Program-made: the position numbers and the translations under genes | Shown here: positions 1-60,660 of the stretch, piece after piece | Position numbering within the stretch: position 1 is the stretch's first letter | Layout of the letters: each line of letters opens with the position of its first letter | The notes under the pieces: model-generated | Told to the model about the DNA's origin: nothing | Database searches by the model: none | The model's input: only the letters and a program-made list of their open reading frames with translations | Source: an uncultured Gammaproteobacteria bacterium | GTDB lineage: Bacteria; Patescibacteriota; Patescibacteriia; UBA1558; 2-01-FULL-52-15 | Length of the DNA stretch: 60,660 nucleotides | NCBI GenBank assembly: GCA_964441335.1 | Contig: CAYTUI010000002.1 | Coordinates: forward strand, 1-60,660 | Direction: 5' to 3'

Positions 1-118
1 TGGATACTCATTACTGGATAATAGTAAAAAGTGCCAAATGTGTTTAGACATTACCGTTTTACCTTGTAAATTGATTAAAAATATGTCATAGTTTTACCGA
101 GGAGGTAAAGCTATTTTT

Positions 119-934
119 ATGTATTCAACTTCCGCAGTCAGAGAACAATTTCACTGTAAAAATCGCACGGATATTAAGAAAAAAGCCTTGCCATTTTTTT
201 ATCCGGCGGATAATAAGGATAATCTGGCAATATTAGTTCATGGTTTTAGTGGCTCTCCTTTTGAACTACAGGAGCTTGGAAAATTTTTATCAGAGCACAA
301 TATCAATGCCCAAGGAGTATTATTAGCCGGGCATGGAGGCAGTTACGACATTTTTGCGCAGGCAGATTATCGGGATTGGTGGAATAGCGTAAAGACGGAA
401 ATTGACACTCTAAAAGAAGAATATAAAAATATTTATCTTATTGGTTATTCGTTCGGCTCTAATATCGTTATGGATATAGCATCTCGTTACCCCAGCATTT
501 TTAAGGGAGTCGTTTGTTTAGGTCCATCAATGTATTTACGTAAACATCGGGCAATTAAGAGTCTTTTTTATTTTTATCGCTTATATAATAAAAAGAAGGT
601 CAATAAGGCTAGAATGCCTAAAACTAGAAGGGCTATATTTGAAAGCCGAGGCACTCATATAACTTTGCCCATGTCTTCTTTAAAAAGTTTTTTTTATTTC
701 ATAGACGATTTTACCAAAAAACAGCTTGATCAATTTATTTCACCGATTTTACTTATTCATTCCAGGGATGATGCGGTATCTAGTCCAAAAAGTTCGGAAA
801 TGATATTTGAGAGAATTAATAGTGAGGATAAGGAGCTTTTTATTCTTAACGAGTTTGAACATAATCCTTTAAATTCCCGTAATAGGGATGTAATTTTTGA
901 TAAAATATTAACATTTATTGAGGAGCATCAATAA
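119..934 (+). CDS. alpha/beta-fold hydrolase (carboxylesterase / lysophospholipase-like)
   Basis: HGFSGSP motif, GYSFGS nucleophile elbow (G-x-S-x-G), later SRDD and EHNP for the acid/His; GGAGG upstream of the ATG; stop overlaps the next start (TAATG). Confidence 0.8.
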   Translation: MYSTSAVREQFHCKNRTDIKKKALPFFYPADNKDNLAILVHGFSGSPFELQELGKFLSEHNINAQGVLLAGHGGSYDIFAQADYRDWWNSVKTEIDTLKEEYKNIYLIGYSFGSNIVMDIASRYPSIFKGVVCLGPSMYLRKHRAIKSLFYFYRLYNKKKVNKARMPKTRRAIFESRGTHITLPMSSLKSFFYFIDDFTKKQLDQFISPILLIHSRDDAVSSPKSSEMIFERINSEDKELFILNEFEHNPLNSRNRDVIFDKILTFIEEHQ

Positions 935-2631
935 TGTCAATTTACGATAAATTTGTAGGGTCGGTCAAAGCGCAGGGTGAGCGTCCTTTTTTGGCTGAAC
1001 TTGACGACAATAAATATATATCATCAAGCTACAACCAGATACTAAAAGATGTTAATCGCTTAGCCAAAGGCTTACAATCGTTGGGCTTAAATAAAGGTGA
1101 CCATTTGTCGGTATTGTTAGAGAATGGTGTTGATTGGATTATTATTGATTTGGCCTGCGCTCAACTGGGAATAATTCATGTGCCGATTCATGCTACATAC
1201 AATTATGATAATATCTCACATGTTTTAGCTAATTCCGAGACCCGTCATCTAATAATTAGCGAAGAGTTACATAACAAATTTGGACGACAGCTCGGCGATC
1301 TTAAATTGGAACATTTAATTATTTGTACTGGCAGGAGTGAAGGTGATTACGACGCCTTATTTAAGAAAGGGGAGACGACCGAATCATTGGTGACAGATGA
1401 TAATGATGTTCATACCATAATATATACCTCCGGTACTACTGGTAAACCTAAAGGAGTGATGCTATCGCATCGCAACATATTATTTGATGTTGTAGCCGCT
1501 AAAAATTATATTGATATAAAAAAGACCGATAGGTTCTTCTCTTTTTTGCCGCTGTCTCATGTATTAGAAAGAACTGGCGGATATTACACCCCTATGATGT
1601 CAGGGTCTTCCATTTATTTTGCGACTAGTCAGGCGAATTTAGCCCATGATATAAAAATTGCCAAACCAACCGTTATGTTGTCGGTCCCCAGAATTTTTGA
1701 GAAAGTTTATGAGAAAATTATGGCCAAGGTTGAGGCCGGTAGTCCGAAAAAAAAGGAGCTTTTTTTCAAAGCTATTATATTAAAGCGTCAGAAAATGTCG
1801 GAGAAACTGTCAGTCGTTAAAGCTGTGGAACTTAAGGTTTTGGAATTATTGGTCATAAAAAAGATTAAAGCTTCATTAGGCGGACGTTTAAGATTTACAG
1901 TTTCCGGCGGTGCTTCTTTAGATAAACAAATCGCCAGATTTTTTGAAAGTATAGGTATTAAGATAATAGAAGGTTACGGACTAACCGAGACTTCGCCTAT
2001 TGTGGCGGAAAATAAGCTGGAGCATTATAAATTTGGAACTGTCGGGCTACCATTGCCGGGCATAAAAATAAAGATAGGCTCTGGCAAGGAAATCTTGGTT
2101 AAGGGCGATTGTGTCATGCAAGGCTATTACAATAATCCTGAAGCCACCAAGGAGATAATTGATGCAGATGGTTGGCTACATACTGGTGATCAAGGTTATA
2201 TTGATAGTGACGGATTTTTAACGATTATTGGTCGGTTGAAGGAGGTTATTGTGCTGTCAACAGGTAAGAATATTAATCCGGTAAATATTGAACAGGCGTT
2301 AAATATCAACAAATATATTACCCAGTCTATGGTTTATGGTAATAAACAAAAGAAATTATCCGCTATTATTGTGCCTGATTTAGTGGAGTTGGGTCTCTGG
2401 CTAAGCGACCATGATTTTCAACTGGTACCGCAAGATTCCCTCAATCATCCGCAGGTCCAAGCTCTATTCACCGAGCAGATTAAGCAAAGTTTGGAGAAGT
2501 ATGATAAAATAGAACAGGTGAGTGATTTTAAATTAGTAGCGGAGGAGTTTACGCAAGAAAATGGGTTGGTGACTCCAACGTTGAAGATGAGGAGGAATTT
2601 AATTTTGAGCATAAATAAGTTATATGAATGA
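934..2631 (+). CDS. long-chain acyl-CoA synthetase (AMP-forming, FadD-like)
   Basis: AMP-binding signature YTSGTTGKPKGV, GYGLTET, GWLHTGD; length typical of the family; overlaps both neighbours. Confidence 0.9.
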   Translation: MSIYDKFVGSVKAQGERPFLAELDDNKYISSSYNQILKDVNRLAKGLQSLGLNKGDHLSVLLENGVDWIIIDLACAQLGIIHVPIHATYNYDNISHVLANSETRHLIISEELHNKFGRQLGDLKLEHLIICTGRSEGDYDALFKKGETTESLVTDDNDVHTIIYTSGTTGKPKGVMLSHRNILFDVVAAKNYIDIKKTDRFFSFLPLSHVLERTGGYYTPMMSGSSIYFATSQANLAHDIKIAKPTVMLSVPRIFEKVYEKIMAKVEAGSPKKKELFFKAIILKRQKMSEKLSVVKAVELKVLELLVIKKIKASLGGRLRFTVSGGASLDKQIARFFESIGIKIIEGYGLTETSPIVAENKLEHYKFGTVGLPLPGIKIKIGSGKEILVKGDCVMQGYYNNPEATKEIIDADGWLHTGDQGYIDSDGFLTIIGRLKEVIVLSTGKNINPVNIEQALNINKYITQSMVYGNKQKKLSAIIVPDLVELGLWLSDHDFQLVPQDSLNHPQVQALFTEQIKQSLEKYDKIEQVSDFKLVAEEFTQENGLVTPTLKMRRNLILSINKLYE

Positions 2632-3820
2632 CATTAGAAGAGTCTATAGATACATTCAGGATAAAATAATTTTACCTCAGTCCATTACTCTTGATGGCCC
2701 CACCGGCCCAATTGTGTCAGTAGAAAATAAAGATATTTTGATGCTCGGGTCTTATAATTATTTGGGGTTGGCTAATAACAAGGCATTGATTGAGGAAGCT
2801 ATTAAGACAATTAGTACATTTGGGGCGGGGACTGGAGGAGTGCGAATATTAACGGGTACAATGTCCATTCATAAGAAATTGGATAGAGAGGTAGCCGATT
2901 TTACGGGATATGAGGACTCATTAAGTATTGCTTCGGGCTATGGAGCTAATGTGGGTGTTATTCCGGGATTTATTAATTTGATGGGAATGGCTAAGAGTAT
3001 TTTTTTTAAGAAATCCGTGATTCTAAGTGATGAGTATAATCATGCGAGCATAGTAGATGGATGTAGATTAGCTAACGCAAAAATAGAGATATATAAACAC
3101 AATGATGTTAAAGATCTCGAAAAGCTAGTATCAAAGTATAAGAGATACAGGAAGCTTATAGTAACTGATGGTGTTTTTTCAATGGACGGTGACATCGCGC
3201 CACTTAATGCAATATTAGATATAGCAAAAGTTTATGATGCGAGTACTATGGTGGATGATGCTCATGCAGTAGGGATAATAGGGGATCATGGCGCGGGAAC
3301 CGCGTCATATTTTGGCAGACCTGGCCAGGTTACTATAAATATGGGCACCTTTAGTAAAGGTCTGGGTGTTTCGGGAGGGTTTATTTCTGGCTCATCAGAT
3401 TTGATCAATTATATGCGATTAGCATGCCGTTCTTACATGTTTTCTGACGCTCTAGCGCCTGGCGTCGTGGGGGCGGTGAGAGAATCTTTAAGATATGTTC
3501 GAAGTCATCCGGAAATTATTGAAGATTTATCCAAAAAATCAGATTATTTTAGATCTAAGTTGAACGCTGTAGGCTTCAATACGTTTAAAAGTAGAACTCA
3601 AATTATCCCAATCTTAATTGGAGATCAAAAAGCTTGTGTCAAATTTGCCGAAAGATTGTTGGAGGAAGGGTTATTTGCGCCTGCGATTAGATGGCCAGCT
3701 GTGCCAAAGAATTTAAGTAGAATTAGGTTCGCCGTTAGTGCTAGTCATAGTTATGAGCAACTTGATTTTGGGATTCAAATTATAACAAGAATTGGTAAGG
3801 AGTTTAAAATTATAGACTAA
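2624..3820 (+). CDS. PLP-dependent alpha-oxoamine synthase (BioF / KBL / serine palmitoyltransferase family)
   Basis: NYLGL, SGYGAN, NHASIVDG, TDGVFSMDGD, VDDAH and PLP-lysine context GTFSKGLG; 8-nt overlap with the acyl-CoA ligase gene. Confidence 0.85.
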   Translation: MNDIRRVYRYIQDKIILPQSITLDGPTGPIVSVENKDILMLGSYNYLGLANNKALIEEAIKTISTFGAGTGGVRILTGTMSIHKKLDREVADFTGYEDSLSIASGYGANVGVIPGFINLMGMAKSIFFKKSVILSDEYNHASIVDGCRLANAKIEIYKHNDVKDLEKLVSKYKRYRKLIVTDGVFSMDGDIAPLNAILDIAKVYDASTMVDDAHAVGIIGDHGAGTASYFGRPGQVTINMGTFSKGLGVSGGFISGSSDLINYMRLACRSYMFSDALAPGVVGAVRESLRYVRSHPEIIEDLSKKSDYFRSKLNAVGFNTFKSRTQIIPILIGDQKACVKFAERLLEEGLFAPAIRWPAVPKNLSRIRFAVSASHSYEQLDFGIQIITRIGKEFKIID

Positions 3821-3827
3821 TCTAGAT

Positions 3828-6602
3828 ATGTTAGTTGTATTGGTCGCGTTTATTCTACTAGGAAGTTTATTTTTAGGAGCTGTTGTTTATTTTAGGAACA
3901 AAAGAAATAAACTAAACATCTATTTTGGTGTGATGGCAGTCGCTAATGCATGCTGGGCATTTGTAAATTTAATGTCCGCCTTTGATCAGAATGCAATTTG
4001 GGTCAGGCTTCAATATACGCTAGGCGCAATTCTTTTAGGAGCTGGCCTGGTGTGGTTTTTTTATTTAATTGAAAGAAAGTCAAATATTTTTCGAAGCATT
4101 ATAATATACCTTACTTCATTTTTTTTCGCTGTCACTAGTTTATATGGTGAATTGATAATTAAACGCGTTGATAAAATTAATTTTGGAAGTTTTGAGGGAG
4201 AATTTGGTTCGTTGTTCTTTTTTTACACCGCTTTTATTGGATTGACGCTAATTTTTATTGTTATCAGATTATTTGTTGAGACATTTAGATCAACTGGCAA
4301 TAGGAAATTGCAGCTCTTATATGTATCCTTCGGATCTATGGTTTTTGCTGCATTAGCGATTGTTCCAAGTTTTTTGTTGCCCCTTATTGGGTTTAATAGT
4401 TTTAGTCAGTTCGATCTTATTGGTTCTTTTATATATATATCGTTTATTACCTATTCGATAGTACGATATAGACTTATGAACATAAAGATGGTGATTGCCA
4501 GAAGCGTTTTATATTTTCTACTAGTCGCTACAGTAACAAGCTTTTTTACATTTGTTATTTTCTTAATTCGAGAAATTTTTGAAGTAAAAACTCGCATTTC
4601 AGAATGGGCACTGATTATGTTAGCGTCGTTTATAGTGGTAGTTGCTTTGGACCCGCTGAAAAAACTCCTTTCACGAGTCACTGACGATTTTTTTTACAAA
4701 AATAGAGTTAATTACGACCAACTCTTAAGAAATTTAAGTACTATTATCGCCCGAGAAATTGATATGGAGGTTCTGCTTCAACGCATAAAGGACACTTTAC
4801 AGAAAGACCTGAAAGTTAAAAATGTGGATATTGTGATCCACACTGATGGTTACAAAAAAATTAATAATCAGAAGTTTGAAGACTACGCTATAAATGACGA
4901 AATTATCAATTTGATCAAGAGCGCTGATGATATTATAGTCTTGGAAGAATACCGCAGAAAAGTTGAAGATATGTCGGCTTCAGTTTTAAGGGATAATGTG
5001 ACCAAAGCCATAGAGACTATGGATTCTTTAAATTGGCAATTGATTATCCCGGTGATAGTTGAATCCAAACTGACCGCTGTAATTATTTTGGATTATAAAC
5101 TATCCGGCGATGTATATAGTAAAGAAGATATCAGCTTCTTCAATGTTTTTTCTCCACAAATTGCTATCGCCATTGAAAAGTCCCGACTTTATGAGGAAGT
5201 GGAAAATTTCAATCTAGAGTTGAAAGAGAAAATAGACAGGGCAACCAAGAAATTAAAGACTGCTAATGTGGATTTGGGGGAGAGGAATAAGTTTTTAACT
5301 ATTACGCAAAATATCAGTAATTTGATTAGTCGTAATTTGGATATTAATAATGTTATTCAGATTATAGTTGATAGTATATCTACGGAATTGGGGTATATAG
5401 GTGGTATCTTAAGTTTCAAAGACGAGAGTAATAAATATCTTTATCCGGCGGCGATTACCCGGGGAGAAGCGGCTAAGAAGGGTTTGGCTTTATTGCCACG
5501 GCCGGTCAGCGAGTATAAGGCTAATATTGGTAATAAGGAAAATTTTGGAGTGCGCTGTTTCACTACCGGTAGCGCTATTACCAGCGATTCCTTTGCCGAC
5601 TTTTTCGCGCCGCCAATAGAAAAGGAAGCCGCGGATAAAATTCAACAAGCACTTAATATAGTAACAGTCGTGGGCATTCCTATCTACTCGGAAAATAAAA
5701 TTATTGGCGTCATTCATTACTTGTTAGCTATTAAAGAGGGAAGTATTAGTCGTTTGGATTATGAAATGATGAATAATTTGGCTGACCAAGTGGGTATCGT
5801 TTATAGAAACGTTAAACTGTATCAGCAGTTGGAGAATACTAATAAGAAATTACAGGAGGCTAATATCCATTTAAAACGATTGGATCAGGCCAAGTCCGAG
5901 TTTTTATCCATTGCTTCCCATCAATTGCGCACTCCAACTTCAGCCATCAAAGGCTATCTATCTATGTTATTGGAAGGGGATTATGGTCCGGTAAAACCTG
6001 AACAAAGGAAAGTGGTGGCTGTTGTTTATGAAAGCGCCGCGCGGTTAGCCAGATTGATTAATATCTTTTTGAATGTTTCCAGGATTGAAGCCGGCCGTTT
6101 TAAATTAAATAAAGCACCGACTGATATGAATGAAATTATTAAAGGTGTAGTAACTGAATTGCAACAGCAGGCCAAGACTAAAGATTTGGAATTAAAAGTC
6201 AATTTGCCGACTAAGGCGCCGATACTTAATGTGGACAGCGATAAGATCCGCGAAGTTGTTCTTAATCTGGTTGATAATTCCATCAAGTACACAGCAAAAG
6301 GTTTTGTGGAAATTAACAGCCGCGTCAAAGGGGATCGGTATGAATTTTGGACCAGAGATTCGGGTATGGGTATTAGGACCGATGAAGTAAATACGCTTTT
6401 CAAAAAGTTTGTCCGCGGGACAGGAGTGGCGCAGGTTAATACTGGTGGCTCCGGTTTAGGATTATATATTGCCCAAAGAGTAATTAAAGAACATGGCGGC
6501 CATATTTGGGCGGAGAGCGACGGCTTAGACAAAGGCAGTATTTTTAAATTTACTTTAGCTATGGATAAATCCCCGGATATTACGAGTGGGCATTTGAAGT
6601 AG
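3828..6602 (+). CDS. multi-pass membrane sensor histidine kinase with GAF-like regions
   Basis: About 8-9 N-terminal hydrophobic helices; H-box SHQLRTPTSAIKGY; G1 DSGMGI; G2 GGSGLGLYIA; no response regulator adjacent. Confidence 0.9.
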   Translation: MLVVLVAFILLGSLFLGAVVYFRNKRNKLNIYFGVMAVANACWAFVNLMSAFDQNAIWVRLQYTLGAILLGAGLVWFFYLIERKSNIFRSIIIYLTSFFFAVTSLYGELIIKRVDKINFGSFEGEFGSLFFFYTAFIGLTLIFIVIRLFVETFRSTGNRKLQLLYVSFGSMVFAALAIVPSFLLPLIGFNSFSQFDLIGSFIYISFITYSIVRYRLMNIKMVIARSVLYFLLVATVTSFFTFVIFLIREIFEVKTRISEWALIMLASFIVVVALDPLKKLLSRVTDDFFYKNRVNYDQLLRNLSTIIAREIDMEVLLQRIKDTLQKDLKVKNVDIVIHTDGYKKINNQKFEDYAINDEIINLIKSADDIIVLEEYRRKVEDMSASVLRDNVTKAIETMDSLNWQLIIPVIVESKLTAVIILDYKLSGDVYSKEDISFFNVFSPQIAIAIEKSRLYEEVENFNLELKEKIDRATKKLKTANVDLGERNKFLTITQNISNLISRNLDINNVIQIIVDSISTELGYIGGILSFKDESNKYLYPAAITRGEAAKKGLALLPRPVSEYKANIGNKENFGVRCFTTGSAITSDSFADFFAPPIEKEAADKIQQALNIVTVVGIPIYSENKIIGVIHYLLAIKEGSISRLDYEMMNNLADQVGIVYRNVKLYQQLENTNKKLQEANIHLKRLDQAKSEFLSIASHQLRTPTSAIKGYLSMLLEGDYGPVKPEQRKVVAVVYESAARLARLINIFLNVSRIEAGRFKLNKAPTDMNEIIKGVVTELQQQAKTKDLELKVNLPTKAPILNVDSDKIREVVLNLVDNSIKYTAKGFVEINSRVKGDRYEFWTRDSGMGIRTDEVNTLFKKFVRGTGVAQVNTGGSGLGLYIAQRVIKEHGGHIWAESDGLDKGSIFKFTLAMDKSPDITSGHLK

Positions 6603-6824
6603 CGTTTAATATAAGATTTAGCTTTTTATTACCGTGTAGCCTGACTACTCGGTTTTTAGTTTGTAGCCAATAGCAAGTCGTTACCAGTTAATACCAATTA
6701 GTAATTCCCTCATTACTTATTCTTCATTCCTTCGCCCAGCCCTCGGCCATGAGCTCGGGCCGAATGGAGGGCGATCAGGTCGGATGACCTGACATTCCTC
6801 ACTCCTCAATCCTCAACTAACTAA

Positions 6825-6852
6825 TTGACAAACCCTTTATATTTGCTAAAAT
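6825..6852 (+). promoter_or_regulatory. sigma70-like promoter (TTGACA, 16-nt spacer, TAAAAT)
   Basis: TTGACA at 6825-6830 and TAAAAT at 6847-6852, read directly from the sequence. Confidence 0.5.
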
Positions 6853-6865
6853 TGAGTCATTAGAT

Positions 6866-6959
6866 AGCCGTCCATTGACAATAAGCCGTCGCTAAACATG
6901 AGAGAAATTTGGTAGCCGTCGCATTAGCCTGTATATAACCGGAATACGACAGCCGTCGC
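6866..6959 (+). repeat. four same-orientation copies of AGCCGTC(C/G)C
   Basis: Copies at 6866-6873 (AGCCGTCC), 6884-6892, 6914-6922 and 6951-6959. Confidence 0.8.
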
Positions 6960-7158
6960 CAAATATAGCAGACAGGAAATAGGTGTATAAATGCTTTCAA
7001 GCCCTGCCCTTAGTATAAATATTGAGGATAGGCCTGGAAAAGCGGGTTTAGTTCATTACAATATGGGATATTGTCGGAGCTAAAGCTGTTTTATTTTCAT
7101 TGAGGTTAGGATCAACCCCTTGACCAAGGCGTTGAACAATTTAGATCAAACAATATCT

Positions 7159-7184
7159 ACAACCATTAAAGATGGTTGTTTTTG
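7159..7184 (+). terminator. intrinsic terminator / attenuator
   Basis: ACAACCAT-taaag-ATGGTTGT 8-bp stem followed by TTTTG, 32 nt before the ATG at 7216. Confidence 0.65.
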
Positions 7185-7215
7185 TTAAGAGAATGTTTTG
7201 TTTGAGTAATTAAAT

Positions 7216-7683
7216 ATGCACAAATTCCTACTAAAAATTGAATCGCCGATTGAAGATCAGCTTAGAGCGGCAATTGAAGCAGACTCTGTCCTTAATGTTT
7301 ACACGCCTTTTGAAAGTAAGCGTGCGTCTGAGAGCCATGAAGACTTTATAGCCAGAGTCAGAAGTGATGCCTCCAGATATCAGTTTGTAAGCGTTAAGTA
7401 CGACGACTCGTTCTACTATGTGGCCTTTGATTTCTCCGGTCCTCTCATAACTGCGTACGGAAAATTTCAGGTTATTCCTGCACAAGTTGTTGGTGGCACA
7501 TGGGGCGTTCATTACTGCATTTTTTACCCTGGATTAAGCAATGCGTTGGAGCAACAGGAAATTTTTGCGCGGATAGACTCCGGTTGCTTGTCGGGTATGA
7601 TTATGGGAGATATAACATGTGATTGTAAGAATCAACTTGAAGAGTCAATAAAAAAATTGCGCATCAAAAAAGCGGTGTCGTGA
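7216..7683 (+). CDS. GTP cyclohydrolase II family protein, N-terminal part (gene interrupted by a -1 frameshift)
   Basis: RIDSGCLSGMIMGDITCDCKNQL resembles the RibA zinc motif (C-x10-C-x-C); the ORF stops just after A7 and A6 runs. Confidence 0.7.
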   Translation: MHKFLLKIESPIEDQLRAAIEADSVLNVYTPFESKRASESHEDFIARVRSDASRYQFVSVKYDDSFYYVAFDFSGPLITAYGKFQVIPAQVVGGTWGVHYCIFYPGLSNALEQQEIFARIDSGCLSGMIMGDITCDCKNQLEESIKKLRIKKAVS

Positions 7684-8135
7684 TTGAAATACCTGGTCAG
7701 GATGGTAGAGGGTGGCATCAGTACAAGATGGCCAATCAGTATTTAATGAACGAGTTGGAAATGAATACAGTTGAGGCCGCTCGAGCCTTTTATAAGAAGG
7801 AGGAATATATTGATCGTAGATCCTACCATGAATGTGCTATCATTTTGCGCGCCCTAGGATTTAACGAGAACCACAGCTTTTCACTTGGTACGAATAACCC
7901 ATCCAAGACCAAAGCATTCCAGAGGTTTGGGTTTAATTTAAAGAGGGTAGAAACGGTAGTGGCCAAGGAATTGAGTGTTTATGCTATTAAAAACCTTAAC
8001 GCAAAACAGAAGGAGTGGAATCATGAAAAAAGACCTGAGACTGAAGGGACCGGTCGCGATAGAAGGATTGTCGGGGACCGGGAAAGGAACGGTCGCGAAG
8101 TTACTCGCGCAGCAGTTGGGGATTATGTACTTTGA
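7680..8135 (+). CDS. GTP cyclohydrolase II family protein, C-terminal part (frame -1 relative to 7216-7683)
   Basis: IEIPGQDGRGW, NTVEAA and TNNPSK segments resemble the RibA C-half; the last ~110 nt overlap cmk and look like read-through tail. Confidence 0.65.
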   Translation: MIEIPGQDGRGWHQYKMANQYLMNELEMNTVEAARAFYKKEEYIDRRSYHECAIILRALGFNENHSFSLGTNNPSKTKAFQRFGFNLKRVETVVAKELSVYAIKNLNAKQKEWNHEKRPETEGTGRDRRIVGDRERNGREVTRAAVGDYVL

Positions 8136-8706
8136 CATCGGCCTGGTATTTCGCGGGGCTACCTATCTTTACCAGCAGGGAATAATAAATAATCTTGCGG
8201 ATGTCTATGCAAAGATTTTGAAGCAGGATTTGGTGAAGTATGTTTGGGATGGTGGGCAATGTTTTTTTGAGGCAGATGGTCAGGATTTAACTGAACGCAT
8301 ACGGACAGAAGAGGTCGCGACTCAAACAAGCAGCATGCTCGTTAGTGGCGCCCGCATGAAAATGATGGGCTTGATAGCCAGAGCATTGGTTAGACAAGTG
8401 CAGGTGTATGTGTGCGACGGGCGCGCTGTGTCGCAGTTTCTGTGTCCTGACGCATCTCATGTGTTTTATCTGACAGCGGATGAACATGTGCGGGTGGATC
8501 GCCGATATCAGGAGCTGTTGGCACGTGGTCAATCTGTCAGTCGGGCTGACGTAGCTAGTCTTATCCGGGCGCGTGATAAGGCAGATATGGAACGGGAAGT
8601 ATATCCCCAGATTATTTTCCCAACCTATCACCTGATTGACACGACGTATTTGACACCGCAGTCTGTGCGTCAGAGACTTATGGGCATTATCAAGGAGACA
8701 ATATGA
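8023..8706 (+). CDS. cmk: cytidylate kinase-like
   Basis: P-loop IEGLSGTGKGTVAKLLA, RTEEV, CDGRA, LTADEHVRVDRR and ARDKADMER match type-1 CMP kinase; the ATG at 8023 is preceded by AGGAGTGG. Confidence 0.8.
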   Translation: MKKDLRLKGPVAIEGLSGTGKGTVAKLLAQQLGIMYFDIGLVFRGATYLYQQGIINNLADVYAKILKQDLVKYVWDGGQCFFEADGQDLTERIRTEEVATQTSSMLVSGARMKMMGLIARALVRQVQVYVCDGRAVSQFLCPDASHVFYLTADEHVRVDRRYQELLARGQSVSRADVASLIRARDKADMEREVYPQIIFPTYHLIDTTYLTPQSVRQRLMGIIKETI

Positions 8707-9077
8707 AACGAGCAGAAAAACCGAGAAAAATCCAAATTCGGCGAGATCAGCACTTTAAAAAGAGAGGTGGTTTTGCCAAAGTTTACCGCATCATTTGCGG
8801 AGATTGTGGCCAGCCAGTGCTGATTTATCAGAAAGACGGTGTTGGCCACTTGTTTCGCTGTTACCTCAACAGGATCCACTGGCCGGATGTCGTGGCCAAT
8901 TTGTCTCAAGACAGGTGTCTGGGTGTTGAAACGCTACCACCTTTGGTCTGCCTAAATTGCGAAAATGTCATTGGTATACCAATGCGTCACCATGACGGAC
9001 GTCTGGCGTTTAAGCTACGACAAGGCTACTTCCGTAAGGTTCTTTACAAGGAGGAAACTCTACCAAGCCAGCCATAG
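8703..9077 (+). CDS. hypothetical zinc-ribbon protein
   Basis: Two CxxC pairs (CGDCG, CLNCE); ATGA start/stop overlap with cmk; no family recognised. Confidence 0.6.
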   Translation: MKRAEKPRKIQIRRDQHFKKRGGFAKVYRIICGDCGQPVLIYQKDGVGHLFRCYLNRIHWPDVVANLSQDRCLGVETLPPLVCLNCENVIGIPMRHHDGRLAFKLRQGYFRKVLYKEETLPSQP

Positions 9078-9093
9078 CTCTGCTATGGCTGGC
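9067..9093 (+). terminator. GC-rich hairpin at the operon end (no T-run)
   Basis: GCCAGCCATAG-ctctg-CTATGGCTGGC, a perfect 11-bp stem overlapping the stop codon. Confidence 0.45.
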
Positions 9094-9133
9094 ATCCGAA
9101 TTAATTTAAAACAGTGAATTGTAACGCGATAAT

Positions 9134-9586
9134 ATGAATTTACATAGTATAAACGAGCTAGAAAAAATGGAAGCAATTTTTGAAACAATTATTGTTCCGA
9201 ACGGAGTGCATACAGTAGAAGATGTGGAACTAGCCTGCAAATGCTCTAGGCCGGAAGTTATTAAGACTTTACTCTTTATTGGTCGTAGGCCAGTTGTTGT
9301 TTTGATGACTGGTGATAAAAAGGTCAGTTTAGATAAATTGAAAGAAATCAGGGGTGACAAGTCGCTCCGACTTGCCAGTAGAGACGAGGTAAGTGACCTA
9401 ACAGGCGTCTTGGCAGGCACGGTTTCGCCTTTTGGCCTCGCAGAGGTAGATGTAATTGCTGACAGGAGGGTAATGGAGCTTGAATCACTGATTATGGGAA
9501 GCGGAAAAAGTGATACGTTGCTTAAGATGACCGGCTCCGAGTTTAGGAAATTGTACAAGGGGTCTTTTGAGGCTGTTTCGCAGTAG
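9134..9586 (+). CDS. YbaK/ProX-type aminoacyl-tRNA trans-editing domain protein
   Basis: About 150 aa with GTVSPFG and a general YbaK-like pattern; the antisense 168-aa ORF is low complexity. Confidence 0.7.
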   Translation: MNLHSINELEKMEAIFETIIVPNGVHTVEDVELACKCSRPEVIKTLLFIGRRPVVVLMTGDKKVSLDKLKEIRGDKSLRLASRDEVSDLTGVLAGTVSPFGLAEVDVIADRRVMELESLIMGSGKSDTLLKMTGSEFRKLYKGSFEAVSQ

Positions 9587-9632
9587 ATTAATAAATTTTG
9601 ATAATCGCACAAAAGGCAATTCGAAAATATAC

Positions 9633-10109
9633 ATGGAATTATCCAAGAAGAATATGTTCAAAAAATTTATCGTACAAATACAAAATCAATTAATATCTTT
9701 CCTTAAGGGATTATCCGATAATGGCGAGGTATCTTTGAAATATTTAGTCGCTGACTCCTGTAGCGAAATATCTAGACTCGTAGGTTGCTGGATACTAGCT
9801 AAATATCCAAAGGCAAATGTTTATGTATCAAAGACTTTTAAAAAAATTCCAAAGATAGGCTCGTATCATGACCTATTAATCGTTGAATATAAGAAGGAAA
9901 TATACATAATAGATCCGACAATTTGGCAAATAGAGTCGTGTAAAAGAAATATATTAATTTTTGTTTGTGACACAATTGATAATGCATTAGTGCGACTAAA
10001 GAAGTTATATGGCGAGAGTTGGGAGATTTCTGAAATGATCTCTCCAAGCAAGTGTACCGTCAGACAGCAAAATAAATTGAAATTGATTATAAAAGATAAT
10101 ATGTCTTGA
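9633..10109 (+). CDS. hypothetical protein
   Basis: ORF with plausible composition; ATG at 9633 chosen over the upstream alternative start of the ORF track. Confidence 0.5.
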   Translation: MELSKKNMFKKFIVQIQNQLISFLKGLSDNGEVSLKYLVADSCSEISRLVGCWILAKYPKANVYVSKTFKKIPKIGSYHDLLIVEYKKEIYIIDPTIWQIESCKRNILIFVCDTIDNALVRLKKLYGESWEISEMISPSKCTVRQQNKLKLIIKDNMS

Positions 10110-10172
10110 ATCCACGACATGAAATCGCAACAACAATTGACCTCCTTACCCAATCTTCTGTACCACATGGTT

Positions 10173-10198
10173 CTAGAAAAACTGTATTCTAGTTTTTT
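10173..10198 (+). terminator. weak intrinsic terminator
   Basis: CTAGAA-aaactgta-TTCTAG followed by a T6 run. Confidence 0.45.
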
Positions 10199-10285
10199 AA
10201 CCAAAGATGGTAGTTATGACTGTAGAAACAAAAAAAATGGGATAAAAATTCTCCCTCTATTCATACGTCGCCGTCTAAGAAAATA

Positions 10286-10498
10286 ATGATAGAGAATGTC
10301 GCTAATCAAAATTGGACAGACTATCCAATGGAGGAGAAATTTGTCGCCCTAATTATTGATCCGAAGTTTTTGAAAGCAAAAATCACTTTCACAGAGCAAA
10401 ATGATATCGTTTATCACCATATCTGGGGTGCTCTGCCGAAAGAATCATTTAAAATCATTAAAGTAGCACGTGATGGTAGCGGGAGATTTATATTATAA
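10286..10498 (+). CDS. hypothetical protein (70 aa)
   Basis: ORF only; co-directional and tightly packed with the downstream methyltransferase. Confidence 0.4.
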   Translation: MIENVANQNWTDYPMEEKFVALIIDPKFLKAKITFTEQNDIVYHHIWGALPKESFKIIKVARDGSGRFIL

Positions 10499-10508
10499 AA
10501 ATTTGCTT

Positions 10509-11033
10509 ATGCCTAATCCTAATTTCATAGAAGAATTTATTAGCAATATTAAACCCGGAAATAGGATTCTGGATCTTGGCTCTGGTTCCGGCAAGTATAG
10601 CCGAATGTTCGCTGACAAGGGAGCGCTCGTAACAGCGGTAGAGGTTAAGCCGGTTGTTTTAGTTTATGAATCTATTGCGAGTAAACAGATGACAGTAGCG
10701 GATTTCATAGCAGAGGATAATGCGCAATATGACATGGTATTTATGAGAAATATTTTGCAGTTTTTAGATAAGTCATGGGTGTTTGATACTTTGTTTCCAT
10801 GGATTGATAGTCATTTGCAGAAAGGCGGAATAGTGGGTATTGAGACGTTTTATAATAACCCTAAACCACCGTTTGATCATCCCATGAACTCACTTTATAC
10901 CGTACAAGAGTTGGTTGATCATTTGCAGAAATGGGAGGAGATTTTTTTGAAACAATACGAGCAATATCGTCCGGATATGGCGGGCAAGGAGAGGAAATTT
11001 TATCTTAGCAATTTAATAGTAAGAAACGTTTAA
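10509..11033 (+). CDS. class I SAM-dependent methyltransferase
   Basis: Motif I ILDLGSGSGKYS followed by the VTAVEV acidic loop; ATG at 10509 follows the upstream stop. Confidence 0.75.
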   Translation: MPNPNFIEEFISNIKPGNRILDLGSGSGKYSRMFADKGALVTAVEVKPVVLVYESIASKQMTVADFIAEDNAQYDMVFMRNILQFLDKSWVFDTLFPWIDSHLQKGGIVGIETFYNNPKPPFDHPMNSLYTVQELVDHLQKWEEIFLKQYEQYRPDMAGKERKFYLSNLIVRNV

Positions 11034-11267
11034 TATTCAGTTATGCCCAAGGTGAATTTTTATTACAATATTAAAGAAGACGCTCATAACTGGGCTTACT
11101 TTTTAAGTCTTAAGGAAAGCGTGTTTGGCATGAGTAAACAATCAATGTGGGGCAGTACTAAAAATGATTTAAAGAAAATTTTGAAGAACAAGAGTAAAAA
11201 ATAGATAGAGAGTTTACTTAGCAAGCGTTTTAACAATAAGGTTATAAAGTTTGAGACAGAGCAGTGT

Positions 11268-11747
11268 TTGTCAATTGTTAAAAAAAATTGGTCAAAGATT
11301 GAAAAAAAATATTTTAAAGCTTTGGTAGAAGTAACCAATAAACCAATTTATACCGACAAATTTAATTGTTCACTGACGACATTTGGTATGTGTCCATATG
11401 ACGTCAAGAAAAGTTGGTTTATGGTCAGCACCAGATATGATTTTTCTTATCAGCTGACGGTTATCGCCCATGAAATTATGCACCTACAGTTTATACGTCA
11501 GTATTATCAAGATTGCCGAAAAAAGGGTTTGTCCAGAAGTCAGTTTGAAGATTTGAAAGAAGCCTTAACTGTGTTGCTTAATACCAAACCATTTTCTGCA
11601 TTTTTGATAGCTGAAGATAAGGGATATGTTAGGCATCAACAATTGAGGCGATATATATTGAAGGTTTGGAGTAAGGATCAAGATTTTGAAAATTTGCTTA
11701 ATCAATCAATAAAATTTATATTAAAGAATAATCAATCAAACATATGA
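11268..11747 (+). CDS. hypothetical HExxH-motif protein
   Basis: HEIMH is the only recognisable motif; TTG start; the same frame is open back to ATG 11043 except for one TAG; stop overlaps the RHS start (ATGA). Confidence 0.55.
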   Translation: MSIVKKNWSKIEKKYFKALVEVTNKPIYTDKFNCSLTTFGMCPYDVKKSWFMVSTRYDFSYQLTVIAHEIMHLQFIRQYYQDCRKKGLSRSQFEDLKEALTVLLNTKPFSAFLIAEDKGYVRHQQLRRYILKVWSKDQDFENLLNQSIKFILKNNQSNI

Positions 11748-14700
11748 AAAAGCGAGATTTATACAGGGGGATATATACATTGGTAGTGACGGCTATGGTG
11801 ATTATGCCACTAACCCCGGTTTTGGCAGCTCCACGACCAATTGCTGTAATTTCTGATAATCCGGTGAGTCAAGTTGCGCAACCGGAAGTTGTGGCACCGG
11901 AAGTTGAGGCTGTGCCTGCCGAAATTAGCACGGAACCTGCTCAACCAGCTGATGACGCGGCTTTGATTGATATGGGGTTGCAGGCCGAGGAAACACCGCC
12001 TTTGGAACAGACCAGTGGTGGTGGAGACAGTCCGCTGGATCCTTATGCTAACCGCGATAACGCCGGCGCCAAGCCAACTAAACTATTGGGAGAGCATAAT
12101 GTTGATGAATTCAGCGGCGCCTTTGCTTACTCTTATCCTGTTAGTTTACCGGCCGGCAGAGCAGGATTGCAACCACAAGTAAGTTTGAATTATAACCATC
12201 AGCGACAAAATGTTGGCTCCATGGTCGGCTTTGGCTGGGAGTTATCAATGTCTAGCATAGAAAGAGACGGCAGAACAGGATTGGACAAACTATATACTGA
12301 TAATAATTTCCGACTGAATTTAAACGGCAACCACGAGCTGGTGGCCATTGATGTTGATAGTAATGGGTACGGGTTATATGGGAAGAGAATTGAGAGTGAT
12401 TTTCTGAAGATAGAATATAGTTCGGTAAATAAGTGGCTGGTGACTGATAAAACAGGTATGGTTTATACTTTTGGCTCTCAAGCCACCAGTCGTCAGGACA
12501 ATCCCAGTGATTCCACCAAGGTTTATAGATGGATGCTAGAGGAAATTAGGGATACTAATGACAATTTTGTCCGTTACGAATATTTTAAGGATTTCGGCCA
12601 GATTTATCCCAAGAAGATTTTTTATACCGGCAGTGGCACCACTGATGGAACCTTTGAAGTTTGGTTTGAACCGTTCGCTTCAGGTTCCCAGACTGAAAAT
12701 AACTTAGTGTCAATATCTGAGACCGCCGGGTTTACAGTTCAGACAAAATATTTATTGGACAAAATTGATGTTTATGCTGATGGAGTAAAAAGCCGGTCTG
12801 ATGACTTGAACTTTGGTCTGAACGACTCCGGTAAAAAATATTTATTGAACTCAATCACACCAAAAGCTTATAAAGATGCTCAAGAATATTCTAAAGACAC
12901 AGTGAATTTTGATTATAGCTATGAGGTGGCGTCATTTACACCCTCTGGTGATTATCAATTACCCAGCGGCTATGAGCTGTATTTGCAACCGGGCCTTGGG
13001 TCTTCCAGACGAGCTATGTTTATTGATTTGAATCTTGACGGTTATGCTGATTATATTAATATGACCTGTAATTCATCGGCTGTGACTGTTAATGTTTTCA
13101 ACAATAATACGACTGGTGGATGGAATGATGTTAGTAATTACGACACCAGCTTTGTTTTTTCCGGTTGTAGTCATTCAACTACCATTCCGGCGACTTTTGC
13201 CGAAATGAATGGCGACCACTATATAGATTTAGTTACTAATTCCGGTTATTACCCCAATACTGGTTCTGGCTGGGGAAGTTTAGTCGCGGGTTCTCTACCA
13301 GCATCTTTATTGCAGTCTACAACGAGCAACAAACCGATAAACTCATTAATTTTTACTGATTTAAATAGGGATGGTTATGATGACGCTTATTATAATCATT
13401 CAACCTCTTCGTTGGATTCGGCCGTAACAGCTTATATAAAGAATAAGACAACAGGTGTTTGGACGCAAGATAATGATTATAACATCAGTCTACAATTAGA
13501 TTATGCCGATTGTTTTAGATATGGAGGTACGCCATTTGGTTTTGCAGATGTAAATAATGATGGGTCAGAGGACGTATTCTATGATTATTATTGTCACCCC
13601 GAACAACATACAACATATTCCGGTGAAGTCGTCTATCTAAATAATGGCACCTCCCTTGCTTTATCTGCTGATTATGCTGCGCCAGCCAATATGAGTTGGT
13701 ATAGTATTTCGGCATATAATGGTCAAAATATTTCTTTCTTAAGTGATTTTAATAGAGACGGTCTACAAGATAAAGGAGGTTATAGCAGGGATCAATGGGT
13801 TGACGGAACAGGTCCTCATTCTTCCGGCGGTATGAGTCTATTGGGTGTGTCAGTTTTTGATACTGTAACTTTTGATGGATATAGCTATTTCACTAACGCT
13901 GTTCCAGTCGCGGTTGTTGATCTTAATGGTGATCAGGCTCAAGATGCTATTCATTCATATTCCGGTGACGGAGATCGTATATACTACGGTCAAGGAATTA
14001 AGAACGATATACTAACTAATATTGATGGTCAAAGCGGCGCGTCAGTTAGAGTTGCCTATGGCAATTCCTCTCAAGAAAAAGATTCTACCGGTAGTTTGTT
14101 GAATCCCAATTTGCCTTTTGACACGCAGATTGTCAAGGAAGTTGTAGTGAATGATGGGCAAGAAAATTTGACCGGTCAAAGTTATACATATTCCGACGGT
14201 TCTGTGGCTAGCTATACTAATGAAAATATAAAAGACGTTTATGGCTTTGGAAAGGTGACTAAAAAAATAGGCCAGGCTCTGGTGGATGTTGATTTGGGAG
14301 ATGGATCAGACGGTTCGTTTAATTCCAATATGGACTACATTTTTACCGCAGACAAAGATTTTACATATTTTACAGTAAATTCTGGACATAAAGTTACCAT
14401 ACAACCTGGGGTTAAGGTTAAAGTACAAGGGACAGCTACAATTAATGGCAGTTTATTTGCCAAAGGAACGGGATATCCCGAGCAAGCGGGTCCTGGAGCC
14501 GGTGCTGATGGGCAAATGTCAACTTATGGACCGTCTGGCGGCGGTGGTGGAGCCGGATTTGTTTTTAATGGCGAAAGTTCCGGAGGGTACGAGGGTCAGT
14601 ATATAGTTTCCGGAGGCGTGGCTTATGGTAATAGCGAGTTGGAGCCAGCACTGCGAGGCTCTGGGGGCGGCAAAGGTGGTTATAAGCAAGGTGAGGCTAT

Positions 14701-17700
14701 AGCTCGAGGCGGTTCCGGTGGAGGAATAATAATTTTGAATACTAAAAATTTAACAGTTAACGGAGAGATTAACGCTGACGGTAACGGGGGAGAGAGTTGG
14801 ACATCAACTGGTTACCAAAATAGTGGTGGCGCTGGCGGTGGTTCTGGCGGTTCTATCTATATCAGAGTGGCAGAGACAGCCAATATTGGAACTAATATGG
14901 TTCACGCGCGCGGTGGCGCCGGTGGTCTTGGCGCTTATGGTAATGACGGCGGAGACGGTTCTATCGGACGAATCCGGATTGAAGCGCCAACTATCGTCGG
15001 ATCCACAGATCCTGCCTATTTTTCACTTGGTTCTGTCGGTTATACTGTTGACGGGAACCCCGCGGATTCACAGTTAAGAGTAATTGAATCTGATTATCAG
15101 ACCGCTATAAATTCAGGTACTGCTTTGGATGATTCCTACTTCTTTCACGGCTTAAAATCCCGGGACAGAGAGTTTGATGTTGATGGCAATCAGCTGACTC
15201 AAAATAATTATAGCTACCAGTTAAATAATGTGGGTCAAAGTAGAAAATCTGCTTTATTAGATCTAAAGGCGAGCACAATTATTGACGAAGGTCAAAATTA
15301 TAGCAACGGCCAGCAATTTGATTATGATTTAAATAATGGCAATGTGCTCAATCAGGAAGACTTGGGTCATGTGCAAGTTAATATTAGTTCAGGACAAATA
15401 ACTGATCCTCTACTCGGTGACGAAAAAACCACAACTTATTCTTACGCCCTAAACGCCGATAAACATATTCTCGGCGCGCCTAAGACTAAAGTTGTTTCAG
15501 GTTTGTCGGAAACCAAAGATCAGGACTATTACTATGATCAGCTACCGCTCGGGCAAGTGAATAAAGTTAATCTGACGAAAGAGGATACTAAAGTGAACGG
15601 TGTTGATGTGGAAACTACCTATAATAGTTTGGGTTTGCCGGTAACCAAGAAAGATCCCAAGGAAAATACAGTGGTTACTTTAGCTTATGATAGCGCGAAT
15701 CTTTATCCGCAGACTTCCACCGATGTTAACGGCAGAATTACTACTACTGAATATGACCCAGTGACCGGACAATTACTGCATTCTACAGATCCTAACGGTT
15801 ATCAGGAAGCAAATGGCTATGACGCTTTTGGTCGGCCAATTTTGAAACAAGTTTCTGACCCAAATAATCCGGCTAATTTAATTACTGTTCAGGAAATCAG
15901 TTATGAAGATGTGGCTTTCCCCAACTATAAGGAAGTTAAGGATTATTTTAACTCAAGTCAGTATGTTACCAGCCGTGAATACTATGACGGGCTGGGTAGA
16001 GTTATCCAAAGCAAAAAGTCAGATGCCAGCGGACAGTATGTGACTGTGGCAATGGAATACGACAGTCAGGGTAGAGTTAAAAAACAATCTTTGCCGTATT
16101 TCAGCGGTTCAATCGCTTATTCGGCTCCGGTTTTCACTTATTCAAAGCAGTATACTTATGACGTTTTAGATCGGGTACTGACAGAAATTACACCAGTCGG
16201 CACAACTACTTATTCGTATGACGGTTTTACCACCACCATTACCGATCCGCGCGGCAAGGTTAAGGAATTGACCAAAGACGCCTATGACAATCTGGTTCAG
16301 GTTAAAGAGCATGAAGGAGCCGCAATTTATACGACTAATTATGAATATACCTTGACTAATAAACTGAAGAAAATTACTGACGCTCAAGGCAATGTTAGAA
16401 ATTTTGTTTATGACGATTTGGATAATCTAGCATCGCAGGACATGGTGCATAAAACATCAGTGGCCGACCCTGTTGACTGGGTTTATACCTATGATAACAA
16501 TGGCAACGTTTTAACCAAAACTGATCCCCGCAGTCAGGCGACTGATTATAGTTATGACAGTTTGAACAGAATTTTAACTGAAGACTTTAGCGGCACCAGC
16601 GGAGTGGAATATGATTATAATTACGATGAAGGATTGGGTCAGCTTAACAGATTAAGCAGTGTTATTGGCAATAACGACAGCGCTACTTATTATACTTATG
16701 ATTATGCCGGCAGGCCGACTCTGGTTCATCGGGTAATTGACGGTTTAAACTTTGATTTACAGTTCGCCTATAATATCAGGGGAGATGTCAGTTCAATTAC
16801 TTACTCTGAAAGACAGCGAGTGATTTATTCTTTCAATAACGGCGGACAAGTTAATCAGGTTGATTTAATTGATGACGGGGTGACTACAACTTTGGCAACC
16901 AATATTCAGTATTCGTTGACCGGCTTGATCAGTCATTTGGAACGGGGCAATGGTGTTACCACTGATTATACCTATGACCCGGCTCAAGGTTATCGCTTAA
17001 CTCATTTGGTGAGTCAGTTGGGAAGCGCAAAATTACAGGATATTAGTTATACTTATGATTCCAACGGCAATATTTTAACGCTGACTGATAATTCTAATAC
17101 TGATTTGGCTAAGACCGTGACCTACAATTACGACGACTTGAATCGTTTGGTTTCAGCTACTGTAACTAATGCCACAAGCGGTAATAATTATTCCCATACT
17201 TACAGCTACGACGCTATCGGTAATATGTTATCTAATAGCGCGGTTGGGCAATATACCTATAACAAAGACAATCCGCATCAGGCCGGACAAATTGGGGCAG
17301 ATTATTATACCTATGACGCCAACGGCAATGTTCGTTATATCAATAATGACCTTCATGAATGGGATTGGCGCGACAGAATGACCAAATCGCGTTTAGGCAA
17401 TAACGATTCTACTTATTATGTCTATGACCATAATAATCAGCGGTTGAAGAAATGGACGGATGTCACACCTCCGCCACCACCTCCGCCGCCTGTTCCTTGT
17501 CGCGGTAACTGCCCGAAACCTATTTTTGAGGGTTCTGTGGACGTCGGCTTTGAAGCTACTACAACCGAGGAGATCATAGAGGGGGAATTGGAGATGGGAG
17601 ATGGGGAAGAGGGAAGTGAGGATTCGGGAACTGGGGCTGGTGAAGCGGAAATTGGTAAGCAACCGGTTGAGGAAGTTCAACTATTGGATGGTTCGGCTGA

Positions 17701-18841
17701 CTTGAGTCAGGCCGGAATAGTTAGGATGGCATCTGTTCCGGAGGTTGATGATATTGCTGACTATTATATAGATAAATACTACGAATCGCGGTATAATGGA
17801 TCTGCCAGAAACCACTATTTCTTAGGCAATATCCGTCTAGCTTCAGAAAAGCTGTCTGGCGATAACGCCGGAATATACTACATTTTGTCTGATCACCTAG
17901 GCTCCAGTTCTCTGACAACTAACGCCACCGGTACAGTGATAGCTCTGACAGACTATTATCCTTACGGATCAGAAAGCTATAATAATACTACGACCGATAT
18001 TGGAGACGATTACACCTTTACCGGTAAAGAGTTAGACGAAGAATCTAATCTCCAGTACTTTGGTGCAAGGTATTATGATCAAGAGAGCGGGAGATGGATA
18101 AGCATTGATCCTTATGGATTAGACTTAGATCGTCTCATGGAAATTATATCAAGTCCTCAGCAGTTCAATGGCTATTTATATAGTATGGGAAATCCTGTAA
18201 TTCTAGTTGACCCCGATGGTAATAGATCAGATGAACCATGGGATGTATGGAATTGGGCTCCAGGGTTTAAGCAGTTTGCCGATGCTTTTGACAGACATCC
18301 GAATGAAACAACCAACATCTCGTCAAGCTTAGTACCAGGATATGGAGATGTACAAGATGCTAAAGAAGCCTTCACTGGTAAGGAAACTTTCACTGGTAGG
18401 GATCTTAGTACCGGAGAGAGGGTTATATCGGGAGCCGCCGCTTTTATACCTATAGTTAGTGGATCTGTGATAAGGTCAGGGGTTAAAGCTGTAAAAGGTG
18501 CGATTAAATTATCTGATGAGGTCTTTAGTTTATCGCCCCAGGTCACTAGGGGAGTTCAGAGGTATTGGGCGAAATCTAATTATGATGATACTTTGAGCAG
18601 TTTCGGGGATCATTTTGCAAGACACGGTGCCGGTAGAACCCCGGAACAGTATTTAGATGATGGGGTAGATTTTTACAAGGATTACAAAGACTTTGGTAAG
18701 AGTCACCATATTTATTCCACAAATGAATATGGTATAAAAATCAGTAATAAAGACCTGAACTACTACGGCATTTATACTACATATGGAAGGGCGGTTACTC
18801 ATGGACCGATTGATGAGAGTAAATCATTTCTTAATTACTAA
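11744..18841 (+). CDS. RHS/YD-repeat polymorphic toxin with SpvB-like and FG-GAP/VCBS-like N-terminal regions
   Basis: N-terminal signal/TM. SpvB-like FSGAFAYSYPVSLPAGRAGLQPQVSLNYN...GFGWELS. Five DxNxDGxxD repeats. Many YD repeats (YDAFGRP, YYDGLGRV, YDSQGRV, YDALGN-type). RHS core end YFGARYYDQESGRWISIDPYGL ... NPVILVDPDGN, followed by a variable C-terminus. Confidence 0.93.
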   Translation: MKKRDLYRGIYTLVVTAMVIMPLTPVLAAPRPIAVISDNPVSQVAQPEVVAPEVEAVPAEISTEPAQPADDAALIDMGLQAEETPPLEQTSGGGDSPLDPYANRDNAGAKPTKLLGEHNVDEFSGAFAYSYPVSLPAGRAGLQPQVSLNYNHQRQNVGSMVGFGWELSMSSIERDGRTGLDKLYTDNNFRLNLNGNHELVAIDVDSNGYGLYGKRIESDFLKIEYSSVNKWLVTDKTGMVYTFGSQATSRQDNPSDSTKVYRWMLEEIRDTNDNFVRYEYFKDFGQIYPKKIFYTGSGTTDGTFEVWFEPFASGSQTENNLVSISETAGFTVQTKYLLDKIDVYADGVKSRSDDLNFGLNDSGKKYLLNSITPKAYKDAQEYSKDTVNFDYSYEVASFTPSGDYQLPSGYELYLQPGLGSSRRAMFIDLNLDGYADYINMTCNSSAVTVNVFNNNTTGGWNDVSNYDTSFVFSGCSHSTTIPATFAEMNGDHYIDLVTNSGYYPNTGSGWGSLVAGSLPASLLQSTTSNKPINSLIFTDLNRDGYDDAYYNHSTSSLDSAVTAYIKNKTTGVWTQDNDYNISLQLDYADCFRYGGTPFGFADVNNDGSEDVFYDYYCHPEQHTTYSGEVVYLNNGTSLALSADYAAPANMSWYSISAYNGQNISFLSDFNRDGLQDKGGYSRDQWVDGTGPHSSGGMSLLGVSVFDTVTFDGYSYFTNAVPVAVVDLNGDQAQDAIHSYSGDGDRIYYGQGIKNDILTNIDGQSGASVRVAYGNSSQEKDSTGSLLNPNLPFDTQIVKEVVVNDGQENLTGQSYTYSDGSVASYTNENIKDVYGFGKVTKKIGQALVDVDLGDGSDGSFNSNMDYIFTADKDFTYFTVNSGHKVTIQPGVKVKVQGTATINGSLFAKGTGYPEQAGPGAGADGQMSTYGPSGGGGGAGFVFNGESSGGYEGQYIVSGGVAYGNSELEPALRGSGGGKGGYKQGEAIARGGSGGGIIILNTKNLTVNGEINADGNGGESWTSTGYQNSGGAGGGSGGSIYIRVAETANIGTNMVHARGGAGGLGAYGNDGGDGSIGRIRIEAPTIVGSTDPAYFSLGSVGYTVDGNPADSQLRVIESDYQTAINSGTALDDSYFFHGLKSRDREFDVDGNQLTQNNYSYQLNNVGQSRKSALLDLKASTIIDEGQNYSNGQQFDYDLNNGNVLNQEDLGHVQVNISSGQITDPLLGDEKTTTYSYALNADKHILGAPKTKVVSGLSETKDQDYYYDQLPLGQVNKVNLTKEDTKVNGVDVETTYNSLGLPVTKKDPKENTVVTLAYDSANLYPQTSTDVNGRITTTEYDPVTGQLLHSTDPNGYQEANGYDAFGRPILKQVSDPNNPANLITVQEISYEDVAFPNYKEVKDYFNSSQYVTSREYYDGLGRVIQSKKSDASGQYVTVAMEYDSQGRVKKQSLPYFSGSIAYSAPVFTYSKQYTYDVLDRVLTEITPVGTTTYSYDGFTTTITDPRGKVKELTKDAYDNLVQVKEHEGAAIYTTNYEYTLTNKLKKITDAQGNVRNFVYDDLDNLASQDMVHKTSVADPVDWVYTYDNNGNVLTKTDPRSQATDYSYDSLNRILTEDFSGTSGVEYDYNYDEGLGQLNRLSSVIGNNDSATYYTYDYAGRPTLVHRVIDGLNFDLQFAYNIRGDVSSITYSERQRVIYSFNNGGQVNQVDLIDDGVTTTLATNIQYSLTGLISHLERGNGVTTDYTYDPAQGYRLTHLVSQLGSAKLQDISYTYDSNGNILTLTDNSNTDLAKTVTYNYDDLNRLVSATVTNATSGNNYSHTYSYDAIGNMLSNSAVGQYTYNKDNPHQAGQIGADYYTYDANGNVRYINNDLHEWDWRDRMTKSRLGNNDSTYYVYDHNNQRLKKWTDVTPPPPPPPPVPCRGNCPKPIFEGSVDVGFEATTTEEIIEGELEMGDGEEGSEDSGTGAGEAEIGKQPVEEVQLLDGSADLSQAGIVRMASVPEVDDIADYYIDKYYESRYNGSARNHYFLGNIRLASEKLSGDNAGIYYILSDHLGSSSLTTNATGTVIALTDYYPYGSESYNNTTTDIGDDYTFTGKELDEESNLQYFGARYYDQESGRWISIDPYGLDLDRLMEIISSPQQFNGYLYSMGNPVILVDPDGNRSDEPWDVWNWAPGFKQFADAFDRHPNETTNISSSLVPGYGDVQDAKEAFTGKETFTGRDLSTGERVISGAAAFIPIVSGSVIRSGVKAVKGAIKLSDEVFSLSPQVTRGVQRYWAKSNYDDTLSSFGDHFARHGAGRTPEQYLDDGVDFYKDYKDFGKSHHIYSTNEYGIKISNKDLNYYGIYTTYGRAVTHGPIDESKSFLNY

Positions 18842-18842
18842 T

Positions 18843-19160
18843 ATGAAAAAAAATAGAGAAACAATAGATAAACTGGTTCAATCCTTAAGGAGACCATTCC
18901 CCGCAGAGTTGCCAGGAACTGACTCGAAAGCAGATTTTGATCTCGAGGATGGTAGAATTGCGGGCTTGGCCTCTAAATTCCTCAAAGGAAAGAGAATAGA
19001 CATTATCAAGCCATTTGATCCTGTTCTTAAGGCGATCATTATTAACTATGTGCCAGAGGATAAACACGCAGTTCGGGCATATAATGAAAGTCTACGAAGG
19101 ATAAGTGAGTTAGAGGAGATTGTGAATCTCGTGAATCAAGAATTAGGAAATTGTTTTTGA
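18843..19160 (+). CDS. candidate cognate immunity protein of the RHS toxin
   Basis: 105-aa ORF starting 1 nt after the RHS stop; assignment by position only, no motif recognised. Confidence 0.5.
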   Translation: MKKNRETIDKLVQSLRRPFPAELPGTDSKADFDLEDGRIAGLASKFLKGKRIDIIKPFDPVLKAIIINYVPEDKHAVRAYNESLRRISELEEIVNLVNQELGNCF

Positions 19161-19214
19161 GTTAGGAGGGCTACTATCGGCGTTGTATTTTGGCCTTGCG
19201 TCATGATATGGTAC

Positions 19215-19365
19215 ATTAATTAATCCCCAAAATCCTGGGCACCCTATTAGCCATAGCAGAGGATATAACTGGGCTCTTTCATTCAAAGATTTGAGCCTAC
19301 TTTCCATATCACCTCTGTCCTAGCATTGCTCTTGCGTAGGCGCCCAGCATTTTGGTAATTAATAA
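19215..19365. repeat. imperfect inverted repeat pair (MITE-like or long hairpin)
   Basis: 19215-19244 ATTAATTAATCCCCAAAATCCTGGGCACCC versus the reverse complement of 19339-19365 (core CCAAAATnCTGGGCnCC shared). Confidence 0.5.
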
Positions 19366-19374
19366 GCAAAATGT

Positions 19375-20190
19375 ATGTTCAGATTCAAATATTTAGTGGA
19401 GCAATCTTATCTTGGTTTGCTCTACAAAAACGGGGTTTTCCAGAAAGAACTGCGTCCCGGCAAGTACACTCTCTGGCATTTTATGGGTAAACCAAAATGG
19501 CAGGCTAAAAAAGTGGACATGAGAGAGCGATCTTTGGTGATTAAGAATCAGGAGATATTGACCAAGGATAAAGTCGCGGTCCGAGTTAGTATTATTGTTT
19601 ACTATAAAGTACAGAGCGCCAAGGATGCATTGCATAATGTGTCTTCTTATGAAGAGCGAATTTATGAAGACGTTCAGCTAGCGGCCAGACGATTTTTAGC
19701 CAGTGAAACACTTGATGATATTTTAGATTCACGCAATAAAATTTCCGCGGCCGTCAGGGAAGAAGTGAAAAACGTGGCTACAGGCTATGGAGTTGATATA
19801 ATTCGGGCAGATGTTAAGGATCTGGTATTCCCCGGTAATCTTAGGGAAATTATGAATCAGGTGCTGGAAACGCAACGCCGAGCAGAAGCAGACTTAATTA
19901 CTGTCAGAAAAGAAGCTGAAACAATCAGAATCAGAACCAAGGCTGAAAATGAAGCCGATAAACTTCGCAACGAGGCCCAGCAGGAAGCAGTTAAGATGAG
20001 AGCGGAAACTGAAAAAGAAAGATTGATGATACTGATGGAGTCTGAACTTGAGGAAGCTAAATTGGTGAAAGCTCATCCTGAAGTTCTTAAAATCAGAAAA
20101 CTCAAGACAATCGCCGAGCTAGCCCGTAACGGCGGAAAGTTCATAGTTGGACTAAAGGATGTTAAAATGGATGATGTGTTGAGAGATTAG
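19375..20190 (+). CDS. SPFH/band-7 (stomatin/prohibitin-like) protein
   Basis: LTKDKVAVRVSIIVYYKV-type SPFH core followed by a long charged coiled-coil tail. Confidence 0.8.
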   Translation: MFRFKYLVEQSYLGLLYKNGVFQKELRPGKYTLWHFMGKPKWQAKKVDMRERSLVIKNQEILTKDKVAVRVSIIVYYKVQSAKDALHNVSSYEERIYEDVQLAARRFLASETLDDILDSRNKISAAVREEVKNVATGYGVDIIRADVKDLVFPGNLREIMNQVLETQRRAEADLITVRKEAETIRIRTKAENEADKLRNEAQQEAVKMRAETEKERLMILMESELEEAKLVKAHPEVLKIRKLKTIAELARNGGKFIVGLKDVKMDDVLRD

Positions 20191-20234
20191 ACAGTGTGAA
20201 GTTTAATATTCATATTAATTAGTAATAAATAACT

Positions 20235-21287
20235 ATGATGATAAAAAGGATGTTTCCGATTCTGCTAATGGCAGTTTTCGGATTTTTATTTGTGTCGTCT
20301 GTTCAGGCAGAGGAGACGACTTATCCGGCGGGGTCGTTACTTGCTTTGAATAAAACAGGATCAGCAGTTTATTACATTGGTGAGGATGCAAGGAAATATA
20401 TTTTTCCCGAGGAGAAGACCTACTTTACTTGGTATGATGATTTTTCTAAAGTAATTAAAGTAGACCCAATTGAGCTGGATAAATATGAAGATGGCGGAAT
20501 TATGCCCTATAGGCCGGGTGTTTTGCTTATAACCCATCCCAATACCAACAATGTATATGCGGTAGAACCGAATGGTTTGTTGAGAAAAATTGTTTCAGAG
20601 GAAGCCGCCAAGAATTTATATGGTGAAAATTGGGCGTCAACTGTTCGGGATGTTATACCCGGGTATTTTGCATCAACGTATAAAATGGGGTCTGACCTGT
20701 CAGATAAGTTGCCCAATGGCACTTTGGTAAAAGAACAAGGCAAAGATGATATATATTATGTTTATGACGGCAGTAGAAGAAAGTTTTATGACGCTACGGC
20801 TTTTGATGAGAACGGATTTAGGCAAAAAGATATTATGACTGTGGCTAGCTTAGCCAAGTATGAATACGGGAGAACCATAAAAGGTAAGGAAGAAAATTTG
20901 TCCCACTTCACGAAAGACAAGGCATTCAAATATTCAAATATGGAATTGTATTACACGATTAATAGTGACTTTGGCGGAAGTATCGCGATTGTATTTCCTA
21001 CCTCAACAAAACCTTTTGAAGTAAGAAATGTTCTCATCAAAGGAGCCGGAAATTTGAGGCTTGATTATAAAAGTAATCAATATGCTTTAAAGGAAGGAGA
21101 AACCTCCTATTTCACCTTATATTATCAGGCACCGTTCGTGGTAGACATGAGCGAGTCATACATGAAAGTTGTTAGCAATAATTTTAGATCGGAGACGCCT
21201 ATTGAAATAGATCTTAGAGATTGGGTTTTGTGGGATATAGCTGAAGATAAACAAATAATCAATATACACGGTCAGACTTTTAAATAA
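20235..21287 (+). CDS. secreted/surface protein sharing its N-terminal module with the 1240-aa surface protein
   Basis: Signal peptide; about 190 aa (AVYYIGEDARKYIFP...TYFTWY...YRPG...VYAVEPNG...VIPGYF) parallel the N-terminus of the 56784-60506 product. Confidence 0.7.
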   Translation: MMIKRMFPILLMAVFGFLFVSSVQAEETTYPAGSLLALNKTGSAVYYIGEDARKYIFPEEKTYFTWYDDFSKVIKVDPIELDKYEDGGIMPYRPGVLLITHPNTNNVYAVEPNGLLRKIVSEEAAKNLYGENWASTVRDVIPGYFASTYKMGSDLSDKLPNGTLVKEQGKDDIYYVYDGSRRKFYDATAFDENGFRQKDIMTVASLAKYEYGRTIKGKEENLSHFTKDKAFKYSNMELYYTINSDFGGSIAIVFPTSTKPFEVRNVLIKGAGNLRLDYKSNQYALKEGETSYFTLYYQAPFVVDMSESYMKVVSNNFRSETPIEIDLRDWVLWDIAEDKQIINIHGQTFK

Positions 21288-21305
21288 ATTAGAATTATCA
21301 GAAAT

Positions 21306-21345
21306 AAAAATCCTCGCCTAATCAACTTGGATTTTTTTGTTTTTT
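21306..21345 (+). terminator. AT-rich intrinsic terminator
   Basis: AAAAATCC-15 nt-GGATTTTT followed by a T-run. Confidence 0.45.
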
Positions 21346-21417
21346 TAACCTTGACACATTGTAATATTTATGCTAGAATTGTGGATAATTTAATCGCTTT
21401 AATTATAAGCAAAAACT

Positions 21418-22629
21418 ATGAAAAATAGATTAATAATCGGGTCAATTGCAGTATTAATGATTGTCCCGTTTTTGAGTTTTAATTATGCTAGCGCTAATTC
21501 TGCCAGCGGTACGCCCTTTGAGATGATTTGGCAGGCACTTGAAAAATTAACCGGTAAAGTGGATAGCCATGAGGAGCGTATTACCGCCTTGGAGCAAAAA
21601 TTGGCGTTAATGGAAAATCCAGGCACCTTAACTGTGGCCAACAGCAATTCTATCCCCGCCCAAAATATTAGCGTCGGTAATGACGTCGTCTTGGGAGGTT
21701 TTGAATTTACTGCCAGCAATGAACCGATTAATGTGACTGACTTGACTTTAACTATTATTTCCAACTTCAATACTACTACCGCTGATGCTCTGAATTCCGT
21801 CAAAATAGTTGACGTTACCAACTCTACAGTTGCCGGACCGGCAGATTTATCAGGCAACACCTCGCAGGTAAATTTTACAGATCCATTCATTGTACCTGTG
21901 GGAGTAAATAATTATCGGATTGTTGCGAACTTAAATACTAATGGTGTCTGGCAGGATAACGACAAAATTTATGTTCAATTAGCAACTCCACAGTCGGCTA
22001 TTATTGCTCAAGGTGCAATTAGCGGCCAAAATATTTTAGTGCAACCAAATGCTAACGTTAAGGCCAATACTCAAACTATTAAGTTGGCTAAATTAATGAT
22101 TACCAGAAATACTTTACCGGCCGCTATGAATATTGTCCCCGGTACACAGGATTTGGGCTTAAGCGGTTGGAATTTTAGCGCAGCCAACTCAGCCGAAGAT
22201 GTTAGAGTAACGGCAATTTTATTTGCCGCCAATTCTTCCGATGTTAATAACTTAACGGTTAAAGTTGATGGTGTTATTAAAACTCCAGTGATGTCAGCTC
22301 CGCCAGTGGGGGATAATCAGACTACAACTTTTGCTTTTGACGAGCCCATAATAATTCCTAAAGGTACTTCCAAAAATATTTTACTGGAAGGCGATGTCAG
22401 TTTTGATGCGGTTATTGGTAATAGGATCCAGTTCGGTTTAACCGACTCTTCCGTAAAAAATAATAATTCGGTTATCGCTTATGGTGTATCTAACGGTAAT
22501 CGCGTTGATATAAATTTAGTTTCTGACGATGGTCCGTTTATGACAATTGTCAGCCCTGACTTTGTTAGAAATATAGCAGGCGCGATCGGTATCCAGCCAA
22601 TTAATCCAGACCTGCAAATTACCAGATAA
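21418..22629 (+). CDS. surface protein sharing a central module with the 1240-aa surface protein
   Basis: Signal anchor, coiled coil, then about 260 aa parallel to roughly residues 565-825 of the 56784-60506 product (LTVKVDG, TTFAFD, KGTSK, QFGLTD). Confidence 0.7.
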   Translation: MKNRLIIGSIAVLMIVPFLSFNYASANSASGTPFEMIWQALEKLTGKVDSHEERITALEQKLALMENPGTLTVANSNSIPAQNISVGNDVVLGGFEFTASNEPINVTDLTLTIISNFNTTTADALNSVKIVDVTNSTVAGPADLSGNTSQVNFTDPFIVPVGVNNYRIVANLNTNGVWQDNDKIYVQLATPQSAIIAQGAISGQNILVQPNANVKANTQTIKLAKLMITRNTLPAAMNIVPGTQDLGLSGWNFSAANSAEDVRVTAILFAANSSDVNNLTVKVDGVIKTPVMSAPPVGDNQTTTFAFDEPIIIPKGTSKNILLEGDVSFDAVIGNRIQFGLTDSSVKNNNSVIAYGVSNGNRVDINLVSDDGPFMTIVSPDFVRNIAGAIGIQPINPDLQITR

Positions 22630-22641
22630 ATTCTTAATTAA

Positions 22642-22680
22642 AACAAAGCCCCGAATTTAAATCAGGGCTTTGTTTTTTGT
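22642..22680 (+). terminator. intrinsic terminator
   Basis: AACAAAGCCC-loop-GGGCTTTGTT followed by a T-run. Confidence 0.7.
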
Positions 22681-22695
22681 TTTACTCTCCAAGTC

Positions 22696-22724
22696 TTGAC
22701 CCCATCCAAAATCTATGCTGATAT
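22696..22724 (+). promoter_or_regulatory. putative promoter of the GC-rich 162-aa gene
   Basis: TTGACC at 22696-22701; a weak -10 (TGATAT/GATATA) lies 17-18 nt downstream. Confidence 0.35.
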
Positions 22725-22759
22725 AGAGATGTTTTTCGTACCCTAACAGAGGAGGGCTG

Positions 22760-23248
22760 ATGGAAGGTAGCGGCAGGATTCCTAATCCGTTCACGACAGT
22801 GACGGCGACCCTGAATTACGAGGATTTGCCGGATTGGCTGAACGATTTTCTGGAGGGTAGGCCCAATAGAACAGTCGAGTTGGGTAAGCCGGTGGAAGTG
22901 CCTGCGGGGTCGCGGCCGGTTGATTTCTTGCTTCAGAGCTATGGCAAGCGCGAAAGTCGCTCGTCAAATCTGTTGCGGCAGGCGGCCATTCAGCTCCTGC
23001 AGATGTTGGTTTCCGGCGGTACGCTTGACGGTAGTAAGAAGTGGGATCAGCTGGTGGAAGACTTGGTGGTGCTGATCCGTGATCTGCCAGGAGATCATCA
23101 TCGGCAGAATCGCGAGGTGTATGTTGAGCTGGCTGCATCGTTGCGGGCAAGGGACAACGGACAACAGCTGGCGAACAACTTCGCTCTGGTTCTTTACCGC
23201 TTGGATTTCCTGCGAGAACGTCAGGTTCTGCTGGAAGGTCTGGCCTGA
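22760..23248 (+). CDS. hypothetical protein (162 aa), GC-rich orphan
   Basis: AGAGGAGGG SD 5 nt before the ATG; globular composition, unlike the overlapping alternative-frame ORFs. Confidence 0.6.
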   Translation: MEGSGRIPNPFTTVTATLNYEDLPDWLNDFLEGRPNRTVELGKPVEVPAGSRPVDFLLQSYGKRESRSSNLLRQAAIQLLQMLVSGGTLDGSKKWDQLVEDLVVLIRDLPGDHHRQNREVYVELAASLRARDNGQQLANNFALVLYRLDFLRERQVLLEGLA

Positions 23249-23254
23249 ACGAAG

Positions 23255-23290
23255 AAGCCCCACGTTGCTTGTGAGCGACGTGGGGCTTTT
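23255..23290. terminator. bidirectional terminator between convergent GC-rich genes
   Basis: AAGCCCCACGT-12 nt-ACGTGGGGCTT, a perfect 11-bp stem, with TTTT on the plus strand and TTCTTC on the minus strand. Confidence 0.7.
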
Positions 23291-23310
23291 CATATTGGCG
23301 ACCATGTTGG

Positions 23311-23655
23311 TCAGGGCTCGTGGGATCTGTCAATCAGATCGTTGAAGCTGTAAACACCGGTGTGGTCGTGGCTGACCTGTTTGTTCTCCAGTGATTTGTG
23401 CAACAGGTCGTTGTCAGCGGTCAGATGTCTGATCTGGTCTTCTTGTCGGTGGCTTCTTCTAACCGTCAGCTGGTCGAAGACAATCAGGAAGATGGCTAGA
23501 CCGATAAAGAACAGGCGGACTAGGATCCTGGCTGTCGTTGTTGATGTCACCCCGGTCAAATCCTGTGTCAGAGTCAGAGAGTTATCCGGCAAGTCCCAGG
23601 CCTGACCGGCGATCACCAGCAGAGCCATCACAACCATGTAGAGAACCATGCGCAT
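23311..23655 (-). CDS. hypothetical two-TM membrane protein (114 aa), GC-rich orphan
   Basis: Two hydrophobic helices then a charged tail; AGAAGGAGG SD; own consensus promoter. Confidence 0.6.
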   Translation of the reverse strand: MRMVLYMVVMALLVIAGQAWDLPDNSLTLTQDLTGVTSTTTARILVRLFFIGLAIFLIVFDQLTVRRSHRQEDQIRHLTADNDLLHKSLENKQVSHDHTGVYSFNDLIDRSHEP

Positions 23656-23706
23656 AGTTAGCCTCCTTCTGGCTGGTGTTTTCTAGCTTCTCGCTTGTCA
23701 AGCAGG

Positions 23707-23735
23707 ATTATAGAAAGATAATTTGTTTATGTCAA
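23707..23735 (-). promoter_or_regulatory. consensus sigma70 promoter (TTGACA-17-TATAAT)
   Basis: Minus strand: TTGACA (23735-23730), a 17-nt spacer, TATAAT (23712-23707). Confidence 0.7.
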
Positions 23736-23800
23736 ATAGCTTGACTAATAGCTAGTCAGATAGGACTAAACTTGTTATAATTGAGTCGATAAAAGTAATT

Positions 23801-24184
23801 ATGGCCAAGAAAATTGTTACTAATTCTGTTATTATCTTTTTTGTCTTTGTTTTTATGTTTGTGGCTATACTATTCTATTTTTTTCCTGAATCATTCAGCC
23901 CCGGCAGTAACGCCAAAATAGGAGATGTTTTGCGTTGTCAGTCAGCTAAAATTAGTGACAATTTAGGTCAGGCTAATATTAATAAGGGTCGTAATTTAGA
24001 ATTACTGGTTAGTTTTAAAAATAAGCCAACCGACGCGCAATTATCTATTTGGGAAGATAGAGGAGTGAAACTTTATCCGGACTCCTGGATATTTAACTAT
24101 TTGGTAGCTGAAAGTGGTTATGAGAATTTGTGTGCCTTGGTAGCCGCCGATGAAGTAACTTACATTGATATTGTCAATAAGTAA
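23801..24184 (+). CDS. hypothetical membrane-anchored protein
   Basis: N-terminal hydrophobic helix; stop overlaps the pgk start. Confidence 0.5.
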   Translation: MAKKIVTNSVIIFFVFVFMFVAILFYFFPESFSPGSNAKIGDVLRCQSAKISDNLGQANINKGRNLELLVSFKNKPTDAQLSIWEDRGVKLYPDSWIFNYLVAESGYENLCALVAADEVTYIDIVNK

Positions 24185-25344
24185 TGAAATTGCGGGTTAT
24201 AAAAAAAATAGCCGAACTAAAAGGCCGCCGGGTTTTGTTAAGGTTGGATTTAAACGCGCCTTTAACTAAGGGTCATTTGGAGCAGTCTGATCTTTGGAAG
24301 TTGAGATCATCTTTGGGCACTTTAGAAACTTTAATTGAACACGGCGCCAGAATTATTATTATTGCGCATTTTGGCAGGCCGGACGGAAAAAAAGATCCTA
24401 AACTTAGCCTACGGCCGGTTATTAAGAAATTTAGTCAGATGATTGGCCAGAAGATAGAGATTTGGGATGATAGTTTGATTAGTTGTCAGAAGAAAAGTTT
24501 AAAACTTACCGACGGTCAGGTGGTCTGTCTGGAAAACATCAGGTTTCATAAAGGCGAGCAGACCTGTAACTCTAAGTTTTCTAAACAGCTGGCGGCTTTG
24601 GGTGACGTCTTTATTAATGACGCTTTTGGTGATGTCGGCGGTAAGTATGCTTCTAACGTCGGTGTAACTAAGTATTTGCCCAGCTATGCCGGCCGATTGA
24701 TGGATTATGAGGTACAGCACTTGTCGCAATTATTTAAAAAAGCTAAACGCCCGATTGTGGCTATCATGGGCGGCAGTAAGATTTCCACAAAGATTATTTT
24801 AATCAGGCAGTTATTGGAGAAAGTAAATTTTGTACTACTTGGCGGAGCTTTGGCCAATAATGTATTGAGAGCTCAAAAAATTGAAGTTGGCCGATCTTTA
24901 GTGGACAATAAAGTTTTAAGGCTGGATAATTATATTCTTAGTAATAAATTGAAATTGCCGGTGGATGCTAGGGTTAGCACCTCTTATAAAGCCAAAGCCC
25001 GTCTGACGGCTATCGGAAATGTGGGGAAAAACGAACTGATTCTGGATTTGGGACCTGATACTGTCAATCTTTATGGTAATATTATTACAAAGGCTAAAAC
25101 CATCATTTGGAACGGGCCACTAGGATACTTTGAAGATCCACGTTACGCAGTTAGTACCACTGAAACAGCCAGAAAAATTGCCACGGCCAGAGCCAGAGAA
25201 TATGTCGGCGGCGGTGAAACGGTTAAAGCTATATTAAAGAACAGATTGGAAGATAAAATGTTTTTCGTTTCTTCTGGCGGTGGCGCCATGCTAGCCTTGT
25301 TAGAAGGCAAAAAGCTCCCCGCTTTGGAGGTTTTAAAAATATAA
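24184..25344 (+). CDS. pgk: phosphoglycerate kinase
   Basis: RVLLRLDLNAPL N-terminus, IIAHFGRP and GGGAMLA-type C-terminal hinge motifs; typical length. Confidence 0.95.
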   Translation: MKLRVIKKIAELKGRRVLLRLDLNAPLTKGHLEQSDLWKLRSSLGTLETLIEHGARIIIIAHFGRPDGKKDPKLSLRPVIKKFSQMIGQKIEIWDDSLISCQKKSLKLTDGQVVCLENIRFHKGEQTCNSKFSKQLAALGDVFINDAFGDVGGKYASNVGVTKYLPSYAGRLMDYEVQHLSQLFKKAKRPIVAIMGGSKISTKIILIRQLLEKVNFVLLGGALANNVLRAQKIEVGRSLVDNKVLRLDNYILSNKLKLPVDARVSTSYKAKARLTAIGNVGKNELILDLGPDTVNLYGNIITKAKTIIWNGPLGYFEDPRYAVSTTETARKIATARAREYVGGGETVKAILKNRLEDKMFFVSSGGGAMLALLEGKKLPALEVLKI

Positions 25345-25380
25345 ATTTAATAATAATTAATTGTGCGCTCCTAGTCATTA

Positions 25381-25415
25381 GCTATTTGCTACCGGCTACA
25401 GGCCACAAGCCAACA
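25381..25415 (+). repeat. degenerate 7-nt tandem array
   Basis: gctattt gctaccg gctacag gccacaa gccaaca, ending 5 nt before the ATG. Confidence 0.7.
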
Positions 25416-25420
25416 AACGT

Positions 25421-26194
25421 ATGCTAGAAAAATTACAGCAACATGGTAAAGAGGCCGCCGGTCTTTTTGCTATTATGCTCTTAACCGCCAGTTTCTTTTT
25501 AGTCACTGCCGGTATTAATAAAATCAAAGAGTTTCGTTATATTGGTCAAGCTCCTGACTATTCTAATAATATTGTGATGACCGGTCAGGGTAAAGTGGTA
25601 GCCGTGCCGGATATAATTAAATTAACTTTTGGCTATACTATTACCAAACCAAAAGTAGCCGACGCGCAGAAATTAACCGTGGACAAAATGAACGCTTTTA
25701 TGGAAGTCCTAAAGAATAAAGGTGTGGACAGTAAAGACATTAGGACAATAAATTATTCTATCAACCCCCAATATGATTACGCTAACGGCGTTCAGCAGTT
25801 AAATGGTTACAATGTTTCCCAAAACGTTGAAGTTAAACTTCGCGACATGGATTTAGCCAGCAGTATTTTAGCGCTTGCAGGCGATAATGAGTTAAATCAA
25901 GTCGGTAGTTTAGAGTTTACTTTTGATGACCAGGAAAAGTTTCTGCAGGAAGCGCGCGTTAAGGCGATAAAGAACGCCAAGGAAAAGGCTGAAACTTTAG
26001 CTAAGGAAGCCGGCGTACATCTGGGGCGTATTATTAGTATCAACGAAAATTCTTACCCGGGACCAGTTTATCCTATGTATTATGATAAAGCTGTTTCGGG
26101 CTTGGGTGGTGGTGATTCGGCTCCGGCTCCGGAAATATCTGCTGGTAGCAGTGAATTGGTGGTTGATATTAGTTTGACATACGAATTGCTCTAG
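25421..26194 (+). CDS. SIMPL/DUF541-family secreted protein
   Basis: N-terminal TM and a sequence pattern typical of 26-kDa periplasmic immunogenic protein homologues. Confidence 0.7.
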   Translation: MLEKLQQHGKEAAGLFAIMLLTASFFLVTAGINKIKEFRYIGQAPDYSNNIVMTGQGKVVAVPDIIKLTFGYTITKPKVADAQKLTVDKMNAFMEVLKNKGVDSKDIRTINYSINPQYDYANGVQQLNGYNVSQNVEVKLRDMDLASSILALAGDNELNQVGSLEFTFDDQEKFLQEARVKAIKNAKEKAETLAKEAGVHLGRIISINENSYPGPVYPMYYDKAVSGLGGGDSAPAPEISAGSSELVVDISLTYELL

Positions 26195-26195
26195 G

Positions 26196-27467
26196 ATGAT
26201 TAAAGACGTTATTAAGAAGGTTTCAGCTGAAGAAATATTGGATTCCCGCGGGGAGCCGACTGTGGAAGTAACAGTGGAACTGCAAAGCGGTTTGGCTGCT
26301 AAAGCCTCGGTTCCCTCGGGTGCTTCAACCGGAGCCTTTGAAGCTCATGAATTGCGCGATCAGGACCCTAACCGTTATAACGGCAAGGGCGTTCTTAAGG
26401 CTGTGGCCAATGTTAATCAGCAGATTGACAAAGCCTTGAGAGATTTAGAAATAACCAGTCAGCAAAAGATTGATTCGGTCATGATTGAAATTGACGGTAC
26501 TGAAAATAAATCCAATCTGGGAGCTAATGCGATTTTGGGAGTTTCTATGGCGGTCGCTCGGACTGCCAGCAAGTCATTGGGTTTACCTCTTTATGAATAT
26601 TTGGGCAGCTTATTTGGTAAAAAGGAATATTCTCTGCCTATACCGTTGGTTAATCTGATTAACGGTGGTAAGCATGCCAGCACCAACCTTAATATGCAGG
26701 AGTTTTGGGTCATACCGACCGGCCAGAGGACTTTTCATGAAAGACTAAGATGTGCCACGGAAATTTTCCAGGTCTTGGGGCAATTATTAAGGAACGATAA
26801 GAAAGATACTGACGTCGGTAATGAAGGCGGATATGCTCCTGACTTTAAGAGTCATAAAGAAGCTCTGGATTATTTAGTCAGGGCGGTTGAAGGAGCAAAA
26901 TATAAATTAGGTGCGGATGTTTTTCTAGGATTGGATGTGGCGGCTTCCGAATTTTTTAATGCTGATAGAAATATTTATCGGTTGGAACTGGAAGGTAGTG
27001 ATTTTACTTCCACGGAGTTTACTAATTACATGTTGGGTTTGGCCAAAAGTTATTCATTGGCAGCCGTGGAAGATCCGTTAGCCGAAGAGGATTGGTTAAG
27101 TTGGGTGAGTTTAACGGCAGAGATGAAAAAGTATGATCCGAATTTAAGAATTATCGGCGACGATATTTTTGCCACCAACTCCAAAAGATTTCAGAAAGGT
27201 ATTGATATGGGTGTAGCTAATTCCATTTTGATTAAGCTTAATCAAATTGGAACTGTCAGTGAAACTTTGGACACAATTAGATTGGCCAAGAAGCACGGCT
27301 ATAAGACAGCAATCTCACATCGCAGTGGCGAAACAGTGGATACTTTTATCGCCGACTTAGCCGTGGCAGTCGGCTCGGAGTTTATTAAAACCGGCTCTGT
27401 GGCGCGTGGTGAGCGTACCGCTAAGTATAATCGTCTGCTAAATATTGAATCAGAATTTAATGTCTAA
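26196..27467 (+). CDS. eno: enolase
   Basis: SVPSGASTGAFEAHELRD, IKLNQIGT and SHRSGET motifs. Confidence 0.97.
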   Translation: MIKDVIKKVSAEEILDSRGEPTVEVTVELQSGLAAKASVPSGASTGAFEAHELRDQDPNRYNGKGVLKAVANVNQQIDKALRDLEITSQQKIDSVMIEIDGTENKSNLGANAILGVSMAVARTASKSLGLPLYEYLGSLFGKKEYSLPIPLVNLINGGKHASTNLNMQEFWVIPTGQRTFHERLRCATEIFQVLGQLLRNDKKDTDVGNEGGYAPDFKSHKEALDYLVRAVEGAKYKLGADVFLGLDVAASEFFNADRNIYRLELEGSDFTSTEFTNYMLGLAKSYSLAAVEDPLAEEDWLSWVSLTAEMKKYDPNLRIIGDDIFATNSKRFQKGIDMGVANSILIKLNQIGTVSETLDTIRLAKKHGYKTAISHRSGETVDTFIADLAVAVGSEFIKTGSVARGERTAKYNRLLNIESEFNV

Positions 27468-29016
27468 AAAACCGCTGATAGTTTTATGTATATTGGACGG
27501 CTGGGGGATAGGAGCGGCAAATTATGGCAACGCAATTACACAGGCCAAACTGCCATTCTATCAATCTTTCCTCAAGAAATACGCCCACACAGAACTGGAG
27601 GCTTCATCTAAGTATGTCGGTCTGCCCTTAAGACAGTCTGGAAATTCTGAAGCTGGGCACATGAATATTGGAGCCGGTCGTATTGTGGAGCAGGACGCGG
27701 TAGTAATTTCCCGTAGTATTAATGACGGAACATTTTTTCGTAACCCGGCTTTTTTACAAGCCGCCAGACATGCTAAAGAACATAATACCGATGTGCATCT
27801 AGTAGGATTGTTGACTGGTAATCAAAGCGCTCATTCTGATCCTGACCATTTGATTTCTTTGATAACATTATTCAAACATCAGAACATTAAGAATGTTTAT
27901 CTACATTTGTTTACTGACGGCCGCGATAGTCCTCGGTTTTATGCCCAGAAATTAATTAAGAAATACAGCGGTTTTTTCAGTAAGTATGCCCAAGTGGCCA
28001 CGATTATGGGGCGCTTTTACGGTATGGACAGAAAGAAGGAATGGTCGCGAACAGAGCTGGCATATAACGCTATGATTTTTGGTGAGGGCGTAAAAGACGA
28101 TAGCTCCGAAGACGCCATATTACACGCTTACGCCAGGGATGAAAGTGATGAGTTTATCAAGCCGACAATTATATGCGACAAGAACGGTAAACCTAGGGGT
28201 GTAATCAAAGATAATGACGCTGTGGTATTTTTTAATTTACGTTCGGACAGAGCCAGACAGATGTGTAAACCATTCGTTCAAAAAAGATTTGAAGATTTAA
28301 ATGCGGGCGCCTTTAAGCGCCGCAAGATAATGCAAGGCTTGTATTTAGTTGCCATGACTGATTTTGGACCTGATTTGGGGGACATTGTTACGGCTTACCC
28401 CAGTCGCGATATAACCGATACTTTACAGATGGTTTTGCATAATTATCGGCAGATGGTAATTGCTGAAAACGAAAAGTACGCTCATGTGACATATTTTTTG
28501 AACGGCGGTTATTCTGATCCTGTGGCGGGAGAAAAAAGGATTATAGTGGATTCGCCGGATCTTAAGATGTATGATAAAGAGCCGCAGATGAGTGTTCAAA
28601 AGACTTCAGCCTTGGTTGTAGATGCGATTAAAAATAATCAATACGATTTTATTGTTATGAACATAGCCAACCCTGACATGGTTGCCCATACGGGAAATCT
28701 TTTCGCCACTATTAAGGCTTGTGAATTTACTGATGTTGCCTTGGGAGCTATTAGTCAGGCGGTACTGAATAAAAAAGGTATTCTGATTGTGACTGCTGAT
28801 CACGGTAATGCTGAGGAGCTTGTTAATAAAAATACTGGCTGGCCGGATACAGAACATAGCACTAGTCGCGTGCCCTTTATTATTGTTAAGAATGGTTCCA
28901 GGCCGCAGCTTAGGAAAAAGGGAATATTGGGAGACATCGCTCCGACTATTTTGGATTTGCTCCGCGAAAATAAACCCAAGCTCATGACCGGTAAAAGTTT
29001 GATAATAAAAAAATAG
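27460..29016 (+). CDS. gpmI: 2,3-bisphosphoglycerate-independent phosphoglycerate mutase, copy 1 (divergent)
   Basis: LDGWG, GNSEAGH, TDGRD, YAHVTYFLNGG, NPDMVAHTG and ADHGNAE; the ATG at 27460 overlaps eno by 8 nt. Confidence 0.9.
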   Translation: MSKKPLIVLCILDGWGIGAANYGNAITQAKLPFYQSFLKKYAHTELEASSKYVGLPLRQSGNSEAGHMNIGAGRIVEQDAVVISRSINDGTFFRNPAFLQAARHAKEHNTDVHLVGLLTGNQSAHSDPDHLISLITLFKHQNIKNVYLHLFTDGRDSPRFYAQKLIKKYSGFFSKYAQVATIMGRFYGMDRKKEWSRTELAYNAMIFGEGVKDDSSEDAILHAYARDESDEFIKPTIICDKNGKPRGVIKDNDAVVFFNLRSDRARQMCKPFVQKRFEDLNAGAFKRRKIMQGLYLVAMTDFGPDLGDIVTAYPSRDITDTLQMVLHNYRQMVIAENEKYAHVTYFLNGGYSDPVAGEKRIIVDSPDLKMYDKEPQMSVQKTSALVVDAIKNNQYDFIVMNIANPDMVAHTGNLFATIKACEFTDVALGAISQAVLNKKGILIVTADHGNAEELVNKNTGWPDTEHSTSRVPFIIVKNGSRPQLRKKGILGDIAPTILDLLRENKPKLMTGKSLIIKK

Positions 29017-30606
29017 ATGTTAGGAGAAAGTAAACCAAGACCAAAGCCGGCCGTTCTGCTAATTTTGGACGGCTGGGGAATAGCGCCAGCTTCCAGGGCG
29101 AATGCTATTTCAACAGCCAAAATGCCTAATATTTCCAAATATATGACTACTTATCCAACTATGGCTTTGCAGGCAGCTGGAGAGTCGGTTGGCCTTAGCT
29201 GGGGCGAAATTGGCAATTCCGAGGTGGGTCATTTATCTATGGGCTCCGGCAAGATTCTGTTCCAGAGTTTACCCCGCATCAATAGAGCAATTTTTGACGG
29301 TGGTTTTTTCAAGAATGAAGCTTTGGTGGCGGCAGTTGAACATGCCAAAAAAAATAAAACCAGCCTACATTTGATGGGTTTAGTCAGCTCCGGTGGTGTT
29401 CATAGTCATAATGAGCATTTATATGCTTTGTTAGAGCTGGCGGCCGAGCATAAATTAAAGGATGTTTTTGTGCATGCTTTTTTAGATGGTCGCGACACAG
29501 TATTTAATAGTGGAGAAAAATATATTGTGGAACTTAATAAAAAGATGGAGCAGATTGGGGTTGGTAAAATAGCAACTTTAGCCGGTCGCTTTTATGCTAT
29601 GGACCGTGATAATCATTGGGAGCGGATTGCCAAAGTTTACAAGGCGATGGTTGAAGGCGAGGCCAAGGATTATTTTGAAAGTGCAGTGGATGCCATTCAC
29701 GCTTCTTATAAACTGGAGGTTTTTGATGAGCAATTGGAACCGGTTGTTATTACTGCCGGAGACAAACCGGTGGCGACAATCAAGGATAACGATGCTGTAA
29801 TATTTTTTAATTTTCGACCTGATCGGGCCAGACAAATTACCAAGTCTTTAATTCTGCCGGGCTTTAATAAATTTCCGGTCAACTATATGCAGAACATATT
29901 CTTTGTTTCTATGACCGAATACGAAAAGGATTTGCCTTTACAAGTGGCTTTTCCGCCCGAAGTAATTGACACTTCATTGGCTAAGGTTATTAGTGAAGCC
30001 GGGTTATCGCAATTGCATATTGCCGAAACTGAAAAATATGCCCATGTTACTTATTTTTTTAACGGCGGTCAGGAAAAGTCTTATCCTAAAGAAGATCACG
30101 TCTTGATTCCTTCGCCCAAAGTATCATCGTATGATCAGAAGCCGGCGATGAGCGCCAGAGAGATAACCTCGCGTGTTATTCAAGAAATTCGCGAAGTTAA
30201 ATATGATTTTATTGTGGTTAATTTTGCCAATGTGGATATGGTGGGCCATACGGGGAATCTTGCGGCCACCGTAGAGGCTTGTGAAATAATTGACGATTTA
30301 GTTGGTAAAATTGTTGAGGTAACCATGTCTTATGACGGTGCGGTTGTTATAACAGCTGATCACGGCAACGCCGAAAGTATGTTTGATTTGCAGAGCGGTG
30401 AAATGGACAAAGAACACAGTAATAATCCGGTGCCCTGCATTCTTATTAGCCGCGAGTGGGAAGGAAAAAATGTCGCCAACGGGGTCACTGGAACTGATTT
30501 GAGCACGGCTGTATCTTCCGGCATTTTAGCAGATATTGGACCAACTATAATAAAAATTTTGGGACTAAAAAAACCGTCGGAAATGACCGGTACTTCTTTA
30601 ATATAG
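29017..30606 (+). CDS. gpmI: 2,3-bisphosphoglycerate-independent phosphoglycerate mutase, copy 2
   Basis: LDGWG, GNSEVGH, GGVHSH, LDGRD, YAHVTYFFNGG, NVDMVGHTG and ADHGNAE. Confidence 0.95.
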   Translation: MLGESKPRPKPAVLLILDGWGIAPASRANAISTAKMPNISKYMTTYPTMALQAAGESVGLSWGEIGNSEVGHLSMGSGKILFQSLPRINRAIFDGGFFKNEALVAAVEHAKKNKTSLHLMGLVSSGGVHSHNEHLYALLELAAEHKLKDVFVHAFLDGRDTVFNSGEKYIVELNKKMEQIGVGKIATLAGRFYAMDRDNHWERIAKVYKAMVEGEAKDYFESAVDAIHASYKLEVFDEQLEPVVITAGDKPVATIKDNDAVIFFNFRPDRARQITKSLILPGFNKFPVNYMQNIFFVSMTEYEKDLPLQVAFPPEVIDTSLAKVISEAGLSQLHIAETEKYAHVTYFFNGGQEKSYPKEDHVLIPSPKVSSYDQKPAMSAREITSRVIQEIREVKYDFIVVNFANVDMVGHTGNLAATVEACEIIDDLVGKIVEVTMSYDGAVVITADHGNAESMFDLQSGEMDKEHSNNPVPCILISREWEGKNVANGVTGTDLSTAVSSGILADIGPTIIKILGLKKPSEMTGTSLI

Positions 30607-30610
30607 TAGT

Positions 30611-31465
30611 ATGCCAGAGTTACCTGAAGTGGAGACAATTAGAAAAGGGCTGGAAGCCATTCGCCGGAAGAAAATATCCGGCGTTGATGTTTTTGTTAAA
30701 AAAATTATTGAGCCGGCAGATTTGCCTATCAGATTGGTTGGCCAGCATATCACTGCTGTTAAGCGGCGTGGAAAGTTGTTAATTTTATCGTTAAATGGCG
30801 GAAATTATTTATTGATTCATTTGAAAATGACCGGTCAGCTGGTTTATCGTCCGACACGTGGGGCTATGGTAGTCGGTGGACACTCTATTACTGGAGTAGA
30901 GGAGGTGCCCAATAAATTTTCGCATATTCATATCACGTTCGCTGATAAATCAAAGCTCTATTTTAATGATGTCCGTCGTTTTGGTTGGTTTAAAATAGTT
31001 GATAAAAAGAAGCTGCAGGAGATTGAATCAGCTTATGGTCCAGAGCCTTTGGATAATCAGTTAAGTAGTGAGCTATGGTTGAAAATATTAGCTACCAAAA
31101 AAAGTTTGTCCATTAAGAAAGTATTACTTGATCAAAAGTTGATAGCCGGTTTAGGTAATATTTATGTTGATGAAGCTTGTTTTTATACTGGCATTCGGCC
31201 GACCAGGAAAGTTTCGTCTTTAAAGCGCCAGCAAAAATTGGAATTGTTAAAAAATATTCGCATAGTTTTAAATTTATCCATTAAGCATGGCGGTACCAGT
31301 TTTAGTAATTACCGGCAGGTCAGTGGCAGTATGGGAAATTATATTAAGTATCTGAAAGTTTATGGTAGGGGCGGAGAGTTATGCCAGAAGTGCCGCAAGA
31401 CTTTAATAAAAAAAATAAAGCATGCCGGTCGCGGCACACATTATTGTCCAACATGTCAGAGTTAG
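30611..31465 (+). CDS. mutM: formamidopyrimidine-DNA glycosylase
   Basis: MPELPEVE N-terminus, H2TH region and a C-terminal CxxC...CxxC zinc finger. Confidence 0.93.
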   Translation: MPELPEVETIRKGLEAIRRKKISGVDVFVKKIIEPADLPIRLVGQHITAVKRRGKLLILSLNGGNYLLIHLKMTGQLVYRPTRGAMVVGGHSITGVEEVPNKFSHIHITFADKSKLYFNDVRRFGWFKIVDKKKLQEIESAYGPEPLDNQLSSELWLKILATKKSLSIKKVLLDQKLIAGLGNIYVDEACFYTGIRPTRKVSSLKRQQKLELLKNIRIVLNLSIKHGGTSFSNYRQVSGSMGNYIKYLKVYGRGGELCQKCRKTLIKKIKHAGRGTHYCPTCQS

Positions 31466-31481
31466 AGAACATTCTCTATCC

Positions 31482-31742
31482 GAGATTGCTTCTCTTGCCT
31501 CTTGCGAGAGGCAAGATCGCAAATGAGAGCGATTTCTAACTATTGCTTAACGACTTATGAAAAAAGTAGCTAGAAAGATTCTTAATTCGCGAGGAGACCG
31601 CCCAGCTCTCGACCATATTTACACTTCGAGGCTTGATTGGCTCAATCAAGCTCAAATGATAGTTCGTGCGGAATGGTGGGCGGTCGACGACGCGATCTCT
31701 CGGCAACCCAACTTGAGATTGCTTCACTCCGTTCGCAAATGA
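31482..31742. repeat. structured GC-rich element flanked by GAGATTGCTTC...TCGCAAATGA direct repeats
   Basis: Repeat halves at 31482-31492/31517-31526 and 31715-31725/31733-31742. Inner stems are GACCGCCCA (31596-31604) with TGGGCGGTC (31677-31685), and GCTTGATT (31631-31638) with AATCAAGC (31644-31651). Confidence 0.5.
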
Positions 31743-31793
31743 CAAGCGCTCCTAGTTCCTTAAACCTAACCCCTATCTTCTAACTCCCATCTG

Positions 31794-32222
31794 CTAAACA
31801 ATCAATAGAATCGCCAAATAACTTAGTATCACTCCAACAACAACCCCCGCTAAAACTTCAGTTGGAGTATGTCCCAACCGCTCGTGCAAGACCGGATATT
31901 TATATTCTTTGGCCCGCGGCAGATCTTTAATAAGTTTATTAATCATTTGCGCATGTACTCCCAGTTGTCTGCGAAAACCAACAGCATCTCGTAAAACGAT
32001 TATCAGTAGTATCACTGCCACCGCCACGGCGCCGGCATCAAAACTGTCTTTTTGGTAAACAAGCACAAAGACCAACGAAGTAACCAAGGCGGCGTGTGAT
32101 GAGGGCATACCGCCATAATTATTAAGGTTTTCCCAGCTGAACTGACCACGCGCGGCTTCAATCAGGACCTTGATGAGTTGGGCAATAAACATGACGGCGA
32201 TAGGGATGAGAAATAGAGACAT
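31794..32222 (-). CDS. divergent PAP2 / DUF212 (YuiD-like) membrane protein
   Basis: YGGMPSSHAALV motif and four hydrophobic segments. Confidence 0.75.
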   Translation of the reverse strand: MSLFLIPIAVMFIAQLIKVLIEAARGQFSWENLNNYGGMPSSHAALVTSLVFVLVYQKDSFDAGAVAVAVILLIIVLRDAVGFRRQLGVHAQMINKLIKDLPRAKEYKYPVLHERLGHTPTEVLAGVVVGVILSYLAILLIV

Positions 32223-32288
32223 AGTGTTAGTTGAAAGTTTGTTAGCTTTTAGCTGTTAGCGTATGGCTCATGGAATGTGAAACGGTTG

Positions 32289-32372
32289 GCTATAAGCTTA
32301 AAGCTATAAGCTAAAAGCTATGAGTTATAAGCCATCGGCCATCTGCCATTAGCCATCGGCTATGTGCTATAA
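32289..32372. repeat. 12-unit degenerate heptamer array (GCYATNN)
   Basis: gctataa gcttaaa gctataa gctaaaa gctatga gttataa gccatcg gccatct gccatta gccatcg gctatgt gctataa; the last unit supplies TATAAT. Confidence 0.85.
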
Positions 32373-32392
32373 TACAGTATAACATAATATTT

Positions 32393-33139
32393 ATGGTACA
32401 GACATTAGAATATCTTTTTTTGGGCTTTATTCAGGGCGTGACCGAGTGGCTACCGGTTTCCAGTGATGGCCATTTGGTGATAGTTAATGAGTTTTTTGGC
32501 TTGGAACAGAATATTAGCACAACGGTGGTTTTGCATATCGCCAGTCTGATTGTTATGGTTTATTATTTTAGAGTGGATATTATCAGATTATTTCAGGCAC
32601 TCTGGACCAGATCGCGCGTCAGTGAAAGACAGTATATTTATAAATTAATCGGAGCCACAGCTGTGACAGTTGTAGTGGCTTTATTTCTGGATCAATATAT
32701 TGCCTCTTTTGAAAATAATAGGGCAGTCGGCTGGTTTTTGTTGGTTACCACAGTTTTTGTCGGATTGGGAGTTTTCTTTAAACAACGTCGTGAGTTAACT
32801 TGGCCGGTGGTTATTATTTTAGGTTTTGTTCAAGGCTTAGCAGTGTTACCGGGTGTTTCCAGAAGTGGCTTGATGATAGGCAGTGCCTTAATTTTGGGGA
32901 TTAGTTCCAAGGAGGCGTTTCGTTTTGCTTTTCTGGCCGGCATACCGGCAATTTTTGGAGCTTTTGTTTTTACAGTTAAGGATGTCAGCTTGTCGCTTAA
33001 TATCGTTCTGGCTTTTTTCGTCGCCTTAATCGTCAGCTACCTGGCCATAATGTTGCTGGAAATTGTTTTGGCAAAACATAAATTTCACTGGTTTGCTCTT
33101 TACACTTTAGCTTTGGGAATATTTTTGTTGATCCGATGA
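32393..33139 (+). CDS. uppP: undecaprenyl-diphosphatase
   Basis: GVTEWLPVSSDGHL N-terminal motif, PGVSRSG, polytopic membrane protein. Confidence 0.92.
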   Translation: MVQTLEYLFLGFIQGVTEWLPVSSDGHLVIVNEFFGLEQNISTTVVLHIASLIVMVYYFRVDIIRLFQALWTRSRVSERQYIYKLIGATAVTVVVALFLDQYIASFENNRAVGWFLLVTTVFVGLGVFFKQRRELTWPVVIILGFVQGLAVLPGVSRSGLMIGSALILGISSKEAFRFAFLAGIPAIFGAFVFTVKDVSLSLNIVLAFFVALIVSYLAIMLLEIVLAKHKFHWFALYTLALGIFLLIR

Positions 33140-34026
33140 AGTCCGGTAAGATTGCAGTTTTAATCGGCGGTAAATCCTCGGAAGCAGAGGTATCATTGCA
33201 GACCGGGCAGGCGGTAGTTCAAGCTTTAAAATCTCTAGCTTTGGATATTGAGATTGTTGATTTGAGCCGGGATTATGTTAAACAACTATCAGCCGGAACA
33301 TTTAGCAAAGCCTTTATCGCCGCGCACGGCCACGGTGCTGAAGATGGAGTAGCGCAGGCAGTGTTGGAAGCTCTAAATATTCCTTATACCGGCAGTGACA
33401 TTTTGGCTTCGGCTTTGGCCATGGATAAAATCAAGTCCAAATTAATTTGGCAGCAGTTGGGTTTACCAACGCCTAATTTTTCCCTTGTCAGTAAAGACAG
33501 CTATGACTTGGAAATCCCCATTGTCATTAAGCCTGTTAGTCAAGGTTCCAGTATCGGCGTGACCATTGTTAAAGAGCGAGATAAGTTAGCCGAGGCGATT
33601 AGTCTAGCCTTTGAATATGATAAGCAGGTGATGGCCGAACAGTACATTGAAGGAGCGGAATTTACAGTAGGTATTGTGGGGCAGGAAATTTTACCTGTCA
33701 TACGGATTATAACTACCGGTAAGTTCTATGACTATGACGCAAAATATTGTTCTGAAGATACCAAACTTGTTATTCCATCGGGGTTGTCAGATAAACAAGA
33801 AAAGGAGATTAAATCATTGGCCTGGCAAGCTTTTCAAAGTTTGGGCTGCAGCGGCTGGGGCAGAGTAGATTTTATGCAGGATAAAAGCGGTCAGCTCTAT
33901 ATTTTGGAGGTAAATACTATCCCGGGTTTAACGACACACAGTCTGGTACCGACCGCCGCCGCTTCCTTGGGCTGGAGTTTCAATGACTTAATATTAAATA
34001 TTTTAAAAACCGTTGATGAAAAGTAA
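33136..34026 (+). CDS. ddl: D-alanine--D-alanine ligase
   Basis: IAVLIGGKSSEAEVSL, GEDG, an ATP-grasp core and EVNTIPGLT. Confidence 0.93.
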   Translation: MKSGKIAVLIGGKSSEAEVSLQTGQAVVQALKSLALDIEIVDLSRDYVKQLSAGTFSKAFIAAHGHGAEDGVAQAVLEALNIPYTGSDILASALAMDKIKSKLIWQQLGLPTPNFSLVSKDSYDLEIPIVIKPVSQGSSIGVTIVKERDKLAEAISLAFEYDKQVMAEQYIEGAEFTVGIVGQEILPVIRIITTGKFYDYDAKYCSEDTKLVIPSGLSDKQEKEIKSLAWQAFQSLGCSGWGRVDFMQDKSGQLYILEVNTIPGLTTHSLVPTAAASLGWSFNDLILNILKTVDEK

Positions 34027-35104
34027 ATCACAATTTAAAGCCTTGATTTTGGCCGGCGGAGTTGGCAGTCGTTTGTGGCCGTTATCGCGAAAAAATAGTC
34101 CTAAGCAGATGAAAGCTCTGCTGAATAACAAAACCGTTTTACAGAACACTTATGAAGCTATCAGGAAAGGTTTTGCCAAAGAGGATATTTTTGTAATTAC
34201 CACCAGAGATTTGCAGGCGGATATTCGGGCGCAATTACCAATTCCTATAACCAATATTATTTCCGAGCCGCAAAGACGGGAAACGGCCGCGGCTATCGGC
34301 TTGGGCGCTTGGTTAATTGAAAAAAAATATCCGGGTTCAATTATTGTGACCATTAATTCCGATCATTATATCGGACAGGTTAAGGAGTATATTCGGGTGA
34401 TTAAATTAGCCGGTCGTTTTATAGCTAAACATGCCGACTATTTGTTGACAGTGGGAATTAATCCGACCTATCCGGAAACAGGCTTTGGTTATATTAAAAT
34501 TGGACAAGAGTTTAACACTTTCGGGCGGGATAAAGTTTTTGAGGTAGACAGTTTTAAAGAAAAGCCAACGTTGGCCGTGGCGGAAAAGTATTTGGATGAC
34601 TGGCGCTATTTGTGGAATGCCGCTTTGTTCTGCTTTTCGGCCGACACTCTAAAAGCTTGGTATAAAAAGTATTTGCCCAGTCATTATCGTTCGCTGGAAC
34701 AAATTGCTGACGCCGGTGTCGGCAAATATCCGGCTGTATTAGTCAAGGAGTATCAAAAGATTAAACCGGTGGCCATTGATTACGGTTTGGTTGAAAAATT
34801 AGATAAACTGTTGGTTCTACCGGCTTCTTTTCGCTGGCATGATATAGGTCATTGGCGGACAATTGCGGATATTTTACCGTCCGACAAACACGGGAATACT
34901 ATTAAGGCTTTACACGTGGGAGTAGACAGCAACCGCAATTTAATTTACGCTGAACCTAAGAAATTGGTGGCCACCGTCGGTTTACATGATTTCATTATTG
35001 TGGATACCAGTGACGCTCTGCTAATTTGCAGTAAAGACAAGGCTCAACGCGTAAAACAGATTGTGGACGAAATTAAAAAGAAAAAGTTGGATAATTACGT
35101 ATGA
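34013..35104 (+). CDS. sugar-1-phosphate nucleotidyltransferase (mannose-1-phosphate guanylyltransferase-like)
   Basis: LAGGVGSRLWPLSR nucleotide-binding motif; GYI and DxG patterns; about 360 aa. Confidence 0.8.
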   Translation: MMKSKSQFKALILAGGVGSRLWPLSRKNSPKQMKALLNNKTVLQNTYEAIRKGFAKEDIFVITTRDLQADIRAQLPIPITNIISEPQRRETAAAIGLGAWLIEKKYPGSIIVTINSDHYIGQVKEYIRVIKLAGRFIAKHADYLLTVGINPTYPETGFGYIKIGQEFNTFGRDKVFEVDSFKEKPTLAVAEKYLDDWRYLWNAALFCFSADTLKAWYKKYLPSHYRSLEQIADAGVGKYPAVLVKEYQKIKPVAIDYGLVEKLDKLLVLPASFRWHDIGHWRTIADILPSDKHGNTIKALHVGVDSNRNLIYAEPKKLVATVGLHDFIIVDTSDALLICSKDKAQRVKQIVDEIKKKKLDNYV

Positions 35105-36099
35105 TATTGCGAATTGTAAAATTAATAATATTAGCTATTCTAATTTTTGCCGGCTGGTTTGCTTGGCAACTTTTGACGCCTAATAGTTTACATTCAGATT
35201 CTAAGAAATTTGTCATCAATCAAGGCGAAAGTGTCAATCAAATTAGTGCCAATCTATATGGAGCGGGTTTAATTAAAAGCCGTTTGTCTTTTGAGTCATA
35301 TTTGTGGGCGACTAAAGCTGAAGGAAAGTTAATAGCCGGCAGTTATAATTTAAATACTAATTTGAATATCCCATCACTTTCTAAGATTCTGATGGGGGGT
35401 GGCAATGATGCCGGTGAAAATAATCTGACATTCATAGAGGGACTGAACAGAAAAGAGTACGCTGCCTATTTAGACAGTCGTGGTTTTTCCGGGCAAAAGT
35501 TTTTGGATTTAACGGCCAGCGCCAGTGACTGGTCAAATGACTTCTCGTTTTTAAAAGGCTTACCGGCTGACGCCAGTCTGGAAGGTTTTCTTTTCCCTGA
35601 CACTTACAGTATAAATAATTATACAACCGAAGAAACAATTATCAGACGTATGTTGAAAACTTTTGACAGCCGAACCGCTGATTTGCGTCAACAGTTGCAG
35701 TCAGAAGATAGGGGTTTATTTGAAGTGGTAAATTTAGCTTCTATTGTTGAACATGAAGTGTCTGATAGTCAGCAGAGGAGAGCGGTGGCTGGAATATTTT
35801 ATAATCGCTTGTCGGCTGATATTGGTTTACAGTCTGATGCCACTGTTAATTTTATCACCGGTAAAAGTGAGCGCCGTCCGACAGCTGATGATTTAGAAAT
35901 TGATTCGCCGTATAACACTTATAAATACCGCGGTCTACCACCGGGTCCAATTTCCAATCCCAGTTTAGATTCTCTGGAGGCCACTGTTAGTTATGACCAT
36001 AACGATTATTTATATTTCCTTCACAATCAAGCCGGCGAAATTTATTACGCCAAAACTTTTGAAGAGCATCAGAAAAATAGGGAATTGTATTTGGATTAG
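35101..36099 (+). CDS. mltG: endolytic murein transglycosylase (YceG family)
   Basis: N-terminal TM; ASIVEHE catalytic-Glu context; YNTYKYRGLPPGPISNP. Confidence 0.9.
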   Translation: MILRIVKLIILAILIFAGWFAWQLLTPNSLHSDSKKFVINQGESVNQISANLYGAGLIKSRLSFESYLWATKAEGKLIAGSYNLNTNLNIPSLSKILMGGGNDAGENNLTFIEGLNRKEYAAYLDSRGFSGQKFLDLTASASDWSNDFSFLKGLPADASLEGFLFPDTYSINNYTTEETIIRRMLKTFDSRTADLRQQLQSEDRGLFEVVNLASIVEHEVSDSQQRRAVAGIFYNRLSADIGLQSDATVNFITGKSERRPTADDLEIDSPYNTYKYRGLPPGPISNPSLDSLEATVSYDHNDYLYFLHNQAGEIYYAKTFEEHQKNRELYLD

Positions 36100-36131
36100 A
36101 TAAGTTTTTTAGATTTTTACCGACCCCTCTT

Positions 36132-36216
36132 CCTCGCCGCTCGCGAGCGGCGAGGTCCGTCCTCCCCTTAACAGGGGAGGCTCCTTTAGTTAGAGCCCCT
36201 CCTTACCAAGGAGGGG
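36132..36216. repeat. three consecutive GC-rich hairpins/palindromes
   Basis: Perfect 24-nt palindrome CCTCGCCGCTCGCGAGCGGCGAGG (36132-36155); CCTCCCC-ttaaca-GGGGAGG (36161-36180); CCCCTCC-ttaccaa-GGAGGGG (36196-36216). Confidence 0.85.
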
Positions 36217-36236
36217 TAAGGGGAGGTCAATCGTAT

Positions 36237-36276
36237 AATTAGAAAACCCGCACGTTCCACTGATGTGTACTAGTGC
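36237..36276. repeat. 40-bp perfect direct repeat, copy 1
   Basis: AATTAGAAAACCCGCACGTTCCACTGATGTGTACTAGTGC, identical to 37001-37040. Confidence 0.95.
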
Positions 36277-36280
36277 GGGT
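36240..36280 (-). terminator. intrinsic terminator of the 195-aa gene
   Basis: Minus strand: ACCCGCAC-19 nt-GTGCGGGT followed by TTTTCT. Confidence 0.7.
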
Positions 36281-36310
36281 CTTCGTTGATCTGAAACCGG
36301 CTACAGGAGG

Positions 36311-36898
36311 CTAATCTCCAGTCTCATCGTCCTTGTGATCCTTGTGATAGTCGTGGACATGCTGAATGGCGTCCTTGATTCGTGACTCCACCCAGTCGAT
36401 GTTTGCTTTTCGACGACGAGCAATCTGTTTGATGGACAGTGGCTTGGCCGCCTTCCTGATTTCCTCTCCTTGCCTCCAGCGGAATCCGAAATAGTCCACC
36501 AGCAGGTCATACTCAATCCTGCTGATGACGCCACCTATGAACGCTGACTCTGCGGTTACATCTTCGTGTCCTATGCCACAGCCGAATAGCTTATGGGCAG
36601 GCCTTCTCCTCGGCGGGTACGTCTCTGTCATGTATTCTTGGATGCGCAATAGCGCATCCTCAATCAGCAGTTGGACTTTGGACGTTTCCATGCCCCTGAG
36701 CTTACCAACCTGGGTGTAGGTTCTCCGGCGTCCGAAGTGGCCGGGCTTGTTCGGGTTGATGTTGAAGTAGCAGTTCAGCAACTCCCGCTGGATACTGGTG
36801 ATGATCTTGAAACTGTAGACCTCCAAGATGGTCATCCGGCCTTGACCTCGACGGCAGCCAAGCAGTTCGTGAAGCGGAACGGTCTTTTGAGTGGTCAT
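36311..36898 (-). CDS. hypothetical DNA-binding protein with two tandem sigma-70 region-4-like HTH units, GC-rich orphan
   Basis: Internal duplication (LHELLGC... / AHKLFGC...), each unit ending in an HTH-like segment (TYTQVGKLRGMETSKVQLLIEDAL; SIKQIARRRKANIDWVESRIKDAI); AAGGAGG SD. Confidence 0.6.
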   Translation of the reverse strand: MTTQKTVPLHELLGCRRGQGRMTILEVYSFKIITSIQRELLNCYFNINPNKPGHFGRRRTYTQVGKLRGMETSKVQLLIEDALLRIQEYMTETYPPRRRPAHKLFGCGIGHEDVTAESAFIGGVISRIEYDLLVDYFGFRWRQGEEIRKAAKPLSIKQIARRRKANIDWVESRIKDAIQHVHDYHKDHKDDETGD

Positions 36899-36944
36899 AT
36901 TGCCTCCTTGGTGGATGGTGAAAGGAACTAAAATGTAATTGAAT

Positions 36945-36973
36945 AGGTTATCATTACTATGTTAGTATGTCAA
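36945..36973 (-). promoter_or_regulatory. putative promoter of the 195-aa gene
   Basis: Minus strand: TTGACA, a 17-nt spacer, TAACCT. Confidence 0.4.
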
Positions 36974-37000
36974 TATTTTGGTTGTAGTTATTTATTTGTC

Positions 37001-37040
37001 AATTAGAAAACCCGCACGTTCCACTGATGTGTACTAGTGC
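37001..37040. repeat. 40-bp perfect direct repeat, copy 2
   Basis: Identical to 36237-36276; here the upstream hairpin arm is degenerate. Confidence 0.95.
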
Positions 37041-37089
37041 AGTTTCTGTGAATGTCATGAAAATACTTTATTCCTAACTTAATTTAAAT

Positions 37090-37136
37090 AAAAAAACGGA
37101 CCCACTCAGCAGCTTGTTGCTGTCCTAAGTGGGTCC
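37090..37136 (-). terminator. intrinsic terminator of the 174-aa gene
   Basis: Minus strand: GGACCCAC-loop with a nested CAGCA/TGCTG stem-GTGGGTCC followed by GT7. Confidence 0.75.
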
Positions 37137-37159
37137 ATGAGTCGCGCTAGCGATGGCGA

Positions 37160-37684
37160 TTAGGCTGTGGGCCTACCGTGCCAGCCGAGAAGCAGGGGGA
37201 GCCAAGCGAAGTGTCGGCGTAGCCACGAGATGGGGTTGCCCATGACTTGCTCGGCCTCCCAGCTGATTGCCGGAGCGATGGAGCCGGCCCGGATGCGTCG
37301 ATAGAGTTCGGTTGCTACCTCGATGCTGTCCTGTCCCGTCGACAGGATGTGCAGCTTGTAGCACGGATAGTGCTCGGCGTTCCTGCCGATACCCTCAGTC
37401 CGAATCCCGTGATCAAGCGTGCCCTCGGCCTTACCAAGTCGGTAGAGTCCGATGGTTCGGCGAGCGGTACGATCGAACTCCTCGTATGCGGACGCCCCAC
37501 TGACCATCTCCAGGTAGTGGTTCAGAACGCTGGAACCGAGCGTTCCGTGTATACGATAGCCCTTTTCGTCACGGTAGATTGCATCTCCGAACAAGTGGGG
37601 CAGACCGTGTCCTGAAGGGCCGTCAGGCTGAAATGTGGCGTGTGATTCTACTGCGGACTTGTCCAGATAGATGTTGAGCGACAT
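37160..37684 (-). CDS. hypothetical protein (174 aa) with a hydrophobic C-terminal tail, GC-rich orphan
   Basis: GAAGGAG SD; globular composition, unlike the four overlapping alternative-frame ORFs; no motif recognised. Confidence 0.55.
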   Translation of the reverse strand: MSLNIYLDKSAVESHATFQPDGPSGHGLPHLFGDAIYRDEKGYRIHGTLGSSVLNHYLEMVSGASAYEEFDRTARRTIGLYRLGKAEGTLDHGIRTEGIGRNAEHYPCYKLHILSTGQDSIEVATELYRRIRAGSIAPAISWEAEQVMGNPISWLRRHFAWLPLLLGWHGRPTA

Positions 37685-37753
37685 TATGAGTCTCCTTCTA
37701 CTTCTTCTAGGGTTGTCGCTTGGTCACTATCACCGCGATGGCAATAGTTTATT

Positions 37754-37782
37754 AGCATAGCATATTTATAAAAATATGTCAA
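37754..37782 (-). promoter_or_regulatory. putative promoter of the 174-aa gene
   Basis: Minus strand: TTGACA, a 17-nt spacer, TATGCT. Confidence 0.45.
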
Positions 37783-37826
37783 TAGTAAGTAAAAATTGGC
37801 TATAATTAGCCCTTTATTTACACGAG

Positions 37827-37854
37827 TTGACATAATTACTAATTCTGCTAAACT
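37827..37854 (+). promoter_or_regulatory. putative rplJ operon promoter
   Basis: TTGACA (37827-37832), a 16-nt spacer, TAAACT. Confidence 0.45.
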
Positions 37855-37860
37855 ATTGAA

Positions 37861-38037
37861 GTACAAATTATTGCCACAGACAGTGGGCGGTAAGTCATGT
37901 GACGAGCCTTAATATCCCACCGAGGTAAGATCGTGGTCGGAATTCGGACTACATCCTTCGTAAAAATATCTGTGGTGTAAACCACTTTTTTTAATTGCTA
38001 CCAATCTACTTAGCTACTAATCTACTAAACTAAAGAA
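37861..38037 (+). promoter_or_regulatory. ribosomal protein L10 leader-like 5' UTR with an attenuator hairpin
   Basis: GC-richer structured segment (CCAC-agaca-GTGG, and others) ending in GTGGT-gtaa-ACCAC plus T7 at 37972-37992; position matches known rplJ autoregulatory leaders. Confidence 0.45.
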
Positions 38038-38556
38038 ATGCCTAAAACAAGAGCGCAAAAAGAAAAAGAATTACTGTCTGTCACCGAGCATCTGAAAAAC
38101 AGCGAAGGTTTGGTATTTACCGCTGATAACGGTTTGACTGTAGCTGAAACAGAGGAGTTACGCTCAAAATTGCGTCAGGAGCAGTCATCTTTGCAGGTTA
38201 TTAAGAAAACCTTGTTAAGAAAAGCTATCAGCGAAGCCAAATTGGAGTTGGAGGATTTTAACACCACCGGTAACGTTGGTTTGGCCTTTTCCCAGTCTGA
38301 TCCGGTAGCGCCTGCTAGATTAGTCAACAATGTCGCCAAAGTAAATGAGAAGTTTCAGATTTTAGGCGGCTTGCTGGAAGGTAAGTTCATTTCTAAAGAG
38401 AAAGTGATAGAGCTGGCTAAATTGCCAAGCAGACAGGAATTATTGGCCAAGGTCGTAGGCACAATTAACGCTCCTGTCAGTGGCTTCGTCAATGTCCTAG
38501 CCGGCAATATCCGAAACTTAGTTAACGTCTTAAACGCCGTTAAAGATAAAAAATAA
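38038..38556 (+). CDS. rplJ: 50S ribosomal protein L10
   Basis: Typical L10 sequence and its position upstream of rplL. Confidence 0.95.
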   Translation: MPKTRAQKEKELLSVTEHLKNSEGLVFTADNGLTVAETEELRSKLRQEQSSLQVIKKTLLRKAISEAKLELEDFNTTGNVGLAFSQSDPVAPARLVNNVAKVNEKFQILGGLLEGKFISKEKVIELAKLPSRQELLAKVVGTINAPVSGFVNVLAGNIRNLVNVLNAVKDKK

Positions 38557-38575
38557 TAATTGATAATTAATTTGT

Positions 38576-38610
38576 TAGCTACTGGCTACAGCCTACTAGC
38601 TACTACCTAA
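38576..38610 (+). repeat. degenerate 7-nt tandem array
   Basis: tagctac tggctac agcctac tagctac tacctaa. Confidence 0.7.
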
Positions 38611-38619
38611 AGAAAACAT

Positions 38620-39027
38620 ATGTCAGAAGAAAAAAAGATCGTCGAAGTTCCCGCTAAGTTTAAATCTATCGTGGAAGAGATTGAGAAGATGTCCGTTTTG
38701 GACCTGTCTGAATTGGTCAAAATCCTTGAGGAAAAATTTGGCGTTTCAGCTGCCGCTCCGATGACGATGGCCGCTGGTGCTCCAGCCGCTGGTGCTGCCG
38801 AAGTCGCTGAAGAGAAGACTTCATTTAGCGTTGAGCTGACTGCCGCCGGTGCCAACAAAATTGGCGTCATTAAGGCCCTTAGAGAAGTTACACAGTTAGG
38901 CTTAAAGGAAGCTAAAGATTTAGCTGATGGCGCTCCTAAAATGGTTAAGGAAGGCGTTGCCAAAGCTGAAGCTGACGAAGTTAAAGCTAAACTGGAAGCC
39001 GCAGGCGCTACAGTTACCTTGAAGTAA
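38620..39027 (+). CDS. rplL: 50S ribosomal protein L7/L12
   Basis: Ala-rich hinge; C-terminal domain [22 protein letters not shown]...[14 protein letters not shown]. Confidence 0.97.
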
Positions 39028-39034
39028 GAAATTA

Positions 39035-39076
39035 AAAAACACCCTAGGCAATGACCCGGGGTGTTTTTTGTTTTTC
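39035..39076. terminator. bidirectional terminator between rplL and the 128-aa minus-strand gene
   Basis: A-run, then ACACCC...GGGTGT stem, then a T-run. Confidence 0.6.
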
Positions 39077-39110
39077 AATAATAGCCTATCCTGGCTCTTC
39101 TGACGCGTTT

Positions 39111-39497
39111 CTATATCGATGGGTCGCTAAGTGCTGCCTCATCAGAGTCCTCTGCTAGCATTCTTAATTTTGCGATTAGCCCATCGGTTACAGATGGATC
39201 AATATTGTACCTCTTGGCTAGAGTATCAAGACCTTTTTGATGTTTTTCAATGTCGTCAGGCCCCCATATTTTAGTGTTGTCATTTAGAATTCTCATCGTC
39301 TCTTGGTGTATTATGCCTAACTCTCTAAATCTGTCTCCGGCAGTTTCTGCCGGCCCTGACATCATGGCTTGTCCAAAAACATTGTCTATATCTTTAACTA
39401 ATTCCTCCATTCTTCTCTTGTAGGTTTCACTAGAGTTTCGTTCACCCGAGCGAGGTACCTGCTTGGCATTAGTCATGGGGTCCCATCTTTCTTTCAT
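39111..39497 (-). CDS. hypothetical protein (128 aa)
   Basis: ORF immediately downstream of the 708-aa gene on the same strand; no motif recognised. Confidence 0.5.
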   Translation of the reverse strand: MKERWDPMTNAKQVPRSGERNSSETYKRRMEELVKDIDNVFGQAMMSGPAETAGDRFRELGIIHQETMRILNDNTKIWGPDDIEKHQKGLDTLAKRYNIDPSVTDGLIAKLRMLAEDSDEAALSDPSI

Positions 39498-39523
39498 ATG
39501 ATTCTATTTAATTATTATGCCTC

Positions 39524-41650
39524 CTATTTATTAATCGCTAAAAGATAAATTTTATCTCCGTTGAGAATATAAATGGTTTTTTCGGCGCTGTCTATAACTA
39601 AGCTTTTCAGATTATCAAATTTCGGAGAAGTAAACTGATCTTTGATACTGCCGTCCTTACTGATGATAGCCACCCGTTTATTGGCAGGATCAAGGATGTA
39701 CAGAAAATCAGAGTCACGGTTTGTATAAATACTGCTATTAGCCCCAAAGGCTGGATTTGGCTTTTGATAGTTAAAGGCTTCTCGTTCACCTTTGAAGAGC
39801 TTAATTATTTCACCTTGGTCAGTAATCAGGTAGATATTGCCGTCAATGGCAAAGCTTTGGCTATTTGAAACAACAGTCGGTTCATCAAGCCAATAGGTTC
39901 CATTTTGAAACTTAGCGCCGTTACTGTAGCCATTGTGTTTCCAAATGGCGCCGGCCTGTCTGTCCAATAGATAGAGGTTATCGGAATAAATTAAAGCCTG
40001 GTCAATATTTTTAAAATCGCCGTTAGTGCTTAGCTCAACGCTTATTAGAGCGTTGTCTTTAACCAAACTTAGTTGGTTATTGATCATGGCAAAGATCAGA
40101 TTTTGGGAGCGGTTGGCGATTAAAAGAGTGGGTTGTAATTGATTGTCAACTATTTTAACCGGCTCACCGTTAATTTCATAGATGCCGTCACTAGCCGCAA
40201 ATTCTACTTTATCACCGACAATATTCATGTCATAAATCGGCTGGGCAATCTGCGACAGATCTTTAAATACCAAGGGATCGGCAATATAACTAATTTTACG
40301 GGCGTCATTTAATTGTCTGGCGATATTTTCCCGCAAGTCGTCCAGTTGGGTTTGTTGCTCTTGATTTAGCGGGGCGATGGAATTGAGCAGAGCTTCCATT
40401 TCCAGCAGTATCTGTTCGGCCTTTTGATTGTCTTTATAAATTTTGGCGCTGTCCACTTCGGCTTGTTTTTGTCCGATAGAAGCTATATTTTCGTTGAAGG
40501 CATTAATAGTTTTACTGGTCTGATTGCTTTGACCGCGGAAGATAATCACATTGACAAAAATTATCAGAACAACGGCCGTTGCTGTCAGTAGAATTTGATT
40601 TAGTTTGGAAGTTTTTTTAACACTGGAGGTGGCAGTGTTTAAAGCACCGTCAATTTTATTCCAGACATGTTTCTCTTTATCCTCGCGATATTTTTTACTA
40701 AAAATGAATTTTAGACCGGCCAGAATAAGTTTGATTATTAAAGTCGTAATCCTACCGATTATCTTAAAATATTCTACTGCGTAGTAAATAAAAATACTGA
40801 TAGCCGCCCGTAAACCTCGGATATTTATTATGCTACTGCCACGTCTCTTTAATAGGCGGCCCTTCCTGCTCTTGAGTCGCGGCTGTCCGGGGCGAACGTC
40901 AATGTCAGCTATTTCCTCACTTGGTTCTATTGCGTCTTTCCTAGGTTGACGACGCAGCTGACCTTTACTTAGACCAAAGGCCAGACCGGAGCCTTCTCTG
41001 ATAAATTTTAAAATTACAGCGTTAAAAGTGACAAAGCTAGGCACTTCCTCTAATAGATCTTCAAATCTGTGCACAGCTTCAACTGGCGGTAAATCCTTAA
41101 GAATCTGTTTGATTTTAATTTCCGAAATATAGTCGGTTAGTGTACCGGTTGTAAAAATAATTACATCATCGGGATTTAAAATTCCGCTGGAAATATTGCC
41201 GAATAGTTTCAATGGATTGAAATGAGGATTTTTTTCCGAAATGATGGCTAGTCTTTTTTGCTGTAGCAGTAAAGCCTGCAGATTGCCGATGTTGGCAAAG
41301 TGTATTTGACCTTTATCGCTTATGGCGACTAACAACCCCAGATCCCGAAGCCAGTCGCGATTTTTCTTTGGGGCAATCTCCGGTAAAAAGACATTGAGAG
41401 ATTTAAGAATTTCCTCTAGCAAAACTTCAGGATTAGTATCGTCAATTTGGTCAAATCCTTGGGCGACTTCTTTGATTATGGAGTCAACCAGATAGGCTTG
41501 ATCGGTTCGAGCACGGGGAAAGTCTATAATGATAATTAGTTTGGTAGAATCAGAGGAGCGGTGATTGCCAATGAAAATCTCGCTCTCATGGCGGCTACGG
41601 ACGGGGTCGTGCAGAAATAGTTTGCCAAATTGTATATGTTGTTCCATCAC
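39524..41650 (-). CDS. hypothetical membrane protein (cytoplasmic N-domain, TM region, large C-terminal repeat/beta-rich domain)
   Basis: Hydrophobic segments near residues 290-370; the N-domain is vaguely PP2C-like (not verified); the C-terminal half is beta-rich. Confidence 0.6.
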   Translation of the reverse strand: MMEQHIQFGKLFLHDPVRSRHESEIFIGNHRSSDSTKLIIIIDFPRARTDQAYLVDSIIKEVAQGFDQIDDTNPEVLLEEILKSLNVFLPEIAPKKNRDWLRDLGLLVAISDKGQIHFANIGNLQALLLQQKRLAIISEKNPHFNPLKLFGNISSGILNPDDVIIFTTGTLTDYISEIKIKQILKDLPPVEAVHRFEDLLEEVPSFVTFNAVILKFIREGSGLAFGLSKGQLRRQPRKDAIEPSEEIADIDVRPGQPRLKSRKGRLLKRRGSSIINIRGLRAAISIFIYYAVEYFKIIGRITTLIIKLILAGLKFIFSKKYREDKEKHVWNKIDGALNTATSSVKKTSKLNQILLTATAVVLIIFVNVIIFRGQSNQTSKTINAFNENIASIGQKQAEVDSAKIYKDNQKAEQILLEMEALLNSIAPLNQEQQTQLDDLRENIARQLNDARKISYIADPLVFKDLSQIAQPIYDMNIVGDKVEFAASDGIYEINGEPVKIVDNQLQPTLLIANRSQNLIFAMINNQLSLVKDNALISVELSTNGDFKNIDQALIYSDNLYLLDRQAGAIWKHNGYSNGAKFQNGTYWLDEPTVVSNSQSFAIDGNIYLITDQGEIIKLFKGEREAFNYQKPNPAFGANSSIYTNRDSDFLYILDPANKRVAIISKDGSIKDQFTSPKFDNLKSLVIDSAEKTIYILNGDKIYLLAINK

Positions 41651-41802
41651 AAGCTCTAATATTAGCCCTATTAATATTATAAATCAGCTAAATTATAACA
41701 TTATTCGCCCATAAATCCTAGTTATTGTGGACGAGGTCGGGTCAATACGCTATACTACTTCATAGTTATCCTAATATTTGCCTTAATTTTTAACTATCTA
41801 CC

Positions 41803-42363
41803 ATGTTGGAACTAATTTTTGGTTCAGAGCTAAAAGCTGCCTGTTTGAAATTTTTTATTAATAATCCACAGGACGCTATACCCACCAAAGATCTTATTAG
41901 GCGGTTTGGCGGAAATGCGCCAAAGGTTCTGGCGGAACTCGCCAATCTGGAAAAATTGGGCTTTTTAGAAAAAGTGGCTGGTAAAGATGGTTTAGCTTGG
42001 AAATTAACGCCTGATTTTCCTTTGATTAACGAAATGCGAGCTTTGCTGTTTAAATCCCTAGTTCTTCTGGAGCACGCCTTGGTCCGCAAGGTACAACATT
42101 TAAGGGGCATCTCATTGCTGTTATTCACAGGCGTTTTTATAGGCCAAACGGAGATTGGAACCGATATTCTGCTGGTCGGCAGTATGGATAAGAAAGCTGT
42201 TAATCGGATAATGAATATTATTTCCGAGGAGTTTGGTCAGGATTTGCGTTTCACGGTCTTTACCAAAGCGGAATTTAACGAGCGCCGCGGCATGACCGAC
42301 AAGTTTATCTATGAGATTATCAATTCCAATCCTATTGTCGCTATTGATAATATGAAAAGTTGA
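41803..42363 (+). CDS. hypothetical winged-helix-like DNA-binding protein
   Basis: N-terminal wHTH-like segment (TKDLIRRFGGNAPKVLAELANLEKLGFLEK); the rest is unassigned. Confidence 0.5.
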   Translation: MLELIFGSELKAACLKFFINNPQDAIPTKDLIRRFGGNAPKVLAELANLEKLGFLEKVAGKDGLAWKLTPDFPLINEMRALLFKSLVLLEHALVRKVQHLRGISLLLFTGVFIGQTEIGTDILLVGSMDKKAVNRIMNIISEEFGQDLRFTVFTKAEFNERRGMTDKFIYEIINSNPIVAIDNMKS

Positions 42364-43103
42364 TGTTTTGGACTTTCGGAAATAAGAAAATATTTTATAC
42401 CGTTAAGCAGTCAAAGAATAGTCAGACTGACAAGTTGTTTGTGCTGGTGCACGGTATGGGCACTGATCATAACTATCATCTATTGAAATATCTAGCTGGC
42501 TTTTTGCTAAATTACGGCGCGGTTGTAGCGTTTGACTTATCCGGCTATGGTAAGAGCAGTGGAGGGGTAAAAGCCAGAAATGTGGAAATTTTTGTTGCCG
42601 ATCTGACAAAAGTTATTAACAGGTTGAAAAAAGACAGAAGATTTTCAAAGCGCAAAATAATAATCGTTGGGCATAGCTTAGGAGCCTTAGTCACTTTGAT
42701 AAATGCCGCGATTTTTAAATCACGTATAGCGGGCGCAGCAGTTATCGCTTCTAATGCGGAAAGTAACAGGTTATATAAGCAATATTGTGACAGGGGTGAT
42801 ATTCAAGAATATGCCTCTTATAGTTTGTTTAAGCGTCATAAGTTAGCGGCTGATTTCTGGCAGAGTCGTGCTCGTCTGCAACCACTTAAATTAGCTCGTC
42901 AAATTAAGTGCCCGGTTCTATTTATTTACGGACGCAATGACCGGACTAATCCCCCTAGTGAAGGTCAGAAACTTCTGCGGGCAGTTAAATCACCCAAGAA
43001 GCTGGTAATTATTCCCGGAGCCAATCATCATTTTACTAAGACCAAAGAACAGCAGGCCGTTTGGAGCTCTATTAAGCAGTGGTTAAAGATTTATGAAAAG
43101 TAA
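42360..43103 (+). CDS. alpha/beta-fold hydrolase
   Basis: VLVHGMG, GHSLGA nucleophile elbow, and C-terminal D and H (GANHHF). Confidence 0.8.
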   Translation: MMFWTFGNKKIFYTVKQSKNSQTDKLFVLVHGMGTDHNYHLLKYLAGFLLNYGAVVAFDLSGYGKSSGGVKARNVEIFVADLTKVINRLKKDRRFSKRKIIIVGHSLGALVTLINAAIFKSRIAGAAVIASNAESNRLYKQYCDRGDIQEYASYSLFKRHKLAADFWQSRARLQPLKLARQIKCPVLFIYGRNDRTNPPSEGQKLLRAVKSPKKLVIIPGANHHFTKTKEQQAVWSSIKQWLKIYEK

Positions 43104-43530
43104 AGCCAAGAGTCAGATATTATTAATGGATTCGTCTGAAAAGAATCAGCTGTCTTTCAGATTGTTGAGTCAAAATAAAGTTGAGCAGTCTGTCATGAGT
43201 GTTGAGAAATTGGATCAGGAACTTTTGCCTGCTATTGGCGCATTTATGAAATCAAATAAAGTTGCTTTCAAAAATATCCTAGCCCTGGGTGTGGTTAATA
43301 ACGCCGGCAGTTTCGTTAGTCAGAGGATTGCCTTGTCCGTAATTAATACTTTGGGCTGGGTAAATGATATTGTGCTATTTCCTCTGAAACATGAAGTTTA
43401 TCTCAAGATTGATTGGCAGACAGCTTTGATAGCTAGCAGACAGAATGGCAGAGCGCTGGTATTACCGCATTATTTAACCGGACCGACTATTACGCCTAGT
43501 AAGCAACAATATCATTTTAATAGTCGCTAA
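43093..43530 (+). CDS. TsaB-like protein (divergent, tentative)
   Basis: NNAGSFVSQRIALSVINTLGW resembles the GPGSFTGLRIG segment of TsaB; short and degenerate. Confidence 0.4.
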   Translation: MKSKAKSQILLMDSSEKNQLSFRLLSQNKVEQSVMSVEKLDQELLPAIGAFMKSNKVAFKNILALGVVNNAGSFVSQRIALSVINTLGWVNDIVLFPLKHEVYLKIDWQTALIASRQNGRALVLPHYLTGPTITPSKQQYHFNSR

Positions 43531-43562
43531 AATTTGCTATAATAACCAAGTAAGTTATTTCT

Positions 43563-43706
43563 ATGAAGAAGAACGAATATATATTTCAACTAGGTAGCCG
43601 CAAAGCCGATGCTTTATCCGGTTTTATTGCTGGTTTTTTAGTGGGTGCCATTGGAATTTTTGTTTATAGTATTATTGCGCAGGCAAATTTCTTGATTGGT
43701 ATCTAG
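43563..43706 (+). CDS. possible small membrane protein (47 aa)
   Basis: Translated by hand: MKKNEYIFQLGSRKADALSGFIAGFLVGAIGIFVYSIIAQANFLIGI; one TM helix; below the ORF-track cutoff. Confidence 0.3.
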   Translation: MKKNEYIFQLGSRKADALSGFIAGFLVGAIGIFVYSIIAQANFLIGI

Positions 43707-43795
43707 TTTGTCTTAATTTGTTAACGAAATGAAGCAGGTTAGCCTGTTTTTTTGTTATTTGCAATATTCATCCAAATATATCGTAATAATGGGGA

Positions 43796-43831
43796 TGGTT
43801 GACCACGCTGCTCGCGAGCGGCGTGGTTGAC
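43796..43831. repeat. 20-nt GC-rich palindromic insert flanked by an 8-bp direct repeat TGGTTGAC
   Basis: TGGTTGAC (43796-43803), CACGCTGCTCGCGAGCGGCG, TGGTTGAC (43824-43831); shares GCTCGCGAGCGGCG with 36132-36155. Confidence 0.8.
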
Positions 43832-43855
43832 TCAATGGCAAATGTGGTGTAAAAT
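43827..43855 (+). promoter_or_regulatory. putative dcw (mraZ) promoter
   Basis: TTGACT, a 17-nt spacer, TAAAAT. Confidence 0.5.
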
Positions 43856-43866
43856 GGTATTAGAGG

Positions 43867-43913
43867 GTGATAAGTGGATAAAAGTGGGGATAAGTAAACT
43901 CATCTGTGGATAA
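43867..43913 (+). promoter_or_regulatory. GTG(G)ATAA direct repeats, candidate MraZ boxes
   Basis: GTGATAA, GTGGATAA, GTGGGGATAA and GTGGATAA at 43867, 43874, 43884 and 43906, between the promoter and the mraZ ATG. Confidence 0.4.
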
Positions 43914-43917
43914 CTTT

Positions 43918-44349
43918 ATGTTTATAGGAGAATACCGACACGCCTTAGACGACAAAAATAGACTAGCTGTTCCGATCAAATTTAGGACCAGATTAGCCAA
44001 AGGAGCGGTTATCACCAGAGGACTGGATAACTGTTTGTTTATTTATACTAAAGAGGAGTGGGCTAAGCTGTCCGAAAAGATTTCCGCTTTACCTCTAGCG
44101 CAGGCCAAATCAAGAGCTTTTAGCCGATTGATGCTAGCCGGGGCTATGGAAGTTGTTTTGGATAAGCAGGGACGAGTAGTAGTGCCTGATTATCTGAAAC
44201 AATTTGCCGGTTTTGACAAGAATGTAGTGATAGCCGGTTTGCTCAATCGCTTAGAAATTTGGAACGAGGATGTCTGGATTAAGTATAAGACAGTTACCGA
44301 GGAGAATAGTAATGAAATTGCCGAGAACCTTTCAGAATTAGGGATCTAA
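43918..44349 (+). CDS. mraZ: transcriptional regulator MraZ
   Basis: MFIGEYRHALDDKNRLAVP and a second DKQGRVVVP SpoVT/AbrB-like half; the ATG at 43918 is preferred over GTG 43906. Confidence 0.93.
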   Translation: MFIGEYRHALDDKNRLAVPIKFRTRLAKGAVITRGLDNCLFIYTKEEWAKLSEKISALPLAQAKSRAFSRLMLAGAMEVVLDKQGRVVVPDYLKQFAGFDKNVVIAGLLNRLEIWNEDVWIKYKTVTEENSNEIAENLSELGI

Positions 44350-44350
44350 T

Positions 44351-44392
44351 AGCTTATAGCTTATAGCTTATAGCTTATAGCTTATAGCTGAT
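44351..44392 (+). repeat. heptamer tandem repeat (AGCTTAT)x5 plus AGCTGAT
   Basis: Read directly from the sequence; starts 2 nt after the mraZ stop. Confidence 0.95.
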
Positions 44393-44402
44393 AGTTGCGA
44401 TT

Positions 44403-45344
44403 ATGATGAAGACTGTTCACAAACCTGTTCTTTTGAAAGAAGTTATTGACTATTTGGATGTTCGGCCGGACAGAAATTACATTGACGGAACAATAGGTGG
44501 AGGAGGACATGCAGAAGCCATTTTACATAACAATGGACCCCACGGCTTACTTCTGGGACTAGACGCAGATCAACAGGCAATCGCCAGGTCAGGTCAACGC
44601 CTACAGAAATATGGCTCGCGGGTTATATTGCAAAATAAAAATTACAAACAAATAACAGAACTTACCCATGCTATACCTAACAGCTTTTCAGCTCACGGTA
44701 TTTTACTTGACCTTGGCCTATCATCAGATCAACTAGAGAACGGAGGACGCGGTTTTTCTTTTGCTGATTCTAAACCTCTGGATATGAGGTTTGATCAATC
44801 ACAGGAGATGACCGCGGACCAGGTCATTAGAAACTGGCCAGAAGAGAAATTGGAGAAAATTTTTAGGGAATACGGTGAAATTAGACAAGCCAGAAAGTTA
44901 GCCAAAGCCATAGTTCATTTCAGGCAAAATTATATTGATAGCGAATTGTCAGCAGCTGATTTCGCGGCCGAGATTGTGAAAGTTATACCGCGCGGCAAGA
45001 GTAAGATTCATCCGGCCACCCAAGTTTTCCAAGCACTGCGCATCGCTGTGAATGATGAACTGGAAGGATTAAAAGCATTTTTACCCCAGGCCGTTGATAT
45101 TTTAGAGAAAAGGGGACGCTTGGTGATAATTTCCTTTCATTCATTAGAGGATAGGATTGTAAAGAATTTTTTTAGAGAAGAATCTAGAGACTGTATTTGT
45201 CCGTTGGAAATTCCCGTTTGTCGCTGTAATCATCACGCTCGTTTAAAAATTTTAACCAAGAAACCACTCAAGGCTAGCTTAGCAGAGCTTAAAGACAATC
45301 CACGTTGTCGTAGCGCGCTTCTCCGTGCCGCCGAGCGGCTCTAA
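44403..45344 (+). CDS. rsmH: 16S rRNA (cytosine1402-N4)-methyltransferase
   Basis: HKPVLLKEV, DGTIGGGGHA and SFHSLEDRIVK. Confidence 0.96.
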   Translation: MMKTVHKPVLLKEVIDYLDVRPDRNYIDGTIGGGGHAEAILHNNGPHGLLLGLDADQQAIARSGQRLQKYGSRVILQNKNYKQITELTHAIPNSFSAHGILLDLGLSSDQLENGGRGFSFADSKPLDMRFDQSQEMTADQVIRNWPEEKLEKIFREYGEIRQARKLAKAIVHFRQNYIDSELSAADFAAEIVKVIPRGKSKIHPATQVFQALRIAVNDELEGLKAFLPQAVDILEKRGRLVIISFHSLEDRIVKNFFREESRDCICPLEIPVCRCNHHARLKILTKKPLKASLAELKDNPRCRSALLRAAERL

Positions 45345-45355
45345 CACCTTGCCCC

Positions 45356-45404
45356 CATTACACATTACCCATTACCCATTACCAATTACTAATTACTCAT
45401 AACA
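45356..45404 (+). repeat. degenerate heptamer array (CATTACC family)
   Basis: cattaca cattacc cattacc cattacc aattact aattact cataaca. Confidence 0.9.
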
Positions 45405-45415
45405 AACCCTCACCC

Positions 45416-45727
45416 ATGCTTCAAACAAAAAACAAAAACAAAAATAGTCGCTGGTTCGCAATAAATGTCGCTTTACTAATTTTGCTCATCACATCATTCT
45501 TAACCCGTTTGATTTTTTCAAATTTTGCCGCCAACCAGACTTATGAGCTGACTAGCTATACCAAAAATCTTAAAGACGCTAGGACTCAAAATGAGCAGTT
45601 AATTTTAGCCTCTACAGAACTACAATCCATGGATCGCCTGATAAATGATAGTACTCGATTGAATCTGGTTAAAGTCGCTACAGTTTATTATCTTAAATCC
45701 CAAGGATCAGTTGCCATTAACAAATAA
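45416..45727 (+). CDS. ftsL: cell division protein FtsL-like
   Basis: Small single-TM protein with a coiled coil, located between rsmH and ftsI (call rests on synteny). Confidence 0.6.
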   Translation: MLQTKNKNKNSRWFAINVALLILLITSFLTRLIFSNFAANQTYELTSYTKNLKDARTQNEQLILASTELQSMDRLINDSTRLNLVKVATVYYLKSQGSVAINK

Positions 45728-45732
45728 CAATT

Positions 45733-47466
45733 ATGATGTATGGCGCGGATTGGTCCAATCATCGTCTAATTGATAAGCGGCTTAAATTTTTCAGCTTATT
45801 CATGACACTGCTTTTTGCCTCAATAATTCTGAGGCTTTTTTGGTTACAGGTCATGGCTCACGAGTATTACCAAGATTTAGCGGATAAACAGCATCTTAGT
45901 AATACCGAAGTTTTGGCTAAAAGGGGCGAAATATTTGCTCGTGATCATACCAATAATGAACAAACCGACCTTTATCCACTGGCAACCAATAAGGTTTATT
46001 ACGAGGTTTATGTCAATCCTGCGGAAATAACCAAACCGCAAAATACCGTGGACTCGTTAGCTGGCGCTTTGAGTCTGGACGCTACCAGTATTGTGGAGCG
46101 CGTTCAGAAGGTGGGGGATGTCTATGAACCGATTAAGCATAAAGTCACCGACAAAGAGCTGGAGCAAGTCAAAAAAATTGATTTACCCGGAATTTATTGG
46201 AAAGAAGAAGTTTGGCGCTATTACCCGGATAAAGAAGTTGGTAGTCATTTGCTTGGTTTTTTTGGCTATCAGGATAACGCTAAGCAGGGTAAGTACGGTT
46301 TAGAAGGTTATTGGAATGATACTTTGTCAGGTACCAGTATTAGCGCGGTGGTTAATAGGACAGGCGGAGGAAATGTTATGGCTTTGGATTCGCTGGGATT
46401 GGATGGGGGATTGGATGGCTCCAGCCTGGTTCTGACAATTGACAGAACTATTCAATATGAAGCCTGTAAACAGTTGGATCGCGCGGCCATAACTTATGGC
46501 TCAAGAGATGGCTCATTGATGATTATGGAGCCAAAGACCGGCAGAATTTTGGCCATGTGCAATACGCCGGGCTTTGATCCCAACGATTACAATTTAATTG
46601 ACGACGTCAAGGTTTATAACAATAACGCCGTTTATGAAGCCTATGAGCCGGGCTCTGTCTTTAAGGCGCTGGCCATGGCGATTGCCATTGATGATCATAA
46701 AGTAACACCCGCTACCACTTACGAAGATACCGGTTCAGTTAAATTTGGAAATTTTGAAGTTAAAAATGCGGATCTTTTGGCGCATGGTACCCAGACTATG
46801 ACGCAGGTGATAGAAAAGTCTTTGAACACAGGAATAATTTTTGCTACCCAGGGAGTTTCCAATACTACTTTCAGGAAATATATGGAGGATTTTGGTTTTG
46901 GAAAAAAATATGACCTTCATTTAGATCAGATTTCAACCGGTAATATCAGTCCTTTAAGTAATCACGGCGATATTAATAAAGCCACAGCCTCTTATGGACA
47001 AGGAATTACCGCTACTGTTTTGCAGATAACTGCAGCAATCAACGCCATTGCCAATGGCGGGTTATTAATGGAACCGTATATTGTTGAGGAGATTATTAGC
47101 CCAACCGGAGAACATACGAAAACTGAACCCAAAGCATTACGGCAGGTGATTCGTTCTGAAACAGCCAGTCAAGTTGGTGCTATGATGGTTAGCGCTGTGG
47201 ATAATGGACACACCAAAAAAGCCGGAGTTGATGGTTACTATATTGCGGGGAAAACTGGCACAGCTCAAGTACCTGAAAATGGAGTTTATACCGCCAAAAC
47301 AATTCATACGTTGGTAGGTTTTGGACCGATTAGCAATCCGAAATTTACCATGGTTATTAAACTGTATAATCCCAATGCCATGTACGCTGAAAGTACTGCG
47401 GCGCCACTGTTCGGAAGTTTGGCTAAATTTTTAATAAGTTATTATCAGGTACCGCCCGAGCGATAG
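45733..47466 (+). CDS. ftsI: class B penicillin-binding protein (FtsI/PBP2-type transpeptidase)
   Basis: N-terminal TM; SVFK (SxxK), SLN (SxN) and KTGTA motifs. Confidence 0.92.
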   Translation: MMYGADWSNHRLIDKRLKFFSLFMTLLFASIILRLFWLQVMAHEYYQDLADKQHLSNTEVLAKRGEIFARDHTNNEQTDLYPLATNKVYYEVYVNPAEITKPQNTVDSLAGALSLDATSIVERVQKVGDVYEPIKHKVTDKELEQVKKIDLPGIYWKEEVWRYYPDKEVGSHLLGFFGYQDNAKQGKYGLEGYWNDTLSGTSISAVVNRTGGGNVMALDSLGLDGGLDGSSLVLTIDRTIQYEACKQLDRAAITYGSRDGSLMIMEPKTGRILAMCNTPGFDPNDYNLIDDVKVYNNNAVYEAYEPGSVFKALAMAIAIDDHKVTPATTYEDTGSVKFGNFEVKNADLLAHGTQTMTQVIEKSLNTGIIFATQGVSNTTFRKYMEDFGFGKKYDLHLDQISTGNISPLSNHGDINKATASYGQGITATVLQITAAINAIANGGLLMEPYIVEEIISPTGEHTKTEPKALRQVIRSETASQVGAMMVSAVDNGHTKKAGVDGYYIAGKTGTAQVPENGVYTAKTIHTLVGFGPISNPKFTMVIKLYNPNAMYAESTAAPLFGSLAKFLISYYQVPPER

Positions 47467-47572
47467 CCGTTTTTGGTTAGCCATTGTATACTTTAGTTAG
47501 CTTATAGCTAATAGCTTATAGTTCCTTCGTTCTTCGGTTCTTTAGTCCCTCGGTTCTTTTGTTCTTCGCTTC

Positions 47573-47645
47573 CTCACTCCTCATTACTCATAACCCATTA
47601 CCCATTACCCATTACCCATTACTCATTACTCATAACTCATAACTC
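47573..47645 (+). repeat. degenerate heptamer array running into the murF start codon
   Basis: ctcactc ctcatta ctcataa cccatta x4 ctcatta ctcataa x2 ctc, then ATG. Confidence 0.9.
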
Positions 47646-48926
47646 ATGAAACGAACCATCCTAATTAAAATACTCCATTGGTTATCCAGCCGGGTAATTA
47701 ATAAATATAAACCTCTGGTCATTGGAATTACCGGCAGTGTTGGTAAAACCTCAACCAAAGAGGCGATAGCTCAAGTCCTGGAGTCGTCATTTTCAGTCAG
47801 GAAGACCGGTAAGAACTATAATAACGAGTTAGGCGTGCCTTTGACCATTTTGGGCTATCCTAGCGCTAATAGGAGCCTCTGGGGCTGGGTTAAGATACTA
47901 TTGGGTGGATTTAGTCTCTTAATTAGTAAACGTAGCTATCCTAGTGTTCTGGTTTTAGAGCTGGGTGCTGATCGGCTGGGTGACATTGCTTATTTAACCA
48001 GTTTAACCAAGCCTAAAATTGGTGTCTTGACCGCTCTGGGGCCGTCTCATTTGGAATACTTTGGGTCTTTAGAAAATATAGTTAAAGAAAAAAGTCAGTT
48101 GCTGTTAGGACTGCCCAAAGACGGCACTGCTATTTTAAATCATGATGATCCACTGGTTGCGACTTTAGTAGGTAGGTCGCAGGCTACAACAATAACCTAT
48201 GGTTTTTTGTTAGGCTCTGATTTGCAGGCTGATGATTTCAAAATAAGTGAAGTTGATGGTCGGTTAGGAATTAGTTTTAAGGTTTCCTATCTAGGCAATA
48301 AAATTCCGGTATTTATTGCAGGAGTTTTAGGCAAGCAACAGGCCAGTGCGGCTCTGGCAGCCTTGGCAGTTTCCACTGTAATGAACGTTAGTTTATTGGA
48401 TGCAGTTCAAAGGTTAAGAAATTTTCAACCTGTGCTCGGCAGAATGAATATGATAAATGGCATTAAGAACAGTTTATTGATTGATGATACATATAATTCT
48501 TCCCCACAGTCGGCCAAAGCGGCTATTGAGGTTTTAAGTCATCTTAAAGAGCGATTTCCTGCCGGTGTTATCATAGCCCTGGGAGATATGCTGGAACTTG
48601 GTCAATATTCAAAAATCGGACATCAAGAAGTCGGCCGAGCAGTGGCCGCATTTAATCCCCAATATTTAGTCACAGTTGGAACACTATCTAAAGACACTGC
48701 CGAAGCCGCCCGGCAGGCAGGTATGCCGGCTGACAGGATTTTTTCTTTTGATGACGTGTCTAAAGCAGGTAAATATATTCAAAGTATCATGCCGCCACAA
48801 AGTTTAATTTTGATCAAAGGTTCGCAAGGAATTAGGATGGAGAAAATTGTGAAGGAGTTGATGGCAGAACCTTTACGAGCTACAGAACTTTTGGTCAGGC
48901 AGACGGGGGAGTGGGCTGATAGATAG
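47646..48926 (+). CDS. murF: UDP-N-acetylmuramoyl-tripeptide--D-alanyl-D-alanine ligase
   Basis: GITGSVGKTSTKE P-loop, Mur ligase middle and C-terminal domain patterns (DDTYNSSP). Confidence 0.92.
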   Translation: MKRTILIKILHWLSSRVINKYKPLVIGITGSVGKTSTKEAIAQVLESSFSVRKTGKNYNNELGVPLTILGYPSANRSLWGWVKILLGGFSLLISKRSYPSVLVLELGADRLGDIAYLTSLTKPKIGVLTALGPSHLEYFGSLENIVKEKSQLLLGLPKDGTAILNHDDPLVATLVGRSQATTITYGFLLGSDLQADDFKISEVDGRLGISFKVSYLGNKIPVFIAGVLGKQQASAALAALAVSTVMNVSLLDAVQRLRNFQPVLGRMNMINGIKNSLLIDDTYNSSPQSAKAAIEVLSHLKERFPAGVIIALGDMLELGQYSKIGHQEVGRAVAAFNPQYLVTVGTLSKDTAEAARQAGMPADRIFSFDDVSKAGKYIQSIMPPQSLILIKGSQGIRMEKIVKELMAEPLRATELLVRQTGEWADR

Positions 48927-49022
48927 CTTGTGGCTGGTAGCTCGTAGTCGGTGGAAAATTCGTCAGTTGGCTGGCGATTTTTTTGAACAAAAAAAATCTA
49001 TCATTCAGATAAGCTCCTTTTC

Positions 49023-49060
49023 CTAATTACCAATTACTAATTACTAATTACTAACTCCTC
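49023..49060. repeat. degenerate heptamer array (CTAATTA family)
   Basis: ctaatta ccaatta ctaatta ctaatta ctaactc ctc, abutting the tRNA 3' end. Confidence 0.85.
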
Positions 49061-49061
49061 A

Positions 49062-49136
49062 TGGTGACCCCACCGGGAATCGAACCCGGATTGCCAGGAT
49101 GAGAACCTGGTGTCCTAACCGTTAGACGATGGGGCC
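49062..49136 (-). tRNA. tRNA-Glu (anticodon CUC), CCA encoded
   Basis: The reverse complement folds as a cloverleaf: acceptor GGCCCCA/TGGGGTC, anticodon stem CCAGG/CCTGG with loop TTCTCAT, T-arm CCGGG-TTCGATT-CCCGG, 3' ACCA. Confidence 0.9.
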
Positions 49137-49217
49137 TAAATGACCGTTAACATTTAACAATTAACGGGTAACGGCTTGAGGATACCGTATTTTGGAAAAA
49201 TCTTCAAGAAAATGATT

Positions 49218-49247
49218 GGGCCCCCGTAGCTTGTCGCTAGGGGGCCC
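49218..49247 (-). terminator. GC-rich hairpin downstream of the 72-aa gene
   Basis: GGGCCCCC-14 nt-GGGGGCCC, a perfect 8-bp stem; the trailing T-run is weak. Confidence 0.5.
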
Positions 49248-49252
49248 AAAGG

Positions 49253-49471
49253 TCACTGGCACCAGTCTTCGTCGCCGAAGGCCTCGAGTTGCACACCGAG
49301 GCTATCGAGCGAACTGCCACCAGGCAGATCCCTCATGATCTGCTTGAGCTCGCAGATCTGAAGCTCCAGACTGGCGATTTTGTCCGCCCGTCTGTTGGAT
49401 TCGTGGGCCCGAACTTGGACCCCGATGACGATTCCAACCAGGAACACGAGGATCAAATAGACTGCCCTCAC
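49253..49471 (-). CDS. hypothetical small membrane protein (72 aa), GC-rich orphan
   Basis: GTG start 7 nt after GAAGGAGGG; one N-terminal TM then a coiled-coil-like segment; own promoter and hairpin. Confidence 0.55.
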   Translation of the reverse strand: MRAVYLILVFLVGIVIGVQVRAHESNRRADKIASLELQICELKQIMRDLPGGSSLDSLGVQLEAFGDEDWCQ

Positions 49472-49512
49472 GCTTGTACCCTCCTTCTTTGTTTAGGCAT
49501 TAAGGCTGTAAT

Positions 49513-49541
49513 ATTGTATCATGTTTTACTATTTTTGTCAA
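49513..49541 (-). promoter_or_regulatory. near-consensus sigma70 promoter (TTGACA-17-TACAAT)
   Basis: Minus strand: TTGACA (49541-49536), a 17-nt spacer, TACAAT (49518-49513). Confidence 0.6.
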
Positions 49542-49621
49542 TCATTGAGAAATCGGCCATAAATAAGCTATTTTATCTACAAAACTTGATAGTAGTAAGT
49601 AATCCTGATATCCTTAATTTT

Positions 49622-50308
49622 ATGCCTGATCAAAAAAATCTTAAGCATTTGGGAATAATTCCTGATGGAAACCGCCGGTGGGCCAAAAGTCATGGTTTGT
49701 CTTCATTAAAGGGTCATGAAAAGGGTTCTGATATTATAGAGCCGATCTGCCAGCAAGCCTTTGAACTGGGTGTGGAGACAGTTAGTATTTGGGTATTTTC
49801 CACTGAAAATTGGAACCGGGCAGTTGAAGAGGTCTCTTATTTAATGGGTATGTTCAATAAGTTATTGAAAACCGAGTCTGTAAAGCTTCATAAAAAGGAT
49901 ATCAGGTTATTGGTCAGCGGTAGTCGTGAGCGTTTATCAGCTGACCTGGTTAGAGCTATTGAAGAGGCTGAAAATTTAACAAAAGGTAATTCTAAAGGTA
50001 CAATCAACTTGTGTTTAAATTACGGTGGTCAGCAAGAGATTATTGATGCCGTCAATAAGTTAATGGCTTCCTGTAAGTCCAAAATTACTAAAGAAGATGT
50101 GACCGAGAATCTTTATCATAAACTACCGCCGGTGGATTTGATTATTAGAACTTCAGGCGAACAGCGTTTGTCGGGATTTATGTCCTGGTCAGGAGGGTAT
50201 AGCGAGCTGTATTTTGTGGACAAGCATTGGCCGGATTTTTTACCGCAAGACATAGTTAGAGCCGTTGAAGAGTTTAATAATAAGCAAAGACGTTTCGGCG
50301 GAAATTAA
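49622..50308 (+). CDS. uppS: undecaprenyl diphosphate synthase
   Basis: GIIPDGNRRWAK and RTSGEQRLSGFMSW motifs; the ATG at 49622 is preferred because the ORF-track extension from 49289 is antisense to the 72-aa gene. Confidence 0.92.
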   Translation: MPDQKNLKHLGIIPDGNRRWAKSHGLSSLKGHEKGSDIIEPICQQAFELGVETVSIWVFSTENWNRAVEEVSYLMGMFNKLLKTESVKLHKKDIRLLVSGSRERLSADLVRAIEEAENLTKGNSKGTINLCLNYGGQQEIIDAVNKLMASCKSKITKEDVTENLYHKLPPVDLIIRTSGEQRLSGFMSWSGGYSELYFVDKHWPDFLPQDIVRAVEEFNNKQRRFGGN

Positions 50309-50380
50309 TTGATATTATTTTACGACGCTGGAGATTGAGGCAAACGTTTTCATCAAGTTTAATTGACTTAAGTTAAATTT

Positions 50381-50698
50381 ATGACGCCAGAAAGATGGGA
50401 GCAAATTAAAGTCATGGTTAGGAGTCAATTTGAGGTTTTGGATGAATATACTGAAGATTTGGAACCTGGTAACGCCGAAGTGTTGGAGTTTGTTTCACCA
50501 GCCGGACAATTGAAAGTCAGTTTTATTACCAGGCCAAAAGTGACTGATAAAAAGACCAATTATTCCCACCGGGTTGGTTCAGATGTAAAAGTTGACTATG
50601 TTTTCTCTGATACAGAACAGACTCATCACCTGGAAGTACAAAAATGGAATGAAGCAAAAAACAGCTGGGATGATTTTTCCACCGACGGACTGTTCTAA
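50381..50698 (+). CDS. hypothetical protein (105 aa)
   Basis: ORF with globular composition; no motif recognised. Confidence 0.5.
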   Translation: MTPERWEQIKVMVRSQFEVLDEYTEDLEPGNAEVLEFVSPAGQLKVSFITRPKVTDKKTNYSHRVGSDVKVDYVFSDTEQTHHLEVQKWNEAKNSWDDFSTDGLF

Positions 50699-50734
50699 GC
50701 CGTCTTTTTTTGTTATAATATACTATGTTATCAA

Positions 50735-50776
50735 CTACTAGCTACAGGCTACTTGCTACTAGCTACCGGCTAATAA
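50735..50776 (+). repeat. degenerate heptamer array (CTACNNG)
   Basis: ctactag ctacagg ctacttg ctactag ctaccgg ctaataa. Confidence 0.85.
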
Positions 50777-50793
50777 TGGAAGGAGGTGTATAA

Positions 50794-51210
50794 ATGAAAT
50801 CATCTTTACAATGGCGAGTCTTTCAGTTGGGCATTGTTTTTGGTGTCATAATTTATTTAGTTAACTTGATATCTGAAACGTTCTTTTCATCCCTCTACGC
50901 TGACATAGACAGTTCATTATTGGCCAATATTTCCCCGCTTTGGAAATTAGCAACCTATTTTGTGACTGGTTTGCTGTTTGCTTTGGGATACTCTATATTC
51001 TATTCTGGAGTCCCCGGACGCGGTATTCACAAGGGTCTGCAATACGGTTTCTGGATTTGGATGGTCGGAGCTATTCCGGTAATCTTTCTGATTTTAGCAA
51101 CCTTTGCTTTGCCGGTTGAAGTTATTGTCGGCTGGATCGTCTTAGGACTATCAATAAGCGTTATTTTGGGCTTTTTGGTTGGTTGGCTCTACAGACCTAA
51201 TAAAAGCTAA
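50794..51210 (+). CDS. hypothetical polytopic membrane protein
   Basis: Four hydrophobic helices; GGAAGGAGG SD. Confidence 0.6.
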   Translation: MKSSLQWRVFQLGIVFGVIIYLVNLISETFFSSLYADIDSSLLANISPLWKLATYFVTGLLFALGYSIFYSGVPGRGIHKGLQYGFWIWMVGAIPVIFLILATFALPVEVIVGWIVLGLSISVILGFLVGWLYRPNKS

Positions 51211-51272
51211 TTTTGTTTTTTAACTGGTTTTTTGGAGTTAATTTAGCTGAGCGGGCTGATTTTATATTTAGT

Positions 51273-51713
51273 ATGGAACTGAATCGTAAATTCTTTATTA
51301 TTATTGGGGTCGTTGCTTCCGCCTTGATCATTTTTTTGTATGTTTTCAGTGTGCCAAAATCAGCTGATGTGCCGATCACGATATCTGATCCGCCTAATAG
51401 CAATTATACTATTCTTGATGGTAACTCCTATCCCCAGACAGTCAGCTTAATATTGAACGACCTGATCAGTGGATTTAATGTCGGTGATACCGAGGCGCTG
51501 GTTAAATCCAAGAATAAATTGCAGGAATTGCGCGTTTCTGCCGATGTCAAAGAGGACCACTTGATTCTTTTTTCAGCCTTGGATATTTGGATAACCTTTC
51601 AAGACCAAGTTGATATGATTCAAATGGTCAGTGACAGGCTAGAGACTTTTGCCGAACACCAGGAATGGTCAAAGCCGCAAGTCCAAGCCCTACTTGGCCA
51701 GCTAGCAAAGTAA
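51273..51713 (+). CDS. hypothetical membrane-anchored protein
   Basis: The ATG at 51273 gives MELNRKFFIIIGVVASALIIFLYVF, an N-terminal TM. Confidence 0.5.
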   Translation: MELNRKFFIIIGVVASALIIFLYVFSVPKSADVPITISDPPNSNYTILDGNSYPQTVSLILNDLISGFNVGDTEALVKSKNKLQELRVSADVKEDHLILFSALDIWITFQDQVDMIQMVSDRLETFAEHQEWSKPQVQALLGQLAK

Positions 51714-51717
51714 ATGA

Positions 51718-52464
51718 ATGACTAGGAAATTTATACCCTATTTACTCCCCCTTATTATTTTGGGTGGTTTTATTTTGTCCAACCTTTATCCTAAGCTACT
51801 CATCTATGTAGCTACGGCAGTGATAATCCTATCCCTAATTTTTTTTAAATACATCAGTAGGCGTGATTTTAGAAAGTTTTGGCATAACTGGTTGAACTAT
51901 CTATTATTTTTGTTCAGCAGTTTTATGCAATTATACATTGTTGAGTCCGCACCTTTACGAATTCTATATATTGTATTGCTGACAGCCATTTGGTTTTGGA
52001 TAGTTTATGCTTTTGTCAGTTATTTTAAAGATGGCGGTTTCCGAACCAAGCAATACCTGGAAATTAATAGTTTTCTATATTTTCTAACCTTTTGGCAGAT
52101 TGCGAATATTATTTATTTTTCACTAATTTTTATCAATGTTCCATTTTGGATGGCTATTGCTGTATTCGCCATAGCTACCGAAGTGATTATTAGTGGTTTA
52201 ACTGGGGTTGATGGTTTAAAGAAAAGTTCTAAGACCATGGTAATGTTGGCTGGCGGGCTTACTTCGGTTGAGTTATCAGCGGTGATCACCCTTTTGCCTG
52301 TTCATTTTTATATTCAATCAGCCCTAGCCACCCTATGGTTTTTCTTTATCATGGAGCTGACTTTGCAGGGTCAGGACTTAGCTAGCAGAAAAAGGTTATT
52401 TTGGAAATATTTGCTATTTTTCTGTTTGACGGCTATTATCCTTCTACTAACTAGTTATACTTAA
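51718..52464 (+). CDS. hypothetical polytopic membrane protein
   Basis: Six to seven hydrophobic helices. Confidence 0.6.
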   Translation: MTRKFIPYLLPLIILGGFILSNLYPKLLIYVATAVIILSLIFFKYISRRDFRKFWHNWLNYLLFLFSSFMQLYIVESAPLRILYIVLLTAIWFWIVYAFVSYFKDGGFRTKQYLEINSFLYFLTFWQIANIIYFSLIFINVPFWMAIAVFAIATEVIISGLTGVDGLKKSSKTMVMLAGGLTSVELSAVITLLPVHFYIQSALATLWFFFIMELTLQGQDLASRKRLFWKYLLFFCLTAIILLLTSYT

Positions 52465-52466
52465 TT

Positions 52467-53549
52467 ATGGATAATTTTAAGCATTTTGAGCGTCCTACAA
52501 CTGCTAAACCTGGTACTTTGGTTAGCGCTACGATAGTTAGCGCCGTTGTTGGCTTAGCTACTGGTGTGGCCGGTTTTAGTATGATGGGGAGATTTTATCC
52601 AAGTAGCACCGTAGTTGTAAATGATGGTACCGCCAACCCAATCAAGCTTAATATTGAGGATCCTATCAGTCAGTTAGCAGGTAATTTTATTAAATATAAC
52701 GTGGCAATCTATTTGCATTCGGCCACTGGTAATGATCCCTATTCTAAACTTTACAGTGATGCCAGTTATATTGGTGCCGGTATAGTTGTTACTTCAGACG
52801 GCTGGGTAATGATGGATTTTAATCCTAAAATTAGTGAGGGCCAGACGCTGGATATTATAATTAATGGAACGATTTATACTGGTCAAGAGTTTCGCCAAGA
52901 CAAAAAATATAACCTGGCTTTTATAAAGGTTGACGCCAGAAATTTACAGCCAGTGTCTTTTGCTTCTAATAATGACTTAATTCCCGGGTCAACTCTAGTT
53001 TATAATATTGTAACTGTTGGTAATGATCCGATCTTTGCCAAGACAGCAATTCTAGTTAATGATTTCTTAGATACGGCTACTAAGGTTAGTCAGATTGAGT
53101 TTTCTGACGATCGTGAAAATATGGCTGTAATAACTTCCCTGTCCAGAAAAGGCAATCTGCCTTTATTTACCCTAACTGGTAAATTAGCCGGCTTAGCTGT
53201 TGGTGATGAGAGTTTACTAAGCGGAGAGGTGTTAGAAAAATCTGTTTCCAAGATGCTAAATGAGGCAGGTTATGCTTCATTGGGTGTTTATTATATTGAT
53301 CAGAGTAGATTGGTAGACGAGGGCACGGGAGTTTACATATATAATTCACAGCGAACGCCAGTTGTTTTCAATTCAGCTGGTTACAAGGCAGGCATAAAGT
53401 CTGGCGATACTATAATTTCTATTGGTGGACGTTTAATTGATAAGGCTAATTCCTTAAAAACCCTGTTGCTTAATTATAAACCTGGCGATGAGGTTATATT
53501 GAAGGTTTTGCGTGCTGAACAGGAACTAGATTTAACCGTTAAATTCTAG
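52467..53549 (+). CDS. HtrA-like trypsin-fold plus PDZ protein with a degenerate catalytic triad
   Basis: N-terminal TM, S1C-like core and a C-terminal PDZ (GIKSGDTIISIGG). Expected TNxHV, D(I/L)A and GNSGGP positions read MMDF, NLA and GNLPLF. Confidence 0.6.
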   Translation: MDNFKHFERPTTAKPGTLVSATIVSAVVGLATGVAGFSMMGRFYPSSTVVVNDGTANPIKLNIEDPISQLAGNFIKYNVAIYLHSATGNDPYSKLYSDASYIGAGIVVTSDGWVMMDFNPKISEGQTLDIIINGTIYTGQEFRQDKKYNLAFIKVDARNLQPVSFASNNDLIPGSTLVYNIVTVGNDPIFAKTAILVNDFLDTATKVSQIEFSDDRENMAVITSLSRKGNLPLFTLTGKLAGLAVGDESLLSGEVLEKSVSKMLNEAGYASLGVYYIDQSRLVDEGTGVYIYNSQRTPVVFNSAGYKAGIKSGDTIISIGGRLIDKANSLKTLLLNYKPGDEVILKVLRAEQELDLTVKF

Positions 53550-53886
53550 GCGCTTCCTCATCACTCTTAGTTTCTTCATAGACAATTTCCGTATCAGTCA
53601 TTTGAGGCTCATCATTAGCCTCATTTTTTGGTAAGCGGGGACTAAACTTAGGGTTCTGGATTCGCCAGTTATCCACATAGCGTCCTATTCCTTCATTAGC
53701 CAAAAGATTTCTTCTTCGGGTACTAAGTTGACTCCAAATAACTAAGCTTTTAAAGTTGATTTTATAACGCCCATTAACAATGATATAGATAAGCTGACCT
53801 TCTTTGATAGCCTGTCGTATTGTTTTAACAGAAACACCAAATAATCTGGCGGCTTCAGAAATTGATACTCTTATATCCTGTGTCAT
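53539..53886 (-). CDS. excisionase-family / MerR-like HTH DNA-binding protein
   Basis: ISEAARLFGVSVKTIRQAIKEGQL...NGRYKI pattern; the ATG at 53886 is preferred over 53928. Confidence 0.65.
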   Translation of the reverse strand: MTQDIRVSISEAARLFGVSVKTIRQAIKEGQLIYIIVNGRYKINFKSLVIWSQLSTRRRNLLANEGIGRYVDNWRIQNPKFSPRLPKNEANDEPQMTDTEIVYEETKSDEEAPRI

Positions 53887-53928
53887 GAATAAATTATACA
53901 CCAGTAGTAGTTTTATGGAAATCTTCAT

Positions 53929-53958
53929 ATTTAAGTATAGACTATTCTATACTTAAAT
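53929..53958. promoter_or_regulatory. perfect 12-bp inverted repeat, candidate operator
   Basis: ATTTAAGTATAG-actatt-CTATACTTAAAT, located 43-72 nt upstream of the HTH gene start. Confidence 0.45.
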
Positions 53959-54265
53959 AAATATAACAAAACTAAAAAAATATTATCCCCCGATAACGCA
54001 GGAAATTTCTATGAACTCGCTTTTTTTGTTTCATCGCTGACATTTGGGCTCATGCTGTTTACAAATCATCAATTTCTTCTTATAATTAGTGGCGGTTTAC
54101 TGTGTGGTTTTACTATCATGGAAGTAAACTAGGATAATAGATCAATTGGTTTAATCAATTATGTTATATATTTAGCTAAGATTAGCTAAATTTTTAATAC
54201 GACCGAAAAGCTAGGTTTTAGATGAATAATTGTGTAATATAATGGCACTATAAGCGACATATGTT

Positions 54266-54844
54266 ATGAAAGGCATAAAGCGCACACTGAAGGAACATAT
54301 AGCACTGTTACGGTTGCAGGCTGGTGATACAGAAGCCTTTGGTTTTTTTTACGATCAGTATGCCGAGAAGATTTACAGATTCGTGTACTTTAAGACATCT
54401 GAAAAGGAACTGGCGCAAGATATAACTCACGAGGTTTTTCTGAAGGCTTGGGAGTATATCGTTGATAATAAGACCATAGAAAATTTGCAGGCGTATCTAT
54501 ATAAGATGGCCCGCAACAAGATAGCTGACTATTATCGCTCCAGGGATAGACAAACGACGTTTTTGAAAGACGAGGTAGACACTATCGGAGCACCGATTGA
54601 AGAGTCAGAAACAAATGCCGATATCTATATATTAGAGAAGCATCTCAAATCTTTGAAAGATGAAGATCAGGAAATAATCATTTTAAGACATATTGAAGGT
54701 TTGAACATTGAGGAAATGAGTAATATCCTAGGCAAGGATAAAAATAACGTCAGAGTTACCTTGCATAGGGCTATTGCTAAGCTAAAAGAAGCTTATTACC
54801 ACAAAAAGTCCGATGACAGTGCTCCACAAATTAAGCAAAATTAA
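54266..54844 (+). CDS. ECF-type sigma-70 family sigma factor
   Basis: Region 2 (YAEKIYRFVYFKT...AQDITHEVFLKAW) and region 4 (IIILRHIEGLNIEEMSNILGKDKNNVRVTLHRAIAKLK). Confidence 0.88.
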   Translation: MKGIKRTLKEHIALLRLQAGDTEAFGFFYDQYAEKIYRFVYFKTSEKELAQDITHEVFLKAWEYIVDNKTIENLQAYLYKMARNKIADYYRSRDRQTTFLKDEVDTIGAPIEESETNADIYILEKHLKSLKDEDQEIIILRHIEGLNIEEMSNILGKDKNNVRVTLHRAIAKLKEAYYHKKSDDSAPQIKQN

Positions 54845-56117
54845 AGAATTACCAAAATACTCAGTTGACGCTGAGTGGTTTTCAGTTAGTAAGGCGCATT
54901 TAATGGCCGAACTTCGGGTTAAGAAACAGGAGAGAGCCTTTTACCAATTAACAATGGTTGAAAAGTTTAGAATGTTTATGCTGAAAGCGACTCGGAAATT
55001 AGTTCCTTCTCCTGTTAAAGTTGGCTCTTTAGCGGTCCTTCTGTTATTTGCTTCTTCTACTGCTGTGATTGCTCAAGCGGCCGTGCCGGGTGAATTTCTC
55101 TGGCCGGTAAAATTATCTATGGAAAAAGCCGAGTTAATCTTAACTACTGATCCTGTGTCGGAAGCGGAAATTTCTATCAGACACGCCAATAAGAGATTAA
55201 AGGAGCTAGAAGTATTAGCCTCCAAGGATTTGGATACAGTGGCTAAACAACAAGCTATCTCTCAAGTTATCAGACAGTTGGAGAGAAATATGGTAGCGGC
55301 CGACAGTAGTTTGAAACTGGCACAGACAGGCAGTTCCGATAAGAATAGAACGGCCGGTTTGGCTCGTAATTTGTCACGAAGCGCTAATTCTACAGCCAAA
55401 GTCTTAAAACAACAGGCTAAAGATATTGCCGGGGTAGTAATTGTTGATGGTAAGGTTATTTTCAGCGCCCCGGAAGAAAATAATAATCTGTACCAGACAG
55501 TTAAAGTTAATAAGAATAGCGGTATTGATTTGGAGCAGGAGATTAAAAATTACACCGAACAAAAGGATTCTGTAGTGGTGGCGTTAACAGAAGTTATTGA
55601 GACTAATAAGGATATGGCTGATAAGGCGCTGAATACCATTCTAGAAACCAGTGATGAAGAGCAGTTGCTGACTGAAGCTGATCTGCAGGAGTTGATTAAA
55701 CAGCAGATAACCGACCAGGAAGCAGATTTAGTTGATGTGCAAGCCGCCGCTAACAGCATAAATAGTAACGATTTCATCAAAAAGATATTAAACGGTGAGG
55801 AAAATCGAGTGACTATTGCTGATATAAACGGTATTAAGTCTAATCCTAAGAATTCTGCAATTATCTTGGAACAGGCAAAAGTCTTGTTAGCTGAAAATAA
55901 GGTTGTGGAAGCTCAAATCAGAGTAGAGGAAAGTAAGGTTATTTTAGACAAAACTGTTGAGGTTCTTTCAAAGATTGGGTCGGTTGTGGTGGAGAATAAA
56001 GTACCAGTGGAAACAGAGGTAAAAACACCGCCAGTCGCTAAACCTGGAGAAATTACCATTCAAACAGTTAATATTCAGACGCCATCAAGTTCCAGTAGCT
56101 CGCAGGTATTAAAATAA
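54813..56117 (+). CDS. membrane-anchored coiled-coil protein, candidate anti-sigma factor (DUF5667-like)
   Basis: Overlaps the sigma gene; one TM near residue 80; long helical extracytoplasmic part; start uncertain (alternative ATG at 54903). Confidence 0.55.
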   Translation: MTVLHKLSKIKELPKYSVDAEWFSVSKAHLMAELRVKKQERAFYQLTMVEKFRMFMLKATRKLVPSPVKVGSLAVLLLFASSTAVIAQAAVPGEFLWPVKLSMEKAELILTTDPVSEAEISIRHANKRLKELEVLASKDLDTVAKQQAISQVIRQLERNMVAADSSLKLAQTGSSDKNRTAGLARNLSRSANSTAKVLKQQAKDIAGVVIVDGKVIFSAPEENNNLYQTVKVNKNSGIDLEQEIKNYTEQKDSVVVALTEVIETNKDMADKALNTILETSDEEQLLTEADLQELIKQQITDQEADLVDVQAAANSINSNDFIKKILNGEENRVTIADINGIKSNPKNSAIILEQAKVLLAENKVVEAQIRVEESKVILDKTVEVLSKIGSVVVENKVPVETEVKTPPVAKPGEITIQTVNIQTPSSSSSSQVLK

Positions 56118-56269
56118 TTTGTTTTTTTGACAGTTGAAATAGTTGCTATTGTTGTTAACCCTTCTTATTTTGTCGTTAAATTTGTTTTGAACTAATTCCT
56201 CAACAAATTCGGGATTGAGTTTGAAACAAGTATACGAAAATTAACAAACAAGCAAAGCAAACGCAGACG

Positions 56270-56745
56270 AATACGCGCGACCTCCTTCTAAATCGGGAGA
56301 CAGATTGGTTAAGGTTTTAGCTTCTTGCCCCATGCAGGAGTAACCTGCTTTAAAAGCAGCCTGGTCATTCGACCGGGCGCTGGCCGGAAGCTATGCCCCT
56401 TAACTGATGCCCAGTTAAGTTTATTTAGCCTAGCTAAATGAGCTTGACGGGGGGTTAGGCATCTACCATGGATAGAGATGTTTAACTTCGTAAATCCGTT
56501 GATCGGATTGTGCGCGCGCATTAAGGGCGTTTGCTATACCGTTTCTGCTGATTTTATTAGTAGGACGGTCCATTGTTATATAGCCCTCTGGGTTTATATA
56601 ACAATCTAATAAATCGTTTCTTTATACTAGATTGTCGTTAAATTAGTTATCTACTCCATTGGGTCTTTTGATCGCCAAGGTCGTCATCCTGCCTACTGGG
56701 CGGGGTGGATCGGAAGATACTAGTGATTCAGGGCAGATAATTAAT
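56270..56745. other. GC-elevated, hairpin-dense non-coding region (candidate long 5' UTR or unclassified ncRNA)
   Basis: Stems include CTGCTT/AAGCAG (56345-56359), CTTAACTG/CAGTTAAG (56399-56420), AATCCG/CGGATT, GCGCGCGC blocks at both ends of 56272-56520, and TTGTTATATA/TATATAACAA (56572-56604). Confidence 0.35.
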
Positions 56746-56783
56746 GACGTTTAGTTAAGGAAACGTTAAGGAGAAAATCCTAA

Positions 56784-59700
56784 ATGCATAATCTAACTAA
56801 GAAAATTTTCGTCAGTTTGGTGACAGTCACATTGGCGGTTTGGACAATTGCCCCGGCAGGAGTTCAGGTTGCTAAGGCTTTATCAGCCGGTGACTTAGTC
56901 AAAGGACCAAATTCCGATGCAGTTTACTACATTGGTGCTGACGCGAAGAAATATGTCTTCCCAGATGCGAAAACATATTTCACTTGGTACAAGAATTTCG
57001 ATGCAGTTAAGACTGTCACCGTTACCGAGCTTGATGCTTATAACGACGGCGGTGCTGTAACTTATCGACCAGGTACCAAGATGGTTACTACAGTTGATAC
57101 CAACAAAGTATACGCTGTAGAGCCGGGCGGAGTTCTTCGCTGGGTTCCAGATGAAGCTACCGCTTTAGCTCTCTACGGTTCCAATTGGAACAAGAGAATC
57201 AATGACGTTATCCCAGGTTACTTTTCTAGCACTTACACCTTAGGTGCTACTTTGGGTTCAACCTTTCCATCAGGATCTTTGATCCAGAAGACAGGTGAAG
57301 CCACTATCTACTATGTAGATGGTACTGAAATCAGACCGTTTGCCACAGGCGATGCCTTTGAAGCTAATGGTTTTGACTTCGGTTGGGTCGTCACAGTGAG
57401 CAGCTTAACCGGTTACACAACCGGTAGCTCAATCACAGGCGAAGAATCTGAATTGTCTTCAATTCAGGCTTCTGCCAACATTCCAGTAGCCGCTGGTACT
57501 TTATCAGTATCTTTGGCTTCTGATACACCGACTTCAGGTATGGCTGTTGGAAGTGCCGCTCGTTTACCATTCACCAAGATTAAATTAACAACCGGTGATA
57601 ATCCGGTGACGATTGATCAGATGGTGGTAAAGAGAGGCGGCTTAGCCCAAGATGCAGCTTTTGCTTCTGTTGATATTTTGGATGGCGATACCATGATTCC
57701 TTTTGATGCCAATTCCAAGACTTTCAGTTCAGATCATACTGCTAGCTTCAATAAGGATCTGACAATTGCGGCCAACACCACCAAATACATTTACTTGGCA
57801 GGTAATATGGCTGCAAACACAGCAAGTAATACTGTCAGCGGCCTATATAACTATGCTGGTGAAGCCCCGGCTTTGGGATTAAGCGCAATTACTTTAACTG
57901 TCGGTTCAACACTGAATGGTACTTTACCAATATTCGGTAATTACCAAACCAATAATGGAACTATCTTAATTGGTACAGCTACAGTCTCCAATGGTTCATA
58001 TAGAAATTCTACATCAACATTGGAAGTCGGTAAGAAGGATTACACCTTCTTCTCATTCTCTGTTGCGTCTGCAACTGAAGATGGCAGTTTTAGCCAAGTC
58101 TCTGTTTATCAAGAAGGTACAGCTGAATTAGGTACAGATTTGATGAATTTCAGACTATTGCGTGACGCTTCACAAGTTGCTATCGGAACAGTTGATGGTA
58201 AATACATTAACTTCAGCTTTGCTCCAATCACCATTCCTAAGGGTCAAACTTATCAGTTCATAGTGAGAGCTGATGTTGAGGGTGGCTCGGCTAGAACTGT
58301 TGATTTGGGTATCTATAGATCCACTGACCTGTTAGTTAAAGGTGGTACCTTTGGGTTTAACATTACCCCGACTTATTCAGGTATAGGTTCCAGCGCCAAC
58401 AAGCCAGTAATGAGCGACAATACATTTTCTTTAGGCAATGGTACCTTGACTGTTGAACGAAGTTCTACAGTTGGTTCTGAAAACATTGCTGTTGGCAATG
58501 ATCAGGTCTTAGGTGCTTTCAAGTTCACTGTTAAAGGTGAACCAATGGATATCACCGCTTTGACCTTGACTATTACCTCTTCAACAACCGGAACAATTAC
58601 CGAGGATGCCTTAGCCGGTGTTAAATTGGTCAATGCTAGTGGCGCTTCTGTTGCTGGTCCGACCGATGTTACTAACAATGCCTTGACAGTCATCTTTACT
58701 GACACCTTTACTTTGCCAGTCGGTGAAACTGTCTTGAAAGTTGTCGGTAATATGGCAACTGCCGGTGGTTGGACTTCAAATGACACAATTTATGCCAGTT
58801 TGAATACCCCAGCCAGCAAGATAACTGCCGAAGGTCAGACAACCGGTAATGCTATTACCGCTTCTCCGGCCAGTTTGATAAGTACCAATACCCAGACTGT
58901 GAAAGCCGCTAAATTGACAGTTACTAGAAACAGCTTACCAGCCAGTGGTACTATCGTTAACGGCCAGCAGGATGTTGTCTTATCATCTTGGAATTTTAAC
59001 TCTAATGATTCCGGTGAAGACGTTCGCATTACTAGCATCTTGTGGGCCGCTTCCTCAACCGATGTCACTAACTTGACAGTTAAAGTTGACGGCACCGCGG
59101 TTACTCCAATTAACGATGCTCCGACAGCCGGTGACGGTCAGACATCCACCTTTGCCTTTGATACTCCGATTGTTATTACCAAGGGCACTTCAAAGACCAT
59201 TACTTTGATTGGTGATGTTGGCACGACTATTGCTGCCAACGATGCCGTTCAGTTCGGTTTGACTGACGGCACTGCTTCTATTGTGGCTGCTGGTGTTTCC
59301 ACCGGTAATGCCGCTACAGAAACCTTAACAGCTGATAACGGTCCATTATTGACCATTTCTGCCGCTGGCGCGGTTACCGTTAATACCGGTACCAACCCAA
59401 GCTCGGCCTTGGTCAGAGCCGGCGCCACCGGTGTAACCTTTGGTTATGTCAAATTTGACGCTGTCTATGAGGACTTAGACTTGGATAACCTGACAGTTCA
59501 TCTGGCTGACGGTGGAGTCACCGGTACAGCCGCTGGTACTTACCAGGATTTGACTACCGTTTATATTATGAACGGCGCGGCCACTTTGGGCTCTGTCAGT
59601 ATTCCATCAACCAGTTATCATCAGTTTACCTTCTCCAACGGTACCTTAACTGTACCTAAAGATGGTTCAGTCACCTTAACCTTGAAAGCCGATGTCGGTG

Positions 59701-60506
59701 GTATCAGCTCTACAGCTGATGATTCTCCAGCCACTCCGGCTGCCGATGTTAAGTTAGGTTTAGGCGGTACTGACGGCTTTAAGTTTACTGGTTCTGGTTC
59801 AAACACTGCCGCTTCTGAAACTTACAATGGTTCCACCACTTCAGGTATGGTCATTCATAAGGCTATTCCAACAGTCACTATGGCTGCCGGTCAGTCTGCT
59901 TTGACCAACGGTGGTGTTGATTTATTGAAGTTCACTGTGGCTGCTGAAGCAGGCGGCAATAGCGTATTGCTTTACCGCTCAACTTTTGAGATCACCTCTG
60001 GTGGTGGTACTGATACCACAATTACTGGCTGTATCTTGAAAGATTCCAGCAATAATACTGTTGGTGCTTCTACTAACCCAACAGTCTTAACAACTGGTGC
60101 CGGAAGCTTAGTCACCTTCGTCTATGACAATCCTGATATTTCCGTTGGAGATACTAAGGAAGCTATAGAAGTTGGTGCTGGTTCCAGCAAGGCTTTAACC
60201 TTACGCTGTACCATTGCTAACGCAGGTACTGGTGACTATGTCGCTGTATCACTATTAGGTGATGCCGCTTCGTCAACACTTGCCGCTAGCCATGGTACTC
60301 CGGCTGCTACAGGTCAGAACCTAGCTGATGCTTGGTCCGCTTATAACAATGGTAACTTCATCTGGTCCGATAACTTCAAGAGTAGAGGTTTGACAACCGA
60401 CGGTGCTAATGCTACTGCCTACGGTCAGTGGTACAACGGTTACCTCGTAAGTGGTTTAGGCTCTGCAGTAACGACTACAGCTGTCTCTGTTGCTTGGTCA
60501 AGTTAA
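56784..60506 (+). CDS. large Thr/Ala/Gly/Val-rich cell-surface (S-layer-like) protein
   Basis: Signal peptide; AAGGAG SD; almost Cys-free (two Cys near the C-terminus), beta-rich composition; N-terminal and central modules are paralogous to the 20235-21287 and 21418-22629 products. Confidence 0.85.
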   Translation: MHNLTKKIFVSLVTVTLAVWTIAPAGVQVAKALSAGDLVKGPNSDAVYYIGADAKKYVFPDAKTYFTWYKNFDAVKTVTVTELDAYNDGGAVTYRPGTKMVTTVDTNKVYAVEPGGVLRWVPDEATALALYGSNWNKRINDVIPGYFSSTYTLGATLGSTFPSGSLIQKTGEATIYYVDGTEIRPFATGDAFEANGFDFGWVVTVSSLTGYTTGSSITGEESELSSIQASANIPVAAGTLSVSLASDTPTSGMAVGSAARLPFTKIKLTTGDNPVTIDQMVVKRGGLAQDAAFASVDILDGDTMIPFDANSKTFSSDHTASFNKDLTIAANTTKYIYLAGNMAANTASNTVSGLYNYAGEAPALGLSAITLTVGSTLNGTLPIFGNYQTNNGTILIGTATVSNGSYRNSTSTLEVGKKDYTFFSFSVASATEDGSFSQVSVYQEGTAELGTDLMNFRLLRDASQVAIGTVDGKYINFSFAPITIPKGQTYQFIVRADVEGGSARTVDLGIYRSTDLLVKGGTFGFNITPTYSGIGSSANKPVMSDNTFSLGNGTLTVERSSTVGSENIAVGNDQVLGAFKFTVKGEPMDITALTLTITSSTTGTITEDALAGVKLVNASGASVAGPTDVTNNALTVIFTDTFTLPVGETVLKVVGNMATAGGWTSNDTIYASLNTPASKITAEGQTTGNAITASPASLISTNTQTVKAAKLTVTRNSLPASGTIVNGQQDVVLSSWNFNSNDSGEDVRITSILWAASSTDVTNLTVKVDGTAVTPINDAPTAGDGQTSTFAFDTPIVITKGTSKTITLIGDVGTTIAANDAVQFGLTDGTASIVAAGVSTGNAATETLTADNGPLLTISAAGAVTVNTGTNPSSALVRAGATGVTFGYVKFDAVYEDLDLDNLTVHLADGGVTGTAAGTYQDLTTVYIMNGAATLGSVSIPSTSYHQFTFSNGTLTVPKDGSVTLTLKADVGGISSTADDSPATPAADVKLGLGGTDGFKFTGSGSNTAASETYNGSTTSGMVIHKAIPTVTMAAGQSALTNGGVDLLKFTVAAEAGGNSVLLYRSTFEITSGGGTDTTITGCILKDSSNNTVGASTNPTVLTTGAGSLVTFVYDNPDISVGDTKEAIEVGAGSSKALTLRCTIANAGTGDYVAVSLLGDAASSTLAASHGTPAATGQNLADAWSAYNNGNFIWSDNFKSRGLTTDGANATAYGQWYNGYLVSGLGSAVTTTAVSVAWSS

Positions 60507-60567
60507 TTAGAATTACTAATCTAACTTACTAGTAATACATTGAAAACTCTCTAGAGTAAGTAAATGG

Positions 60568-60597
60568 ATCCCGCCCGGTCAAATGACCGGGCGGGAT
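60568..60597 (+). terminator. strong GC hairpin terminator
   Basis: ATCCCGCCCGGTC-aaat-GACCGGGCGGGAT, a perfect 13-bp stem. Confidence 0.7.
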
Positions 60598-60660
60598 TGA
60601 GTTTAATTACAGTATCTGTGAGGAATTGAAAGATTTTTAAACTACTCTAAATTCTTGATC

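Follow-up and report, generated by a model that had tools for sequence, protein, structure and literature searches.

The mltG-rplJ region and its two GC-rich genes

The window analyzed here, meaning the whole 60,660-nt stretch of DNA (41% GC), belongs to a Patescibacteria (CPR) chromosome, the host being a small groundwater bacterium. Between mltG and rplJ, the ORF list contains two minus-strand ORFs separated by 261 bp: p195 (36311-36898, 195 aa), encoding a singleton protein with two diverged repeat units, and p174 (37160-37684, 174 aa), which belongs to a rare Patescibacteria family that lacks annotation. An earlier note on this DNA had placed both ORFs at these positions and described them as far more GC-rich than their surroundings, and the analysis of base composition and codon usage agreed on both points. 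In 300-nt windows, GC content reaches 0.52-0.62 within the p195/p174 region versus about 0.40 in the flanks. Compared with 51 further ORFs from the window (GC3 0.393, sd 0.045), p195 and p174 have a GC3 of 0.67 (z 6.1) and 0.69 (z 6.6), and codon-choice log-likelihood z values of -3.6 and -6.8, respectively. By composition, both genes are foreign. The window also contains a second island of two GC-rich genes.

The neighboring genes are uppP, ddl, manC, mltG, rplJ, rplL, mraZ, mraW, PBP, fpg, and iPGM. The manC-mltG-rplJ-rplL order is retained across Patescibacteria, and the gap between mltG and rplJ varies in length, being about 150 bp where it is empty and up to 3.2 kb elsewhere, with cargo that is unrelated. 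This slot is variable among relatives, and neither p195 nor p174 is a conserved core gene. Between 27.4 and 47.5 kb, 12 genes were domain-scanned and six genes (32.4-39.0 kb) were identified by their translations and synteny. The called genes of this interval yielded neither a recombinase nor a phage gene (a 103-aa ORF at 45416-45727 being left out of the scan), and the scanned ORFs at 41803-42363, 43093-43530, and 39524-41650 had no family match. The same structure occurs in other assemblies, one 100% identical with both copies of the repeat described below (L003) and one 99.9% identical (L001).

On the mltG side, a GC-rich multi-hairpin spacer (36100-36236, no strand assigned) extends from the mltG stop codon to the p195 terminator, with three hairpins and a long-range closing stem. 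Its folding energy is -66 to -70 kcal/mol whichever strand is taken (z about -6), and it includes a weak match to the whalefall-1 RNA at 36159-36219 on the minus strand (24.8 bits, under the 37-bit cut-off). On the other side, the rplJ promoter (TTGACA-16-TAAACT) and the L10 leader (37827-38001, plus strand) form the host boundary of the island, outside the cassettes; the Rfam L10_leader model scored 43.9 bits at 37856-38001, against a 44-bit cut-off (E 3e-5).

Expression signals and the 40-bp repeat

The earlier note had assigned to each ORF its own promoter, Shine-Dalgarno (SD) sequence, and terminator. This layout holds for the SD sequences, AAGGAGG for p195 (6 nt before the ATG) and AAGGAG for p174, and for the terminator folds, while the promoters are consensus matches. 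For p195, a short AT-rich region with promoter, leader, and SD (36899-37000, minus strand) contains, as read by eye, TTGACA at 36973-36968 and TAACCT at 36950-36945 with a 17-nt spacer. The promoter scan reported instead a second motif, TTGACA-16-CAAAAT, at 37002, whose TTGACA (37002-36997) arises at the junction with a copy of the repeat. For p174, the SD, a 5' leader of about 60 nt, and the promoter occupy 37685-37782 (minus strand), with TTGACA (37782-37777)-17-TATGCT, an upstream TG, and a divergent orientation relative to the rplJ promoter. Since promoter-like matches in the region are no more frequent than in shuffled sequences (3 versus 2.6), both promoters are plausible at most.

The candidate intrinsic terminator of p174 (37090-37136, minus strand) consists of a hairpin at 37098-37136 followed by U7 (-32.9 kcal/mol, z -6.0). 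That of p195 (36237-36284, minus strand) has a hairpin at 36242-36284, with 12 bp in the stem and UUUUCUAAUU after it (-24.5 kcal/mol, z -2.4). Its parts are the first copy of a 40-mer (copy A, 36237-36276) and the arm GGGTCTTC (36277-36284), the 40-mer supplying most of p195's own intrinsic terminator, namely its loop and 3' half. The second copy (copy B, 37001-37040, minus strand) lacks the GGGTCTTC arm and is therefore a truncated hairpin, with a weak interrupted stem only (-13.4 kcal/mol, z -1.6); it forms the right-hand junction of a 764-bp unit. A perfect direct repeat with a 764-bp period bracketing the 195-aa gene, as first described in the note, was thus recovered in exactly two copies. 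No further copy was found when up to three mismatches were allowed (chance expectation 0), so that the 40-mer does not behave as a genome-wide repeat. Protein, phage, plasmid, JGI metagenome, and IMG/VR searches revealed no donor, and neither cassette nor the 40-mer was found a second time.

The p195 protein

BLASTP alignment of the two halves of p195 (E 5e-8, 23% identity over 88 aa) confirmed the internal duplication proposed from the sequence. The further proposal of a helix-turn-helix (HTH) resembling sigma-70 region 4 in each unit fared less well: Pfam Sigma70_r4 matched the first unit only (E 0.025, 14.5 bits versus a cut-off of 24.1 bits), the signal is under every curated threshold, and the halves scanned singly gave no domain match. 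A profile of the two halves retrieved from the PDB the Mu late transcription activator C, a weak match over 47 residues (E 0.9-1.2). As in sigma-70 region 4 and Mor/C activators, both units display a helix and, after it, an HTH pattern (I..I...LL..YF ... S..QIA); p195 differs from these proteins by scores that are all sub-threshold, by the lack of a sigma region 2, and by a tandem-duplicated architecture with no detectable homologue. A sigma-70 or ECF sigma factor was rejected, with no region 2 and a region 4 under the Pfam gathering score. The HTH assignment is plausible, and the duplication together with the weak HTH signals suggests that p195 would most likely bind DNA as a monomer through two HTH-type domains. 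Among 5.8 billion proteins, the only relative retrieved was p195 itself, and phages, plasmids (tblastn), and the PDB gave no match. NCBIfam, PHROG, and PADLOC were likewise negative for p195. The AlphaFold2 model of p195, computed from a single sequence, was unusable (pLDDT 38.5).

The p174 family

An exhaustive HMMER search with p174 identified 29 cluster representatives at E<=1e-3 (hits from 5e-37 to 7e-4). The family alignment A5 has a characteristic signature, with an N-terminal MS(I/L)N(V/I)YL, then R..G.Y....A.A.LD ... ELYRxIRAGxIxPxESWExEQ, to which the p174 of the window conforms (MSLNIYL, R76/G79/Y81/A86, and ELYRRIRAGSIAPAISWEAEQ). Pfam, NCBIfam, PHROG, PADLOC, and PDB searches gave no match for p174 or for any of the 29 family members, in line with the original remark that this protein has no recognized motif. 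PDB searches by sequence or profile with p195 and p174 returned nothing below E 0.04 and nothing meaningful, the p174 family matching 2aua_A over the P.R..G.Y motif region at a non-significant E of 1.1. The AlphaFold2 model of p174, based on three sequences, was unusable as well (pLDDT 40.2). A plasmid tblastn match, with 36% identity over 77 aa to a Prok-JAB protein of Pseudanabaena (database E 0.8), had suggested a JAB/MPN (JAMM) protein; this candidate was rejected, with the HxHx7Sx2D zinc site replaced by P-S-G...G..I and an hhalign probability of 0.7% for the family profile. Our best guess is that p174 is a putative small cytoplasmic accessory protein, strongly expressed.

At all loci viewed, members of the family are stand-alone cassettes at unrelated genome positions, preceded by near-consensus promoter sequences, TTGAC(A/T)-17-(TG)-TAnnnT. 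Their neighbors often include tRNA genes, partial duplications of tRNAs, and palindromic elements in repeated copies, and family GC3 exceeds that of the flanks in 9 of 11 loci. Elsewhere, these cassettes have different terminators and no common site. A leader RNA model built here (R1), which sits just before the SD and has a P1/P1b/P2 hairpin with a GAGCA-type loop, scored 61-76 bits at 10 family loci; it found no match at 37685-37750 in the window (best score anywhere 9.9 bits), nor in L002 or L092. Two leads were discarded: what seemed a cassette exchange between L086 and L087 proved to be identical DNA with a difference in gene calling only, and an 18-20-nt palindrome, CTGCCTGCCGGCAGGCAG, considered as cassette-linked, is a generic strong hairpin also found in about 30 mostly GC-rich viral contigs.

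Comparison with a sister lineage

A sister lineage, L002, shares about 80% nucleotide identity with the window, its mltG being 88% identical in amino acids, and has the order mltG, hairpin spacer, AATTAGAAAACCCGCACGTTC, p174 terminator, p174, and rplJ leader, with no p195 cassette. It retains only the first 21 nt of the 40-mer, and about 32 nt more are also missing. As L002 lacks the p195 cassette and keeps this 21-nt partial copy, the 40-mer marks an insertion or deletion junction. Both the junction suggested by the earlier note and the empty site that it proposed to look for were thus encountered: L002 is empty for exactly p195, and empty mltG-rplJ gaps of about 150 bp occur elsewhere in Patescibacteria. 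The 21-mer shared with L002 had no IMG/VR match and a single chance match among JGI metagenome contigs, in eukaryote-like DNA (L084). In the spacer, L002 keeps the closing stem and two hairpins; the 24-nt palindrome is absent, the second hairpin contains a large insertion, and a 19-nt palindrome occupies the loop of the third. The p174 terminator is kept with one change.

Between the window and L002, dS is 1.07 for p174, 1.31 for mltG, and 1.04 for manC, and p174 has a dN/dS of 0.155 (pS 0.57 versus pN 0.15). Judging from these substitutions, p174 is a real gene that has co-diverged with its flanks. Despite saturated synonymous sites, 51 nt of its leader are 100% identical in L002, and its promoter is near-identical; the conserved leader had no match in IMG/VR. 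These data bear on whether the ORFs are spurious, lying in structured RNAs or assembly artefacts. GC-rich intergenic DNA in AT-rich genomes often marks non-coding RNAs, and GC-rich DNA yields long chance ORFs, several overlapping ones being listed here. This reading is nonetheless highly improbable: the p174 substitutions are mostly synonymous and the protein belongs to a 29-cluster family, p195 displays a protein-level duplication, a GC3>GC1>GC2 order (GC1/2/3 of 0.54/0.38/0.67), and a strong SD, there is no Rfam match, and the structure recurs in three assemblies.

The comparison also bears on the proposal that the two genes form a regulator and effector pair, in which p195 would be the dedicated transcription factor of p174 within one accessory system. 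Adjacency on the same strand, a similar GC richness, and the weak HTH-like segments of p195 fit such a pair. However, L002 maintains p174 under purifying selection, with its identical leader and near-identical promoter, and has no p195; a p195-like gene was found at none of the 10 other p174-family loci; and the two genes, 261 bp apart, have separate predicted promoters and terminators. No evidence that p174 needs p195 was found, and the pair, which we regard as improbable, is not supported at this locus. Since p174 is present in L002 and ten family loci have no p195-like neighbor, p174 and p195 were, on comparative grounds, acquired at different times.

Our favored explanation, which we hold to be probable, although well short of certain, is that the variable slot between mltG and the rplJ leader took up two cassettes on separate occasions, each a single-gene expression unit of independent, horizontal origin with a promoter, a leader with SD, an ORF, and an intrinsic terminator. 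The p174 cassette would be the older, acquired before the L002 split and retained by purifying selection. The p195 cassette would have been inserted after this split, immediately downstream of the p174 terminator, as a unit of 724 bp plus one 40-mer, the left copy giving a complete terminator and the right copy a truncated one. Most likely, a cassette copy with the full terminator, whether circular or linear, integrated through one crossover with a relic of this terminator already present in the chromosome. Homologous recombination over 40 bp may have been responsible, or else a recombinase supplied in trans, and an event of this kind leaves identical direct repeats. The insertion would be recent because the 40-mers are identical, whereas non-coding DNA has diverged to about 73-92% identity between the window and L002. 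It is a single presence/absence comparison, that of the window with L002, that points to mobility of p195. Counting against this explanation, p174 has a GC3 of 0.69 in both lineages after a dS of about 1, in genomes with a GC3 of about 0.4, which simple ancient transfer followed by amelioration does not predict.

The opposite polarity was also considered, with the p195 cassette and both repeats being ancestral; recombination of one repeat with the other would have removed the cassette from L002, where the remaining copy then eroded. Recombination between direct repeats is a common deletion route, and what is left in L002 is relic-like, half a terminator hairpin that is functionless alone. Yet 40-mers of that age should have diverged like the non-coding DNA and are identical, and an additional deletion of 19 + 32 nt is required; we consider such a loss unlikely, if worth weighing.

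Comparison with known mobile elements

Phage morons are autonomous promoter-gene-terminator modules of deviant composition described in lambdoid prophages. The cassettes resemble them as single genes of deviant composition with their own sigma-70-type promoter and intrinsic terminator (transcription here being predicted), inserted between unrelated genes. They differ by their flanks, manC, mltG, rplJ, and rplL; the genes called between 27.4 and 47.5 kb yielded no phage gene, and neither protein had a PHROG match. To our knowledge, duplication of a 40-bp terminator is not a feature of morons. Of the initial description as horizontally acquired, moron-like modules, the foreign composition and autonomous layout thus stand, whereas the term moron fits the architecture only, in a housekeeping chromosome rather than a prophage.

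Integron cassettes with their attC sites share with this locus a small single-ORF unit, hairpin-repeat copies at its ends, and a slot that gathers unrelated cargo. In contrast to integron ORFs, which are promoterless, those found here have their own promoter-like sites, and flanking repeats occur on one cassette only. No intI or attI was found near the cassettes, and the scan of genes between 27.4 and 47.5 kb detected no recombinase domain. The hairpin at 36237-36290 has no attC box (RYYYAAC/GTTRRRY), GTTCCAC and GTTGATC, or GTGGAAC and GATCAAC on the other strand, all being unfit. Campbell-type integration and small islets with att-like repeats offer a further parallel, with identical direct repeats, an insert absent from a close relative, and one repeat equivalent at the empty site; here, by contrast, the insert is only 764 bp long, there is no integrase, and the repeat is a terminator and not the end of a tRNA gene.

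A further idea is a pool of autonomous cassettes in Patescibacteria, for which terminator-like hairpins would serve as the sites of integration and excision by site-specific recombination. Such a system would resemble integrons, except that the cassettes have promoters and the recombinase is encoded elsewhere. It would account for a repeat that is a hairpin, for recurrent insertion in the mltG-rplJ slot, for p174-family cassettes at many positions, often near tRNA genes, partial tRNA duplications, and palindromes, and for the second GC-rich two-gene island of the window. We think it quite unlikely, given that the genes called between 27.4 and 47.5 kb yielded no integrase (including the three ORFs with no family match, with the 103-aa ORF left out), that the hairpin lacks attC-type R/L boxes, that the terminators of other cassettes differ with no common site, and that only one cassette has flanking direct repeats.

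Two other types of element were rejected. A DDE/IS transposon or MITE would be expected to generate a target duplication of 2-14 bp rather than 40 bp, and there are neither inverted repeats at the insert ends (36277/37000) nor a transposase domain. A type II toxin-antitoxin pair is at odds with the separate promoters and terminators, the 261-bp gap, and the absence of the partner in L002 and at other family loci; PADLOC and Pfam detected no toxin domain in p195 or p174. On this subject, only general work on HGT in Patescibacteria was found in the literature (PMC12455944).

Implications for Patescibacteria

The locus represents a clean and datable gene gain, with a sister lineage in which the site is empty and a junction repeat derived from a terminator. 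It points to a rare, unannotated protein family that would travel as a complete expression unit, GC-rich in AT-rich hosts. Genomes of CPR/Patescibacteria are tiny and mostly devoted to housekeeping, and for this reason the genes that these bacteria acquire and keep inform on their lifestyle. A broader and rather unlikely possibility is that Patescibacteria share a pool of autonomous single-gene cassettes, each with a strong promoter, an ORF, and a terminator, and in one subfamily a conserved, structured leader RNA, GC-rich whatever the host and moving between intergenic slots through recombination at hairpins of the terminator type; p195 would then be a fresh integrant and the p174 family a widespread cargo with an autoregulatory leader RNA. 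If cassettes are not mobile through hairpins, p195 and p174 would be an ordinary pair of orphan accessory genes; if they are, they would reveal a new route of gene flow in Patescibacteria.

Two GC-rich genes between mltG and rplJ

The two minus-strand ORFs described in the earlier note as lying in GC-rich DNA between mltG and rplJ, p195 (36311-36898, 195 aa) and p174 (37160-37684, 174 aa), were borne out. Sliding-window GC rises from about 0.40 in the flanking mltG and rplJ to 0.52-0.55 across p195 and 0.56-0.62 across p174. Compared with the 51 other ORFs of the window (mean GC3 0.393, sd 0.045, maximum 0.52), GC3 reaches 0.67 in p195 (z 6.1) and 0.69 in p174 (z 6.6), and codon usage is likewise deviant, the synonymous-codon log-likelihood under window usage falling 3.6 and 6.8 sd below the mean, respectively. 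The locus recurs at 100% identity in L003, an independent contig from JGI, and at 99.9% identity in L001, a groundwater contig from ENA, and this recurrence rules out an assembly artefact. The last 82 nt of the otherwise identical L003 (2679-2760) diverge from the window inside mltG (window side 35572); either this contig end is chimeric or mltG is rearranged in the strain concerned.

Only two other window genes are such outliers (GC3 z-scores 5.2 and 6.6). These occupy 22760-23655 in a second GC-rich island (22680-23700) of two convergent orphan genes, each with a strong Shine-Dalgarno sequence (SD): a plus-strand gene of 162 aa (22760-23248) and a minus-strand gene of 114 aa with a hydrophobic N-terminus (23311-23655), sharing a bidirectional terminator (23255-23288). 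Neither matched Pfam.

Organization of the locus

Read along the minus strand, the locus comprises the rplJ promoter and L10 leader (in the opposite direction), the p174 unit, one copy of a 40-bp repeat (copy B), the p195 unit, a second copy (copy A), a spacer and, at its end, the stop codon of mltG, which is convergent with the cassettes. In the p174 unit, a TTGACA-17-TATGCT promoter with an upstream TG precedes, in this order, a leader (about 60 nt), AAGGAG, the gene and a strong terminator (-32.9 kcal/mol, z -6.0), which a 49-nt AT-rich spacer separates from copy B. The p195 unit has a TTGACA-17-TAACCT promoter, AAGGAGG and the gene, with GAAGACCC and copy A downstream.

The 40-mer, AATTAGAAAACCCGCACGTTCCACTGATGTGTACTAGTGC, is an exact repeat (copy A, 36237-36276; copy B, 37001-37040), as first noticed, and no further window copy was found when three mismatches were allowed. 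Together with the preceding 8 nt, copy A forms a 12-bp stem followed by UUUUCUAAUU (-24.5 kcal/mol, z -2.4) and is the intrinsic terminator of p195; copy B lacks the 8-nt arm and forms just a weak, interrupted stem. The 40-mer thus corresponds to the loop, 3' half and U-tract of a terminator, the left copy being functional (a predicted terminator) and the right copy a truncated duplicate.

The spacer next to mltG (36100-36236, 137 nt) is GC-rich and folds into three hairpins, with a long-range stem closing the structure (z about -6); its match to whalefall-1 is weak and sub-threshold. Between the window and L002, a contig of a sister lineage, whole palindromes of this spacer are swapped or inserted into hairpin loops. 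A relative of its 24-nt palindrome CCTCGCCGCTCGCGAGCGGCGAGG, with 91% identity, lies in a different intergenic stretch of the window (43801-43823). Upstream of rplJ, the L10 leader (Rfam L10_leader, 37856-38001) scores 43.9 bits against a gathering score of 44 and is thus missed at default thresholds; its L002 counterpart carries two insertions. A 17-nt inverted repeat (37742-37758 and 37842-37858, cores CAATAGTTTA and TAAACTATTG) overlaps the -10 and start regions of the divergent p174 and rplJ promoters and is conserved in part in L002. This could be a shared operator, or the trace of a p174 promoter born by inverted duplication of the rplJ promoter.

An empty site and a probable recent insertion

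Just two close relatives of p174 were found among 5.8 billion proteins, one of which, P0002 (74% identity), is encoded on L002. Gene order on this contig matches that of the window, with manC (93% amino acid identity), mltG (88%) and the rplJ leader. Its junction reads from the mltG stop through the hairpin spacer and ...GGTCAATTCTAA-AATTAGAAAACCCGCACGTTC-TCATTTAAATTT... to the p174 terminator and p174. L002 is devoid of p195, its promoter and the second repeat, and retains one repeat equivalent, the first 21 nt of the 40-mer; it is an empty site for the 764-bp unit (724 bp plus one 40-mer), which supports the earlier suggestion that the 40-mer marks a junction.

The two window 40-mers are identical to each other while non-coding DNA of the window and L002 is only about 73-92% identical, with synonymous sites saturated, so the duplication is young relative to the split of the two lineages. 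A gain of the p195 cassette in the window lineage is thus the more economical explanation. That L002 instead lost it when the repeats recombined, the leftover copy then eroding, is considered unlikely.

No terminal inverted repeats were found at the ends of the insert, and target duplications made by transposases are far shorter than 40 bp. The called genes at 27.4-47.5 kb yielded neither a recombinase nor a phage gene; 12 of them were scanned, three without any family match, and the six at 32.4-39.0 kb were identified by translation and synteny, with a 103-aa ORF (45416-45727) lying outside the scan. The geometry of the 40-mers fits a single crossover, a step that we infer, in which a cassette copy carrying a complete terminator would have recombined with a chromosomal relic of the same terminator. 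The left 40-mer would then have taken the cassette arm, and with it a complete hairpin, and the right 40-mer would have retained the chromosomal flank.

Conservation and composition of p174

Between the window and L002, p174 shows pN 0.148, pS 0.569 and dN/dS 0.155, and its dS (1.07) is close to those of mltG (1.31) and manC (1.04). These values indicate a protein-coding gene under purifying selection whose divergence has kept pace with that of its flanks. In both lineages, the promoter, leader and terminator of the gene are collinear. Within the leader (window 37685-37740, L002 295-353), 51 nt are 100% identical, a conservation above that of the coding sequence; their predicted fold is no better than that of shuffles (z -0.66), and the segment could be an operator or protein-binding site.

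GC3 of p174 is about 0.69 in both the window (37160-37684) and L002 (360-884) despite a dS of about 1.07 and a host GC3 of about 0.4, which neutral amelioration does not predict. By a rough estimate, amelioration would need a starting GC3 above 1; therefore, either selection or a biased process keeps GC high, or recombination through the conserved flanks has renewed the gene from a GC-rich pool.

The p195 product

A word-indexed search of 5.8 billion proteins, which remote homologues may have escaped, returned no p195 homologue but itself, and none was found in phages, plasmids, the PDB or the fetched loci. The ORF is nonetheless protein-like, with a strong SD and a GC3>GC1>GC2 pattern. The internal duplication proposed earlier held, the two halves aligning with each other (E 5e-8, 23% identity over 88 aa). 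Both show a helix-plus-HTH-like pattern, but the sigma-70 region 4 assignment proved weak, with a Sigma70_r4 match below cut-off (E 0.025) and in the first half only. A profile of the two halves weakly matched the HTH of the phage Mu late activator C (E about 1). A tandem HTH DNA-binding protein is the most likely function suggested by these patterns, with about an even chance of being correct.

The p174 family in other genomes

Searched exhaustively with HMMER (E<=1e-3), 1.84 billion cluster representatives yielded 29 p174-family proteins, which align over their full length with invariant G79, Y81, G134 and P138 and the signature MS(I/L)N(V/I)YL ... P.R..G.Y....A.A.LD ... ELYRxIRAGxIxPxESWExEQ. 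No member matched Pfam, NCBIfam, PHROGs, PADLOC or the PDB, and the sole source name is 'hypothetical protein [Patescibacteria group bacterium]'. A JAB/MPN assignment, prompted by a pairwise match to a plasmid protein, was rejected, with JAMM residues absent and a family-profile probability of 0.7%.

At all ten further family loci sampled, the gene is solitary, separated from its neighbors on either side by 150-600 nt of intergenic DNA. Its promoter is a near-consensus TTGAC(A/T)-17/18-TAnnnT, in most cases of the extended TG type, and its terminator a hairpin followed by a T-run. Neighbors are unrelated housekeeping genes, including murE/tRNA to yqeY, two tRNAs to mscL or nusA, dnaE to ftsW, def/fmt, uvrB, rplW and udg. 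GC3 of the family gene exceeds that of its flanking genes in 9 of 11 loci, often by 0.17-0.35. The mltG-rplJ slot is itself variable across Patescibacteria, being empty (about 150-260 bp) in five genomes and occupied by unrelated cargo in others. Together, the stand-alone loci, the GC3 values and the variable slot identify p174 as an accessory gene moving as a complete expression unit. A p195-like neighbor is absent from L002 and from all ten loci, which argues against p195 as a dedicated regulator of p174, and the regulator-effector pair envisaged in the earlier note was not supported.

In L086 (5040-8400), four consecutive GC-rich stand-alone cassettes, the p174-family gene among them, lie beside a tRNA gene and a partial copy of that gene's 5' end. 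Two of the cassettes encode paralogues (35% identity), and one of these two is enclosed by perfect inverted repeats of 84 nt (6741-6824 and 7670-7753). L089 and L090 have the family cassette and left flank in common and differ in their right flanks (mscL versus nusA), homology breaking off at a repeat of about 140 nt (L089 6593-6744, L090 3065-3210) that occurs a further time in the contig, a pattern suggestive of repeat-mediated rearrangement. A perfect palindrome of 18-20 nt, CCTGCCTGCCGGCAGGCAGG, occurs in L002 (1047-1064, a clean insertion relative to the window), L086 (5049-5066, inside the partial tRNA duplicate) and L092 (7017-7034). Some 30 viral contigs, most of them GC-rich, also contain it, at times in multiple copies (35 IMG/VR stretches, L101-L135), and it resembles a small hairpin that either is mobile or evolved convergently.

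A structured 5' leader directly upstream of the SD is common to eight members of the family in other genomes (L086 5929-6003; L089 5926-6003; L093 3927-4003; L094 3926-4003; L096 286-355; L098 1506-1581; L099 1197-1268; L100 109-187). It consists of P1, P1b and P2, the last a hairpin whose loop is of the GAGCA type. In the alignment, 85.8% of the cells are paired, compensatory changes occur in 9 of the 16 pairs, and the covariation score is 0.469 versus 0.231 +/- 0.037 for shuffles and <=0.123 for slid controls. This RNA had no Rfam counterpart at gathering thresholds, and hits of its covariance model were confined to ten family loci (61-76 bits). Since the model did not match the window's own p174 leader, in which only a brief ACCAAGCGAC-type stretch is shared, the RNA belongs to another subfamily and not to the window locus.

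Overall, the locus can be likened to known small horizontally acquired islets or morons, of which it would be a variant. The description that fits it best is a pair of moron-like cassettes, each with a single gene and each acquired independently, in a variable slot of a CPR bacterial chromosome; the younger, p195, still bears a terminator-derived 40-bp insertion scar.
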